From a bacterium (GTDB lineage Bacteria; UBA8248), in NCBI GenBank assembly GCA_965199855.1, contig OZ241326.1:2211908-2275907 (forward strand): a stretch of DNA of 64,000 nt, in the 5' to 3' direction. Below are positions 1 through 64,000 of this stretch, piece by piece. A program made the position numbers and the translations under genes. A model generated the notes under the pieces. That model was not told the DNA's origin and did no database searches. It saw only the letters and a list, made by a program, of their open reading frames with translations. The first letter of the stretch is position 1. Each line of letters opens with the position of its first letter.

Positions 1-465
1 CGCCATGCTCATGTTCTCGGCGCCCGTCCCCTTGGCGGCGAAGTAGAGCTTCAGGCGATCCCCGGCGACGACGCGGTAGTGGATGACGGCGGGCGTGTTG
101 TCCTTCGTGTTCACGCGCCGGAGCGGGTCGTTCACCACCGAGCCGCGCAGGTAGCCGTCCCGGTAGCCCTGGCGAATCCCCTCGTTGATGGCGTCCTCCA
201 GAAGCCCGCCCGTCACGCGGACGTCCTGCCCCAGCTCGACGAACACGATGGAGACGCCCGTGTCCTGGCAGTAGGGCACGCGCTCGGCGGAGGCGAGCGC
301 CGCGTTCTCGGTGATCTGGTCGAGCACCATGAGGCCGAGGGCGGAGGTCTCGCGGCCCTTCGCCTCCTCGACCTTCGCCACGTAGGCGGGATCGACGCGG
401 TAGTTCGACTCGATGGCCATCTCGCGGATCCTGGCCGTCACCTCGCCCGCGTCTATCGTTCGCAT
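1..465 (-). CDS. Fe-S (class I) fumarate hydratase / tartrate dehydratase alpha-type subunit, N-terminal 155 codons; 3' end lies beyond the window
   Basis: Not in the ORF track because it is open to the window edge. Own translation of the reverse strand from ATG (465-463): MRTIDAGEVTARIREMAIESNYRVDPAYVAKVEEAKGRETSALGLMVLDQITENAALASAERVPYCQDTGVSIVFVELGQDV... The PYCQDTG segment and overall pattern match what I recognise from class I fumarase/TtdA alpha domains. Same strand as icd-mdh and downstream of them. Confidence 0.75.
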   Translation of the reverse strand, partial: MRTIDAGEVTARIREMAIESNYRVDPAYVAKVEEAKGRETSALGLMVLDQITENAALASAERVPYCQDTGVSIVFVELGQDVRVTGGLLEDAINEGIRQGYRDGYLRGSVVNDPLRRVNTKDNTPAVIHYRVVAGDRLKLYFAAKGTGAENMSMA

Positions 466-514
466 GGCCCGCCCGTCCCCAAGGCGCTCGCCGCCCGCCG
501 CGGAGGCGGCGCGC

Positions 515-4133
<3,619 letters not shown>

Positions 4134-4259
4134 TCGATATTTCGATTGGGTTGTTGTTCTTTGATACGCCGCTATAATCGGATCGAGCCGATCCTCCAGC
4201 TCGCTTCGGCTGACCAGAAACGCCTTGTTTTCATCGCAGGACCGGCGAAGATTGAAGCC

Positions 4260-6392
4260 TCATGTCCCTCCCGCCTCGACGGCTTCAATGAAGCGGGCGA
4301 GCTCCTCGCCGATGCCTTCCAGCTCGTTATTGTCTGTCGGTCTCCCCGCGGCGTCATAGCCGATATCCCCGGCTACCGCCATGAATACCGGAGAATCGCC
4401 CAATACGCTTCGCTTTCGCTCCGCATATTCCCGCTCCATGGTTTCCCGGAGCGCATCGATTTTTCCCCGGCATTCGGCGCCGACCCGCTTTTTCCATTCC
4501 CTATAGTCTTCGGACAGGCTCAACGCTTTGCCTTCCAGCCCTTCCGGATTGTCAAAGCCTCTGAGTTCCTTGATCCGCCGCTTCTTCTCCGCGTCAATCT
4601 CCCGCAACTGCTCCGGAAAATCATGCTCTTCCCTGATTTCGTCCCGTATCTCCGCTTTCCGGTTGCGGATCTCGGCGGTTGCTTCCGAAGTCCGCTTTTT
4701 CAGGAACAGCACCGAGGTTTTCACCCCCGCCCCTTTCGCCTGAAACGCGGTTTGGGGCATGGACGCCACCGCCACGAGGCGGAAATTCTCCTCCATGCCC
4801 TCCCGCGCGTATTGGAGGCTGGAGTTGGTCAGGATGCCGTCGGGTATGACGATCGCCAGATAGCCTCCCTCGGCGAGAAACCTGTGGCATTGCTCGATAA
4901 ACAGAATTTCGGAGCTCTGGCTGTCCCGGACTGTTTCCTTGCTCTTCGGGTTCAGCCAGTCGGCTTTCTTGAGCGCGTAATCGTAGTGGCGCATGTAGGC
5001 TTGCTCGGTTCGCTTGATCTGGGAGCCGAACGGCGGATTCGTGATGATGAAGTGGAAGCGTCCGTAAACGAATCCGTTGTTTCTCGTGAGAGAAAAAATA
5101 TCGTCAGCGGACATCAGCCCGTCGGCGGCGATCACGTTCGTATGGCCGTCATCGTGGAGAATCATGTTCATCTTGGCGGTTCTGGCGATTCGATCGTTGA
5201 TTTCGATGCCGAATATGTTTTTTTCCGCGAAGCTGCGCCAGTGCCTGTCATAGTCTCTTGATTCCGCCAGATCTGCTTCAAAATTCGGATAGTATTCACT
5301 CGCCTGCCGCCTGACCTTGTCAAGCGCGTGAAGCAGAAACCCGCCGCTGCCGCAGGAGGTATCCAGAACCAGCGAGTCATTGGTTATCGGCAGCGCGTCC
5401 ACGATGAACTTCACGATGGGGCGAGGGGTGAAGAACTGCCCGAACTCTCCACGAAAATAAGAACCCATGAAAGTTTCAAAGGCCTTGCCCCTGCTGTCCA
5501 GATCGGTTTTTCCAAAATCGACGCCTTCCAGATAGCCGACGACGGTGCGCAACTTTTCGCAGCCGAGGCGAATATCCTCCTGAAAGACTTCGGGGTCTTT
5601 TTGCCGCCCCTCGGCATACAGGGCGCGGACGCGCTTTTGCAGTCCCTTGTTCGTCTTGTCTTCCGTGCTTTCGGTGAACACCTGAAAATCGTAGGGTTCC
5701 CCCTTTCTCCTGGGCTTTTTCTCGTCCCACATTTTGCAGAAAATCAGCTTGTTCAACTCGTCGAAGGCTAGCGAGGGGTCGAGTTGCCCACCCCCCCAAA
5801 GCGCCTGATGCGCCTGTCTGAACCTTCTCGTCAGCGCGTCTTCCGTTATGGCTTCGAGCTCGAACAGCCTTTGTCCGTTGGCGGAACCCCCGCCCCGGGC
5901 GTATTTGAACCTGGCGAGCCGGCTGACGCCGTATTGCGGGATATCGGGAATGGGCAAGCGCTTCTTCGGCTCTTTTTCGGGAATCTCGAAGCAGGCGTCT
6001 TTTATTCGGGAGGTTACCCAGAAATACCTGGCCCGGACTGTTCCCGTGGCGGCGTAGCTGAAAGCCTGGGCGACGGCCTGCTCGAACTCGGCTTCGGAGA
6101 CGTCCTCCGCCTTGCACTCGACGACGATATGGGCGGATTCACGCTCATCGTCGTTATAGACGATAATATCCGCCTCTCTGGTGTCCGCGCCGATTTTTAC
6201 CGGAACGAACTGCTCTATGCGCTCCGGGGCGTAGCGATAAACCAGAACCAGTTTGAGGAACGTCTCCGCCTGGACGGACTCTTCCGGCCGCGCGTAATTT
6301 CGCCTCTTGCCCTGGCGAACGTAGGTGATGTATTTCCCGTCGTCATCAAACGCGATCAAGCCTTTGTCTATTCCTTCGCGCAACAGATCCAT
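4260..6392 (-). CDS. hsdM: N6-adenine DNA methyltransferase (HsdM-like) with N-terminal HsdR_N / PD-(D/E)XK-like domain
   Basis: 710 aa. Has SAM motif I VLDTSCGSGGFL and catalytic motif IV IITNPPFG. The extra ~170-aa N-terminus carries a D...E-x-K signature (EADIIVY...HIVVECK). Directly upstream of hsdS and in the same reading frame. AT-richer than the flanks. Confidence 0.85.
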   Translation of the reverse strand: MDLLREGIDKGLIAFDDDGKYITYVRQGKRRNYARPEESVQAETFLKLVLVYRYAPERIEQFVPVKIGADTREADIIVYNDDERESAHIVVECKAEDVSEAEFEQAVAQAFSYAATGTVRARYFWVTSRIKDACFEIPEKEPKKRLPIPDIPQYGVSRLARFKYARGGGSANGQRLFELEAITEDALTRRFRQAHQALWGGGQLDPSLAFDELNKLIFCKMWDEKKPRRKGEPYDFQVFTESTEDKTNKGLQKRVRALYAEGRQKDPEVFQEDIRLGCEKLRTVVGYLEGVDFGKTDLDSRGKAFETFMGSYFRGEFGQFFTPRPIVKFIVDALPITNDSLVLDTSCGSGGFLLHALDKVRRQASEYYPNFEADLAESRDYDRHWRSFAEKNIFGIEINDRIARTAKMNMILHDDGHTNVIAADGLMSADDIFSLTRNNGFVYGRFHFIITNPPFGSQIKRTEQAYMRHYDYALKKADWLNPKSKETVRDSQSSEILFIEQCHRFLAEGGYLAIVIPDGILTNSSLQYAREGMEENFRLVAVASMPQTAFQAKGAGVKTSVLFLKKRTSEATAEIRNRKAEIRDEIREEHDFPEQLREIDAEKKRRIKELRGFDNPEGLEGKALSLSEDYREWKKRVGAECRGKIDALRETMEREYAERKRSVLGDSPVFMAVAGDIGYDAAGRPTDNNELEGIGEELARFIEAVEAGGT

Positions 6393-6742
6393 TCGCTTCT
6401 CATTTTCAGGAGGGGCTCGACACTATACGGGGGACGGGAGGGCGGATTCGACCATGCCATGAAAGCGAACCCGGTCGCCCCTTCCATATCACGTTCGCGC
6501 GGCTGACGCCAACCCGATCGGCGGAAATTTTCGATTCCGATGGAGTTTCGCCCCTCGGCTGTGGTAGGGTGGCCGCGCGTCAGCGGGAGGCGCCGCCCTT
6601 GCTCTCGTCACAGCCGCTTCCCGGTTCTTCGCCCGCGAAACGGCGAACCGGCCCGAAAGGCCCGCCGCCCGCGCGCCGATGAGCAAAGTCCGCAGAATCA
6701 ACCCGTTGCGCTCTCCTCCCCCGGCCCGAGGCACGGCCCGCC

Positions 6743-7573
6743 ATGACGCGCCCCGCCAGACGAAGGCTCGGCCAGCATTTCCTGCACGAGAAGAGGTATC
6801 TCTCGCAAATCATTGATTTGGCTGAAATCGCGCCTGGAGAGGACGTGCTGGAAATCGGCGTCGGCGAAGGGGCGCTCACGCGCTTCCTCCTTGACGCGGG
6901 CGCGCGCGTCCACGGCGTGGAGATAGACGACGCGCTCATCCCCCCCCTGCGCTCCCTCGAAGCCGCCAGCGAGCGCTTCCGCCTGATTCACGCAGACGCC
7001 CTCGCCCTCGACTACGACGCGTTGCCCGCCAGGATGAAGGTGGCGGCGAACCTTCCCTACCAAATCGCATCAGGCATCATCCTGCAACTCATTGAAAAAT
7101 ATGAGAAATTTCCCTTCATGATCCTCATGGCGCAGCGCGAGGCGGGCGAGCGGATCTGCGCGGAGCCGGGCGGGAAGGACTACGGCGCGCTCACCCTGCG
7201 GGTGGGCTACCGCTTCGAGGCGCGGCTGTGCGGGACGGTTCCTCCGGGGGCGTTCCGCCCCCCGCCCGGGGTGGATTCCGCCCTCGTCCGCCTCAAGGCG
7301 AGAGAAGCCCCCCAGGTGGAGGTGGGGGACGAGAGCCTCTATTTCCGGCTCATCCGGGCGGGCTTCGCCCACCGCAGAAAGACGCTGCTCAACAATCTCA
7401 GGTCGCTGGATTCGGGCGGGCTTGAGAAAGGAGAGCGCCGGGGCTTGCGCCCGGAGGACTGGCGAGGTCTCCTCGAAGGGCTGGGAATCGACCCCGGAAG
7501 GCGCGCCGAGACCCTCTCGGCCGGCGAGTTCGCGCGAATCGCCCGCGCCGTCGAGTCGAGGGGGCGGCCTTGA
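6743..7573 (+). CDS. rsmA: 16S rRNA (adenine1518/1519-N6)-dimethyltransferase
   Basis: 276 aa. Contains RRRLGQHFL and VLEIGVGEGALT (SAM motif), plus NLPYQIAS, all typical of KsgA/RsmA. Confidence 0.92.
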   Translation: MTRPARRRLGQHFLHEKRYLSQIIDLAEIAPGEDVLEIGVGEGALTRFLLDAGARVHGVEIDDALIPPLRSLEAASERFRLIHADALALDYDALPARMKVAANLPYQIASGIILQLIEKYEKFPFMILMAQREAGERICAEPGGKDYGALTLRVGYRFEARLCGTVPPGAFRPPPGVDSALVRLKAREAPQVEVGDESLYFRLIRAGFAHRRKTLLNNLRSLDSGGLEKGERRGLRPEDWRGLLEGLGIDPGRRAETLSAGEFARIARAVESRGRP

Positions 7574-8475
7574 GCGGCGGAATCCTGATCTACCGCATGG
7601 GGGCGTTCGGGGACACGCTCCTGCTCGCGCCGCTGCTCGGACGCCTGCGGGAGGCGCGCCCGGGCGTTCGCCTCACCCTGGCGGCGAACCCCGCATACGC
7701 CGCTCCCCTGCTCGACGCGGGGCTGGCGGAGGAGATTCTGGACGGGGGCGCGCCTCCCTTTCATCTTCTCTATGACGGGCGGCCATCGGAGAACGACGCG
7801 CTCGCCCGGCTCATCCGGCGGCATGACGCCTGCGTCTTCTACACCGCCGACCGCTCGGGAGAGCTGGCGAGGCGGCTGCGTTCATCGAGGCCGGAGAAAT
7901 GCCGCGTCCACCCCCCTTTCCCGCCGGAGGGGGAGAGCGTTCACGTCTGCGCGTGGATGACGCGGGCGTGGCCCGGCCTGAGCGCGTCCGCGCCTGAAAG
8001 CATGAAGCTGACGCCTTCGGAAAACAGCCTGTCTGAGGCGGACAACCTATTGAAAAAAAATGGCTTGCGACCTTCCCGCTTCTTCATCCTCCATCCCGGC
8101 GGAGGGGGCGAGAGAAAATGGCCGCCGCCCGACGTTCTCGCGGAGATGGGCCGCGCCCTCGCGCGCGAAACGGGGCATCAGCCGGTCGTGGCGGAAGGGC
8201 CGGCGGATTCGATCGCCAGCGAGAATTTCCAGAAGCTCCCGGGCGCGCCCCTGCCGGTCCTCAGGGAAACGCCGCCCGTCATCCTGGGCGCCCTGCTCTC
8301 GAGGTCGTCCGGGTATATCGGGGGCGATTCCGGCGTCTCCCATCTCGCCTCTCTCTACGCGCCGCGCGCCTCGATACTGTATGGCCCCCATTCCGACATG
8401 AGGGTCTGGCGACCGATAGGCTCCCGAACGCGCTGCCTGTCCTGGGAGGCGGAGCGGAGGAGCGCGTTCGGGTGA
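7570..8475 (+). CDS. glycosyltransferase family 9 (heptosyltransferase-like)
   Basis: 301 aa. The TTG start overlaps the rsmA stop (TTGA). N-terminus ILIYRMGAFGDTLLLAPLL and ILHPGGGGERKWP resemble the GT9 ADP-heptose transferase pattern. Confidence 0.75.
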   Translation: MSGGILIYRMGAFGDTLLLAPLLGRLREARPGVRLTLAANPAYAAPLLDAGLAEEILDGGAPPFHLLYDGRPSENDALARLIRRHDACVFYTADRSGELARRLRSSRPEKCRVHPPFPPEGESVHVCAWMTRAWPGLSASAPESMKLTPSENSLSEADNLLKKNGLRPSRFFILHPGGGGERKWPPPDVLAEMGRALARETGHQPVVAEGPADSIASENFQKLPGAPLPVLRETPPVILGALLSRSSGYIGGDSGVSHLASLYAPRASILYGPHSDMRVWRPIGSRTRCLSWEAERRSAFG

Positions 8476-8558
8476 CGGCGCGATCGGCGCGCGTCGGGAG
8501 ATTTCCCGTCCCGCGGCGTTCATTCCGGCGGGGAGAGACTGCCGCGGCGCGGCGGGCC

Positions 8559-9269
8559 TCAGCCGAGGATGTTCGCCAGCCTGCCCCAGCGCGGCGAGCC
8601 CGAATCCCCGTTCCATGACCAGTAGATCATGAAGGCGGAGCCCCGAATCTTGTCGTCCCAGCAGGGCGCGGACCACAGCGAGCAGGGAAAGGGCAGGCCG
8701 AAGGAGTAATCCCAAAAGCGTATGGGGATGTGATCCGCGCGCTCGCCCACCTTCAGAAAGCCCCAGAAGCGGCTGTCCTGGCTGTTGTTGCGGTTGTCGC
8801 CCAGCATGAAGAGGTGGCCCGGCGGGACCTTGCGGGGGCCCCATTCGCTCTCGAGGCTCCCGGCGGCGCCGTTGGGCTTGAAGCGCGCGTATTTCTCCTC
8901 CAGCGGCTCGCAGTTTCGGGGCGCGTCCGGCGTCGCGCAGTTGATGAAGACCCTTTTTCCGCGAACCATCACCACCTCGCCCGGCAGCGCGACCACCCGC
9001 TTGATGAAGTCCCGCCGCTCATCCTTGGGAAAGCGGAACACGATGATGTCCCCGCGCCTCGGCTTCCGCAGCCAGTAGATGAACTTGTTGACGAGTATGT
9101 GGTCTCCGACGAGGAGGGTGTTCTCCATGGAGCCGGAGGGTATCTTGAACGCCTGCACGACGAAGGCGCGCACGAACAGCGCCAGCAGCAGGGCGATGAC
9201 GATCGCCTCGGCGTATTCCCGAAAAACGGATTTCGACTTTCGCCCGCGCCCCGCCTTCTCGTCCGACAC
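8559..9269 (-). CDS. lepB: signal peptidase I
   Basis: 236 aa. Has a TM anchor, then the catalytic Ser box IPSGSMENTL, the Lys box RGDIIVFRFP...KRVVALPGE, and GDNRNNSQDSRFWGF. Confidence 0.93.
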   Translation of the reverse strand: MSDEKAGRGRKSKSVFREYAEAIVIALLLALFVRAFVVQAFKIPSGSMENTLLVGDHILVNKFIYWLRKPRRGDIIVFRFPKDERRDFIKRVVALPGEVVMVRGKRVFINCATPDAPRNCEPLEEKYARFKPNGAAGSLESEWGPRKVPPGHLFMLGDNRNNSQDSRFWGFLKVGERADHIPIRFWDYSFGLPFPCSLWSAPCWDDKIRGSAFMIYWSWNGDSGSPRWGRLANILG

Positions 9270-9273
9270 GCCC

Positions 9274-11076
9274 CTACTCCTTGCCCACGTCCAGAACCGC
9301 CATGAACGCCTCCTGGGGCACCTCGACGGTGCCGATGTTCTTCATGCGCTTCTTGCCCTCGCGCTGCTTTTCCAGCAACTTTCGCTTCCGCGTAATGTCG
9401 CCGCCGTAGCATTTCGCCGTAACGTCCTTCCGCAGCGCGCGAATCGTCTCCCGCGCGATCACCCGGTTGCCGACCGCCGCCTGAATGACCACCTCGAACA
9501 TCTGCTTCGGGATGATCTCCTTCATCTTCCGCACCAGCGCGCGGCCGTGATAATAGGCCTTCTCCTTGTGGATGATGGTGGAAAACGGGTCGATGGGCTG
9601 TCCGTTCAGCAGGACGTCCAGCTTCACCATCTCCGCCGGACGGTAGTCGAGGCGCTCGTAGTCGAAACTCGCGTATCCCCGGGAGGCGGACTTCAGCTTG
9701 TCGTAGAAATCGAAGAGTATCTCGCTGAAGGGCAGCTCATAGACGATCTGCACGGTATTCGTATCGATGTATTCCATGGAGCGCTGCGCGCCGCGCTTCT
9801 CCTGCGCCAGCCTGAGAACGCCGCCCACGTATTCGGCGGGCGCGAGGATGGTGCCCAGAATGAAGGGCTCCTCGATGGCCTCGATTCTCGACAGTTCGGG
9901 CAGCTTCGCGGGACTGTCGATTTCCGCGACCGTCGAATCGCTCAGCAGGACGCGGAAAATCACCGTCGGCGCCGTGATGATGAGCGTGAGGTCGTATTCG
10001 CGCTCGAGCCTCTCGCGGATGATCTCCATGTGCAGAAGCCCCAGGAACCCGCACCGGAAGCCGAACCCCAGAGCGACCGAGGTTTCCGGCTCGTAGGTGA
10101 AGGCCGAATCGTTGAGCCGGAGCTTCTCCAGCGCCGTCCTCAAGTCCTCATACTCGGCGCTGTCCGCCGCATACAGGCCGCTGTAGACCATCGCCTTCGG
10201 CTCCCGGAAGCCCTGAATGGCCTCGCGCGCGGGGTTTTTCGCCAGCGTGATGGTGTCGCCCACCCGGGTGTCGCTCACCTCCCGTATCGAAGCGGACAGG
10301 ATGCCCACCTCGCCCGGCCCGATTTCCTCTCTCCTGATCTCGCGGGGCGTGAACGCGCCCAGACTCAGCACCTGGTATTCCTTGCCGGTGGCCATGAAGC
10401 GGACGCCGTCGCCCTTGCGAATGGTTCCCTCGAACATGCGAAACAGCGGGATGGCGCCCTGGTAGGAATCATACCAGGAATCTATCACGAGCCCCCGCGG
10501 GGAGGCTTCCGGCTCTCCGCCCGGAGGCGGAATCCGCTCCACGATCGCCTCGAGGAGCGCGTCCACGCCCTCCCCCTGCTTCGCGCTCACCGTCAGGCAC
10601 TCCTCCGCGGCGATGCCGATGACGTCCTCCACCTGCCGCATCACGCGATCGGGGTCGGCCGCCGGCAGGTCGATCTTGTTGATCACCGGTATGATGACCA
10701 AGTCCTGCTCCAGCGCCAGATAGGCGTTCGCCATCGTCTGCGCCTGGATGCCCTGGGTGGCGTCAACGAGCAGCAGGGCGCCCTCGCAGGCCTGGAGGCT
10801 TCGGGAAACCTCGTAGCTGAAGTCCACGTGGCCGGGCGTATCGATGAGGTTGAAGACGTATTCCCCGCCCTTCGGCGACCTGTAGAGGATGCGGACCGTG
10901 GCCGCCTTGATGGTGATGCCCCGCTCCTGCTCCAGCGCCATCGAATCCAGCACCTGGGAGGACATCTCGCGCTCTGAAAGCGCTCCCGTCGTTTCGAGAA
11001 TGCGATCCGCCAGGGTGGATTTTCCATGGTCGATATGCGCGATGATGGAAAAGTTTCTGATTCTCTCGATGCTCAC
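9274..11076 (-). CDS. lepA: translation elongation factor 4
   Basis: 600 aa. Contains [22 protein letters not shown] (G1), DTPGHVDF (G3) and the LepA-specific C-terminus. Immediately upstream of lepB, the conserved lepA-lepB order. Confidence 0.96.
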
Positions 11077-11362
11077 GGCCGGGAAAAATCTCTCAGGGAA
11101 GGCGAATGGCGCGAATGCCGGAACCGCGTGACGTCAGCTGAAAGCACCGCCCCTCACCTTCGGTTCCCGCGCGGATGACGAAAAGCGACGCCGAAAGAGG
11201 CGCTGAACCCCCCGGCATCGGGCGAACACGCTATATCAGACTTCTCCGCGCCCGGTCAAATGGATTGCCCCCCGGGAACGCGCGGTGCTAGGATGCGCGA
11301 AGGGGCGCGCCTCGCTCACCCGCGCGCATTTCGCACCCGACGGAGCGGGATACCTTCAGCCC

Positions 11363-12760
11363 ATGCGTCGCCGCGGCCGAGACACCCTCATCCGCTTTTC
11401 CCTGCTGTCCGCCTTCGTCCTGTGCGCGCCGCCCGCGTCGGCGGAGAAGGAGCGCCCCTTCGGCGGACGCCTCATCATCGAAGCGGTCAGGAAGCTGCGG
11501 CCCTCCGTCGCGCATATCCGCGCGAAGCCGGGAGGCGCCGCGGCGAATCCCCTGCTCGACTTCTTCGGCAGGGGCAGGCGAAGGGAGGGCCCGCCCCGGT
11601 TCGATCAGGACGAGGCCGCCTACGGCGTAGGCGCGGGGATCATCGTCTCGAAAGAAGGGCACATCCTGACGAACCACCACGTCGTCAGGAACGCCCAGGA
11701 GATTCTGGTCAAACTCCACCGGGGCGAGGAATTCCCGGCCCGCCTGCTCGGCGTGGACGAGAAAACCGACCTCGCCCTCCTGAAGATCAAGCCTCCCGCG
11801 GACCTCCGGCCGGCAACTCTCGGCGATTCCGACAAAGCGGAGGTCGGCCAGTGGGTTCTGGCGATCGGCAGCCCTTTCGGCCTGGCGAATTCCGTATCCG
11901 TAGGCGTCATCAGCGGCAAGGAGCGGGATTTGAAGGAAGGCCCCTTTGACGAGTATCTCCAGACGGACGCCTCCATCAACCCGGGCAATTCCGGCGGGCC
12001 GCTCGCCGACGCGAAAGGCGCCGTCATCGGCGTCAACACGGCGATATTCTCCCGCGGCTCGCGCGCCTGGAGCCTGGGCGTCGGCTTCGCCATTCCGATA
12101 AACCAGGCCAGGGCCGTCATCGACTCCCTGCGCCACAGGGGCTATCCGATACGGGGCCGGCTGGGGGCGGCCGTGGCCGCCGTCCCCCCGAAGGAGGGGA
12201 AAGACCTGGGGCTGGCCCGCTCCCAGGGCGCGAAGCTCGCCGAGGTCGCGCGCGGCGGCCCCGCCCACCACGCCGGCCTGCGCCGGGGGGACGTGGTGGT
12301 CGAATTCGACGGCAAGCCGGTGAGCACCTGGCAGAGCCTTCCCCGCATCGTCGCCCGCGCGAAGCCGGATTCCCTCGTCCAGGTGAAGTTTTACCGCGAA
12401 AAGCGCCTGGAGAGCGTCTATGTCCGCCTGGGGAGCCGGCCCGAGGCGCCGCATTCCCGAAAGACGCCGGGCCGGACGAGCCTGGGCATGAAGGTCGAGG
12501 CGCTCACCCCGCACCTCGCCCGCCGCTTCGGGCTGGATTACGGCGAGAGCAAACTGGTGGTTTCCTCGATTCTGCGGGGCGGGGCGGCGGAGCGCGGCGG
12601 AATCAGGCCGGGCGACGAGATAGCGGAAGCGAACCACAAGCCCGTCCGGACGATAGAGGAGCTTCGGGAGGCCATCGACGCGTCCCGGCTCGACGGCTTC
12701 GTCCTCCTCCTTCTCAAGCGAAAAGGAACCAACCTCTTCGCCGCCCTCCAAATCAAATAG
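11363..12760 (+). CDS. periplasmic serine endoprotease, DegP/HtrA (Do) family
   Basis: ORF 11285..12760. I prefer ATG 11363 because it gives a signal peptide (MRRRGRDTLIRFSLLSAFVLCAPPASA). Catalytic triad contexts are HILTNHHVV, TDLALLKI and GNSGGPL, followed by two PDZ-like segments. Confidence 0.9.
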   Translation: MRRRGRDTLIRFSLLSAFVLCAPPASAEKERPFGGRLIIEAVRKLRPSVAHIRAKPGGAAANPLLDFFGRGRRREGPPRFDQDEAAYGVGAGIIVSKEGHILTNHHVVRNAQEILVKLHRGEEFPARLLGVDEKTDLALLKIKPPADLRPATLGDSDKAEVGQWVLAIGSPFGLANSVSVGVISGKERDLKEGPFDEYLQTDASINPGNSGGPLADAKGAVIGVNTAIFSRGSRAWSLGVGFAIPINQARAVIDSLRHRGYPIRGRLGAAVAAVPPKEGKDLGLARSQGAKLAEVARGGPAHHAGLRRGDVVVEFDGKPVSTWQSLPRIVARAKPDSLVQVKFYREKRLESVYVRLGSRPEAPHSRKTPGRTSLGMKVEALTPHLARRFGLDYGESKLVVSSILRGGAAERGGIRPGDEIAEANHKPVRTIEELREAIDASRLDGFVLLLLKRKGTNLFAALQIK

Positions 12761-12804
12761 CGCCTTCAGGACAGGCCCGGGCCGGCGCCCGCCGAACGGA
12801 CGGC

Positions 12805-13113
12805 TTTCGCAGGGACAACCCCCGTGGTTGTCCCTCGCCGCGTTCGCGTCCCGACGACGCGCAACCATCCCGTAGGGGGCGTTCGGGAACGCCCCGCCGC
12901 CGCCGATGCGAATCTTTCCTGAAAACGGGCGGCCCCGGGGCCCCGCCCTTGCGGAACCGGCGCCCATGGGCGACCCACCCAAACGGGCGGTTCCCGAATT
13001 GCGGGGCGGCCTCGGGGAGGGGTCGCCCCTACGGAACCGTCGCCATCTCCCGCCGTCATTCCGGCGAAGGCCGGAATCCAGGGGATTGTGATCGTTCCCC
13101 ATCGTCAATGAGA
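12805..13113. repeat. cluster of GC-rich REP-like hairpins (outside the large inverted repeat)
   Basis: Perfect short palindromes read directly: 12811-12835 AGGGACAACC-cccgt-GGTTGTCCCT; 12876-12895 GGGGCGTTC..GAACGCCCC; 13058-13077 ATTCCGGC-gaag-GCCGGAAT. Several are flanked by CGTAG/CTACG. No credible ORF. Confidence 0.7.
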
Positions 13114-13835
13114 GACAACCATAGGGGGTTGTTCCTGCGAAATGATGAAACCCGCGGCCCCATGCCGAAGGACGGGCGGGGCGCATGAATGCGCCCCCTA
13201 CGAAGGCGGGATCGCCGCCCGCCCCCGGAAAACCGGTTGCCTCGACCGTAGGGGACGCATTCATGCGTCCCGTTTCGATCGGTGGCCACGCGCGGGCGGT
13301 TCACGAACCGCCCCTACGGGAACCGTAGCCGCCCTCACCCATAGGGACGCCCCCCTGGGTCGCCCGACAATTCGGGAGCCGCCCGCGCGGGAAAATTCGC
13401 CGGGCGGAGGCGTTTCCCCGGGCGTTTGGAGAAGAACCGCCCGCTCGCCGAAAAGCCGCGCGTGAATGTCTACGAATTTCTGCAAAATCAGACAAATTCA
13501 CGGCCTTATCCCGCAAATAGAGAGCTGTTTTCCACCTTTTTAGAGACCCCTTTGACCATCCCGCCCGGTCCCCGATTCTTCCGTCTTCCTTCCCTCCGGA
13601 GGCGCAATTCCCCCACGCCGGAAATATAACCCGACCCGGCCGCCCCCGCGGAAGCGCAGATGCGCGCAAATGCGGGCAGGCGCGCGCGATTGTTCCACGT
13701 GGAACAATTCGGACGCGGAATTTTCGGAGGAAGCGTCCGGTTTTCGGCGCGGCCGCCGCTCCGCAAGCCTCGAAAAGGCGCGGTTCGCCCCGCCCGGCTC
13801 CGCTTTGCTGGCCATGCCCGCCGCCTACGCGCCGG
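13114..13835. repeat. left copy of 722-bp inverted repeat (non-coding; contains REP-like hairpins, an AT-richer core and parS)
   Basis: Reverse complement of 20005-20726. I checked both ends base by base and found one mismatch, at 13122/20718. Identical shadow peptides appear on opposite strands in the ORF track (13426..13629+ equals 20211..20414-; 13540..13815- equals 20025..20300+). Confidence 0.9.
13691..13706. other. parS-type ParB-binding palindrome TGTTCCACGTGGAACA
   Basis: Perfect 16-bp palindrome, extendable to 20 bp (13689-13708). Matches the parS consensus tGTTNCACGTGAAACa and is identical to the symmetric variant I recall from Pseudomonas parS sites. Confidence 0.7.
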
Positions 13836-13952
13836 GAGGCTTCCGTCCCGCGCGCGCCGCCTCCGCCTGATTGACATTCGGGCGTGGTGTCGTAATCTGC
13901 GGGGCGTTTCGGGGCTACACGGGAGCGGACGAACGGACGGCGGGGAGCGGAC

Positions 13953-14603
13953 ATGAAGATTTTCATCGATACGGCGAGTCTGGAGGAAATCGAGGAGGCG
14001 GCCTCCACCGGCATCCTGGACGGCGTGACGACGAACCCCTCGCTCATCGCGAAGGAAGGCGCCGACCACCACGCGAGAATCAGGGAAATCTGCGGGCTGG
14101 TGGACGGGCCGGTGAGCGCGGAGGTGATCGCCGTGAAGTGGGAGGAGATGGTCGAGGAGGGGCGGGCGCTGGCCGCCATCCACGAGAACGTGGTGGTGAA
14201 GGTTCCGGTGGGCGTGGAGGGGCTGCGCGCCGTCAAGGCGCTGCGCGAGGAGAGCGTCGACACGAACGTCACCCTCATCTTCAGCCCCGCCCAGGCCATG
14301 CTGGCGGCGAAGGCGGGCGCCTCGTTCGTGAGTCCCTTCGTGGGGCGGCTGGACGACGTCTCAAACCCCGGCATGGAGATGGTGAGCGACATCGCCCGGA
14401 TTTTTCACAACTACGACTACGCCGCCCAGGTTCTGGTGGCGAGCGTGCGCTCGCCGATTCACCTGCTCGAGGCGGCGAAGATGGGGGCGGACGCGGCGAC
14501 GGTTCCCTTTCAGGTCATCGCCCAGCTGCTCAAGCATCCGCTGACGGATATCGGGCTGGAGAAATTCCTGGCGGACTGGCGCCGCGCCGGCGAGATGCGC
14601 TGA
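13953..14603 (+). CDS. short-form transaldolase / fructose-6-phosphate aldolase family
   Basis: 216 aa. Contains [32 protein letters not shown] and [11 protein letters not shown]. Confidence 0.9.
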
Positions 14604-14625
14604 CTTTCAGGGAGGTTCAGGGATG

Positions 14626-14853
14626 ATGCCGATGTATGAATTTCTGTGCGGAAGCTGCGAGAAGGATTTTGAGAAAATCGTGGCGTCCGTCGAGGCCGCC
14701 GACCGCGTGGAGTGTCCCGAATGCGGCTCGCGCGAGGCGCGCCGGAAACTCTCCCTGTTCGCCAAATCCGCATCGGGCGCCGCGGCCCAGGCCTCGGCCT
14801 TCAGCGGCTACTCCGCCGGCGGCGGCTGCGGCGGGGCGTGCTCGTGCCACTAG
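14626..14853 (+). CDS. FmdB-family zinc-ribbon protein
   Basis: MPMYEFLCGSCEKDFE...VECPECGS gives a CxxC...CxxC ribbon, followed by an Ala/Gly/Cys-rich tail. The start could be 14623, 14626 or 14632. Confidence 0.75.
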   Translation: MPMYEFLCGSCEKDFEKIVASVEAADRVECPECGSREARRKLSLFAKSASGAAAQASAFSGYSAGGGCGGACSCH

Positions 14854-14937
14854 CCCCGCGGGGGCGCTGAATCCGCGCTTCCGCCGGGCCGATTCGCGCG
14901 CGATCCTTCGGGAATCTTTCAGCAGGGAGGAGAGACC

Positions 14938-16188
14938 ATGCCGCAAGAGGAGCAGGTCAGCGTCTTCGAGACCGCGAGCGCGCAGTTCGACGAGGCGGCG
15001 GCGCACGTCGATCTGGACGATGAGGTTCGCCACCTCCTCAAGACGCCCTTCCGCGAGGTGAAGGTAGAAATCCCCATCCGCAGGGACGACGGCTCTCTCG
15101 GCGTCTGGGAGGGATACCGCATCCAGTTCAACGGCGCGCGGGGGCCGTTCAAGGGCGGAATCCGCTACCACCACGAGGTGGACCCGGACGAGGTGCGCGG
15201 CCTCTCCGCGCTCATGGCGTGGAAGACGGCGCTCGTCAACATTCCGTTCGGGGGCGGCAAGGGCGGCATCTGCGTCAACGTGGGGGAGCTCAGCCGCTTC
15301 GAGCTGGAGCGGCTCACGAGAAAATACACCGCGCGCATCGGGCGCGTCCTGGGGCCCTACCGCGACATTCCCGCCCCCGACGTGAACACGAACGCGCAGG
15401 TGATGGCGTGGATTTTCGATGAATACAGCAGCCGCCACGGCTACGCGCCGGCCTGCGTCACGGGAAAGCCCGTGTCCATGGGCGGCTCCCCGGGGCGCGA
15501 GGCCGCCACCGGGCGGGGCGCCGTGATGGCGTTCGGGGAGGTCGCCAAAAAGGAGGGCTGGGAGCCCGCCACCATGACGGCGGCGATTCAGGGCTTCGGG
15601 AACGTGGGCGCCTTCGCCGCCAGGTTCATCGGCGATCTGGGGGTGAAGGTGGTGGCGATATCGGGCAGCCGGGGCGCCTGCTTCAACGGGGACGGCGTCG
15701 ACGTCGAGGCGGCCGCCGCCCACCGCAGGGAGCACGGGACGCTGGAGGGCCTCGCGGGAGCGGAGGAGATCACCAACGAGGAGCTTCTCGCCCTCGACGT
15801 GGACGTCCTGGTTCCGGCGGCTCTCGGCGGCGCGATTCACGCGGGCAACGCGGCGGACGTGAAGGCGCGCGTCATCGTGGAAGGGGCGAACGCTCCCGTA
15901 ACCGACCGGGGCGAGAAGACGCTGGCCGAGAGCGGCCGCGTCGTGGTGATACCCGACGTGCTGGCGAGCGCGGGCGGCGTCACGGTCTCCTACTTTGAAT
16001 GGGCGCAGAACATCCAGCAGTTCGCCTGGGACGAGGAGCGGGTGAACGCCGAGCTGGGCAGAATCATGGCGCGCGCCACGGCCGAGGTGCATGAGCTGGC
16101 GAAGGAGAAAGGCGTCTCGCTGCGCGCGGCGGCCTTCATCATCGCGATTGAAAGGGTGGCGGAGGCGGAGCGCCTTCGCGGCGTATAG
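14938..16188 (+). CDS. Glu/Leu/Phe/Val dehydrogenase (glutamate dehydrogenase-like)
   Basis: 416 aa. Contains KGGIRYHHEV, the catalytic Lys box IPFGGGKGGI and the GFGNVG dinucleotide fold. Confidence 0.9.
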   Translation: MPQEEQVSVFETASAQFDEAAAHVDLDDEVRHLLKTPFREVKVEIPIRRDDGSLGVWEGYRIQFNGARGPFKGGIRYHHEVDPDEVRGLSALMAWKTALVNIPFGGGKGGICVNVGELSRFELERLTRKYTARIGRVLGPYRDIPAPDVNTNAQVMAWIFDEYSSRHGYAPACVTGKPVSMGGSPGREAATGRGAVMAFGEVAKKEGWEPATMTAAIQGFGNVGAFAARFIGDLGVKVVAISGSRGACFNGDGVDVEAAAAHRREHGTLEGLAGAEEITNEELLALDVDVLVPAALGGAIHAGNAADVKARVIVEGANAPVTDRGEKTLAESGRVVVIPDVLASAGGVTVSYFEWAQNIQQFAWDEERVNAELGRIMARATAEVHELAKEKGVSLRAAAFIIAIERVAEAERLRGV

Positions 16189-16214
16189 CGTCCGCCGCCC
16201 CGCTGGAGCTTTCG

Positions 16215-17129
16215 TTGGCTGGTCTCGTCATAGACGCCCGGGGCATCGAAAAATCCTTCGGAACCCTCCGGGCCGTCGCCGGCGTCTCGCTCCAGGTGGA
16301 GCCCGGAGAGTGCTTCGGCATTCTGGGCCCCAACGGCGCGGGCAAAACCACGACAATCAAGATGCTGCACGGCGCCGTTCAGCCCGACGCGGGCGTCCTG
16401 CGGGTGCTCGGCCTCGACGTGGCGACCCAGAGCCGGCTCGTTCGGGAGGGGATGGGCGTCGTATCGCAGGAGGACACGCTGGACCGCGATTTGACGGTAT
16501 ATGAGAACCTCTGGGTCTATGCGGGATTTTTCGGCATCTCGAGGAAGGCGTCGCTCTCCCGCATCGAGCATCTGCTCGACTTCCTGCAGCTTCGGGAAAA
16601 GTGGGACTCGAAGATCAAGACCCTCTCGGGCGGAATGAAGCGCCGCCTCCACATCGCGCGCGCCCTGATCCATGAGCCGAAGTTCCTGATTCTGGACGAA
16701 CCCACCACGGGCCTCGATCCGCAGGCGAGGCATCTCGTCTGGCGCAGGCTCCGGGAGCTCGGCGACCGGGGGCTGACCATTCTTCTCACCACCCATTACA
16801 TGGAAGAGGCGGCGCGGATGTGCGATCGCATCGGCATCATGGACGGGGGGAGATTTCTTCTCGAAGGCGCGCCGCAGGCGCTGGTGCGCGAACATGTGGG
16901 CGATGAGGCGTATGAACTCAAGGGCGGCGCGCCGCGGGAACTGCTCGACTCCCTGAAAAGCCTCCACGTCGGCGCCGAGGTCGCCGCGGACAGGCTGTAT
17001 CTCTACAGCCGCAACGGAGCGGGGCTGATGGAGCGCCTGATCGCCTCGGGGCGGAAGGATTTTCTGAGAAGGCCCGCGACCCTGGAGGATTTGTTCCTGC
17101 GGCTCACGGGCAGGGAATTGAGGGATTGA
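16215..17129 (+). CDS. ABC transporter ATP-binding protein (ABC-2 / DrrA-NodI-like)
   Basis: Walker A GPNGAGKTT, signature LSGGMKRR, Walker B FLILDEPTTGLD. TTG start as in the track. Confidence 0.9.
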   Translation: MAGLVIDARGIEKSFGTLRAVAGVSLQVEPGECFGILGPNGAGKTTTIKMLHGAVQPDAGVLRVLGLDVATQSRLVREGMGVVSQEDTLDRDLTVYENLWVYAGFFGISRKASLSRIEHLLDFLQLREKWDSKIKTLSGGMKRRLHIARALIHEPKFLILDEPTTGLDPQARHLVWRRLRELGDRGLTILLTTHYMEEAARMCDRIGIMDGGRFLLEGAPQALVREHVGDEAYELKGGAPRELLDSLKSLHVGAEVAADRLYLYSRNGAGLMERLIASGRKDFLRRPATLEDLFLRLTGRELRD

Positions 17130-17902
17130 CGCTCCTCCCCCAGGCTCCGAGCCGCCGCGCCCTCCGCGTCTGGGTTCGCCATCTGGTCTATTACCGCTCC
17201 TTCTATCTGGCGGAATGGGCGGGCAATCTGGGGGAGCACGTTCTGTGGCTCGTGGCGTTCGGCTACGGGCTGGGCAGGCTGGTGCCGAGCCTGGACGGCG
17301 TCTCATACGCGCAGTTCATCGGCCCCGGGCTGATGGTTTCCGTCGCGATGTGGAACGCGACGTATGAATCCACCTACGGCGCCTATTCGAGAATGCGGAT
17401 TCAGAACATCTACGAGTCCATGCTGATGGCCCCGCTCACGGTGGGCGACATCGTGCTGGGCGATCTTCTCTGGTGCGCGAGCCGCGCGCTGATCGGCTCG
17501 ACGCTGATGCTGCTCGTCCTGAGCCTGTTCGGGCTGGTCGGCTCGTGGTGGGCGGCGGCGATCCTTCCGGTTCTGTTCGTCGAGGCGGTGATGTTCGCGG
17601 CCCTGGGGCTGATCGCGACCTCGCTGGCGCCCAGCTTCTCGTTCTTCAACTTTTACTTCTCCGCCGTCGTCATGCCCATGTTTTTCTTCGCGGGCGCCCT
17701 GTTTCCCATCAAGGGCCTGCCGGCGTGGGTGGAGCGCATATCCGACGCCCTCCCGCTGACCCACGCCGTGAGAATCTCGCGCGGCCTGTTCCTTTACGGG
17801 CGGGTCGAGCATTTTCTCTGGCACTTTTCCTTCCTGCTCGGCTTCACGCTCCTGTTTCTCGCGGTCGCCTGCTTTCTGGTGGGCAGGCGCATGGCGGAAT
17901 GA
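17126..17902 (+). CDS. ABC-2 type transporter permease
   Basis: 258 aa with about six hydrophobic segments. 4-nt overlap with the ATPase gene. Confidence 0.85.
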   Translation: MTLLPQAPSRRALRVWVRHLVYYRSFYLAEWAGNLGEHVLWLVAFGYGLGRLVPSLDGVSYAQFIGPGLMVSVAMWNATYESTYGAYSRMRIQNIYESMLMAPLTVGDIVLGDLLWCASRALIGSTLMLLVLSLFGLVGSWWAAAILPVLFVEAVMFAALGLIATSLAPSFSFFNFYFSAVVMPMFFFAGALFPIKGLPAWVERISDALPLTHAVRISRGLFLYGRVEHFLWHFSFLLGFTLLFLAVACFLVGRRMAE

Positions 17903-18870
17903 GCGTGGGCGCCGCGGCGAAAATCCTGCATCCGCCGGAGCCGTTCCTGTTCCATGAGAGTCTGCTGCGCTTTCGCGCGTCGAGCGGGGAGCTCGTCAAT
18001 TCCTACGCGGACGGGGCGTATCGCAGGGTGGTGGAGACCGCCGCCGGCGCGCTGGTTCTCCTGGAGGCCAGGAGCGGGGAGGAGGGGCGAGGCGGCCCGA
18101 TTCGGCTTCAGATGACCGCCGAGGGACGGATGAGCGAATCGCTCCAAGGCGCGGGGCTGGACGCCATCAGGCACATTCTGGCTTTTGATCTCGATTTGAA
18201 GCCGTTTTACGGGATGGCGGGGCGCGACGCCGACCTGGCGCCGATTGCGAGGAAATTCAGGGGTCTCAGGCCGGTGCGCTACCCGAGCGCGTTCGAGGCG
18301 CTCGTTACGGCGATTACGGCGCAGCAGGTGAACCTGACCTTCGCCGGGACGATACGCGGGCGCATGGTGAAGCGATGGGGCGGAAAGCTGCGCGTCGGCG
18401 GACGGACGCGCTACGCCTTTCCGCGCCCGGAGCGCCTGGCGCGGGCGCGCGTCTCCACCCTGCGCGCCATGCAGTTCTCGGAGCGAAAGTCGGAATACGT
18501 GATTGGCGTGGCGCGCGCCGCCCTGGAAGGACGGCTGGACGAGGGCGAGCTGCGCGCTCTGCCCGTTGAGGAGGCGGTGGCCCGGCTCGCCGGAATACGG
18601 GGCGTGGGCCGCTGGACGGCGGAGCAGACGCTGTTTCGGGCGCTTGGCCGCGTGGAGGTTTTCCCCGGGGGCGACCTGGGGGTGCGGAAGGTCGTGGCGC
18701 GCTATTGCTTCGGAGAGGAGCGCGTGGACGAGGAGCGCGCGCGCGGGCGGGCGGACGCATGGCATCCCTGGGCTTCGCTGGCGACGACCTATCTGTTCGC
18801 CGCGTGGCGCGCGGGCGTTGCGCCCGCGGGCGAAGCGAAACGGCGCATCGGGAATCGGGCGCGCGGATGA
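17899..18870 (+). CDS. HhH-GPD DNA glycosylase (AlkA / 3-methyladenine glycosylase II-like)
   Basis: In-frame part of ORF 17473..18870. ATG 17899 overlaps the permease stop (ATGA). Helix-hairpin-helix LAGIRGVGRWTAEQTL and the Asp region FPGGDLGVRK are present. Confidence 0.8.
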   Translation: MSVGAAAKILHPPEPFLFHESLLRFRASSGELVNSYADGAYRRVVETAAGALVLLEARSGEEGRGGPIRLQMTAEGRMSESLQGAGLDAIRHILAFDLDLKPFYGMAGRDADLAPIARKFRGLRPVRYPSAFEALVTAITAQQVNLTFAGTIRGRMVKRWGGKLRVGGRTRYAFPRPERLARARVSTLRAMQFSERKSEYVIGVARAALEGRLDEGELRALPVEEAVARLAGIRGVGRWTAEQTLFRALGRVEVFPGGDLGVRKVVARYCFGEERVDEERARGRADAWHPWASLATTYLFAAWRAGVAPAGEAKRRIGNRARG

Positions 18871-20015
18871 GCGGCTTTCGGGCCTCCATCGAACGGCGGG
18901 AAGAAGAGCTGCTGGCGCCCTGCGCGGCGCGCAGCGCCGAGAGTCTCGGGCGAAGGCACCCGGAAGCCGAGCACGGGATGCGGACGGCGTTTCAGCGCGA
19001 TCGCGACCGGATCATCCACACGCAGGCCTTCCGGAGGCTTGAATACAAGACCCAGGTCTTCGTGAACCACGAAGGGGACCATTACCGGACGCGCCTGACG
19101 CACACCATAGAGGTGAGCCAGATCGCGCGCTCCATCGCCCGCGCGCTCTCCCTGAACGAAGACCTCGCCGAAGCGGTCGCGCTCGCGCACGATTTGGGCC
19201 ACCCCCCCTTCGGCCACGCCGGGGAGAAGGTTCTGGACGCCCTCATGGAGGAGCGCGGCGGGTTCGAGCACAACCTGCAGGCGCTGCGGATCGTCGAGGC
19301 GCTGGAGAGGCGCTACCCCGCCTTTCCGGGCCTGAACCTGACGTGGGAGACGCGCGAGGGAATCATCAAGTATCTGGATCGCTATGACGGCCCGATGCCC
19401 CGGGGGCTGACGAACGCGATCGCCCCCGGCCTGGAGGCCCAGGTGGTCGACGCGGCGGACGAGATCGCCTACAACAACCACGACCTGGACGACGGCCTCT
19501 CCTCCCGGCTGTTCGGCCTTGAAGACTTGCGGGACGCCCGCCTTTGGCGCGAACACCACGAAAACTCGAAGAAAGCCTTTCCCGAAGCTCCCCGGCGGGA
19601 GCGCAAGCACGACGTCATCCGCCGCATCATCAACGCGCAGGTTCAGGACATCATCGCGTCCGCGCGCGAGCGCGTTCGGCGCCGGGGGCTGCGCCGCATC
19701 TCGGACGTGCGGGAAGGCGGGCATGACGCGGTTGTCTTCAGCGAGGAGATGCGCGGGAAGAACGCCGAGCTCAAGCGCTTCCTGATGGAGCGGATGTACC
19801 GGAACGAGCGGGTGCTGAGACTGGAGGAAAGCGCCCGGGAAACGCTGAGCGGGCTGTTTCGCCTCTACGTCGCCGAGCCTCGCAGGATACCGGAGCACGC
19901 CCGCAGGCGCGAGGAAACGGACGGCCGGCATCGAATGGTCTGCGACTACGTCGCCGGCATGACGGACCGCTACGCCCTCCAGCAGCACGAGCGGTGGCTG
20001 GGCGCCGGCGCGTAG
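18867..20015 (+). CDS. dgt: dGTP triphosphohydrolase-family HD-domain protein
   Basis: In-frame part of ORF 18705..20015. ATG 18867 overlaps the alkA-like stop (ATGA). Contains RTRLTHTIEVSQIARSIA...ALAHDLGHPPFGH. The last 11 nt, including the stop, lie inside the right inverted repeat. Confidence 0.88.
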   Translation: MSGFRASIERREEELLAPCAARSAESLGRRHPEAEHGMRTAFQRDRDRIIHTQAFRRLEYKTQVFVNHEGDHYRTRLTHTIEVSQIARSIARALSLNEDLAEAVALAHDLGHPPFGHAGEKVLDALMEERGGFEHNLQALRIVEALERRYPAFPGLNLTWETREGIIKYLDRYDGPMPRGLTNAIAPGLEAQVVDAADEIAYNNHDLDDGLSSRLFGLEDLRDARLWREHHENSKKAFPEAPRRERKHDVIRRIINAQVQDIIASARERVRRRGLRRISDVREGGHDAVVFSEEMRGKNAELKRFLMERMYRNERVLRLEESARETLSGLFRLYVAEPRRIPEHARRREETDGRHRMVCDYVAGMTDRYALQQHERWLGAGA

Positions 20016-20726
20016 GCGGCGGGCATGGCCAGCAAAGCGGAGCCGGGCGGGGCGAACCGCGCCTTTTCGAGGCTTGCGGAGCGGCGGCCGCGCCGAAAAC
20101 CGGACGCTTCCTCCGAAAATTCCGCGTCCGAATTGTTCCACGTGGAACAATCGCGCGCGCCTGCCCGCATTTGCGCGCATCTGCGCTTCCGCGGGGGCGG
20201 CCGGGTCGGGTTATATTTCCGGCGTGGGGGAATTGCGCCTCCGGAGGGAAGGAAGACGGAAGAATCGGGGACCGGGCGGGATGGTCAAAGGGGTCTCTAA
20301 AAAGGTGGAAAACAGCTCTCTATTTGCGGGATAAGGCCGTGAATTTGTCTGATTTTGCAGAAATTCGTAGACATTCACGCGCGGCTTTTCGGCGAGCGGG
20401 CGGTTCTTCTCCAAACGCCCGGGGAAACGCCTCCGCCCGGCGAATTTTCCCGCGCGGGCGGCTCCCGAATTGTCGGGCGACCCAGGGGGGCGTCCCTATG
20501 GGTGAGGGCGGCTACGGTTCCCGTAGGGGCGGTTCGTGAACCGCCCGCGCGTGGCCACCGATCGAAACGGGACGCATGAATGCGTCCCCTACGGTCGAGG
20601 CAACCGGTTTTCCGGGGGCGGGCGGCGATCCCGCCTTCGTAGGGGGCGCATTCATGCGCCCCGCCCGTCCTTCGGCATGGGGCCGCGGGTTTCATCATTT
20701 CGCAGGAACAACCCCCTGTGGTTGTC
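20005..20726. repeat. right copy of 722-bp inverted repeat
   Basis: Reverse complement of 13114-13835 (see the left copy). Confidence 0.9.
20134..20149. other. parS-type ParB-binding palindrome TGTTCCACGTGGAACA (second copy)
   Basis: Same 16-mer as at 13691-13706, at the mirrored position within the right repeat copy. Confidence 0.7.
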
Positions 20727-20760
20727 CTTCGCCGCGTTCGCCAGTCCGGGCGTTTCCCCC

Positions 20761-21042
20761 TTACCCGAACCGCCCGGCATTCAGCCGCCAATAGACCTCC
20801 GTCCCCTTGAGCGCGGCGTTCTCTTTGGCGTGATGCCACGGCGTCTTGCCCTCTTTATCCTCCGCCGCGGGATCGGCTCCGGCGGCGAGCAACGCTTCCG
20901 CGACCGCGGGGGTTTTGCTGAACTTCGCCGCCGCCACATGCAGGGGCGTCCGTCCATCCTTGATCCGCGCGTTCGGGTTCGCCCCGGCGGCGAGCAAGCC
21001 TCCTCCGCCGCCCGCTCCCCCGCCGAAGAAGAAGTAAGGCAT
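20761..21042 (-). CDS. small ankyrin-repeat protein (possibly truncated)
   Basis: 93 aa with two ankyrin-like units (DGRTPLHVAAAKFSKTPAVAEALLAAGADPAAEDKEGKTPWHHA). The Gly-rich N-terminus starts in mid-repeat. Confidence 0.5.
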   Translation of the reverse strand: MPYFFFGGGAGGGGGLLAAGANPNARIKDGRTPLHVAAAKFSKTPAVAEALLAAGADPAAEDKEGKTPWHHAKENAALKGTEVYWRLNAGRFG

Positions 21043-21084
21043 CCGGTTCGGGAGGCTGAAGGGAGGAAGAACGCCCCCGCCCCC

Positions 21085-21345
21085 CTACTCCTCCGGCGGG
21101 CCGCCCCTTCGGGCGAACTTCTCCGCGCAGGCGCCGCTGCAGAAGGCGCGCCTGCCGCCGCCCGCCCGTCTGGAGACGCCCATGCGGGAGGGGAAGAAGG
21201 TCGCGCATTCGGGGCAGTTCAGCATTTCGTCGTCCACGTCCTCCCCCGCTTCGGGGGCGACCGCGCTCCCCGCGCCGGCGAACAGGCCGCGGACGAGGCG
21301 GTAAATCCCCCAGGCCACCGCCATATAGAGCAGAAGTCGAAGCAT
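21085..21345 (-). CDS. PP0621-family small membrane/zinc-ribbon protein
   Basis: 86 aa. N-terminal TM helix (LLLYMAVAWGIYRLV) and C-terminal CPEC...CSGAC motif. Confidence 0.6.
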   Translation of the reverse strand: MLRLLLYMAVAWGIYRLVRGLFAGAGSAVAPEAGEDVDDEMLNCPECATFFPSRMGVSRRAGGGRRAFCSGACAEKFARRGGPPEE

Positions 21346-21475
21346 GGGCCTCAGCCTCGCCGCTTCTTCCGGGAACGGGGAGATTTCATCGCGCGTCCCG
21401 GCGTCCTCGGGCGGGCGGGGCCGCTCCGCGCGCGCTCCCTGAAAGGCGTTCGCCCCGGAAACTCCGGAAACCCTC

Positions 21476-21921
21476 TCATCGATACGTCTTTCCGCGATGG
21501 CGTATCCAGCCGCCCGCGCGCCCGCCCCTCGGGTCCCGGTGCGTCCAGTGGAGAACCCCGCCCTTGCGGTTCCACTCGTAGAGACCGCGCATCACCACCT
21601 CGCTGCCCGCTTCCACCGGAACGCGGGGCGCCAGGTCGATGTTGTGCGCGGCGAGCAGGGTATGTCCGTCGGCAAGGCGCACGATGAAGCGCTGGTGCCG
21701 CCTCCCCCGGAGGTCGTCCTTCAAGATTCTGACGACCTCCCCGCGCGCGGTGAGCCAGACGCGCGAGCGGCGCGCCTCGAAGAGCGCGCGGGCGCGGGAG
21801 ACTTCGCGCGCGGCGGGCGCGGCGGGAGGCTCGGCCGCCCGGGCGGGGTGAAGCGCGGCCGCCGACGCGAGAGCGAAGAGCAGGAGGCGCGCGGCGAGGC
21901 GGCCGGGGCTCGGAGGCGCCC

Positions 21922-21925
<4 letters not shown>
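21476..21925 (-). CDS. DUF3465-family secreted protein
   Basis: 149 aa. Signal peptide, then [27 protein letters not shown]...[19 protein letters not shown], which I recognise as the DUF3465 pattern. The ATG overlaps the carB stop (ATGA). Confidence 0.7.
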
Positions 21926-25173
<3,248 letters not shown>

Positions 25174-25279
25174 GGGCTACCTCCCCCCGGCCGGAGAGGA
25201 CGCGGAAGCCTCCCCGCCCGGAAGAGGCCTTCCCCGCCCCGGCTTCGTCGAACCCGCGCGCGTCCGCCCGCCCACGGGC

Positions 25280-26371
25280 TCACTCCCCCACGCAGAAGCT
25301 GAAGAATTCGTCGAACAGCGCGCCCGCGTCATGCGGGCCGGGGCGGGCCTCGGGGTGATACTGCACGCTGAAGACTTTGGGGGCGTCCGAGCGAAGCCCC
25401 TCGCAGGTTCCGTCGTTCAGGGAGGAATGCGTGACGGCGACGCCCGCCGGCAGGCTTTCGGGGTCCACGGCGAAGGAGTGGTTCTGGGAGGTGATGGCCA
25501 CCTTCCGCGTGGCCGCGTCCCGGACGGGGTGGTTCGCCCCGTGGTGGCCGAACTTGAGCTTGTAGGTTCTGCCGCCCAGCGCCCGGGCGAGGATTTGATG
25601 CCCCAGGCAGATGCCCACGACGGGAACCCGGCCGATGATGCGCCGCGCGCTCTCGACGACGTAGCCGAGGGCGGCGGGGTCTCCCGGGCCGTTCGAGAGG
25701 AAAACGGCCGCGGGCCTCCTCGCCAGGACGCTGTCCGCCTCCTCGGAGGCCGGCACGACCTCCAGGTCGAACCTTCGGCTGAGCTCCCGGAAGATGTTGT
25801 CCTTCGCGCCCAGGTCGTAGGCCACGCAGAGCGGGCGGCCCCTTCTCTCGCCGTAGGCGCGCGCGGCGGCGCAGGTCACGTCCTTCACCAGGTCGCGCCC
25901 GTCCAGCCCGGGGCTCTCCCTGGCGCGCCTGACGAGGCCGTCCTCGTCCGGCTCCCGCGTGGAGAGCGCGGCGCGCAGGGCGCCCGCCTCCCGGATGTGG
26001 CGCGTGAGCGCGCGGGTGTCCACGCCCTCGATGCCGGGGACGCCCTCCCTCTTCAGGTAGGCGTCCAGGCTCTCGCTCGCCCGGAAGTTGCTGTGCCGCC
26101 GGCAGACCTCCTTCACGATGAACGCCTCGACCCAGACGCGGCGGGATTCCCCGTCGCCCGGAATGACGCCGTAGTTCCCGACGTGGGGATAGGTCATCAC
26201 CACCATCTGGCCGCGGTAGGAGGGATCGGTGAGCGTCTCCTGATAGCCCGTCATCGCCGTGTTGAAGACGAGCTCGCCCTCGGCGTCCGCCTCCGCCCCG
26301 AAGCCCGCGCCCCGGAAGACCCTGCCGTCCTCCAGCGCCAGGAGCGCCGGCCTGGCTTTTCGCCCCCTCAT
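25280..26371 (-). CDS. carA: carbamoyl-phosphate synthase small (glutaminase) subunit
   Basis: In-frame end of ORF 25280..27418, starting at ATG 26371. Contains LVFNTAMTGYQETLTDPSY and the GATase Cys box GICLGHQ. 4-nt overlap with the pyrC stop. Confidence 0.95.
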   Translation of the reverse strand: MRGRKARPALLALEDGRVFRGAGFGAEADAEGELVFNTAMTGYQETLTDPSYRGQMVVMTYPHVGNYGVIPGDGESRRVWVEAFIVKEVCRRHSNFRASESLDAYLKREGVPGIEGVDTRALTRHIREAGALRAALSTREPDEDGLVRRARESPGLDGRDLVKDVTCAAARAYGERRGRPLCVAYDLGAKDNIFRELSRRFDLEVVPASEEADSVLARRPAAVFLSNGPGDPAALGYVVESARRIIGRVPVVGICLGHQILARALGGRTYKLKFGHHGANHPVRDAATRKVAITSQNHSFAVDPESLPAGVAVTHSSLNDGTCEGLRSDAPKVFSVQYHPEARPGPHDAGALFDEFFSFCVGE

Positions 26372-27690
26372 GGCGCGAGCGCCCCCCGCGCGGAGATTCG
26401 GAGCTCCCCGTCGAGCCGGCTCATCCGCACCTCTCCGCCGACGACGGCGGCCGCGGCGCAGCCCCTGAGCCTCCAGCCCGCGAAGGGCGTGTTCCTGCCG
26501 CGGCTCTCGAAGGCGTCCGGCTCCACGACCACCTCGCGCGCGGGGTCGAGCAGGGTCGCGTCCCCGGGCGCGCCCTCCCGCAGGGTGCCGTAGGGCAGGC
26601 CCAGCGCCTCGCAGGGCCCGGTGGTGAACTTCGCTATCATCTCGGCGAGGGTGAGCGCGCCCGCGCCCACCAGCCTGTCCAGGGCGAGGGAGACGGCCGT
26701 CTCCAGCCCCACGACGCCGAACGGCACGGCGTCGAACTCCCGCTGGGTCTCCGCCTCGTAGTGCGGGGCGTGGTCGGAGGCGATGACGGAGATGGTCCCG
26801 TCCTTCAGGCCCTCCAGGAGCGCGCGCCTGTCCTCCTCGCCGCGGAGCGGAGGCGCCATCTTCGCGGAGGAGTCGAACCCGCGCGTCGCCTCGTCCGTGA
26901 GGGAGAAGTGGTGCGGCGTCGCCTCGCCCGTCACCCGGAGGCCGCGCGCCCGCGCCCGGCGAACCATGTCCACCGCGCCGGCGGAGGAGAGATGCAGGAG
27001 GTGGAGCTTGCCCCCCGTCAGCTCCGCCAGCCGGATGTCCCGATAGACGCAGATGTCCTCGCTCGCCGCCGGGTTTCCGGCCAGGCCGAGCATGGTGGAC
27101 ACCGCGCCCTCGTTCATCACCCGGCCGGCCGAAAGCGAGGCGTCCTCCGCGTGGTCGAGCACGCTCACCCCCAGCATTCCGGCGTATTCGAGCGCGGAGC
27201 GCATGAGCGCGGCCGTCCGCACCGGCACGCCGTCGTCGCTGAAGGCCACCGCGCCGGCCTCCACCTGCTCGGCCATCTCGCTCAGCGCCTCTCCCTCCAG
27301 CCCCACCGAAACCGAGCCGACGGGAAACACGCGGCACGCCCCCACCTCGCGCGCGCGCTTGAGGATGCGCTCGGTGATCGAACTCGTGTCGTTCACCGGG
27401 TCGGTGTTCGCCATGCACGCCACGCCGGTGAAGCCGCCGGCGGCCGCGGCGCGGGTGCCGCTTTCGATGTCCTCCTTGTATTCCTGCCCCGGCTCGCGGA
27501 AGTGGACGTGCATGTCGATGAAGCCGGGCGCCACGACGAGGCCCGCGGCGTCGAGCACCTCGTCCCCCTCGCGCGGGGCGATGCTCCTCTCCCTGCGCGC
27601 GACCCTGCCCTCCTCTATCAGGAGGTCGCTCTCCTCATCGACACCCTGGGAGGGATCGACGACGCGCCCGCCCTTAATGAGCAACGGCAT
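26368..27690 (-). CDS. pyrC: dihydroorotase
   Basis: In-frame end of ORF 26368..28047. ATG 27690 gives MPLLIKGGRVVDPS...GFIDMHVHFREPG (HxH metal site). 440 aa. Confidence 0.93.
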   Translation of the reverse strand: MPLLIKGGRVVDPSQGVDEESDLLIEEGRVARRERSIAPREGDEVLDAAGLVVAPGFIDMHVHFREPGQEYKEDIESGTRAAAAGGFTGVACMANTDPVNDTSSITERILKRAREVGACRVFPVGSVSVGLEGEALSEMAEQVEAGAVAFSDDGVPVRTAALMRSALEYAGMLGVSVLDHAEDASLSAGRVMNEGAVSTMLGLAGNPAASEDICVYRDIRLAELTGGKLHLLHLSSAGAVDMVRRARARGLRVTGEATPHHFSLTDEATRGFDSSAKMAPPLRGEEDRRALLEGLKDGTISVIASDHAPHYEAETQREFDAVPFGVVGLETAVSLALDRLVGAGALTLAEMIAKFTTGPCEALGLPYGTLREGAPGDATLLDPAREVVVEPDAFESRGRNTPFAGWRLRGCAAAAVVGGEVRMSRLDGELRISARGALAP

Positions 27691-28693
27691 CCCGCGCCCC
27701 CCTTCGCGCCCTCTCCGGGGCGGCGTCCGCCTCCCCATCCGGCTCCGCCTCCTCCCGCTCCTCCTCCCTCCTGCCCGAGAGGAGATAGAGAATCGCCATG
27801 CGGCAGGCGACCCCGTATTCGACCTGCTCCAGAATGACGGAGAAGGGGCCGTCGGCCACGTCGGGAGCCATCTCCACCCCCCGGTTGATCGGCCCCGGGT
27901 GCATGATGAGCAGGTCCCGCCCGGCGTCCCGCAGCTTCTTCCTGGTGATCCCGTAGGAGCTGGCGTATTCGCGCTCGCTGGGAAAGGCGCCGCCGGCACC
28001 CCTCTCCAGCTGGATTCTGAGGGCGATGAGGACGTCCGCCCCGTCAATCGCCTCGTCGATCCGCGTCGTCGCGCGCGCGCCCAGGCATTCGACCTCGGCC
28101 GGCAGCATCGTGGAGGGGCCGCAGAAGGTGACCTCGGCGCCGAGCTTCAGGAGGCCGGCCGCGTTCGAGCGCGCCACGCGGCTGCGCGCGATGTCTCCCA
28201 CGATGGAGACGCGGAGCCCCTCGAACTTCTCCTTGTGCGCCCGGATGGTGTAGAGGTCGAGGAGCGCCTGGGTGGGATGCTCGTGGCAGCCGTCGCCCGC
28301 GTTCACGACGGCGCACCCGAGTTCGCGGCCCAGATAGGCGGGCGCGCCGGACGCCCAATGCCGCACGACGAGGACGTCCGTGGCCATCGCCTCGATGTTT
28401 CTCGCCGTGTCCCGCAGGGTCTCCCCCTTGCTCGCCGAGCTCGCGGCGACGGAGAGGTTGATGACGTCCGCCGAGAGGCGCTTGCCGGCGATCTCGAAGG
28501 AGGCGCGCGTCCTCGTGCTGTTCTCGAAGAACAGGTTGACGATCGTCTTGCCCCGCAGGGTGGGAACCTTCTTGACGGCGCGCTCGTTGATCTCGCGGAA
28601 GGAATCCGTCTGGTCGAGGAGAAACAATATCTCCCCGGGCTCGAGCTCCCGAATCGAGAGCAGATCCTTTCTCCGGTACGGCTCCGTTTTCAT
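27674..28693 (-). CDS. pyrB: aspartate carbamoyltransferase catalytic subunit
   Basis: ATG 28693 gives MKTEPYRRKDLLSIRELE. Contains FFENSTRTRASFE (carbamoyl-phosphate site) and HPTQ. The acidic C-terminal extension overlaps the pyrC start by 17 nt. Confidence 0.94.
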   Translation of the reverse strand: MKTEPYRRKDLLSIRELEPGEILFLLDQTDSFREINERAVKKVPTLRGKTIVNLFFENSTRTRASFEIAGKRLSADVINLSVAASSASKGETLRDTARNIEAMATDVLVVRHWASGAPAYLGRELGCAVVNAGDGCHEHPTQALLDLYTIRAHKEKFEGLRVSIVGDIARSRVARSNAAGLLKLGAEVTFCGPSTMLPAEVECLGARATTRIDEAIDGADVLIALRIQLERGAGGAFPSEREYASSYGITRKKLRDAGRDLLIMHPGPINRGVEMAPDVADGPFSVILEQVEYGVACRMAILYLLSGRREEEREEAEPDGEADAAPERARRGARDAVAH

Positions 28694-28715
28694 GGCGTCT
28701 CCCCCGCGGGCGTTT

Positions 28716-29252
28716 TCATTCCGGCTGCCGGAATCGCTTGAAGACGGCGTCCTCGCCGTCGGTCTCCTCAAGATGCACCCGCACCTCCTCGCCCCGCGCC
28801 GCCTCGACGTTCCTGCCGACGAAATCGGCGCGAATCGGCAGTTCGCGCCCCCCCCTGTCCACCAGAATCGCGAGCCGCGCCCTGCGGGGCCGGCCGAAGC
28901 TGACCAGCGCCGCCAGGGCGGCGCGCGCCGTCCGCCCCGTGCAGAGCACGTCGTCGACGAGAATCACGTCCTTCCCCTCGCAGGAGAAGGGAAGCTCCGT
29001 CTTCTTGAGCTTCGTCCGCGCGCCGCCGCCCCGGTTCAGGTCGTCCCGATAGAGGGTGACGTCGAGCGCGCCCACCGGCGGGCGCGAACCCGCCAGCGCG
29101 CGCAGCTCCCCGGCCAGCCTCTCGGCGAGCGGCGCGCCCCTCGTGCGGATGCCGATGAGCGCGAGCGCCGGCAGCTCCGCCGTCTGCTCGAGAATCTCGT
29201 GCGCGAGGCGCCTCAGCGTCCGCCTCAGCTGCCCGCCGTCGAGCTGCTTCAT
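28716..29252 (-). CDS. pyrR: bifunctional pyr operon regulator / uracil phosphoribosyltransferase PyrR
   Basis: ATG 29252 gives MKQLDGGQLRRTLRRLAHEILE. PRPP loop VILVDDVLCTGRTARAAL. 178 aa. First gene of the pyr operon, preceded by an attenuator. Confidence 0.92.
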   Translation of the reverse strand: MKQLDGGQLRRTLRRLAHEILEQTAELPALALIGIRTRGAPLAERLAGELRALAGSRPPVGALDVTLYRDDLNRGGGARTKLKKTELPFSCEGKDVILVDDVLCTGRTARAALAALVSFGRPRRARLAILVDRGGRELPIRADFVGRNVEAARGEEVRVHLEETDGEDAVFKRFRQPE

Positions 29253-29290
29253 CTTCGGGGCGAAGGCCGCCGGCCTGCCGGCCGCGCGCG

Positions 29291-29326
29291 AAAAAAAACG
29301 CCACGCCCCGGGGGGCATGGCGTTCG
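29291..29326 (-). terminator. intrinsic terminator of the pyrR leader (attenuator)
   Basis: On the minus-strand transcript the sequence reads ACGCCAUGCCCC-CC-GGGGCGUGGCGU followed by U8. This is a GC-rich stem with one G-U pair and then eight U. It sits about 40 nt upstream of the pyrR ATG. Confidence 0.7.
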
Positions 29327-29360
29327 GACGATGAGCGAAAAGACACCGGGCATCCGCGCT

Positions 29361-29398
29361 TCCTCCTTCGCCGCCTCACGGGACGGCATTAAAGGGGA
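29361..29398 (-). promoter_or_regulatory. PyrR-binding (anti-antiterminator) RNA hairpin
   Basis: The minus-strand transcript reads CCCCUUUAAUGCCGUCCCGUGAGGCGGCGAAGGAGG. The core UCCCGUGAGGC matches the PyrR loop consensus UCCAGAGAGGC at 9 of 11 positions. The flanking CCUUUAA...GAAGG lower stem fits the PyrR binding-site motif as I remember it. It lies directly upstream of the terminator. Confidence 0.6.
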
Positions 29399-29487
29399 AT
29401 CCCACGCTGTTCTCGTTCGGCGGCGGGCGCGCCGAGACTATTTGGCCGAACCTAGCAGTATTCTCCGCCGGGGGCAAGCGGAATTCC

Positions 29488-29802
29488 TTACGCGCGCTTC
29501 AGAAAATCCATCGCCTCGCCCGAAGCCTCCCCGCGCGCGTCCGCCGGGGGGGCGGATTCCTCCAGAATCTCGAACAGGGCGGCGGCTTCTTTCTTCGACA
29601 TCCGGCGTCCGGCCTCGCCCAGCACCCGAACGCGCAGCGTCCTGCTTTCGAGCCGCACCCTCAGCACGTCCCCGACCTCGACCCGCGAGGAGGCTTTCGC
29701 CGCCCTTCCGTCGATGAGAACGGCGCCCTCATCCACGAGGCTCCTGGCCGCCGAGCGCCGCTTCACCAGGCGGCTGTCGCGCAAAAAGCGATCCAGGCGC
29801 AT
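29488..29802 (-). CDS. S4-domain RNA-binding protein
   Basis: 104 aa. MRLDRFLRDSRLVKRRSAARSLVDEGAVLIDGRAAKASSRVEVGD is an S4 fold. Confidence 0.75.
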   Translation of the reverse strand: MRLDRFLRDSRLVKRRSAARSLVDEGAVLIDGRAAKASSRVEVGDVLRVRLESRTLRVRVLGEAGRRMSKKEAAALFEILEESAPPADARGEASGEAMDFLKRA

Positions 29803-29811
29803 CGCGCGCCG

Positions 29812-31290
29812 TCACCGGGAGATTGCTTTCGGGTCCGCCGAGATGCTGCGCGTCCTCTCCACCTCCGCCTCGAACTCGAACCGCGCGGAGCCGGTGTCCG
29901 TGCCGAACGCGAGATTCCTCTTTCCCTCGCCGTCGGCCCGCAGCGAGAACGCTTTGATGACGTCCGCGAAGCTTATCTTCCCCATATACGTGTTCGGCAG
30001 CAGGTAGCTGTGCCGGAACAGGTAGAGATTCGCGGCGGGGCTGGGGTTGACGAACAGCCGGTGCTTCGCGCCCAGCGCGTCGATGGCGTCCTTGTCCAGG
30101 CTGAGGGCGCGGCCCACGGTCAGCCTGTCGGACCGCCAGCGCGGGCTTTTCCGGTTCGAGCCATACGCCCAGAAAATCCTGCCCTGACCGAGAAGGGCCC
30201 CGCCCTTCGCCTCGGCGAGGGTGATTCCGACCAGACGGAAGGATATCTGCTCGCGCACGTCCCGGAAAAGGGAGGCGAGCCCGCCGCTCGCCGCGCCGGG
30301 GTCGTAGTTGATTTCCAGAAAGGCGCCCCGCCTGAGATCCGCCACCCACTCGCGGCGGCGCTTCGTGAATTTCTCGCCGAAAATCTTGCCGCGGATTTCG
30401 CCCGCCACGCGATCCAGGGTGACCGGCCGCCCCGGATTCACCTTCTCGACGCGGATGACGTGATAGCCGACCCTCGTTCTCGTGGGCCGGCTCGTCCCGC
30501 CCTCCTCCGTCGAGAAGACGAGCTGCTCCAGTTCCGGGAAAACCTCGCCCTTCTTCAGGGCGCCCAGCAGCCCGCCCCGGCTCGCGGCGGGGCCCTCGGA
30601 GGCCTTCCGCGCCACTTCGGCGAAATCCGCGCCGGGCGCGGCGGCCCGCTCGTAGGCGCGCTGCGCCTTCGCGCGCTGCGCCTCCGCGTCGGCGGCGGAG
30701 GCCCCCTCGGCGAGAGGAAAGAAAATCTGGCGCGCCACCCGGGTCTCGCCCTCGCGGTAGTCCTCCGAATGGGCGGCGTAGTAGTCCGCGACTTCCTGCT
30801 CGCCCACGGAGACGCGCGAGCCGACCTCCATGCGCTCCACCTTGCGCGCCAGCATCCTCCTGCGCATCTCCTCGCGGTATTTCTCGAACGACGTCCCCCG
30901 CGTCGAGAGGTAGCGGCGCAGCTGGGCGGTCGTCATCTTGTTCTTGCGGAGCATGTCCGCGATGGCGCTCTCGAGCTCCTTCTCATCGACCTCCGCGCGG
31001 ATGGCGGCGGCGCGCGCCAGGATGAGCTTGTTCTCCACCATGGCGTCGAGCGCCCGGAGCTCCAGTTCGCGGACGCGGCGGTTCAGCTCCTCTCCCTTGT
31101 AGGCTTTCTTCAGCTTGTCGGCGTTCGGCTTGACCAGATCCTGAAGCTCGGACAGCGTGATGATCTCGTCGTTCACCTTGGCGATGATCCTCTCGATCGT
31201 CACCAGCGCCGGCATCGCCGGCGCTGGCGCTCCCGCGAGAGCGCACATCGCCATCCCCAGAATCCGGAGCCGCCTAGCCCGATGCGCCAT
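29812..31290 (-). CDS. SurA-like chaperone / parvulin PPIase with an unassigned ~160-aa C-terminal domain
   Basis: 492 aa. Signal peptide, SurA_N-like helices (RIIAKVNDEIITLSELQDLV...) and a parvulin core (GGLLGALKKGEVFPELEQLVFS...GYHVIRVE). An extra C-terminal region (FRLVGITLAEAKGG...FEFEAEVERTRS) has no motif I recognise. An alternative start at 31254 is possible. Confidence 0.75.
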   Translation of the reverse strand: MAHRARRLRILGMAMCALAGAPAPAMPALVTIERIIAKVNDEIITLSELQDLVKPNADKLKKAYKGEELNRRVRELELRALDAMVENKLILARAAAIRAEVDEKELESAIADMLRKNKMTTAQLRRYLSTRGTSFEKYREEMRRRMLARKVERMEVGSRVSVGEQEVADYYAAHSEDYREGETRVARQIFFPLAEGASAADAEAQRAKAQRAYERAAAPGADFAEVARKASEGPAASRGGLLGALKKGEVFPELEQLVFSTEEGGTSRPTRTRVGYHVIRVEKVNPGRPVTLDRVAGEIRGKIFGEKFTKRRREWVADLRRGAFLEINYDPGAASGGLASLFRDVREQISFRLVGITLAEAKGGALLGQGRIFWAYGSNRKSPRWRSDRLTVGRALSLDKDAIDALGAKHRLFVNPSPAANLYLFRHSYLLPNTYMGKISFADVIKAFSLRADGEGKRNLAFGTDTGSARFEFEAEVERTRSISADPKAISR

Positions 31291-32260
31291 TTTCGAGATT
31301 TTCCCAATGATATTGAACGTTCGCGCTTCGCCTCAGTTTCCCGATCCAGTCCTTGAGCCTCTCCCTGCCCTTCTCGGCCAGCAGCCGCTTCCGGATATCC
31401 TCGCGCGCGGACGCCAGCGTCCGCAAGCTCGGCAGCCTTCTCTCCGAAACCTCCAGCAGGTGGAAGCCCAGGGGACTCTTGAATACCCGGCTCGTCCCGC
31501 CCTGCTTCAGGGACTTCACCACGCTTTCGATGTTCTCGGGCAACTCCCCTCTCTCAAAATACCCCAAATCGCCGCCCGCGTCACGCCCGGGGCCGCGGGA
31601 ATGCCTTCGCGCGAGAGAGGCGAACGACTCGCCATCCAGAATCCGCTTCCTCAATTCGGAAGCCACCTTGCGCGAGCCGACGATGATCTGGCGGATCCGC
31701 CAGCGCCGCCCGACCCGGAATTCCTCCCTGTTCCGCTCGTAGTAGGCCGCTATCTCGGCCTCGGAGACGCTCAGGCCGGAATACACCTCTCTCTCCAGGA
31801 GCTGCTCGATCTCCAGCGTCTCGCGCATGGCCCTGAGCCACCGCTCCCTGTCGATTCCCTCCTCCTTCATCACCGCGTCCAGGTTCCGGCCGCCATACTG
31901 GCGGCGAACGAACTCGACGAAGCGCTCCACTTTGCCCTCGCTCACGTATTCGCCCGTCTCCCGGAAGCGCTGAAGCAGAAGGCGCTTCTCCACGAGCTGC
32001 TCCACCGGGACCCTGGCGGCGGAGCCTCCGGCCGCGCCCGCGCGCCCGCCCCGCGCCATCAGGTGCGCGCGCACGTCCGCCCTGGTGATCGGCTCGCCGT
32101 TCACCTCCGCGACCAGCTCGCCCCCGCTCCCCGTCCGAAGCGGGGAGTCGCACCCGGCCAGCGCGAGCGGCGCCGCCAGGCAGAGGCGCGCCGCCCAGGC
32201 GCCGCCGCGCGAAAGCAGGCGCCGCGCGGCGATCCCGCCTTTCGATGACGCGATCCTCAT
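31274..32260 (-). CDS. peptidyl-prolyl cis-trans isomerase (PrsA/SurA-like, parvulin type)
   Basis: 328 aa. Lipoprotein-like N-terminus (LALAGCDS). Parvulin core GGDLGYFERGELPENIESVVKSLKQGGTSRVFKSPLGFHLLEV. The ATG overlaps the mfd stop (ATGA). Confidence 0.85.
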   Translation of the reverse strand: MRIASSKGGIAARRLLSRGGAWAARLCLAAPLALAGCDSPLRTGSGGELVAEVNGEPITRADVRAHLMARGGRAGAAGGSAARVPVEQLVEKRLLLQRFRETGEYVSEGKVERFVEFVRRQYGGRNLDAVMKEEGIDRERWLRAMRETLEIEQLLEREVYSGLSVSEAEIAAYYERNREEFRVGRRWRIRQIIVGSRKVASELRKRILDGESFASLARRHSRGPGRDAGGDLGYFERGELPENIESVVKSLKQGGTSRVFKSPLGFHLLEVSERRLPSLRTLASAREDIRKRLLAEKGRERLKDWIGKLRRSANVQYHWENLENGASG

Positions 32261-35200
32261 GCCTCCTCCGCCGCCAATTCCTCCCCGGAGACCCTGCGCA
32301 TCTCCAAAGCATCCATGACCTGGACGAGAAAGTCAAAATCCTCCGCCCAGCGCCCCCGGACGCCCGCGCGGAAGGCGCGCGCGTCGATGGGCTCCACCCC
32401 CGGCGCGTCCAGGAAGGCGGCCGCCAGCTCGTAGTCTCCCGGAAAAACCTCGAAGCGCGCCTCCTTCCCGCGCACGTGGATCGCCTTGATTCCGCAAAGG
32501 CGGGCGCGCAGGCGGATTTCCCCCAGCTGCAGGAGGTGGAGGGCGCGCGCGGGCAGCTCGCCGAACTTGTCCCGCAGCTCGACCGCCAGCTCCCGCAGCT
32601 CGCCCGGCGCTCGCGCGGACGCGATTCTCCGATAGACCTCCAGGCGCTCGGCCCGCGCCGGAATCCACGAGGAAGGCAGCGCGCCCGCCACCGGCGCGAC
32701 GACGTCGGGCTCGAGGCGCTCGACGGCCTCGCCCTTCGTCTCCTGAACGACCTCCTCCAGCAGCCGGCAATACATGTCGAACCCCACGGCCGAGATTTGC
32801 CCCGACTGCCGATGCCCCAGCAGATGCCCGGCGCCGCGAATCTCCAGATCGCGCATGGCGAGCCTGAAGCCGCCCCCCAGCTCGCTCAGCTCCTCGAGCG
32901 CGCGCAGCCGCTCCTTCGCCCGCCTCGTCAGGGATTCCGCCGCCGAGACCAGCAGATAGGCGTGCGCCTGGAACCTGTCGCGCCCCACCCGGCCGCGCAG
33001 CTGGTAGAGCTGCGCCATGCCGAAGGTGTCCGCCCGGTTGATCATGATGGTGTTCACCGAGGGAATGTCGAGGCCGCTCTCGATGATCGTCGTGCAGAGC
33101 AGGACGTCGGCCCGGCGGGTGACGAACCGCTCCATCACCTCCTCGAGCTCCTTTTCCTTCATCTGTCCGTGCCCCACCAGAATGCGCGCGTCCGGCAGAA
33201 GCCTCGCCAGAAGCCTGCGCATGGCGGGCAGGCTGGTCACCCGGTTGTGCACGAAAAACGCCTGGCCGCCGCGGTCGATCTCCTTCGTGATGGCCTCCCG
33301 TATCAGCTTCTCGCTGAAGCGCGAGATGTAGGTGCGCGGCGCGACCCTGTGGAGCGGGGGCGTTTCGATGACGCTCAGGTCCCGCGCGCCGGAAAGCGCC
33401 ATCTGCATGGTTCGGGGAATGGGCGTCGCGGTCAGGGTGAGAACGTCCACGGCCACGCGGAGCTTCTTGAGCTTCTCCTTGTGGGAGACGCCGAAGCGGT
33501 GCTCCTCGTCGACGATCAGCAGCCCCAGGTCGCGGAACGCCACGTCCTTCTGCAGGAGGCGGTGGGTGCCGATGACGATGTCCACGCTTCCATGGGCGAG
33601 GCCCTCCGCCACCTCCTTCTGCTCCTTCCGGCTCCGGAAGCGCGAGAGCGTCTCCACGCGGACGGGCAGCGGCTCGAAGCGCTTCCCGAAGGTTTCGCGG
33701 TGCTGATGCGCCAGCAGCGTCGTCGGCACGACGACGGCGACCTGCTTGCCCGCCGAAACCGCCCGGGCGGCGGCGCGGAGCGCCACCTCCGTCTTCCCGT
33801 AGCCCACGTCCCCGCAAACGAGGCGATCCATCGGCCGGGCGCGCTCCATGTCCTCGAGCACGTCGCGAATCGCCTGATCCTGATCCGGCGTCTCCTCGAA
33901 CTCGAAGCCGGCGGATATTTCCCGGTCGAACGCCCCCTCCCCCGAAAAGGCGTGCCCCCGGGCGGCGCTTCGCTCGGAGTAGAGGCGCACCAGGTCGCGC
34001 GCGATGCCCCGGAGCGACTTCTTGACGCTGTTCTTCGTCCTGCCCCAGCGGGTTCCCCCCAGCCTGTCCAGAGGCGGAGCGGCGCCCGCCCCGTGATACT
34101 TGTGGATGCGCTCCACGTCGTCCATCGGCACGTAGAGCCTGTCGCCGCCCGCGTATTGCAGGGTGAGAAACTCATCCTCCCCGTCCCGGTGCTCGATCAC
34201 GCGCGTGCCCACGTAGCGCCCCACGCCGTGCTCCGCGTGCACCACCAGGTCGTTCTCGCTCAAGTCCCTGAAGCCCTCGCCGGGCCTCAAGCGGGGCGCG
34301 CTGCGGGCGCTCCCCCCCGGGGCGCCGGCCAGCAAATCCTCCGCGCGGAAGAACACCCTCCCCTCGTCGGGCAGCCGGAAGCTGGCGCCGAGCCTGCCCT
34401 CGACCAGGGCGGCGTCGCGGCGCTCGTCCAGCAGCGGGGCGCCCCTGGGCAGAATCTCCACGCCCAGCTCGTGTTCGCGCAGGAGCGTCCGGACTCTCAG
34501 GGCGAGGGTCTTCTCCCCGGCCGCGATGACGACGCTTTCGTCCCGCTCGCGCCACGCGCGCAACTGCCGGACGAACGCCTCCACGCGCCCCCGGAAGGGA
34601 TTGATGATTTCCGCGGAAAAAGTCTCGCCCGCCTCCGGCGCCTCCTCCCCGCCGCCGGAGTCCAGCCCCAGGGAGTCGAACGCGAGGCGCGGCCAGATGG
34701 AGAGCTCCTCCCGAACCTCCTCCGGCCCGAGCCACAGGAGGCCCGGCTCGAAGGAGACGAGGCCCCGCTCGGGCGCGAGCCGCAGCTCCTCGTTCACCTC
34801 CTCCCACAGGCGCTCCACCGCCTCGTTCAGGCTTTCCGGCTCGTTCAGAACCCACAGCGCGTCGCCGGGCGCGGCGTCGAACAGCGTGCTCATCTCGGCG
34901 AGAAACATCGGCGCGAGGCCCTCGATGCCCGAAAAGCGCCCCTCCGCCTCCAGGTGATCGAGGAGGCGCTCTACCCTCGCGCCCGTCCCGGCGCCGGCGG
35001 CCTCCATGAGCGCGCGGCGGCCGTCTTCGAGCTCCTCCGGCGAGAGAACGATCTCCCGGGCGGGGAAAGCCTCGACGCTCCGCCGCGTGTTCAGGTTGCG
35101 CTGCGTCTGGGGATGGAAATCCCGCAGGGAGTCGAGCTCGTCGCCGCGAAACTCCAGGCGCGTCGGCCAGGCGCTCTGGGGGGAGAAGAAATCCAGAATG

Positions 35201-35727
35201 CCGCCCCTCACCGCGTATTCGCCGGGAGATTCCACGACCGATCTTCTCAGATACGTCAGCGACTCGAGCGAGCCGATGAACCCGTCGCGATCCAGCTCCA
35301 TCCCCTCGCGCAGGGGAATCACGGCGGCGTCCAGCCGGGCGGGCGGAGGGATGCGCGTCGCCATCGCGGCGGCCGTCGTCAGGACGACGCCCCGCCCCCC
35401 GCCGCGCAGAAGCCGCAACGCGGCCATCCTCGCGCCGACGACCTCGCTGGAGGGCGACAGCCTCGAAAACGGATACGCATCCCACGCCGGGAAGCTCGCC
35501 GCCGGCAGGCCGGGCGCGCCCGGGTCGCCCACGAACAGCCTCATGCCCGCCTCTATCGTCTTGAGGCGGCGCGCGTCCTCCTCCACGAAAACGACGGGGC
35601 CCTCGCGCTCGCGCGCGATTCCCGCCAGCCACCAGGCGATGGCCGCCCCGTTCGCCCCCCGCAGGCGAACGCGCTTCTCCCCCTCGAACGCCCACCGAGA
35701 GGCCGGGGGCTTATCCGCCACGCGCAT
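32257..35727 (-). CDS. mfd: transcription-repair coupling factor
   Basis: 1156 aa. CarD-like segment VVHAEHGVGRYVG, helicase motif I CGDVGYGKTEVAL and motif II LLIVDEEHRFG. The length is typical of Mfd. Confidence 0.96.
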   Translation of the reverse strand: MRVADKPPASRWAFEGEKRVRLRGANGAAIAWWLAGIAREREGPVVFVEEDARRLKTIEAGMRLFVGDPGAPGLPAASFPAWDAYPFSRLSPSSEVVGARMAALRLLRGGGRGVVLTTAAAMATRIPPPARLDAAVIPLREGMELDRDGFIGSLESLTYLRRSVVESPGEYAVRGGILDFFSPQSAWPTRLEFRGDELDSLRDFHPQTQRNLNTRRSVEAFPAREIVLSPEELEDGRRALMEAAGAGTGARVERLLDHLEAEGRFSGIEGLAPMFLAEMSTLFDAAPGDALWVLNEPESLNEAVERLWEEVNEELRLAPERGLVSFEPGLLWLGPEEVREELSIWPRLAFDSLGLDSGGGEEAPEAGETFSAEIINPFRGRVEAFVRQLRAWRERDESVVIAAGEKTLALRVRTLLREHELGVEILPRGAPLLDERRDAALVEGRLGASFRLPDEGRVFFRAEDLLAGAPGGSARSAPRLRPGEGFRDLSENDLVVHAEHGVGRYVGTRVIEHRDGEDEFLTLQYAGGDRLYVPMDDVERIHKYHGAGAAPPLDRLGGTRWGRTKNSVKKSLRGIARDLVRLYSERSAARGHAFSGEGAFDREISAGFEFEETPDQDQAIRDVLEDMERARPMDRLVCGDVGYGKTEVALRAAARAVSAGKQVAVVVPTTLLAHQHRETFGKRFEPLPVRVETLSRFRSRKEQKEVAEGLAHGSVDIVIGTHRLLQKDVAFRDLGLLIVDEEHRFGVSHKEKLKKLRVAVDVLTLTATPIPRTMQMALSGARDLSVIETPPLHRVAPRTYISRFSEKLIREAITKEIDRGGQAFFVHNRVTSLPAMRRLLARLLPDARILVGHGQMKEKELEEVMERFVTRRADVLLCTTIIESGLDIPSVNTIMINRADTFGMAQLYQLRGRVGRDRFQAHAYLLVSAAESLTRRAKERLRALEELSELGGGFRLAMRDLEIRGAGHLLGHRQSGQISAVGFDMYCRLLEEVVQETKGEAVERLEPDVVAPVAGALPSSWIPARAERLEVYRRIASARAPGELRELAVELRDKFGELPARALHLLQLGEIRLRARLCGIKAIHVRGKEARFEVFPGDYELAAAFLDAPGVEPIDARAFRAGVRGRWAEDFDFLVQVMDALEMRRVSGEELAAEEA

Positions 35728-35808
35728 TTTCGGATTCGGCGCGGCGGCGCGCGGGAAGAGAGAGCGGGCGGATCGTTTCTGGCGGCATGAAAATTTCCCG
35801 GAACCGGC

Positions 35809-36933
35809 CTAGTTCAGCGATTTTCTGGTGATGACGAAATCCCGAAGCACGTTGGAGGGGTTTTTGGGCAGGGCGACGTTCGCGCCGTTCAGCGATACCC
35901 GCGCTCCCGCGATGTTTCCCAGGGTGAGGGTGAATTTCCCGGACGCCCTCCAGCTCTTCTCCTCGCCCGCCAGCAAAAGGAATTCTTCCACGCCTTCCGC
36001 GTCGGCGATGATCCGCACCCACGTATCCCCGAGGGCGAAAATCCTCAGCGTGAGCGGAAAAGCGGCGGTCTCCGGGGTTCGACGCTCCCGCGGCGCGCCG
36101 GCAGCGGGAGGGTTCTCCCGCGTCGGGGGATTCCCGCCGGCCGGCGCGCTCGCCGCCGGGGGAGCGTCTTGAGCGGCAGGCGTCTTCTCCGCCGGGGCCC
36201 GCTCCGCGGGCGGAGAATTTCCCGGCGGGGCGCTTTCCCCGCCCGAAGCGTCCTCCCGCGCCCGCGGAGGCGCGCCGGGCGACGGGTTCTCCTTCTCCTC
36301 ACCAGGGGACGCCTGCGGCGCGGCCGGGAGGGAGGAGCGAGCCCGCTCCGGCGCCTGCTCCTTCACCACGGAGGCGGTCGCCTCCCGCTCCCGCGCGTCC
36401 CGGCCGCCGTCCGCCTTCGTCATCAAGGGGGGAGCGTTGGCGGCGGGCGTGAGCGCGGCCCTGATTCTGGCGGGGAGCGACCCGACGAAAGCGAGCGGGT
36501 TCGTCTCTCCCTTCACGAGCCAGAGAGCCCCGCCGCCGGCGAGAAGAAAAAGCAGCACGGGCAGGGCGGCCGCCACGAATTTGACGCGCTGCTGCCGGCG
36601 GGAAGGACTGAAGCGGGCCTGGAGGTCGGAATCCGCCCCCGGCCGGTTCAACGCGGGGCCGAGCCCGATTTCCCGCCTGAAGGCGGCGGCCGCGGCGTCG
36701 GCGTCCACGCCAATCTCCTCCGCGAAGGCGCGAACGAACCCCACGCCGACCGGGCCCCTCGGCAGTCGGTCGAAAGACCCGCTTTCGATGCCTTCGAGAT
36801 AATACGATCGGATTCGCGTCCGGTCGGATATGACGCGAAGGGACAGCGCCTTCTCCTCGCGGGCGCTCCGCAGGAAAGGCCCTATCCCCTCCTCTTCCAT
36901 CCGCGCCATGATTTCCGGGTCGGTTTCCGCCAT
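35809..36933 (-). CDS. RodZ-like cytoskeleton protein (HTH + TM + DUF4115)
   Basis: I prefer ATG 36933 (MAETDPEI). HTH segment LRSAREEKALSLRVISDRTRIRSYYLEGIESG, one TM helix (VAAALPVLLFLLAGGGALWLV), a Pro/Ala-rich linker, and a DUF4115-like C-terminus (LTLRIFALGDTWVRIIADA...LTLGNIAGARVSLNG). Confidence 0.75.
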   Translation of the reverse strand: MAETDPEIMARMEEEGIGPFLRSAREEKALSLRVISDRTRIRSYYLEGIESGSFDRLPRGPVGVGFVRAFAEEIGVDADAAAAAFRREIGLGPALNRPGADSDLQARFSPSRRQQRVKFVAAALPVLLFLLAGGGALWLVKGETNPLAFVGSLPARIRAALTPAANAPPLMTKADGGRDAREREATASVVKEQAPERARSSLPAAPQASPGEEKENPSPGAPPRAREDASGGESAPPGNSPPAERAPAEKTPAAQDAPPAASAPAGGNPPTRENPPAAGAPRERRTPETAAFPLTLRIFALGDTWVRIIADAEGVEEFLLLAGEEKSWRASGKFTLTLGNIAGARVSLNGANVALPKNPSNVLRDFVITRKSLN

Positions 36934-37081
36934 CACCCGTCCCCTCTTCTCGAAGCCCAACGAAACAAGTCGGGGCCGGAAGGAGCAGTATACGCGCAAG
37001 GAGGCCGAAAGTCAACGCTCGGGAGGCGCCGCCCCTTCGCGTCGGGGAGAATCCCCCCCGCGCGGCGCGCGAAGCGGCGGC

Positions 37082-37951
37082 TCAGGGAAGGATGGAGAGA
37101 ATCGCGGGCGTCACGTCGCGGATGCTGGGGTTCGCCGCGTCCGCGAGCAGGACGTCGGCGTGTTTGCCGTAGAGCAGTATCGGGACGGGGTTTTTCGTGT
37201 GGGAGGAGGTCGAGGCGTCCTCCACGTTTCCGTGATCGCTGCTCAGGACGAACGTATCCTCCCCCGCGTCGAGCCGCCGCAGCGCGGCGCGCAAAAACCC
37301 GTTCAAATCCCTTAAAACCTCGAAGGCGTCGTCCGCGCCTCCGCGGTGGCCGACGTGGTCGGTGTGAAAAAACTCGTAGATCAGCAAATCCCTTCTCTTC
37401 GCCAGTTTTCCGAGGCGATCGCCCGCCTCCGCGGCGTCGAGCCCCGCCACCTCGTGGCCCTGCTCCGCCGCGATCCCGTTCGTGTAGTCCCGATAGACGG
37501 CCTCTCCCCGCGCGAGATCCTCCAGGCGGTTCAGGGGGATTCCCGCGCTTTCGGCCATCACCGTGGTCACGGAGCGTCTGCGGGCGCGCCCGCGCGCGAA
37601 GAAAGGGGGCGTATAGGCGTTGGCGAACCCGACGAGCGCGCCCCGCTCCCGCGCGCGCCTGAGCAGGCCGCTTCGGCAGACGAGGCGGCGCAGGCGCTCG
37701 TTCGGCAGCCCCTGGCGGTGGCCGCCCTCCAGTTCGGGCGCGTTCGCGCCCGTGAACAGCGCGGCGCCTCCCGTCGCGCTCTGGGGAACGCCCCCGACGC
37801 CGAGGCGGGCGTCCGCCTCGATGAGCCTGAAGCCGGGCGCCCGCCCGCCGCGCAAAAGCGCCAGCGGCGGCTCCTCCAGCCCCGAGAGGGGATTGTCCGG
37901 CCCCGGCGGGGCGACGCCCAGGCCGTCCACGAACACGAAAAGAACGGCCAT
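37082..37951 (-). CDS. alkaline-phosphatase-superfamily metalloenzyme (iPGM/phosphopentomutase-like)
   Basis: 289 aa. Contains MAVLFVFVDGLG (metal-ligand Asp), FFHTDHVGH and SSDHGN. Confidence 0.6.
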   Translation of the reverse strand: MAVLFVFVDGLGVAPPGPDNPLSGLEEPPLALLRGGRAPGFRLIEADARLGVGGVPQSATGGAALFTGANAPELEGGHRQGLPNERLRRLVCRSGLLRRARERGALVGFANAYTPPFFARGRARRRSVTTVMAESAGIPLNRLEDLARGEAVYRDYTNGIAAEQGHEVAGLDAAEAGDRLGKLAKRRDLLIYEFFHTDHVGHRGGADDAFEVLRDLNGFLRAALRRLDAGEDTFVLSSDHGNVEDASTSSHTKNPVPILLYGKHADVLLADAANPSIRDVTPAILSILP

Positions 37952-37952
37952 G

Positions 37953-38972
37953 CTAGAGCGTTCGTCCGACGGCCTCTGCGAACGCCCGCAGCTCCCCGAG
38001 CAGGGCGGCGAACCGCTCGGGCTTGAGCGACTGCGGCCCGTCGCTCATCGCCTTTTCGGGCTCGGGGTGGAGTTCGAGCATCAGGCCGTCCGCCCCGACG
38101 GCCACGGCCGCCTTCGCCAGGGGCGCGACGAACCGCCAGGCACCCGCCGCGTGGCTCGGGTCCACCACCACCGGCAGGTGCGTCTGCTCCTTGAGCACCG
38201 GCACGGCGCTGATGTCCAGCGTGTTGCGCGTGGCCGTCTCGAAGGTTCGTATCCCCCGCTCGCACAGCACCACGTTCGGGTTTCCCTGGCTCATGACGTA
38301 TTCCGCCGACATCAGGAACTCCTCGATCGTCGTGGACATGCCGCGCTTGAGGAAGATGGTCTTGTTCGTCCGGCCGACCTTCTTCAGCAGGGAGAAGTTC
38401 TGCACGTTGCGCGCGCCGATCTGCAGGACGTCCGCGTAGGCGCAGCACGCCGCGATGTCCTCGGAGTCCATCACCTCCGTCTGGACGGGAAGCCCCGTCC
38501 TCTCGCGCGCCTCCGCGAGGAGCCTGAGGCCCTCCTCCGCCATGCCCTGGAAGCTGTAGGGCGAGGTGCGCGGCTTGTAGGCGCCGCCCCGCAGCACGTG
38601 GCCGCCGCCCGCCTTCACGGCCTCGGCGGACTTCAGTATCTGCTCCCGGTTCTCCACCGAGCACGGCCCGCCGATGACGACGATGCGCTCGCCGCCGATT
38701 TCCACCCCCTCGCCCATCGGCAGACGGCTGGGCTCGGACCTGCCCTCCGCGCTCGCCAGCTTGAAGGGCTTGAGAATGGGCGTCACGCTCTCCACGCCGT
38801 TCAGCGAGACGAGCGACTCCAGCATGTATTTTCCGCGCTCGTCCCCGATGGCGCCGATCACCGTGCGCTCCACCCCTTCCATGACGTGTTCCTTGTAGCC
38901 GAGTTCGTTGATGCTCCTGATGGCGTTTTTCACCTCATCCTTCGTCGCGCCGCGCTTCATCACGATAATCAA
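37953..38972 (-). CDS. aroF: 3-deoxy-7-phosphoheptulonate (DAHP) synthase, type I-beta with N-terminal regulatory domain
   Basis: End of ORF 37953..39305. TTG 38972 is preceded by GGAAGGAGG and gives (M)[17 protein letters not shown], the ACT/ferredoxin-like N-terminus seen in Thermotoga-type enzymes. The catalytic part contains [26 protein letters not shown] and [10 protein letters not shown] 38960 is an alternative start. Confidence 0.9.
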
Positions 38973-39195
38973 GCCGAACCTCCTTCCATCCGCGCGGAAC
39001 CCGCGCGCGTCTCCCCAAAAAAATCGCCGCGAGGCCGGAAGCCCACGGCGAACGTTCCTGCTCAGCGTCCGGTGGCGGGCGGCTCGTCCGCCCCCCGCCG
39101 CTCGGGTCTTACGAAACGGCGGGCGGACGGACGGTGATAAAGCCGAAAAAGAAGCGCCCGCCAATCGCCCGCATCGCGTCCGTCTCCCGGAAATT

Positions 39196-40566
39196 TCATC
39201 TTTCGCCGAAAAACAAGGGCTTACGATAATCCCGAAGGGAGGGAGCGTCAACCCCCGACGGCGGCGATTCCCGGATGGGCGGCGAGGGGGGCGATCCCCG
39301 GTCATCGCCCCGCGCCCGAGGAGCCGCCGGAAAAGAGACGGGTTCGGGAGAAAAGCCGCCCGCCCGCGCGTGAAAAAACGGTCGGACGCGCGAACCCCCG
39401 CGCGCTATTTCCTCGTTCTTCCCGCTCCGGCGGCTCCGCCCCGCCCGGGGCGGCCGGACGAGCCTGCCGCCCAGAACCACGTGCGCGGCCTCGAGCATCC
39501 GGCTCCCCGCGCGCCGCGCCCCCATGCAGTCCTCGAAGGAGAACCTGCCCTCCTTCATCCGGAACACGGCGACGTCGCCCCGGGCGCCCTTCTTGAGCGT
39601 CCCCACCTCGTCTTTCAGGCCAATCCACTCCGCCGCCGTCTGCGCGCTGAGCCGCACCACCTCGGAGAGGGGAAAGCCGAGCGCCAGAAACTTGCTCATC
39701 AGGGTCGGAAAGTCATACACCGGCCCATGAAGGCAGTGGGCATGGAGGTCGGTGCTCAGGTTGCCCGGCATGAGGCCCTGGGCCATGGCCCTCTCCAGAA
39801 TCTCGAAGCTGAAGCTCGAGCGCCCGTGGGCTACGTCGAGCAGGACGCCCGCATCCCGCGCCTCCCACACCGCGCGGCGCACCCGGCCCCGCCTGTCCAG
39901 AATGTTCTCGCGCCGGCCGTGAAACGCATGGGTGAGCACGTCGCCCGGGCGGAGTTTCCTGAGAATTCTCGAGAGGGGGACGGGCGTATCCCCCACGTGC
40001 GCCATGAGCGGAACCTTGAGGAACTCCGCCGCCTCGAGCGCCGCGTCCAGGGGCCTGGCGCCGCTGCCCTCCACCACGTTGCGGCTCAGGCGCACCTTCA
40101 TGCCGATGAGATGCTCGCGGTTCCTCTCGTAGCACTCCACCGCCCTGTCCACCCGAAGCGCGCGCATGTCGACGTTCTCGCCCAGGCCGTCGATGAGAAG
40201 CCCGCCCTCGGAGATGTTCAGATAGGCGCGAACCGTCGGCCGCGCCTTCTCCAGGAACCATTTCCGGAAGGCCGGATAGGTCTGCGCGCCGGCGCTGCCC
40301 GTGTCCACCGCCGTCGTCACCCCGCGCGCGAGCATCGCCGCCTCCAGGCTCACGCCGTAGTGGGTCACGCCCTCGTAGAAGTGGCAGTGGAGATCGACCA
40401 GGCCCGGTGTGACGATTTTCCCCGCGGCGTTCAGGGCGCGCCTCCCCGCGGGATCGATGCGGGGCGCCACCCTCCGCACGCGGCCGCCGGCGATTTCCAC
40501 GTCCATCGTCCCCTCCAGCCCCTGGGAGGGATCGATGACGTAGCCGCCGCGTATGACGATGTCCAT
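39196..40566 (-). CDS. amidohydrolase-superfamily metallohydrolase (deacetylase/dihydroorotase-like)
   Basis: ATG 40566 gives [16 protein letters not shown]...[10 protein letters not shown] (HxH). The roughly 70-aa basic, Pro-rich tail down to the stop at 39196 looks non-homologous. Confidence 0.75.
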
Positions 40567-40666
40567 CCCCGAAGCTCCCCGGAGAAGCGAGGCGCGCGCC
40601 GGAATCCCCGGCGAGGCCCGGCGCAATCCCGAATCGCCGGGACGCGGCGCCGCTCCGCCGGGCGCG

Positions 40667-40696
40667 TTGACACGCAATCGCCGCAGGGTGGATCAT
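40667..40696 (+). promoter_or_regulatory. candidate sigma70-type promoter of the acd-acd-selenoprotein operon
   Basis: TTGACA (40667-40672), an 18-nt spacer, then GATCAT (40691-40696), about 50 nt upstream of ATG 40749. Pattern match only. Confidence 0.35.
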
Positions 40697-40748
40697 GGCG
40701 GGCGTCGAGCGCAACCATCATCCCAAACCAGCCTGCGGGAGCCGCGAG

Positions 40749-41921
40749 ATGAGCCTGCAAACCGAAGCCGCGCTTCAGTTCGACCTGGACGACACGCAAA
40801 AGATGCTTCGCCGGACGGTGCGGGAGCTCTCCGAGCGCCACATCGCCCCGCGCGCCGCCGAAATCGACGAGAACGAGGAATACCCCGAAGACATCTATCA
40901 GATGCAGAAGGAGCACGGCCTCCTCGGCATCTTCTTCCCCGAGGAATACGGCGGCGGCGGAATGGGCTTTCTGGGCGGCTGCGTCGCCATCGAGGAGATC
41001 GCGCGCTTCTGCTCGAACTCCCCGCTCTTCATCGTGCTCAACATGCTCTCGAGCCGCGTCATCGACCTGAGCGGCACGCCGGAGCAGAAGACGCATTATA
41101 TGACGGGCCTCGCCAGGGGCGAACTTCGGGGCTCCTACGCCCTCACGGAGCCCCACGCGGGCTCCGACGCCGGGAACATCCGCACGCGCGCCGTCCGGGA
41201 GGGCGAGGAGTGGGTCATCAACGGGACGAAATGCTTCTGCACGGGACCCGACAAGGCGGACTTCATCACCGTCGCCGCCAAGACCGACCCCGGCGCGGGC
41301 GCGCGGGGCATCACCTACTACGTCGTCCCCACGGACGCGCCCGGCTTCAGCATCGACAAGCACGAGCGCAAGATGGGGATGCGCGGCATCTCGACCTGCA
41401 TGCTGCGCTTCGACAGCGTGGCCGTGCCCCTCGAGAACCAGATCGGCGAGCTGAACCAGGGCTTCAGAACCGCGATGATCGGCTTCAACCAGATGCGGCC
41501 CGCCATCGGCGCGCGCGCGGTCGGCCTCGCCCAGGGGTGCCTCGACTACGCCGCGGGCTACGCGAAGGAGCGCGAGGCCTTCGGGAAGCCCATCGCCCGC
41601 CACCAGGCCGTCCAGTTCATGCTCGCCGACATGTTCATGGACATCGAGGCGTCGCGCCTGCTCGTCTATCGCGCCGCCTCGATGGTGGACGCCGGACAAA
41701 TCGGCAAGGAGAACGCCCGGTATTTCTCGACGGCCAAGACCTACGCGGCCGACATGGCGATGAAGTGCGCGATAGACGGCATCCAGGTGCTGGGCGGGGC
41801 GGGCTACATGAAGGATCACCCGCTCGAGCGCTTCATGCGCGACGCCAAGCAGATCCAGATCGTCGAGGGGACGAGCCAGATTCAGCGGATCATCATCGCC
41901 CGCAACCTGCTCGACCTCTAG
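40749..41921 (+). CDS. acyl-CoA dehydrogenase
   Basis: I prefer ATG 40749. Contains YALTEPHAGSDAG and GGAGYMKDHPLERFMRDAKQIQIVEGTSQIQR (catalytic Glu region). Confidence 0.92.
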   Translation: MSLQTEAALQFDLDDTQKMLRRTVRELSERHIAPRAAEIDENEEYPEDIYQMQKEHGLLGIFFPEEYGGGGMGFLGGCVAIEEIARFCSNSPLFIVLNMLSSRVIDLSGTPEQKTHYMTGLARGELRGSYALTEPHAGSDAGNIRTRAVREGEEWVINGTKCFCTGPDKADFITVAAKTDPGAGARGITYYVVPTDAPGFSIDKHERKMGMRGISTCMLRFDSVAVPLENQIGELNQGFRTAMIGFNQMRPAIGARAVGLAQGCLDYAAGYAKEREAFGKPIARHQAVQFMLADMFMDIEASRLLVYRAASMVDAGQIGKENARYFSTAKTYAADMAMKCAIDGIQVLGGAGYMKDHPLERFMRDAKQIQIVEGTSQIQRIIIARNLLDL

Positions 41922-41933
41922 GAGCGCGCGGAG

Positions 41934-43103
41934 GTGGGGCCGGGGGCGGAGCCGCCCGCCGCGTTCGGGCTGAGCCGGGCGCAGCGAGCGCTGGGAGAGA
42001 GGGTCTATGCGCTGAGCCGCCGCCGCGTCGCGCCCCGCGCCGCCGACATCGACGAAAGCGGGGAATACCCCGAGGATATTTTCCAGCTCCTGAAGTCCCG
42101 CGGCCTCCTCGGCCTCTACGTCCCCGAAGAATACGGCGGGGCGGGCCTCGGCGTCCTGGAGACGTGCGTCGCCATCGAGCAGATGGCGCGCTTCTGCTCG
42201 AACTCTCCCCTTTTCTTCTCCGTCCACCTGCTCGCCACCCGCGCCGTCGCCATAGGCGGAACCGGGGCGCAGAAGAGCGTCTGGCTCCGCGGCGTAGCCC
42301 GGGGCGAGCTGCGCCCCGCCTTCTCGCTCACCGAGCCGCACGCGGGCTCCGACGCCGCGAACATATCGGCGCGCGCGGCGCGGGAGGGGGACTCGTGGGT
42401 CATCAACGGCCAGAAGTGCTACTGCACCGGCGCGAGCGTCGCCGACTTCCTCACCGTGGCGGCGAAGACCGAGGCCGGGGCGGGGGCGCGCGGCGTCTCC
42501 TTCTTCATCGTTCCCAAGGGCGAATTCCGGGTGGGCCGCCGCGAGAGGAAGATGGGGATGCGGGGAATCCCCACCTGCGAGGTGTTTTTGGAGAACGCCC
42601 ACGTCCCCCTCGAAAACATCATCGGCGATCGGGCGACGGGCTTCAGAACCGCCATGCTCGGCTTCAACCAGGCGCGGCCCGCCATCGGCGCGCGCGCGGT
42701 CGGCCTCGCCCAGGGGTGCCTCGACCACGCCGCGGGCTACGCCAAGGAGCGCGAGGCCTTCGGGAAGCCCATCGCCCGCCATCAGGCCGTCCAGTTCATG
42801 CTCGCCGACATGTTCATGGACGTCGAGGCGTCGCGCCTGCTCGTTTACCGCGCCGCCTCGATGGTGGATAATGGGCGCTATCAAAAGGAGGACGCGCATT
42901 TCATCTGCGCCGCGAAGTGCTTCGCGTCCGACGCGGCCATGAAGGCGGCCGTGGACGCGGTTCAGACCCTGGGCGGGGCGGGCTATACGAGGGATCACCC
43001 GCTCGAGCGGTTTATGAGAGACGCCAAGCAGCTGCAAATCATCGAGGGGACGAACCAGATTCAGCGCATGGCGATCGCCCGGAATCTGCTGGGCCTGAAC
43101 TGA
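41934..43103 (+). CDS. acyl-CoA dehydrogenase (tandem paralog)
   Basis: 389 aa with a GTG start. Contains FSLTEPHAGSDAA and GGAGYTRDHPLERFMRDAKQLQIIEGTNQIQR. Long stretches are identical to the upstream paralog (REAFGKPIARHQAVQFMLADMFMD). Confidence 0.92.
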   Translation: MGPGAEPPAAFGLSRAQRALGERVYALSRRRVAPRAADIDESGEYPEDIFQLLKSRGLLGLYVPEEYGGAGLGVLETCVAIEQMARFCSNSPLFFSVHLLATRAVAIGGTGAQKSVWLRGVARGELRPAFSLTEPHAGSDAANISARAAREGDSWVINGQKCYCTGASVADFLTVAAKTEAGAGARGVSFFIVPKGEFRVGRRERKMGMRGIPTCEVFLENAHVPLENIIGDRATGFRTAMLGFNQARPAIGARAVGLAQGCLDHAAGYAKEREAFGKPIARHQAVQFMLADMFMDVEASRLLVYRAASMVDNGRYQKEDAHFICAAKCFASDAAMKAAVDAVQTLGGAGYTRDHPLERFMRDAKQLQIIEGTNQIQRMAIARNLLGLN

Positions 43104-43133
43104 CGCCTCGCTTCCCGCCGCCGGAGGTTACGG

Positions 43134-43754
43134 ATGAGCCGGACCATTGAAATTCTCACGCCCACCTCGTTCGTCCGCGCGGGCGATCATCCCCTGGCGG
43201 CGCGGCCGGGAGAGCTCGGCGGACTCAGAATCGGCTTTTTCCACAACAACAAGCCGAACGCCGACGCCCTCCTGGAGCGCATCGAGGAGCTCCTCGCGCG
43301 GGAGGACGAAACCCTCCGCTTCGTCCGCTGGGGAAAGCCGAACCCGACGCTGCCGGAGGCGCGCCTCGGCGAGTTCATCAAGCAGGTGGACGCGGCCGTC
43401 TGCGCGGTGGGCGACTGAGGCAGCTGCACGTCGTGGAGTATCCACGACGCGGTGGAGATGGAGAAAGCGGGGATTCCGACGGCCACGTTCTGCTCCAGCG
43501 AATTCTCCGCCCTGGGCGCGAACGAGCGGGTCGCCCTGGGGATGCCGGGCCTTCCGATAGTCGTCGTGCCGCACCCCGTGGGGGGGATTCCGCCCGAACG
43601 GGCGCGCGCCCTGGGGGACGCGGCGCTGGACGAGGTTCGGCGCGTCCTCACGGAGGACGCGGAATCGCTGCGAAGGGAATACCGCGAGCGCGCCTACGCC
43701 CCGCCCCGCCGGACGGTGCGCCACAAGGCGCTTTTCGCCCGGGGGTCGGCGTGA
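43134..43754 (+). CDS. UGSC-type selenoprotein (in-frame UGA = Sec at codon 95)
   Basis: Track ORFs 43134..43418 and 43452..43754 share one frame. They are separated only by TGA (43416-43418) and 11 sense codons. The joined reading is ...QVDAAVCAVGD-U-GSCTSWSIHDAVEMEKAGIPTATFCSSEF... The U-x-x-C motif and the SECIS-like hairpin directly downstream support Sec decoding. Confidence 0.8.
43416..43449 (+). other. UGA codon plus bacterial SECIS-like hairpin
   Basis: UGA at 43416-43418. Ten nt later there is a perfect 8-bp stem CGUCGUGG / CCACGACG (43429-43436 / 43442-43449) with apical loop AGUAU (G at the second loop position). The loop is centred about 21 nt after the UGA. Confidence 0.7.
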
Positions 43755-43800
43755 GACGCCGGACGGACGGGAGCGCGCGCGGCGCAAGCGGGAGCGCGGC

Positions 43801-44892
43801 ATGAGCGATCCCTCCTCCGAAGCGCCTCCAGAAGCGGCGTCCCTCCCGAGCGAGCGGGTGAAGGTTCGGGACGCGCCCGAGGCGCTCGCGCGTCTCCTCG
43901 AGGCGAGGGGATGGGGCGACGGCCTGCCCGTCGTTCCCCCCACGCCCGGGCGCGTCGCCCGCATGGTGGAGGGGGCGGGGCTGGCCGCTGGGGAGGAAAT
44001 CGGCCGGATGCCGCCCCGCCAGGGAGTCGTCACGGTCGAGGCGCTCGCCGTCAACGCCGTGATGGCCGGATGCCTCCCGGCCTACATGCCCGTTCTCGTG
44101 GCGGCGGCGCGGGGGGCGCTCCAGCCGGAATTCTCGCTCCACGCGCTCCAGGCGACGACCCACCCGGTGGCGCCCCTGATCATCGTGAACGGCCCCGTCG
44201 CCGCGAGAATCGACATGAACGCGGCGTATGGATGCTTCGCCCCCGGAAACCGGGCGAACGCGACGATTGGCCGCGCGATGCGCCTGACGCTCCTGAACGT
44301 AGGCGGGGCGAGCCCGGGCGTTCTGGATCGCGCCACCCAGGGCTCGCCCGCGAAATACGCATTCTGCATCGCCGAGAACGAGGAGGAATCCCCCTGGGAG
44401 CCGCTGCACGTCGAGCGCGGCTTCGCGCCCGGGGAGAGCGCCGTCACGGTCGTGGGCTGCGAGGGGCCCCACAACGTCAACGATCACGTGAGCCACGCGG
44501 CGGAGGGCATTCTCGCCGCCGCCGCCGACACGATGTCCGTCATGGGCGGCAACAACTTCTATCTGAGGGGCGAGCCGCTCCTCGCGCTCGGCCCCGAGCA
44601 CGCGGCGACGATAGCGGGGGACGGGCTGTCGAAGGCGGACGTGAAGCGAAGGATTTTCGAGCTCGCCCGAAAGCCCGCGCGCCAGCTCCGGCGCGGCGCC
44701 ATGTGGGGGATGCAGACCTGGGGGGAGGAGATAGCGAGAAACGAGGGAGATGACGACTACGAGATTCCGCTTCTGGATCGGCCCGAAGACCTCATCGTCA
44801 TCGTGGCGGGCGGCGCCGGCAAGCACTCCTCCTACCTGCCGACGTTCGGCCCCACGCGCTCGGTGACCACCCGGGTCGATTCGCCGGCCTGA
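43801..44892 (+). CDS. conserved hypothetical protein (363 aa), operon partner of the selenoprotein
   Basis: Clean 363-aa ORF 46 nt after the selenoprotein stop. Codon usage is like its neighbours. Distinctive segments are RGWGDGLPVVPPTPGRV, AVNAVMAGCLPAYMP, YGCFAPGNRANATIGRA and VVGCEGPHNVNDH. I recognise no family. Confidence 0.7.
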   Translation: MSDPSSEAPPEAASLPSERVKVRDAPEALARLLEARGWGDGLPVVPPTPGRVARMVEGAGLAAGEEIGRMPPRQGVVTVEALAVNAVMAGCLPAYMPVLVAAARGALQPEFSLHALQATTHPVAPLIIVNGPVAARIDMNAAYGCFAPGNRANATIGRAMRLTLLNVGGASPGVLDRATQGSPAKYAFCIAENEEESPWEPLHVERGFAPGESAVTVVGCEGPHNVNDHVSHAAEGILAAAADTMSVMGGNNFYLRGEPLLALGPEHAATIAGDGLSKADVKRRIFELARKPARQLRRGAMWGMQTWGEEIARNEGDDDYEIPLLDRPEDLIVIVAGGAGKHSSYLPTFGPTRSVTTRVDSPA

Positions 44893-45005
44893 GCGAAAGC
44901 GGGAAAACGAGGCTTCGTCCCCGCCGGGAGCGCCCCCCCTCTCGCCCGGCTTCACGGATTCCCCAAAATCCCGCTCCGCGCGCGGCCCGCGAATTGCGTC
45001 TTCGC

Positions 45006-45035
45006 GTTGCCCGCGGCTTCGCCTCCGTGCTAGAT
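45006..45035 (+). promoter_or_regulatory. candidate sigma70-type promoter of the ridA-yqeB...xdhC operon
   Basis: TTGCCC (45006-45011), an 18-nt spacer, then TAGATT (45030-45035), in the 177-nt gap upstream of ridA. GAGGGAG SD lies before ATG 45070. Pattern match only. Confidence 0.35.
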
Positions 45036-45069
45036 TCCCGCTTCCGTAGAGCCTCAGAGGGAGAAAGCC

Positions 45070-45471
45070 ATGCCGAAGCAGCAGATCGACTCGGAGAAGG
45101 TGAGGCCGGTGGCCGCGTATTCCACGGGCTGGAAGGTGTCGAACGGGCATCTCGTCATGCTGGCGGGCCAGGTGGCGACCGACACGGAGGGCCGCACCGT
45201 CGGCGGAGACGACATCAAGGCCCAGGCGCGGCAGGTCTATGAGAACGTCAAGGCCGCGCTCGAGGCCGCCGGCGCCGGAATGGAGGACGTCATCCGCCTC
45301 ACCGTCTATCTCACGGATCGGGCGAATTTTCCGGGAAGCGCGGAGGTGCGGCAAGCCTACTTCAGCCCGCCCTATCCGGCGAGCACGCTCCTCATCGTGA
45401 GCGGACTGGCGAACCCGGAATGGCTCATCGAAATCGACGCCGTCGCCTTCGTGGAGGACGGGACGCCGTGA
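45070..45471 (+). CDS. RidA-family (YjgF/UK114) protein
   Basis: 133 aa. Contains LVMLAGQVA, AQARQVYENVKAALEAAGAGMEDVIRLTVYL and IEIDAVA. Confidence 0.88.
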   Translation: MPKQQIDSEKVRPVAAYSTGWKVSNGHLVMLAGQVATDTEGRTVGGDDIKAQARQVYENVKAALEAAGAGMEDVIRLTVYLTDRANFPGSAEVRQAYFSPPYPASTLLIVSGLANPEWLIEIDAVAFVEDGTP

Positions 45472-46325
45472 GAGGCGGCAGGGCGGTTTCCGAGACGCTC
45501 GTTCTCGTGAAGGGGGGCGGCGACCTCGCCACCGGCGCGGCGCACCGCCTGCGCCGCTCGGGCTTTCCCGTGATGATGACGGAAATCGAGCGTCCGACCA
45601 TGGTCCGCCGCGCCGTCTCCTTCGCCGAATGCCTCTACGCCGGCGAATGGCGGGTGGAGGGCGTGGCTTCCGCGAGGGCGGAGGGCGGCTCCCTGGAGGA
45701 GAAAATCGCCGGCGCGCGCGCGCTGATGGAGGCGGGCGCCGTTCCCGTGATGGTCGATCCGCGCGCCGAGGCGGTCGCCCGCGTCCGGCCCGCCGTCGTG
45801 ATCGACGCGATTCTCGCCAAGCGAAACCTCGGCACCCGCATCGAGGACGCCGAGGTGGTCATCGGCCTGGGGCCCGGCTTCACGGCGGGGGTCGATTGCC
45901 ACGCCGTCATCGAGACCGCCCGGGGGCACGACCTGGGGCGGGTGATACTCGAAGGGGCGGCGAAGCCGGACACGGGCGCGCCGGGCGCCATCGCGGGCTA
46001 CGCCGCCGAGCGGCTGCTGCGCGCCCCGCGCGCCGGCGCGTTCGCCTCCGCCGCCCGCATCGGGGACGCGGTGCGGGCGGGACAGGCCGTCGCCCGGGTG
46101 GACGGGGAGGAGGTGACGGCCCGCATCGACGGCGTCCTGCGCGGCCTGCTCAGGGACGGCATCGAGGTGAGCGCGGGCTTCAAGGTGGGCGACGTCGACC
46201 CCAGGGCCGAGCCTTCCCACTGCGTGACGATATCGGACAAGTCGCGCGCCGTCGGCGGCGGCGCGCTCGAGGCCGTCATGATGTTCCTGTTCGGCGTCTC
46301 CCCGGCCGCGGAGCGCGCGAATTGA
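45468..46325 (+). CDS. yqeB: YqeB/EF2563-family selenium-dependent molybdenum hydroxylase system protein
   Basis: In-frame part of ORF 45420..46325. GTG 45468 overlaps the ridA stop (GTGA). LVLVKGGGDLATGAAHRLRRSGFPVMMTEIERPTMVRRAVSFAE...VIDAILAKRNLGT...GLGPGFTAGVDCHAVIETARGHDLGRVI...IDGVLRGLLRDG...VTISDKSRAVGGGALEA matches my memory of the YqeB/EF2563 family closely. Confidence 0.8.
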   Translation: MRGGRAVSETLVLVKGGGDLATGAAHRLRRSGFPVMMTEIERPTMVRRAVSFAECLYAGEWRVEGVASARAEGGSLEEKIAGARALMEAGAVPVMVDPRAEAVARVRPAVVIDAILAKRNLGTRIEDAEVVIGLGPGFTAGVDCHAVIETARGHDLGRVILEGAAKPDTGAPGAIAGYAAERLLRAPRAGAFASAARIGDAVRAGQAVARVDGEEVTARIDGVLRGLLRDGIEVSAGFKVGDVDPRAEPSHCVTISDKSRAVGGGALEAVMMFLFGVSPAAERAN

Positions 46326-47206
46326 GTCCCGACATTCTGGCGGAAACGGTGGAAAGCGGCGCCTACCGCATCGGGCGCAGCGAAATCCCGATCAACCAGG
46401 CGAACGGCAACGCCTTCGTCCCCCCCGCGCAGTTCTATCTGGCGGCGGGCGACGCGCTCGAGCGCATCGCGTGGGCGGTGAGCCAGAACCTCCCCGTCCT
46501 GCTCGTCGGAGAGACCGGCGTCGGCAAGACGCTCTCGGTGCGCTACCTCGCCCACATGACGAACAACGGCTTCAGGCGCGTGAACCTCAACGGCATGACC
46601 ACGGTCGATGAATTCGTGGGCAAGCTGATGATCAACGAGCAGGGCACCTACTGGGTGAACGGCATCCTGATCGACGCGATGCAGTCGGGAGACTGGCTGC
46701 TCATCGACGAGATCAACGCCTGCCTGCCCGAAATCGCCTTCTGCCTCCACAGCCTGCTCGACGACGACCGCATGATCGTCCTCTCGGAGTATGACGGCCG
46801 CGTCGTCAAGCCCCATCCGGACTTCAGGCTCTTCGCCAGCATGAACCCCCACGAGGACAGGAGATACGGCGGCACGAAGCCCCTGAACGAGGCGCTTCTG
46901 GATCGCTTCCCCGTCACCGTGAGGATGGACTACCTGCCCTTCGAGGCGGAGGTCGAGGTCATCATGCGGCAGAGCGGGAACGGCGACGAGGAGCTCGTCC
47001 GGCGCATGGTGCGCGTGGGCCACGACGCGCGCGAGGCCATGAGGAACGAAAAGGTGTTCTGCACCTTCAGCACCCGGCGCCTGATTGACTGGGCGCGCAT
47101 GGCGGCGCGGTTCGACCCCATGGAGGCCGCCGTCTCGACCATCTTCAGCAAGGTCAACTCGTTCGACGCCAAGGTGCTCGAGGACATCGTGGACAACCAC
47201 TTCTAG
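46322..47206 (+). CDS. CobS-like AAA+ ATPase (AAA_5 / MoxR-type)
   Basis: In-frame end of ORF 45629..47206. TTG 46322 overlaps the yqeB stop (TTGA). Walker A LLVGETGVGKT, Walker B DWLLIDEINA, then FRLFASMNP...LNEALLDRFPV. 294 aa. Confidence 0.8.
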   Translation: MSPDILAETVESGAYRIGRSEIPINQANGNAFVPPAQFYLAAGDALERIAWAVSQNLPVLLVGETGVGKTLSVRYLAHMTNNGFRRVNLNGMTTVDEFVGKLMINEQGTYWVNGILIDAMQSGDWLLIDEINACLPEIAFCLHSLLDDDRMIVLSEYDGRVVKPHPDFRLFASMNPHEDRRYGGTKPLNEALLDRFPVTVRMDYLPFEAEVEVIMRQSGNGDEELVRRMVRVGHDAREAMRNEKVFCTFSTRRLIDWARMAARFDPMEAAVSTIFSKVNSFDAKVLEDIVDNHF

Positions 47207-47221
47207 CCGGGAGACGCAGGC

Positions 47222-48991
47222 ATGGAGCGCCGACGCGCCCGCCTCGAGACCCTCGCGCAGGTGACGGCGCGCGACTACGGCCTCGCCCTGCTGTTCGGCT
47301 CCCGGACGGAGACCGGGGACGACGCCGTCCTCGTCGAGGACCCGGAGCGGACCCTGGCGCGCCTGGGCGGCGGCCTCGACGACGAGCGCGTCCTGCGATA
47401 CCAGAAGGGCATGACGCTCATCGAGGTGGCCCGCAGGCTCCAGGGGACGCTTCGCTGGGCGGGCCGCGCGGCCCTCGCCAACCGGGAGACGCCGGGCCTT
47501 TTCCACCTCTGGCGCGCCCTCGAGGACGCCAGATGCGAGAACCGCCTCGCCGAGTCGCTGCCCGGCACGAGAAAGAATTTCCGCGCCTTCGTCCGTCCCG
47601 CGATCGAGGACGCCGAGCGAAGCCACGCGCGGGGGGAGCTCCCCCTGCTTCTCCAGATTCAATGGGGCATCTACCTCGCCGGCGTCGGCCAGACGCCCGG
47701 CGCCGCCTCCTCAAGGCCCGGGGATTTGCCCTCGGCCTGGTTCGATTCCGTCATCGCCCAGATTCTTCAGAGGCTCGTCCCGATCATCGACCGCGCCTGC
47801 GCGGCCAAAGAGCCGAAGACCGCCTTCGACTGCGCGAACGAAATCTACGACGCCGTGCGGCGCTTCCTCACCGAGGAGCAGCTCGCGCAGATGCGCGAGA
47901 GCGAGGAGCTCTCGGAGCTTCCGGATGAAATTCTGGAGAAAATCGAGAACCAGAAACTCCAGGGGGAGGAGTCCGAGTCGCCGGAGGCGCTCCACCCGGA
48001 GGCGCTCGACGAGGTGGACGCGGACGAGGGCGAGCAGGTCGAGCTCACGCCCGAGGAGCTCGCCGCCCTGGGCCGCTGGGCGTCTCCCTGGTTCGAGATG
48101 GAGGGCGGCGGGAAGGAAGTCCACCCGACGGCGGAGCATCCCGACGAGCGCACCATCGTCCTGCCCCCGGAGGGCAAGGCGGAGGAATACGCGGCGATCA
48201 TGGACGGCGCGGGCAGCCACATCAAGGTGCTGGCGTGGAAGCTCACGCAGATCATTCAGGAGAGAGCCTACGCCCGCTTCAGCGGCTCGCACCGCTCCGG
48301 CAAGCTGAACGTCCCGAAGCTCTGGAAGCAGCGCCTGGGCAAATTTCATCTTTTTCACCGCAAGGAGGAGCCCGAGAAGCTCGACGTCTGCTTCACCCTC
48401 CTCGTGGACGAGAGCGGCAGCATGAACCGCGAATCGAAATACGTAGCCGCCAGGGAGGCGACCGTGTTCTTCGCGGAAGTCCTCGACCGGCTGGACGTGC
48501 CCTTCGAGGTGATCGGCTACTCCACCGAGAGCTCGGAGGCGGCCATGGCGGCCGCGCTCGGCCACATCCCCGCCTTCAAGTTCAGGCACATCCGGCACTC
48601 CCCCCTTCAGCACCGCATCTACAAGGGCTTCGAGGACGCCTTCCCCCAGGTCAAGAACCGTCTCGTCAACATTTATCCGCGCTTCAACAACTGGGACGAG
48701 GAGCATCTGCTGTTCGCCTACCGAAGGCTCAGCCAGCGGCCCGAGGAGGAGAAGATCATCATCATCACCTCGGACGGCCAGCCCAACGGCGACGCGGCCC
48801 ACCTCGTGAGCGCGGTCGGCCGCCTCCAGGCGCTCGGCGTGCGGATCATCGGCGTCGGCGTGGTGGACCCCTTCGTCGAGCAGATCTACCCGAACCACAT
48901 CGTGGTGCAGGACCTCTCCCAGCTCTCCACGGAGCTGGTGAACATTCTGCGGCGCGAGCTGCTCGGGGGGGCGGAGGGCCGCCCTTGGTAG
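47222..48991 (+). CDS. CobT-like protein with C-terminal von Willebrand factor A domain
   Basis: 589 aa. Helical N-terminal part, acidic linker, then a VWA domain with MIDAS motif LLVDESGSM...IIITSDGQPNG. Begins 15 nt after the AAA+ gene. Confidence 0.8.
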   Translation: MERRRARLETLAQVTARDYGLALLFGSRTETGDDAVLVEDPERTLARLGGGLDDERVLRYQKGMTLIEVARRLQGTLRWAGRAALANRETPGLFHLWRALEDARCENRLAESLPGTRKNFRAFVRPAIEDAERSHARGELPLLLQIQWGIYLAGVGQTPGAASSRPGDLPSAWFDSVIAQILQRLVPIIDRACAAKEPKTAFDCANEIYDAVRRFLTEEQLAQMRESEELSELPDEILEKIENQKLQGEESESPEALHPEALDEVDADEGEQVELTPEELAALGRWASPWFEMEGGGKEVHPTAEHPDERTIVLPPEGKAEEYAAIMDGAGSHIKVLAWKLTQIIQERAYARFSGSHRSGKLNVPKLWKQRLGKFHLFHRKEEPEKLDVCFTLLVDESGSMNRESKYVAAREATVFFAEVLDRLDVPFEVIGYSTESSEAAMAAALGHIPAFKFRHIRHSPLQHRIYKGFEDAFPQVKNRLVNIYPRFNNWDEEHLLFAYRRLSQRPEEEKIIIITSDGQPNGDAAHLVSAVGRLQALGVRIIGVGVVDPFVEQIYPNHIVVQDLSQLSTELVNILRRELLGGAEGRPW

Positions 48992-49011
48992 CGGAAGGCG
49001 GCCTCGCGCGG

Positions 49012-49812
49012 ATGATCGGCGCCCGAGCGGGGCGGATCGTCGCGGCGGTCGGGGCGGGGGGGAAAACGAGCCTGCTCACGGCGCTCGCCCGGGAGTTTCA
49101 CGCCCGAAGCGGCGCGCCCGCCCTCCTCACGACGACCACCAGAATTTTCGCGCCCCTGCCGGAGGAGGGGATTCCCCTCGCCCTGGGCGACGCCGCCGCC
49201 CTCTCGAGGAGGCTGCGCCCCTACATGAGAGCCTGCGGCGTCTCCTGGCTCGCCCGCGGACGCGAGGGCCGCGCGCCGGTTCCGGGCCGGGAGGGCGAGC
49301 GCCGCATGAAGCTGCGCGGCTTCGCGCCCTCCGAAATCGAGGGATTGCGTCTCGCGGAGGGCCTCACCCTCATCGAGGCGGACGGGGCGAGGCGCCTGCC
49401 CGTCAAGGCGCCCGGCGCGCGGGAGCCCGTCCTGCCCGAAGGCGTGGACGCCGTGCTGGGCGTCGTGGGGCTGGACGCCCTGGGCGCGCCCCTGGACGAG
49501 GCCCATGCGTTCCGCCCGGAGCTGCTCTCGCGGATATGCCGCCTGGACGCCGGCGCGGAGATCACGGCGGAGGCGATCGGGGCGCTGTGCGCGCACCCCG
49601 AGGGGCTGTTTCGCAAGGCGGACGGCGGCGCGCGCAGGTGGATCGTCCTCAACAAGGCCGATTTGGAAGCCTCGCTGGAAAAACGAAGAAAGATCGCCTA
49701 TACTATCCGGGAAATGGCGGGAAAGCCCCATGGGCCGGCGGACGGGGTTCTCCTGACCTCCTGCCTGAAGAACAGGCCGGAAGTTTTGCTGCGAATCGGG
49801 CCGGACGCCTGA
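49012..49812 (+). CDS. yqeC: YqeC-family selenium-dependent hydroxylase accessory protein
   Basis: In-frame end of ORF 48235..49812, starting at ATG 49012 (alternative TTG 48985). VAAVGAGGKTSLLTALA (P-loop), LLTTTTRIFAP, LIEADGARRLPVKAPGAREPVLP and HPEGLFRK...WIVLNKADL match the YqeC pattern I remember. Confidence 0.8.
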   Translation: MIGARAGRIVAAVGAGGKTSLLTALAREFHARSGAPALLTTTTRIFAPLPEEGIPLALGDAAALSRRLRPYMRACGVSWLARGREGRAPVPGREGERRMKLRGFAPSEIEGLRLAEGLTLIEADGARRLPVKAPGAREPVLPEGVDAVLGVVGLDALGAPLDEAHAFRPELLSRICRLDAGAEITAEAIGALCAHPEGLFRKADGGARRWIVLNKADLEASLEKRRKIAYTIREMAGKPHGPADGVLLTSCLKNRPEVLLRIGPDA

Positions 49813-49842
49813 GAGGAGGCGGCCCGCCTGCGCGGAGGAGAG

Positions 49843-50988
49843 ATGAGCGAGGACGTTTTCAGGGAAATGGCGAGGATGAAGGAGAAGGGGCAGGCGGGCG
49901 CGCTCGCCACCGTCGTGGCCCGCAAGGGCTCCGCGCCCATGAGCGGCGACGCGAAGATGCTCGTGCGCGAGGACGGCAGCGCCGAGGGCACCGTCGGGGG
50001 CGGCTGCCTGGAGGCCGAGGTCTGGGAGACCGCGATGAGCGTCCTCGAAACGGGCGCGCCCGAGAAGCTCTCCTTCGACCTCACCCAGAAGGAGGCGGAG
50101 GACAGCGGCCACATCTGCGGCGGCGTGGTGGAGATACTGGTGGAGCCGCTCCGGGCGTTTCCCCGGGAGCTGCTCGATGAGATCAACCGCGTGAAAAACC
50201 GGGGCGGAAGTGCCGCGCTGGCGACCATCGTCCAGCCGGGGGCGCTCGACATCCCGAAGCCCGAGGCCGGGAAAATGCTCTTCAGGCGCGACGGCAGCTC
50301 CGTGGGGGAAATTCCGCGCTATTCGGCGGAAGTCTGGGCGGAGAGCGCGCAGGTGATTCGCCAGGGCAGCCCCACCCTCCTGCACTTCAGCCAGGGCGCC
50401 GCGCGCGGCGGAGGAAAGAAGCCCGCGCCCGGCGAGGCGACCGAAATTTTCGTGGAGCCCATCTCCGGCCAGCCGCTCGTCTATATCTTCGGCGGCGGGC
50501 ACGTATCCTTCTGCGTCGCGCAGGCGGCCTGGCTCGCCGGCTTCCGGGTCGCCATCGTGGAGGACAGACCCTCCTTCGCCAACAAGGAGCGCTTCCCGAT
50601 GGCCGAGGCGTTCCACGTGGGCGATTTCCCGGAAGTTTTCAGGGAAATTCCGGTGGACGAGGCGGACTACCTGGCCATCATCACCCGGGGCCACGCGAAC
50701 GACGAGGTCGTCCTCGAATGGGCGATGAAGACGAAGGCGCGCTACATCGGGATGATCGGCTCGAAGAGCAAGGTGCTGCTCACCTACCGCCATCTTCAGG
50801 AGAAGGGCTTCGCGCGGAGCGAGCTCATCGAGCGCGTCCACGCGCCCATCGGCCTGGACATCGGCGCCGACACGCCGGGCGAGATCGGAATCGCCATCGC
50901 CGCCGAGTTCGTCCGCCATCGCCGCCGGGGCGAGGCGGAAAGCGAGGGCGCGGGCAGCAAGCGGGTGCGCCTGGGAAGAAAGGCGTAA
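49843..50988 (+). CDS. XdhC/CoxI-family molybdenum-cofactor insertion chaperone
   Basis: 381 aa. N-terminal XdhC_CoxI segment ALATVVARKGSAPMSGDAKMLV...GTVGGGCLEAEV. C-terminal Rossmann part LVYIFGGGHVSFCVAQAA...IITRGHANDEVVLEWAM...YIGMIGSKSK. Confidence 0.88.
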   Translation: MSEDVFREMARMKEKGQAGALATVVARKGSAPMSGDAKMLVREDGSAEGTVGGGCLEAEVWETAMSVLETGAPEKLSFDLTQKEAEDSGHICGGVVEILVEPLRAFPRELLDEINRVKNRGGSAALATIVQPGALDIPKPEAGKMLFRRDGSSVGEIPRYSAEVWAESAQVIRQGSPTLLHFSQGAARGGGKKPAPGEATEIFVEPISGQPLVYIFGGGHVSFCVAQAAWLAGFRVAIVEDRPSFANKERFPMAEAFHVGDFPEVFREIPVDEADYLAIITRGHANDEVVLEWAMKTKARYIGMIGSKSKVLLTYRHLQEKGFARSELIERVHAPIGLDIGADTPGEIGIAIAAEFVRHRRRGEAESEGAGSKRVRLGRKA

Positions 50989-51032
50989 AAGCCTCTCGCC
51001 TCCGGCCCCCGAGCGGGATTCGCCCGAACGCC

Positions 51033-51845
51033 ATGAGCCACCTGCGCGCGCTCGCCGCGGCGGCGACGGACTTCCTCATCCCCCCGAAATGCCTTTTGTG
51101 CGCGAGCGCCCTGGAAATCGGCGGCGCGCGGACGATATGCGCGCCCTGCGACGAGGCGCTCGATCGCTTCGAGCCGCCCTGGTGCCCCAGGTGCGGCGCG
51201 CCCTTCCCCTCCCACGCCGCCCTGTCGCACTCCCCCGCCCACCACTGCGCGGAGTGCGCGGAAAACGTCTTTCACTTCGACGGGGCGCGCGCCGTCGGCG
51301 CCTTCAAGGGCTCTCTCCGGGAGCTGGTCCACCTGTTCAAATACGGAGGCGTCACCAAGCTGGCGCACGAGTTCGCCCCCCGGCTCGCCGCGCTCGCCGC
51401 GGACGAGCTGGGCGTCGGGCGGGACGATCCGGACGTGATCGTAACCCACGTGCCGATAGCGTCCGCGCGCTGGCGGGAGCGGGGCTTCGATCAAACGCGC
51501 CTGCTCGCGCTCCGGACGGCGAAGAGCCTCGGAGCGCCGCACGCGGACTGTCTGGAGCGCGCGAAGGAGACCCGTCCGCAAACCGGGCTCTCCGCGAGCG
51601 AGCGGCGCCGCAACGTACGGGGCGCCTTCCGGGCGCGCCCGAAGGCGGCGCGGATGCTCGAAGGGAAGACGTGCATCCTCCTCGACGACGTCATCACCAC
51701 CGGCTTCACCGCCTCGGCCTGCGCCCGCGAGCTCAAGCGGGCGGGCGCCGCCGCCGTGCACGCGCTCACCATCTGCCGCTCGCGAGGGCCCGCGCCCCCG
51801 CCGCGCGCGGAGGGGGTCAACGAGAGGGCTACGCATAACCTGTAA
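51033..51845 (+). CDS. ComF-family phosphoribosyltransferase-domain protein
   Basis: In-frame part of ORF 50718..51845, starting at ATG 51033. N-terminal paired Cys motifs (PPKCLLCA...CAPC, CPRCG...CAEC). PRTase loop CILLDDVITTGFT. Confidence 0.85.
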   Translation: MSHLRALAAAATDFLIPPKCLLCASALEIGGARTICAPCDEALDRFEPPWCPRCGAPFPSHAALSHSPAHHCAECAENVFHFDGARAVGAFKGSLRELVHLFKYGGVTKLAHEFAPRLAALAADELGVGRDDPDVIVTHVPIASARWRERGFDQTRLLALRTAKSLGAPHADCLERAKETRPQTGLSASERRRNVRGAFRARPKAARMLEGKTCILLDDVITTGFTASACARELKRAGAAAVHALTICRSRGPAPPPRAEGVNERATHNL

Positions 51846-51873
51846 TTTTTCCCGCCCGTCAGGAGGAGCAAAA

Positions 51874-52680
51874 ATGCAGGATCGATACACGGGCGACGTA
51901 GGGGATTTCGGCAAATACGGACTGCTCCGCGCCATCACCCGGCCCGGGATTACGAAAAAAGACGGCCAGGAGACATTGAGCCTCGGCGTCGTGTGGTATC
52001 GCCATCCCGACGAGAAAGACACGAACGACGGCGAGCATATCGACTATCTCGGCCCTTCCGGGCGCGAGAATTTTCGGAAGTGCGATCCTGAACTATATGA
52101 TTGCCTGAGCAAGATCGTCAGATATGACTCCAAAACCAGGAAGGCAAAGGGTCGCAGGGCGATATCGAAGATCGAGAATAGCGAGATACTCGGTTCGCAA
52201 ACTCGTTTTTTCGGCAGGCGATGTCCTTATGACGCGGATGCTCGTAAAAAATGGCGCCGAGAAGCGTTGAACGAAATGAAGGGATGCGATTTGGTATTCC
52301 TCGACCCGGACAACGGGCTCAGGTGCAACCAGAACCTTGACAGCGGAAAACACGCCTACCTTGAGGAAGTCTTGAGCTTTGTTCTTCAAGGCAGCGCAGT
52401 AATTTTCTATCATCATCCTGACAGGTGAAAAACGCATAATGAACAAATCAGAAAACTCGCTCAATATATTGCTCGCAAGTTGGATAAAAATCACCGCGTA
52501 TCCGCTTTCCGTTACCGCAGAGGGAACTCCCGGGCGTTTTTCATCATTTGGCCGCGGGATCGGCAGAAAGTATTCAAGCCCCGCATGAAGGCGATTCGTG
52601 ATGGCCTGTGGGGCCGGGAATGTCGCTTTGAACTCACGGCGCGTTCCATCTCCGGCAAAAGCAGGGGCAACCCGAGTTAG
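51874..52680 (+). pseudogene. AT-rich gene of unknown function interrupted by one in-frame TGA (52426-52428)
   Basis: Track ORFs 51874..52428 and 52480..52680 share one frame, with only TGA plus 17 sense codons between them (…VIFYHHPDR-*-KTHNEQIRKLAQYIARKLDKNHRVSAFRY…). A strong SD (AGGAGG) precedes ATG 51874. The region is visibly lower in GC than comF and pdxA on either side. Confidence 0.6.
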
Positions 52681-52704
52681 ATAAAGGGTTCCGCGCGTTT
52701 CCCC

Positions 52705-53739
52705 TCACCTCCTCCCGCTCCCGGCCATGCGGGCGGCGAGGAGGAGGGCGTCCACCATGCTGGCGTGATCCGCCGCGCCCTCCCCCGCGATGGGAAACCC
52801 CGTCCCGTGCTCCACCGAGGTTCTGACGATGGGCAGGCCCAGCGTCACGTTGACGCCGCGCACGGCGGCGCGCCCGCTCGCGTCGAAGCGAAAGCACATG
52901 AGCTTGCCGGGAATGTGTCCCTGGTCGTGATACATGGCCACGACGCCGTCGTAGCGTCCGCCCCGCAGCTCCGCGAAAATCGTGTCCGGCGGCGCGGGGC
53001 CATGCGCGTCAACCCCCGCCTCCCGCAAATCCGAGACGGCGGGGGCTATCTCCCGCGCCTCCTCCTCCCCGAACAGGCCGGATTCCCCCGCGTGGGGGTT
53101 GAGGCCCGCGACGCCGACGCGGGGCGCCCTGCGATCCAGCCGGCGCAGGGCGTCGGCCAGAACCCGCCCCACGTGGACGATTCGCTTCCTCTTCACGCGC
53201 CTGATCGCCTCCCGGAGCGGGCAGTGGGTGGAGAGGTGGGCGATGCGCATCCTCCCGCGCGCCAGCATCATGACGGGGCGCCCGCCGCCGCACAGGTCGG
53301 CGAGCATCTCGGTATGCCCCGGATAGTCGTAGCCGCCGGCGCGCAGGGCCTCCTTGCTTATCGGCGCGGTCGCCACGGCGTCCGCCAGACCCGCGCGCGC
53401 CATCGAGACGGCCGCCTCGACGCATTCTCCCGCCGCCCTGCCCAGTTCGGGCAGGACTTTTCCGAAAACCCGGCTCCCGGCGGGGACGTTCCCCAGGTCC
53501 ACCACCGGCGTCCGCGCGGACGCCGGACGCGGGGCGCGCGCCTCCTCGCGCGCGATGGATTCCAGCCGCGCGGGAATCCCCATCCTGCGGGCGTGCCTGC
53601 GAAGCGCCGCCACGTCGCCGACGATGAGGGGCGCGCATCTCTTCCGAACGCGGGGTTCGAGGACGGCTTTCAGGCACACCTCCGGCCCCACGCCCGCCGG
53701 ATCGCCCATGGTCATCGCTATGACGGGTCGTCCCTTCAC
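52705..53739 (-). CDS. pdxA: 4-hydroxythreonine-4-phosphate dehydrogenase family (PdxA-like)
   Basis: ORF 52705..53823. I prefer GTG 53739, which is preceded by GGGAGGGAAGGGG and gives (M)KGRPVIAMTMGDPAGVGPEV. Also GYDYPGHTEML, GLNPHAGE and YHDQGHIP. Confidence 0.88.
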   Translation of the reverse strand: MKGRPVIAMTMGDPAGVGPEVCLKAVLEPRVRKRCAPLIVGDVAALRRHARRMGIPARLESIAREEARAPRPASARTPVVDLGNVPAGSRVFGKVLPELGRAAGECVEAAVSMARAGLADAVATAPISKEALRAGGYDYPGHTEMLADLCGGGRPVMMLARGRMRIAHLSTHCPLREAIRRVKRKRIVHVGRVLADALRRLDRRAPRVGVAGLNPHAGESGLFGEEEAREIAPAVSDLREAGVDAHGPAPPDTIFAELRGGRYDGVVAMYHDQGHIPGKLMCFRFDASGRAAVRGVNVTLGLPIVRTSVEHGTGFPIAGEGAADHASMVDALLLAARMAGSGRR

Positions 53740-53876
53740 GGCGGCCCCTTCCCTCCCTTCGCCCCCTCGGCTCCGGGAGCGCATCGGGGGAAACCCTTGA
53801 CTTCGGCGGCGCGTCCTCCCCAAGATGCGCCTCGCACTATGAAGGCATCCGAAGCCCCCATCAAGAGGAAAACCCC

Positions 53877-54386
53877 TTGGGAGAGAAGGGCGCGAGCGCG
53901 CGGAGGACGACGCGCAAACTCCATGAGCTCGGCTTCACGCACGTCCTGATGATTCCGGACAGCGAGAGCCGGCTCCTTTACGAGGCGCTGGAGCGCGACG
54001 AGAGGATCGACCTCATCACCCCCTGCCGGGAGGGCGAGTCCGTCGCCATCGCCGCGGGGCTCTGGACGGGCGGCCAAAAGCCCCTGCTCGTGATTCAGAA
54101 CACCGGGCTGATGGAGGCGGGAGACGCCCTGCGGGGCTGCGGGACGGGCCCCGGGGCGCCTTTGCGGATGATGGTCGGCTGGCGGGGATACGGCGGGGCG
54201 ACCGCCGGAAAGCTGCCGATTGATTCGGCCTACGCCTTCACGGAGCCCCTGCTTGAGGCTTGGAGAATCCCGACCTGGCGGCTCATGTCCGACGACGACC
54301 TGGGGGCGCTCGACCTGATGGACGAGGCGGCGGCGTCCGCCTCCTACCCGGCGGCCGTCCTCACCGGCTACGGGTTCAGACCATGA
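53877..54386 (+). CDS. TPP-dependent decarboxylase, alpha (pyrimidine-binding) subunit; sulfopyruvate/phosphonopyruvate decarboxylase-like
   Basis: 169 aa. GFTHVLMIPDSESRLLYEAL...REGESVAIAAGLWTGGQKPLLVIQNTGL. The N-terminal module of a TPP enzyme is encoded here as a separate small protein. Confidence 0.7.
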   Translation: MGEKGASARRTTRKLHELGFTHVLMIPDSESRLLYEALERDERIDLITPCREGESVAIAAGLWTGGQKPLLVIQNTGLMEAGDALRGCGTGPGAPLRMMVGWRGYGGATAGKLPIDSAYAFTEPLLEAWRIPTWRLMSDDDLGALDLMDEAAASASYPAAVLTGYGFRP

Positions 54387-54399
54387 GGGGCGAATCCTC

Positions 54400-54984
54400 T
54401 TGATAGAGCGCATGGAGCTGTTCCGGGCGCTGGCCGCGCGCAGGACGGACGAAATCGTGGTGATGACCATGACCGCCACCCTCCAGTGGCCGCTGGTCTC
54501 GAAGAGCGACCTCGATTTCGACTTTCTGGCGTTCGGCATGGGCCACGCCGCCGACTTCGGCCTGGGTCTCGCCCTCGCGCGTCCCGAGCGGAAGACCATC
54601 GTCTGGAAAGGGGACGGGGGACTCCTGATGAGCCTGGGTTCGCTGGTGACGCTGGCGCGCTACGCGCCGGGAAACCTCGTCGTCTTCCTGCTCGAGAACA
54701 GGAGCTACGAGATGGTGGGCGGGCAGGCGCTTCCGCCCCGCGCCGATTTCGTGGAGCTGGCGCGCGCCTCGGGCTTCGAGGGCGGCGGCGCGACGGGCGC
54801 GGGCAAGGTCGCGCGCGTTGACTCTCTCGAAGGGTTTCAGGACGCCCTGCCGCGGATGCTCGCCGAGCAAGGCCCCCATTTCATCGTTCTTCCGGTCAAG
54901 AACAGCGAGGAGCTCCCGCCCGTGAACCATTCCGACCACGCCGGGAGAATCAGGACGCTGAGAGGGGCGCTGGGCGTCCAGTGA
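54400..54984 (+). CDS. TPP-dependent decarboxylase, beta (diphosphate-binding) subunit
   Basis: 194 aa. GMGHAADFGLGLALARPERKTIVWKGDGGLLMSLGSLVTLA...NLVVFLLENRSYE carries the GDG...N TPP motif. ATG 54412 is an alternative start. Confidence 0.7.
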   Translation: MIERMELFRALAARRTDEIVVMTMTATLQWPLVSKSDLDFDFLAFGMGHAADFGLGLALARPERKTIVWKGDGGLLMSLGSLVTLARYAPGNLVVFLLENRSYEMVGGQALPPRADFVELARASGFEGGGATGAGKVARVDSLEGFQDALPRMLAEQGPHFIVLPVKNSEELPPVNHSDHAGRIRTLRGALGVQ

Positions 54985-55027
54985 TCGGCGCGGGCGGAGA
55001 AAGCGCCCGGACCCGCGAGCCTGCGCC

Positions 55028-55717
55028 TCAGTCGAGAGTCAGGACGCTCTCCAGCTCGTCGAGCGAGCGGATTTCCGCGTCGATCTCGTGGGGAACGCGC
55101 TCTTTTTTCTGCGCGAGGCGATTCACCCAGACCACGCGGAACCCGAAGCAGGACGCGCCCGCAACGTCCCACCCGTTCGAGGAGAAGAAGCAGATTCTCC
55201 CGGCGGGAACGCCGAGCCTGTCCGCCGCCAGCCGATAGGCGTCGGGATGCGTCTTGAAAACGCCCGCCTCCTCCACGGAGAGGACGGCTTCGAGGTATTC
55301 CCCGATTCCGGCGCTTTCCACCGCGCTGGCGAGCATTTCGGGCGATCCGTTCGAGAGAATCGCCGCCCGCGCCCGCTTCTCCCTCAGCCTTTCCAGGACG
55401 CCCCGCACCTCGGGATACGCGCTCAGCCGCCCGTAGAGCGCCATGAGCTCCTCCCGAAGCTTCGGGTCGCCCACGTCCAGCGCGTCCAGGGCGAAATCGA
55501 GCGCGTCGCCCGTCACCCGCCAGAAATCCGCGTGGCGGCCCATCAGGCTCCTCAGCCACGAGTACTCGATCTGCTTCGCGCGCCAGAGCGAGGAGAGCTC
55601 CCGCCACCGCTCGCCCAGCTCCGCCCGCTTTTCCTCCGCCGCCGCGGATACGTCGAACAGCGTGCCGTAGGCGTCGAACACGCAGGCGTCAACTTCATGC
55701 TCGCCCAGCAGGATCAT
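55028..55717 (-). CDS. haloacid dehalogenase type II (HAD superfamily)
   Basis: 229 aa. FDAYGTLFDV (nucleophile Asp), AILSNG, and FFSSNGWDVAGA...VVWVNR. Confidence 0.85.
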   Translation of the reverse strand: MILLGEHEVDACVFDAYGTLFDVSAAAEEKRAELGERWRELSSLWRAKQIEYSWLRSLMGRHADFWRVTGDALDFALDALDVGDPKLREELMALYGRLSAYPEVRGVLERLREKRARAAILSNGSPEMLASAVESAGIGEYLEAVLSVEEAGVFKTHPDAYRLAADRLGVPAGRICFFSSNGWDVAGASCFGFRVVWVNRLAQKKERVPHEIDAEIRSLDELESVLTLD

Positions 55718-55751
55718 CTCGTCCTCCCCGCGTCGAGGCGCGCGCGCCCTC

Positions 55752-56726
55752 TCAAGGCGTCAGATTCACCTTGCCCAGAAACTTTTCGCCCAGCAGAAGC
55801 TCGTGGGAATCGTTCGCCCGCTCCAGGGGAAGTTCCCGCCCGACGTGGGGCTTGACGGCGCCTCTCTCCAGCAGGGGACGCAGGCGCTTGAGGATGCCCG
55901 GGACGAGCGGATTCAGATTCCCCGAGGAGAGCGCGAGAATCCTGGCGTCGCGGCCCATGGCCGCCGGCAGGGAAATCGCCGCGTCGGGCCCCTTGCCCGT
56001 CCCCGTTCCGACGACGACGATTCGGCCGTTGACGGCGATGAGCTCCAGGTCCGCGGGCAGGTTCTCGCAGGCCGCGGTTTCGACGACCACGTCCGCGCCG
56101 CGTCCGGCACTCAGCTCCATGACGCGCCCGGGGACGCTCTCCTCCCTGTAGTTGACGACCGCCCCGGCGCCCGCCGCGAGGCAGAAATCCGCCTTCTCCT
56201 TCGAGCTCGCGGTGGCGAATACCCGGCAGCCCATCGCGCGCGCCAGCTGAATCGCCAGGTGGCCCACGCCGCCCGCGCCCCCCTGGACGAGGACGCAGTC
56301 GCCCGGCGCCGCCTCTCCCTTGACGACCAGGGCGTTCCAGGCCGTGAGAAGCGGGATGGGCAGGGCGGCGCCCTCGGCGAAGGACATCGCGTCCGGGAGC
56401 CTCCCCGTGGAGGCCGCGGACAGGAGCGCCTTCCCGGCGTATGCCCCCGTCAGGGCGCGGCCCCACACCCGATCCCCCGGGGCGAACGCATCGACGCCCT
56501 CGCCCACCGCCTCCACCTCGCCGGCTACGTCCGTCCCGCACGTGTAGGGCGGGCGCATCTCGCGGGCGCGCGGATGCTTCCCCGAACGAATGGCGATTTC
56601 CAGGGGATTCACCCCGGCGGCCGCCACGCGCGCGAGAATTTCGCCCGCGCCGGGCCGCGGCTCCTCCGCGTCTTCGAGAACCATGGGATGCTCAAGTCCG
56701 AACCGCGTCACCCGCACCGCCTTCAT
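55752..56726 (-). CDS. NADPH:quinone oxidoreductase (zeta-crystallin / MDR family)
   Basis: 324 aa. Starts MKAVRV, then GVNPLEIAIRSG and VLVQGGAGGVGHLAIQLARAMGCRVFAT. Confidence 0.85.
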   Translation of the reverse strand: MKAVRVTRFGLEHPMVLEDAEEPRPGAGEILARVAAAGVNPLEIAIRSGKHPRAREMRPPYTCGTDVAGEVEAVGEGVDAFAPGDRVWGRALTGAYAGKALLSAASTGRLPDAMSFAEGAALPIPLLTAWNALVVKGEAAPGDCVLVQGGAGGVGHLAIQLARAMGCRVFATASSKEKADFCLAAGAGAVVNYREESVPGRVMELSAGRGADVVVETAACENLPADLELIAVNGRIVVVGTGTGKGPDAAISLPAAMGRDARILALSSGNLNPLVPGILKRLRPLLERGAVKPHVGRELPLERANDSHELLLGEKFLGKVNLTP

Positions 56727-56758
56727 GCCGCTCTCCTCATCGCGCCCGGCGCCGCGCC

Positions 56759-57733
56759 TTAGGGGATCAGGACGACCTTCCCGACGAACCGGCCCTCCAG
56801 CACGTGGTCGTGCGCCTCGTTCGCCTCCTCGAAGCGCGCCGTCCTGTCAACGTGGACGCGGAACGCGCCCTCGCGCAGCAGGGGCGCGAAGCGGCGCACC
56901 AGCTCCGGCAGCTTGGGAAACAGGTTCACCACGGCCAGCCCCAGCACCACGGCGTCCTTCGTCATCACGGCCGGAACCCGGAACTCCGCGCCCGGCCCCT
57001 TGCCCGTGCCCGTGCCGATGACGATGATTCTTCCGTCCACGCGGATGGCGTCCAGGTCCCTGTCGAAATTGTCGCACGCGCAAAGCTCGACGATGACGTC
57101 AACGCCGCGCCCGCCGGTGAGCTCCAGGCAGCGCGCGGCGAAGTCCTCCTCGCGGTAGTTGATCACCGCGTCCGCGCCCAGGCTCCGGCAGAATTCCGCC
57201 TTCTCCTCCGAGCTCACCGTCGCGAAAACGCGGCACCCCAGACGCCTGGCGAGCTGAATCGCCGCCATGCCGACGCCTCCCGCCCCGCCCTGCACCAGCA
57301 CCGTCTCGCCGGGGCCCGCCGCCGCCTTGATGACGAGCGCGTTCCAGGCCGTATAGAACGCCACCGTGACGCACGCTCCCTCCTCCCAGGAATAGGCGTC
57401 GGGCAGCTCCGCCGCGGCGTCGGCCGCAAGCCGGACGCGCTCGGCGTAGCTTCCGCCGACGGCGCGGCCATAGACGCGCTGGCCGACTCGCCAGTTCTCC
57501 ACCCCCTCGCCCAGGGCGATGACCTCCCCCGCCGCCTCGGCGCCGGGAACGTAGGGCGGCGAAACCAGTTTGGCGTAGGGGTGCCGGGCGGCGCGGATGG
57601 CCAGGTCCACCGGATTGACGCCCACTGCGCCGGTTCGTATCAGCACCTCGCCGGGCTGGGGCGCGGCGTCCTCCACGTCATCCACCCGCATGGGAACGTC
57701 CAGGTTGAATTCATGTACGCGCACCGCTTTCAT
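56759..57733 (-). CDS. NADPH:quinone oxidoreductase (tandem paralog)
   Basis: ATG 57733 gives MKAVRVHEF, then GVNPVDLAIRAA and VLVQGGAGGVGMAAIQLARRLGCRVFAT. Clearly paralogous to the gene downstream. Confidence 0.85.
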   Translation of the reverse strand: MKAVRVHEFNLDVPMRVDDVEDAAPQPGEVLIRTGAVGVNPVDLAIRAARHPYAKLVSPPYVPGAEAAGEVIALGEGVENWRVGQRVYGRAVGGSYAERVRLAADAAAELPDAYSWEEGACVTVAFYTAWNALVIKAAAGPGETVLVQGGAGGVGMAAIQLARRLGCRVFATVSSEEKAEFCRSLGADAVINYREEDFAARCLELTGGRGVDVIVELCACDNFDRDLDAIRVDGRIIVIGTGTGKGPGAEFRVPAVMTKDAVVLGLAVVNLFPKLPELVRRFAPLLREGAFRVHVDRTARFEEANEAHDHVLEGRFVGKVVLIP

Positions 57734-57829
57734 CAGCCGCTTCGCTCCTCCGTTCGGGAAATCGCCCCGCAAGCCGCCGGACGACAAAAGAGACCTGAAC
57801 CATATCCCATAACCGCGCGCGGGCGAAGC

Positions 57830-58699
57830 CTAGAACGCATCCGACCAGCTTCCGCGGCGGCGCTCGCCCGCGTCGCACGGCGGCGCCGCTCTCGACGCGG
57901 GGAGCGCTCCCGCCGCGGCCGCCGCTCCCGAAGCGAGAAGGGGGGTTCGCTTCGCGCTCCGCGCCGGGCGCGGAGCCGGCGCGCCGACGATCTCCAGCGC
58001 CAGCTTTCTCCTGACGGCGCGCCCGAAGGACCCGAAGCCGTCGGCGACCACCAGAAAGGAGCGCCTGCCCCCGATGACGCATTTTCGATAATACAAATCC
58101 AGGTTCGGCATCGGGGCTCTCCCCCAGGGGCTGGGCCGGCCGTTCATGATGGGGAGTCCGTTGATCGTCACCCCCGCGCGCAGGGCCTTCGCGCGCGCCG
58201 CGGTCACGAAGTCCCCGCTGTTGTTGGGGCCGTCGCCGGAGATGTCGATGACGCGGCGCTCCCCCCTGAAGCCGCTGCCCTCGAACAGCGTCAGCGCGAA
58301 CTCTATCGCGCCGCTTATGGAGGTGTAGGGCCCCCTGCCCACCGGCCTGCGGGCGAGGAGAGCGGCGAACGCCTCGGCACTCGCCCTGTCGTGAATCCCC
58401 CGCCAGCCCACCACGCTGGTCTGAAAATCGTAGCCTGCCCACTCCACGTAGGTCGCCGCGATGCGCTTTCGCCTGCCCGAGCGGATGGCGCGCAGGACGG
58501 AGGGGGAGCGAAAGGCGCTCACGTATCCCATGCGCTGGAGCTTCCCCTCTTCTTCGTCCACGCTGCCGGAGACGTCGATGGCGAGAACCAGCTCCAGGTC
58601 CACGGCGACCTCGGCGGAGCGCGCGAGACCCGCGTGAAGGGAGACAGCGAGCGCCGCCGCCAAAGCCGCCGGAGCGATTCGCGTGAAGGAGCGAGCCAT
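57830..58699 (-). CDS. DUF1194-family (VWA-like) secreted protein
   Basis: 289 aa. Signal peptide, then VDLELVLAIDVSGSVD (DxSxS), IDISGDGPNN and GVTINGLPI. Confidence 0.7.
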   Translation of the reverse strand: MARSFTRIAPAALAAALAVSLHAGLARSAEVAVDLELVLAIDVSGSVDEEEGKLQRMGYVSAFRSPSVLRAIRSGRRKRIAATYVEWAGYDFQTSVVGWRGIHDRASAEAFAALLARRPVGRGPYTSISGAIEFALTLFEGSGFRGERRVIDISGDGPNNSGDFVTAARAKALRAGVTINGLPIMNGRPSPWGRAPMPNLDLYYRKCVIGGRRSFLVVADGFGSFGRAVRRKLALEIVGAPAPRPARSAKRTPLLASGAAAAAGALPASRAAPPCDAGERRRGSWSDAF

Positions 58700-58863
58700 C
58701 GCCTCTCCTGAAGCCTGCGCCTTTCCGCGCCGCGCGGGAACGGCCCGCTCCCCGCGGCGCGCCCCCGGCCGGACGCGGCGCCGGAGGCGCCCGGTTCGCT
58801 CGCGCCCGGAACCGGGCTATCGTAATATGAAACGCTGGGTTGCTTCACCATGGAGAGTTGGCG

Positions 58864-60255
58864 ATGCTCGACCTCAAGCCTCCCGACGCGGCGATCGAAA
58901 TCCTCCGCGCCCTGCGCGCCGCGGGCCACCGGGCGCTTCTCGCGGGAGGCTGCGTGCGCGACGCCCTCCTCGGCCGCGAGCCCAGGGACTGGGACATCGC
59001 CACGGACGCGGGCCCCGAAGCCGCGCGGACCCTCTTCGAGAAGACCGTGGCCGTGGGCGCGCGGTTCGGCGTCTCGCGCGTCCTGCTGGACGGCCGGGAG
59101 TTCGAGGTGGCGCAGTTCCGGCGGGACGGCGCCTACGAGGACGGCAGGCGGCCCGCCTCGGTTCTTCCCACCAGCGAGGAGGAGGACGCGAGGCGGCGCG
59201 ACTTCACCATCAACGGAATGTTCTACGACCCGTTCGAGCGCCGCGCGCTCGACTACGTCGGCGGCCTGCGCGACCTCGACGGAAAAATCATCCGCGCCAT
59301 CGGGGACCCGAACCTCCGCTTCCGGGAAGATCATCTGCGGATGATGCGGGCGGCGCGCTTCTCGGCGCGGTTCGGCTTCGACATCGAGCCGGCGACCGCC
59401 GCCGCCGTCCGCGCCAACGCCGGGCGCATCTCCAGAATAAGCCCCGAGAGGATTCAGGAGGAGCTGACGGCGATGCTCACCGGGGAGAATCCCCATCGCG
59501 CCCTCGCCGCGCTGGATTCGCTCGGACTCCTCGAATGCGTCCTGCCCGAGGTCGCCGCCATGAAGGGGGTGGCGCAGCCGCCGGAATTCCACCCCGAGGG
59601 CGACGTCTGGACGCACGTCCTCCTCATGCTGGCGCTCATGCGCGCCCCCTCGCCCGCGCTCGCCTGGGGCGTCCTGCTCCACGACGTCGGAAAGCCCGCC
59701 ACCTACGCGGAGGCCGACCGCATCCGCTTCAACGGGCACGACAGGGCGGGGGCGGAGATGAGCGCGAACGTCTGCGGCAGGCTGCGCATGTCCGGCGCGC
59801 GCGCGTCGAGGATTCGGGAGCTGGTCGCCAACCACATGCGCTTCATGCGCGTGGAGAAGATGCGGGAGAGCCGCCTGAAGCGGCTGCTCCGCGAGCCCTG
59901 CTTCGAGGAGCTCCTGGAGCTGCACCGCCTCGACTGCCTCGCCAGCCACGGCGATTTGAGAACCCATGAATTCTGCGTCCGGAAACGGCGCGCGCTCCGG
60001 GAGGAGGCCCTCCGCCCGCCGCGCCTGCTGGACGGCCGCGAACTGATGAAAATGGGCTATCCGCCGGGGCCGGGGCTGGGGGAGATTCTCGCCGCCATCG
60101 AGGACGCGCAGCTCGAGGGCCGCGTCTCCACCGCCGCGCAGGCCAGGGATTTCACGAGGCGAAACTTCGCCCTTCCGGAGACTCGCCCCTCCGGAAAGCC
60201 GCGCGCTCCCGCGCGGGCCGACCCGCCTCCCGGCGACCGCGGGGAGCGGCCATGA
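58864..60255 (+). CDS. cca: CCA tRNA nucleotidyltransferase (pol-beta NTase + HD domain)
   Basis: ORF 58840..60255; I prefer ATG 58864. LLAGGCVRDALLG...DWDIAT (NTase motif), FRRDG...RRDFTINGMFYD, and the HD region VLLHDVGKP. Confidence 0.85.
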   Translation: MLDLKPPDAAIEILRALRAAGHRALLAGGCVRDALLGREPRDWDIATDAGPEAARTLFEKTVAVGARFGVSRVLLDGREFEVAQFRRDGAYEDGRRPASVLPTSEEEDARRRDFTINGMFYDPFERRALDYVGGLRDLDGKIIRAIGDPNLRFREDHLRMMRAARFSARFGFDIEPATAAAVRANAGRISRISPERIQEELTAMLTGENPHRALAALDSLGLLECVLPEVAAMKGVAQPPEFHPEGDVWTHVLLMLALMRAPSPALAWGVLLHDVGKPATYAEADRIRFNGHDRAGAEMSANVCGRLRMSGARASRIRELVANHMRFMRVEKMRESRLKRLLREPCFEELLELHRLDCLASHGDLRTHEFCVRKRRALREEALRPPRLLDGRELMKMGYPPGPGLGEILAAIEDAQLEGRVSTAAQARDFTRRNFALPETRPSGKPRAPARADPPPGDRGERP

Positions 60256-60785
60256 CGCGAACCTCCATCATGACGGCGCGCGAGCTCGAAATCTCCCTCG
60301 GAAGAATCGCTTCCGAGATGGCGGAGGCGCGCGCGGCGGACGCGGGTCTCGCCCTCGTCGGAATCCTCACGCGCGGCGAGCCGCTGGCGCGGAGGCTCCG
60401 CAGGCGCATTCAGGAGCTCGAGAACGTCGCGCCCGCCCTCGGCGCCCTCGACATCGGAATTCACCGCGACGACGCGGGACACCCCGCGAAGGGGCGCGGC
60501 TTCGAGCCGACGCTCATCGACTTCGACATCACCGACCGCCACGTCTTCCTGGTGGACGACGTGTTCTTCACGGGCCGAACCGCGCGCGCCGCCCTGGACG
60601 CCCTGATGGAGCTGGGGCGGCCGAAGCGCATCTGGCTCGCCGTCCTGATAGATCGGGGACACCGGGAGCTGCCCTTCCGCCCCGACTTCATCGGCAAGAG
60701 CGTGCCCACCTCGCTCGATGAGCGCGTCCAGGTGCGGATGCGGGAGGTGGACGGCGAGGACGGGGTATGGCTCGCGAAAGGATGA
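60252..60785 (+). CDS. second PyrR/uracil phosphoribosyltransferase paralog
   Basis: 177 aa. LALVGILTRGEPLARRL...HVFLVDDVFFTGRTARAALDAL...AVLIDRGHRELPFRPDFIGK. The ATG overlaps the cca stop (ATGA). No leader or attenuator. Confidence 0.85.
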   Translation: MTRTSIMTARELEISLGRIASEMAEARAADAGLALVGILTRGEPLARRLRRRIQELENVAPALGALDIGIHRDDAGHPAKGRGFEPTLIDFDITDRHVFLVDDVFFTGRTARAALDALMELGRPKRIWLAVLIDRGHRELPFRPDFIGKSVPTSLDERVQVRMREVDGEDGVWLAKG

Positions 60786-60854
60786 GCCGCTGCGGGGGAG
60801 AGGCGGCCGCGCTTCCCCAGGTTGCCTTTTTTATATTTTGAAGTCCAGGTCGAT

Positions 60855-60962
60855 TTACGCACCCTCAATGCCCTGCAACCTGTCTCGCAGGGCCGCTCGC
60901 TGTTCAGGGGACATAGCCGCCGCTAACTTCTTGAATTCATGTATTTCTTTATCCTTTTTCAT
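60855..60962 (-). CDS. possible 35-aa small ORF at the end of the AT-rich islet
   Basis: Own translation: MKKDKEIHEFKKLAAAMSPEQRAALRDRLQGIEGA*. It overlaps the 3' end of the 157-aa gene by 14 nt and has no clear SD. Too short for the ORF track. Confidence 0.25.
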   Translation of the reverse strand: MKKDKEIHEFKKLAAAMSPEQRAALRDRLQGIEGA

Positions 60963-61422
60963 CCGAATAGGGCATTCTATCGAATCTCTTCAGTTCGACG
61001 TTGATCTTATCAATACGGAGGCAGTCTCCGCGCGATCTGACCATAAACTGATACTGATTTTCTCCTCCTAGTGGAGCTCGAGAAAATTCGTTTCTCGCAT
61101 TTACGAATGGAGCCAAACGTCCGCAGAACGCCTCAAGACTCCGCGTTTTAAGCTGGGCGATGACGAGCCTTCCCTCAATACGCGCTTGTTCTTCATCTTT
61201 CATCATCTCTTCTGGTATGCCGTGCCAATCCTTCTTTCCACCCAGAACCCACCAGTTTCGGCCTGATTCATCTTGCAACCACTTTTGGCGTTTCCCTACT
61301 GGCGTCAGGGTGACGTCGAATTTTGCGTGAATAGCATCTATGACGGGCCGCCTATCAAAATTGTTGAATTTTTCCGATGACTTCTTCATGCTTTCCTCTC
61401 CCAAGCGGCTTGAAAGCTCCAT
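60949..61422 (-). CDS. hypothetical protein (157 aa), AT-rich islet
   Basis: AGGAGGA SD lies 7 nt before ATG 61422, two nt after the stop of the upstream gene. Lys/Glu-rich with a WWVLGGKKDWHGIPEEMM segment. No recognisable family. Confidence 0.6.
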   Translation of the reverse strand: MELSSRLGEESMKKSSEKFNNFDRRPVIDAIHAKFDVTLTPVGKRQKWLQDESGRNWWVLGGKKDWHGIPEEMMKDEEQARIEGRLVIAQLKTRSLEAFCGRLAPFVNARNEFSRAPLGGENQYQFMVRSRGDCLRIDKINVELKRFDRMPYSDEKG

Positions 61423-61424
61423 CG

Positions 61425-61955
61425 CTAGTCCTCCTGTCTCTCTTCGTCCTCCTCTCCGGATTGATTGAGGGTCGCCGCGTCCAGCCCCGCTCCCAGGTTG
61501 TCGGCCAGCTCACCCCAGCCGTCCATAAAATCTCTTGCATCGTTGAACACGACGAAGGCAGCGCCGCCAGCCTCATAGAGCTGAGGAGCCGCCGCGAGTA
61601 GAGCGGCATCATCAAGGCTGGATATGTTGTCCGCCACAATCCGACCGACTGGCCCTTGAGTGTCGCAGACGGAATAGCTGGCCCCATTTTTGACGGGGAT
61701 CCAGCTCCGGGGCGGCCGTATGGATCGGCTCAACAGGACGCCGAACGCGAGCTTGGCCAGCACCGGAATCTTCTTGCCCGGCTTGAACCAACCGTTTATA
61801 GTGGTTTCGGGCACATCCAGAACCGCGCTGAGATTGCGTTGCCAGCCGCGTCGCCCGTATCTCCGCTCGAAAGCGGACCTGAGATCCATATCTTTCACAT
61901 AGTTGGTCAGCCCTTCCCGGAAATCAGCGTCGGCGATCATTCTCAAGTTGCCCAT
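61425..61955 (-). CDS. hypothetical protein (176 aa) with probable N-terminal HTH and acidic tail, AT-rich islet
   Basis: WQRNLSAVLDVPETTINGWFKPGKKIP looks like a Cro/C1-type HTH. The C-terminal DDAALLAAAPQLYEA resembles the AAAPELLEA motif common in small phage proteins. The tail reads EEDEERQED. An AT-rich upstream region contains TTGACA (62029-62024, minus strand). Confidence 0.6.
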   Translation of the reverse strand: MGNLRMIADADFREGLTNYVKDMDLRSAFERRYGRRGWQRNLSAVLDVPETTINGWFKPGKKIPVLAKLAFGVLLSRSIRPPRSWIPVKNGASYSVCDTQGPVGRIVADNISSLDDAALLAAAPQLYEAGGAAFVVFNDARDFMDGWGELADNLGAGLDAATLNQSGEEDEERQED

Positions 61956-62101
61956 TCCATCAATCTCCCGCGTAAAATTACGAATCTCATTCTAAAAACT
62001 CTTGTAATACACGAAATTAAGTTTGTCAAGAATTAAAATAACATTTATTTAAGGAATTTCGGGTTTCAAGGGATTCCCCGGAATGAAATCAAAGATTTCC
62101 C

Positions 62102-63007
62102 CTACGCGCTCGCCCAGGCGATCATGATCGTGGCGAAGAACAGCAGGGCCGCCCCCGCCCACTTCTGCCAGGTCAGCCGCTCCTCCTCCCCCAGCCAGAC
62201 GCGCGCCAACGCGAGCGAGAACAGCGGCGCCGTATAGCTCAGGGGCATGACGACGAACACCTCCCCATACTGAAACGCCGAGAAGAACGCCAGATAGGCC
62301 GCGGCGTTGACGGCGCCCGCGACGAGGAGCCACCTCAGCCCGGCCGCGTCCATCCGGAAGCGCTCGGCGGCGGGCAGGGCGGGAGCGAGCAGCAGGAGCG
62401 TGGGCAACGAGACGGCGTTGGCGATGGTCGCGCCGATGAGGGGGTCGCCGTAGAGGAGCAGCCCGTAGCGCCGCAGGGTGGAGGCGAGCGCCATGACGAG
62501 GGCGTGAAGCAGGGGGAAGATCATGTGCGCGCGCCGCCAGTCGGCGTCTCCTTCCGGCTTCATGGTCAGGAACGCGCAGCCCGCCATCACGAAAAAAATG
62601 GCGATCCACGCCGCCGCGCCCGGCTCCTCTCCGAGCCACGCGATGGCCGCCAGGGTCGAGAGAAACGGGGTAATCGTCACCAGGGGCATGGTGCGGCCGA
62701 CGCCTATCGTCCTGAAGCCCAGAAAGAGGAGGAAGCGGCTGAACCCGGGCGCCAGGACGCCGCCGACGACGAACCAGAGCGCCGCCCGGGGCGAGAGCGC
62801 CCCCCAGTCCGAGAAGGCGAGAGAGAGGCCCCCCAGAAGCGGAATCCCCAGCCCCAGGCCGATGAGGGCGCCCACGTAGGGCGAGGTTCCCCCCAGCCCC
62901 TTGCGCGCGACGACGCTGAAGACGGCGAACAGAACCGAGGACGCCAGGCTCAGGCCCACGGCGAGATAATGCTCCAAGGCGTCCCCCTGCGGCGCGCGGG
63001 CGTCCAA
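62102..63007 (-). CDS. DMT-superfamily (EamA-type) transporter
   Basis: 301 aa with about ten hydrophobic helices in two similar halves. Confidence 0.85.
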   Translation of the reverse strand: MDARAPQGDALEHYLAVGLSLASSVLFAVFSVVARKGLGGTSPYVGALIGLGLGIPLLGGLSLAFSDWGALSPRAALWFVVGGVLAPGFSRFLLFLGFRTIGVGRTMPLVTITPFLSTLAAIAWLGEEPGAAAWIAIFFVMAGCAFLTMKPEGDADWRRAHMIFPLLHALVMALASTLRRYGLLLYGDPLIGATIANAVSLPTLLLLAPALPAAERFRMDAAGLRWLLVAGAVNAAAYLAFFSAFQYGEVFVVMPLSYTAPLFSLALARVWLGEEERLTWQKWAGAALLFFATIMIAWASA

Positions 63008-63090
63008 AAAAGCCGGGGCGGAAGGCTCGCCCCTCCGCCCCGGCGCGTCAAACGCTCAGGCTTCCGCCCGATTCGGCGATTCCCGCTCCC

Positions 63091-64000
63091 CTAGTAATAC
63101 GCCTGCCCGGGCGCCACCGGCGGCGTCCACTCGCAATCGCCGAAGGGCCCGTCCCCGTTCTCCTTCACGTAGGCGACGCGCGCGTCGCTCACGCTCTCAT
63201 CCATCAGGGCGCGGCGGAGCCAGTCCAGGATGTACTGGTGATTGTCCATGCCGCCCAGGTTCGTGAGGCTCACCAGGGGATGAAACTGGTTCTCGAACAC
63301 CCACAGCTCTTTCCTGCAGGTGAGGTCCTCATACACCTCGATGGCGTCCTCGAGCGGGCAAAGCGGGTCGAACTCGCCCGTCACCAGCAGGGTGGGGCAC
63401 TGTATCTTGTCCATGTAGCCCTTGACGGTCATCGCGCGCGCCATCTCGTCGAACTCGTCCTCATCCTTCATGCCCGCCATGTACATGAAAATCTGCTTGA
63501 AGCGCGGCGAGGACTGCGTGAAGATGGTGTTGTTGGGGTTGAAGCAGGCCACCGCGCTCGCCACCGCCGCCGCCCGGTGGTCGTAGCTCGCCAGACGAAG
63601 CGACCAGAAGCTGCCCATGCTGATGCCGTAGATGCCGATTTTCGTCGGCTCGACTTCCTCGCGGCCCAGCAGGTGGTCGATCACCGCGGCGCCGGCGCGC
63701 TCGTAGTTGTCCCCGACGGCGCGTATCTTCTGCATGTTGGAGTTGCCCTGCCCCGGGCCGTCCATCGCCAGCACGTGAAAGCCCCGCTCGGCGGCGACGT
63801 TGCGCCTCGCGTGGGGAAACACCTCTTTCGTCTGGTCCATGCCCGGCACGTAGATCACGCAGGGCGCCTTTCGGCGATCCGGCAGAAGGTGCAGGAGGCA
63901 CGAGATGGTCTTGCCGTCGTCGAAGGGAACCTCGACGCGCTCGATGGGGTAGGCGGCCGTCTCGGATCGCCTGTCCACCATCTCCCCGAGCTTGTTGTTG
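63091..64000 (-). CDS. alpha/beta hydrolase (dienelactone-hydrolase / prolyl-oligopeptidase-like); 5' end probably beyond the window
   Basis: ORF 63091..63981. The frame stays open to the window edge (…NNKLGEM…). Nucleophile elbow GISMGS, later TGEFDPLCP (Asp) and QFHPL (His). Confidence 0.75.
   Translation of the reverse strand, partial: NNKLGEMVDRRSETAAYPIERVEVPFDDGKTISCLLHLLPDRRKAPCVIYVPGMDQTKEVFPHARRNVAAERGFHVLAMDGPGQGNSNMQKIRAVGDNYERAGAAVIDHLLGREEVEPTKIGIYGISMGSFWSLRLASYDHRAAAVASAVACFNPNNTIFTQSSPRFKQIFMYMAGMKDEDEFDEMARAMTVKGYMDKIQCPTLLVTGEFDPLCPLEDAIEVYEDLTCRKELWVFENQFHPLVSLTNLGGMDNHQYILDWLRRALMDESVSDARVAYVKENGDGPFGDCEWTPPVAPGQAYY

Follow-up and report, generated by a model that had tools for sequence, protein, structure and literature searches.

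The low-GC insert of the window, a stretch of 64,000 nucleotides of a bacterial contig, carries a two-gene operon whose best explanation, held with middling confidence, is a horizontally acquired and autoregulated toxin-antitoxin-like or defence cassette. The product of the first gene (A, 176 residues) would be the regulator and neutraliser and that of the second gene (B, 157 residues) the effector. Protein A would bind CGAAWTTCG palindromes over its own promoter through an Xre-type HTH and repress the operon, and its acidic C-terminal part would bind and restrain the basic B protein, the product of the translationally coupled downstream gene. Protein B, which is small and has a predicted BisI/PvuII-like fold, would act on nucleic acid. 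The toxin-antitoxin or defence reading is supported because PemK/MazF or DUF4258-like genes occupy the slot after A in other genomes, where A may serve as a hub for RNase toxins.

The insert (~60800-62100) has a GC content of 0.45-0.55, against 0.69-0.75 in its flanks and about 70% in the genome, and its minus-strand operon sits between an EamA gene and pyrR (Table 1). The fall in GC and the matches of both flanks agree with the sequence-only reading, which had described an AT-rich module between pyrR and an EamA transporter and all of whose features were found where it had placed them. The inserted DNA looks foreign and horizontally acquired. Neither an integrase nor flanking direct repeats were found at the insert by repeat search or in the flanks, as had been stated before, and an integrative element with att repeats was rejected since flanking repeats are absent. 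A structured RNA in the insert was rejected as well, Rfam giving no match at E<=1. The GC-rich palindrome that separates the convergent pyrR and B genes coincides with the low-GC border. It received no score in the terminator scan and, to judge from its sequence, is likely a terminator shared by both genes.

Table 1. Features of the insert and its flanks (window positions)
Feature	Position	Strand	Remark
pyrR	60252-60785		PyrR-type phosphoribosyltransferase, E 2e-15; insert flank
GC-rich palindrome GGGGAGAGGCGGCCGCGCTTCCCC	60795..60818	.	between converging pyrR and B; T-run next, + strand
ORF C, 35 aa	60855..60962	-	probably the former C-terminal helical tail of B, now out of frame
Gene B, 157 aa, tail-less allele	60949..61422	-	ORF; conserved family
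Gene A, 176 aa	61425..61955	-	ORF; conserved homologs
Promoter/operator region of operon	61956..62101	-	read from sequence
SD GGGAG	61969-61965	-	read from sequence
Inverted repeat CGTAA-TT-TTACG	61982-61971	-	in leader
-10 TACAAG	62006-62001	-	17-nt spacer after -35
Palindrome half-site TTAATTTCG	62020-62012	-	within -35/-10 spacer
-35 TTGACA	62029-62024	-	read from sequence
Operator-like palindrome CGAAATTCC	62061-62053	-	read from sequence
EamA gene	62102-63007		E 7e-23; insert flank

Protein A is composed of two domains and ends in a disordered acidic tail. The N-terminal domain (~1-76) is basic (pI 10.6) and is predicted to adopt the five-helix lambda-repressor-like fold of Xre/Cro (HTH_3-type) proteins. 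The HTH predicted at residues 38-56 coincides with model helices H38-46 and H50-56, which bears out the Cro/C1-like HTH proposed earlier, and C proteins of R-M systems are among the structural matches. The C-terminal domain (~85-160) is acidic (pI 4.05, charge -13) and contains the segment LLAAAPQLYEA, earlier likened to a phage-typical motif. This likeness holds weakly: three homologs (P0044, P0060 and P0061) and a C-terminal fragment, P0242, carry precomputed matches to PF27050 (Phage_P22_Y8K6), all of them weak, and the domain may be weakly Phage_P22_Y8K6-like. A search for remote homologs of this domain returned fragments of A alone. Protein A has no match among the Pfam, NCBIfam, PADLOC or PHROGs models, in line with the earlier remark that its family could not be recognised. 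The A family is small, recorded from uncultured genomes only, and comprises 53 homolog clusters with identity down to 44%.

The B gene starts two nucleotides after the stop codon of A, and the strong AGGAGGA SD noted before, together with that gap, is read in the sequence at 61435-61429, inside the last codons of A and 6 nt before the B ATG. Homologs of B were found in 21 clusters by word search and in 252 representative clusters by exhaustive profile search; with the clusters of A, they show that both ORFs are real genes and not chance ORFs. Distant homologs start at the position matching the internal ATG 61389 (M12). Protein B is basic (pI 9.1), and the family median pI is 5.0 for A and 9.1 for B. 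The B family, with its ~250 representative clusters, carries no annotation anywhere, and neither B nor 92 members of its family match any model of Pfam, NCBIfam, PADLOC or PHROGs. In records of A and B homologs the protein name is absent or reads 'hypothetical protein'. A restriction-endonuclease-like, PD-(D/E)xK-like fold is confidently predicted for B. The structure search places it closest to the methylation-dependent NhoI of the BisI family, then to PvuII and other type II enzymes. B most likely acts on nucleic acid. At the sequence level no kinship of B with NhoI, a PDB chain or a Pfam family was found, and matches to TRIM71 and azurin were attributed to chance.

The most conserved motif of the B family is D-W-H-G-I-P (residues 65-70). 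Only R24, L39, G62, H67, G68 and F126 are conserved in at least 90% of the family, followed by D51 (~90%) and E/Q32 (~87%). Among polar residues only H67 and R24 are near-invariant, and they are the best candidates for catalytic residues by conservation. A conserved (D/E/Q)xK column is absent across 152 and 92 family members, and B may therefore be non-catalytic, or it may have a relocated active site.

The module had been described with a possible third ORF, which falls away as a gene. Full-length B homologs (~175-190 aa) hold the sequence of the 35-aa ORF C in frame as their C-terminal tail, as in P0003/L010 (tail ...YSDEDKQKDKKIHELKKLAAAMSPEQRAALRDRLQGIQGA). In the DNA alignment the window, L004 and L007 share a gap near 60958, an 8-nt deletion that shifts the B frame, and L009 carries an independent CAA>TAA change and a 20-nt deletion. 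ORF C is probably not an independent gene; B has lost its C-terminal helical tail here, with ORF C as the remnant, which leaves a two-gene module. A programmed frameshift between B and C was rejected, since the junction is an 8-nt deletion by comparison with intact homologs and not a slippery site, and L009 holds both a nonsense codon and a deletion.

Upstream of A, the TTGACA hexamer pointed out earlier is present as part of a putative promoter, left unscored by the consensus scan because its -10 lacks the final T. With at most one mismatch allowed, 12 copies of the pattern CGAAWTTCG lie in the 1650 nt upstream of A from 11 loci, whereas its density elsewhere is 0.25 per kb. None of 2000 shuffles reached this count, a statistic inflated because the pattern came from the same sequences. 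The palindrome, a motif derived from these data, is kept upstream of A in 10 of the 11 loci.

The same A-B pair recurs in other genomes, as the sequence-only reading led one to look for. Gene A lies directly upstream of B in about nine lineages, two of them with fused genes, and in unrelated chromosomal contexts. The loci with adjacent genes include L001, L002, L011, L038, L041/42 and the clade of the window, with a 4-nt overlap (ATGA) in L001 and L002, and natural fusions are found in L022 and P0077. The partner of A also changes. In L015 the slot after A holds PemK/MazF (Pfam E 2.7e-12, 4-nt overlap), and in L012 and L019 a DUF4258-like gene lies downstream of A, L019 being without any other antitoxin candidate; the DUF4258 matches (3/3) are under the Pfam gathering score. 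A proteins with unlike partners are 81-83% identical and closer than some A pairs that share partner B, which we read as suggesting recent swaps. The folded domains of A do not track the downstream partner, so that any specific neutralisation would have to come from the acidic tail, which is short and variable, or from a generic mimicry of charge. Fusions of B homologs to antitoxin-like RHH, HARE-HTH or DndB-like N-termini were found. Many B homologs are without an upstream A; L028 and L023 look solitary, and integrases are found near solitary B genes. The gene 16 nt upstream of B in L030 is DUF4258-like, which places B in the usual antitoxin slot, and in P0197 and L003 a canonical ExK nuclease domain is fused to B or lies next to it. 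The copies in Ca. Entotheonella are in fragments, and an IS element interrupts them. The origin as a prophage moron suggested earlier found no support: no relatives of A or B were found in 2.9 million viral contigs, no phage genes lie nearby, the flanks are housekeeping genes and the BFVD matches are insignificant (all E>0.03).

The A-B pair has the layout of type II toxin-antitoxin systems (HigA-, MqsA- and Xre-RES-type): two small, adjacent, co-oriented and tightly coupled genes, with 4-nt overlaps in L001, L002 and L015, the DNA-binding protein encoded first, an acidic C-terminal part in the first protein and a basic second protein, and palindromes that overlap the promoter. The patchy horizontal spread and the existence of orphan first genes are also shared. 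Unlike these systems, A and B belong to no described toxin or antitoxin family, and the putative toxin has a predicted restriction-endonuclease-like fold without the canonical motif. Panacea/PanA and the HTH hubs of the NetFlax network are hyperpromiscuous antitoxin domains (PMC8832971, PMC10440598). Protein A resembles them as one conserved first-gene protein met with structurally unrelated effectors (B, PemK/MazF and DUF4258-like), with partner swaps interleaved in the A phylogeny. The likeness is one of partner promiscuity only, as A has no DUF4065/Panacea domain by Pfam; in contrast to Panacea, its second domain may be weakly Phage_P22_Y8K6-like, and only three types of partner have turned up to date.

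The cassette reading draws on the coupling, adjacency and fusion of the two genes, the toxins in the slot after A, the partner swaps, the HTH and nuclease folds, charge complementarity, the promoter palindrome, the B fusions and the pattern of variation in the population. The toxin-antitoxin and defence parts of the earlier proposal are strengthened by the known toxins, and its moron part has no support; in a screen against the defence models of PADLOC-DB v2, no family matched A, B or C at E<=1. Against the cassette reading, solitary B genes are hard to square with an obligately toxic protein, and the ExK domains of P0197 and L003 suggest that B could be the recognition part and not the killing part. 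The gene order in L030, the A domains that do not follow their partner, the sub-threshold scores of the DUF4258 matches, the lack of a family model and that of a conserved (D/E/Q)xK motif also weigh against it.

In the classical C-R layout the regulator gene comes first, the nuclease gene overlaps it and palindromes lie at the promoter. This order is found in A-B and favours a controller-regulated solitary restriction nuclease, an unlikely alternative in which B is a BisI/PvuII-class DNA endonuclease and A only a timer or limiter like a C protein, with no physical neutralisation. The structural matches of B to NhoI, PvuII and type II enzymes, its fusion to restriction-associated HARE-HTH and DndB-like domains, the solitary genes near integrases and a strain-level hypervariability typical of defence genes are consistent with it. 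On this reading B is possibly modification-dependent (type IV-like) and would then need no methyltransferase. That no methyltransferase is adjacent and that PADLOC gives no match count against it. NhoI and Eco15I are modification-dependent restriction endonucleases of the BisI family, and the active site of NhoI is E/WD/QVK (PMC11347163). The likeness of B to this family and to PvuII lies in the fold; hhalign of B to NhoI is insignificant (probability 0.05%), and neither it nor a PDB sequence search gives BisI-family homology. By hairpin register the catalytic positions of NhoI would fall on K47, W58 and L60 of B, where the WD and QxK motifs appear to be absent, and a conserved PD...(D/E/Q)xK is lacking. 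B also differs in its family's C-terminal two-helix tail and in usually having a partner gene. As for A, the C proteins of R-M systems share its place before and coupled to a nuclease-fold gene, but they are single-domain proteins of ~70-100 aa (typically ~80), half the size of A and without its second, acidic domain, and the genes that follow A elsewhere include RNase toxins (MazF and DUF4258), which are not restriction enzymes.

Less likely still, B would be a non-catalytic, nuclease-derived nucleic-acid binder (sensor, adaptor or antitoxin-like), and A-B a regulatory or accessory pair with no toxin of its own. The family-wide loss of the canonical catalytic motif, the bona fide ExK domain joined or adjacent to B in two loci, which suggests a recognition role, the DUF4258-like toxin gene ahead of B in L030 and the solitary B genes all point this way. 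On the other hand, B stands behind A precisely where MazF and DUF4258 do, the basic B with the acidic A and their fusions fit a pair of effector and neutraliser, near-invariant H67 and R24 are expected of a catalytic or ligand site, and alleles deprived of WH resemble loss-of-function variants of a gene that is costly to keep.

These alleles belong to a population in which the identity among co-occurring strains is 98-100% for A and the flanks but only 84-93% for B. The B gene there is a mosaic made by recombination, its indels keep the frame, and two alleles (P0004 and P0005) have WH replaced by RC, the most conserved residues of the family being lost; some B alleles are probably inactive. 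A diversity-generating retroelement behind this variation was rejected, as a reverse transcriptase is missing, the changes show no specificity for adenine and indels are many. The module as an inert, decaying remnant, with B effectively a pseudogene and A kept either fortuitously or because it regulates something else, is very improbable: the frameshift of B, the independent nonsense change in a sister allele, a dN/dS of ~0.74-1.1 in most allele pairs, the two WH-lost alleles and the broken Ca. Entotheonella copies would suit it, but the five alleles show at least eight indel events in the B core, every one of which preserves the frame or is compensated (roughly (1/3)^8 under neutral decay), the window allele retains all family-invariant core residues, one pair reaches a dN/dS of 2.8, and the dS of B (0.04-0.28) is so far above the neutral level of neighbouring genes (0.008-0.05) that simple decay is no explanation. 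In this population B is thus recombining and highly polymorphic while A is held almost invariant. Under the cassette reading, a nearly invariant A beside B alleles with lost motifs, truncated tails and a dN/dS near 1 is what is expected of an indispensable neutraliser and a costly effector whose loss is tolerated.

A bolder form of the cassette reading is also decidedly doubtful. Protein A would be a partner-agnostic neutraliser and sensor hub whose conserved, highly acidic P22-Y8K6-like domain mimics nucleic acid and restrains the unrelated basic nucleases B, MazF and DUF4258 alike. B would found a new effector family in which the restriction-endonuclease fold serves with a non-canonical, His/Arg-based active site, possibly as an RNase. 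Its extreme mosaic polymorphism on a clonal background would mirror a continuing arms race under frequency-dependent selection among uncultured marine bacteria that are possibly associated with a host.

Should the cassette reading be wrong, the module would still be a clear example of a small mobile cassette, and nothing more. If it is true, B would add a new effector family of ~250 representative clusters to the toxin and defence repertoire and would show a restriction-endonuclease fold working without its hallmark motif. Protein A would then be a second, small promiscuous antitoxin hub beside Panacea and would raise the question of how one neutraliser copes with unrelated toxins, and the pairing of an invariant regulator with a hypervariable, recombining effector would bear on the selection of such cassettes in uncultured bacteria.

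The GC content of the window, about 70%, falls to 0.45-0.55 at ~60800-62100, where three minus-strand ORFs (A, B and C) neighbor genes for an EamA transporter, a PyrR-type phosphoribosyltransferase and a CCA-adding/poly(A) polymerase. The signals listed by the sequence-only reading, i.e. AGGAGGA, the 2-nt gap between A and B, and TTGACA, were all found in the window sequence. The promoter upstream of A was left unscored by a simple promoter scan because its -10 element lacks the terminal T. Flanking repeats and an integrase were searched for at the insert and, as that reading had stated, none was found; no Rfam element was found there either. A second low-GC island (2841-6392, minus strand, 47-57% GC) carries restriction-modification genes. 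The 184-aa ORF located between the two islands has no Pfam match and is possibly another foreign gene.

Features of the low-GC regions of the window
Feature	Position	Strand	Remarks
ORF A	61955..61425	-	176 aa
ORF B	61422..60949	-	157 aa
ORF C	60962..60855	-	35 aa
AGGAGGA (SD of B)	61435-61429	-	within last codons of A, 6 nt ahead of the B ATG
TTGACA	62029-62024	-	followed by 17-nt spacer and TACAAG
Palindrome CGAAATTCC	62061-62053	-	window copy upstream of A; plus half-site within the -35/-10 spacer
HsdS-like specificity subunit	2841..4133	-	Methylase_S, E 3e-20
710-aa fusion	4260..6392	-	HSDR_N_2 nuclease-like N-terminus and N6 adenine methyltransferase
184-aa ORF (MQDRYTGDVGDFGKYGLL...)	51874-52428	+	53% GC pocket within ~70% GC genome

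Judging from their relatives, A and B are real genes. A has 53 homolog clusters, with identities from 98% down to 44%; for B, a word search gives 21 and an exhaustive profile search 252 representative clusters. Of the three-ORF module first proposed, two genes are left, C being the tail of B. Full-length B proteins measure ~175-190 aa, and the C-terminal tail of the homolog P0003, ...YSDEDKQKDKKIHELKKLAAAMSPEQRAALRDRLQGIQGA, has the same sequence as ORF C. In DNA alignment, the intact locus L010 reads GAT GAA GAT AAG CAA AAG GAT AAA at the tail junction; 8 nt of it are absent from the alleles of the window, L004 and L007, so that B ends after ...YSDEKG and the tail is shifted to the +1 frame. 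In the tail of the L009 allele, CAA has independently become TAA (CAA>TAA) and 20 nt are deleted. Programmed frameshifting between B and C was rejected: the junction is a deletion with no slippery site, and ORF C is therefore treated as an orphaned tail.

None of the three products has a significant match in Pfam, NCBIfam, PADLOC or PHROGs, and 92 diverse B-family members gave nothing significant in the same collections. The AF2 model of A (pLDDT 76) has two domains: one N-terminal and helical, where helices 38-46 and 50-56 match the HTH suspected earlier, and one C-terminal, built of three strands plus helices, for which the PDB gave no match. A was also without significant matches in BFVD. 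An AAAPELLEA-like segment had been remarked in A, which agrees with weak precomputed matches to PF27050 'Phage_P22_Y8K6' in a few A homologs and in a fragment holding only the C-terminal domain. The N-terminal half of A has a pI of 10.6, whereas the C-terminal half is acidic (pI 4.05, net charge -13). B is basic (pI 9.1, also the family median).

The A-B pair recurs, tightly coupled, across unrelated chromosomal contexts and is conspicuously low in GC within high-GC hosts, all of them metagenome-assembled (Alpha- and Gammaproteobacteria, Defluviicoccus, Ca. Entotheonella). In two cases (L022, P0077) the pair is fused into one ORF, and a viral contig collection contained no relatives of A or B. 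Other partners follow A elsewhere: a PemK/MazF toxin with a 4-nt overlap in L015 (Pfam E 2.7e-12) and a DUF4258-like gene, just below the Pfam cut-off, in L012 and L019 (E 3.7e-5 and 5e-3). In L016, L017 and L039, A stands alone upstream of unrelated Sel1 or ankyrin genes. A proteins with unlike partners are 81-83% identical, closer than some that are both partnered by B; partner swaps are thus recent, and the folded domains of A do not track the partner. On the side of B, an RHH-like 'antitoxin-type' N-terminus lies upstream of or is fused to homologs (L025, P0089, P0136, P0078). Within 1650 nt upstream of A at 11 loci there are 12 copies of the palindrome CGAAWTTCG (up to 1 mismatch allowed), against 0.25 per kb elsewhere; none of 2000 shuffles reached that count, an optimistic figure because the motif was derived from those very sequences.

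In another lineage (L041/L042, 2501-5504), A-B and a 50-aa hydrophobic ORF lie beside a HigB/HigA pair and cca (PolyA_pol). The window module likewise lies beside pyrR-cca, and an insertion hot spot downstream of cca may be common to both. Two degenerate copies (L014, L018) reside on the Ca. Entotheonella chromosome OY282375.1, with A truncated or fragmented and B frameshifted; in L014 an IS transposase (7028-8407) separates B from its tail. Upstream of them, an N6_N4 methyltransferase and an Mrr-like nuclease segment are joined in one gene.

The most economical model, which we hold at even chances, sees A-B as a mobile cassette that is autoregulated and akin to type II toxin-antitoxin or defence systems. 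A would repress its own promoter through the HTH, and its acidic C-terminal part would hold in check the basic protein encoded by the coupled gene that follows, usually B as the effector, with which MazF and DUF4258 would be interchangeable.

The model of P0003, an intact relative of B (pLDDT 85, pTM 0.75), matched the BisI-type modification-dependent enzyme NhoI best, then PvuII, the fusellovirus nuclease D212, Hjc resolvases, RecU and many type II enzymes. These matches indicate that B has a predicted restriction-endonuclease-like (PD-(D/E)xK) fold. PDB sequence searches gave chance matches only, hhalign of the B family against NhoI was insignificant, and although B and the BisI-family and PvuII enzymes have the fold in common, they share no motif and no sequence similarity that could be detected. 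The active site of NhoI comprises a helix-1 Glu, the WD aspartate and QVK (PMC11347163). With the beta2-beta3 hairpins of NhoI (...IRTTEGDRQLQVKARV) and B (...WLQDESGRNWWVLGGK) matched by hand, its catalytic positions would correspond to K47, W58 and L60 of B. Neither in 152 nor in 92 members of the B family is any (D/E/Q)xK column conserved. R24, L39, G62, H67, G68 and F126 are conserved at 90% or more, D51 and K47 at ~80-90%, and the strongest family motif is D-W-H-G-I-P (residues 65-70). The main rival, that a C-protein-like regulator controls a solitary, perhaps modification-dependent, restriction nuclease, draws on the NhoI match, on B homologs that carry a HARE-HTH domain (P0124, E 1.4e-8) or DndB-like segment (P0087) as a fusion, and on apparently solitary B genes; it is nevertheless unlikely in view of the missing catalytic motif, the second domain of A and the RNase-toxin partners of A. 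A non-catalytic binding role of B, quite improbable, would suit the canonical ExK nuclease domain found upstream of B in L003 and as a C-terminal fusion in P0197, as well as the gene arrangement of L030. There (742-2260), a 287-aa protein without assigned function overlaps an 80-aa DUF4258-like gene, and a B homolog lacking the tail follows after 16 nt; in no other context does B take the expected antitoxin position.

The same pyrR-eamA locus was found on many short contigs from one metagenome set. Nucleotide identity to the window is 98-100% for eamA, pyrR, cca and A, against 84-93% for B (67-82% in amino acids), whose divergence begins at an internal ATG (M12), the start used by distant homologs. 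Several contigs break within B, as expected where strains differ. The dS of B is 0.04-0.28 versus 0.008-0.05 for A; its dN/dS lies between 0.74 and 1.14 in most pairs and reaches 2.8 in the closest. Five B alleles gave 47 informative sites with 10 patterns of split, and the four-gamete test failed for 503 of the 1081 site pairs, so the alleles are recombinant mosaics. Recombination with a pool of older or foreign alleles is the only explanation we can offer for the excess synonymous divergence of B. The last 160 nt of A are 98% identical between L010 (3-164) and the window (61588-61425), while the L010 flanks pyrR and cca reach only ~87%, which suggests that A recently spread or recombined across lineages. 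At least 8 indel events separate the cores of the B alleles, all in frame or compensated. P0004 and P0005 have lost the near-invariant W-H of the family; the window allele retains all conserved core residues. In L007 (~1170-1195), allele P0004 bears a 24-nt in-frame insertion; the insertion is a near-tandem duplication of the neighboring GATGAATCAGGCCGAAAC segment, where the conserved DESGRN turn is encoded. The intergenic edges of the insert (60795-60849, 62011-62110) vary among otherwise identical strains: one indel of 17 nt (GAACGCATTGCTTTGAG) adjoins the pyrR terminator, and another of ~20 nt precedes the A promoter in L007. Simple decay of the module is very improbable, as the reading frame of B is preserved and its divergence excessive.

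As for the toxin-antitoxin or defence cassette, an invariant A with a variable, partly broken B is consistent with a costly effector and a neutraliser that has to be retained. Such a cassette would work like Xre-antitoxin TA operons and, where partners are swapped, like the Panacea and HTH hubs of hyperpromiscuous antitoxins (PMC8832971, PMC10440598); their defining domains are absent from it. The A and B families are both unannotated and found only in uncultured bacteria.
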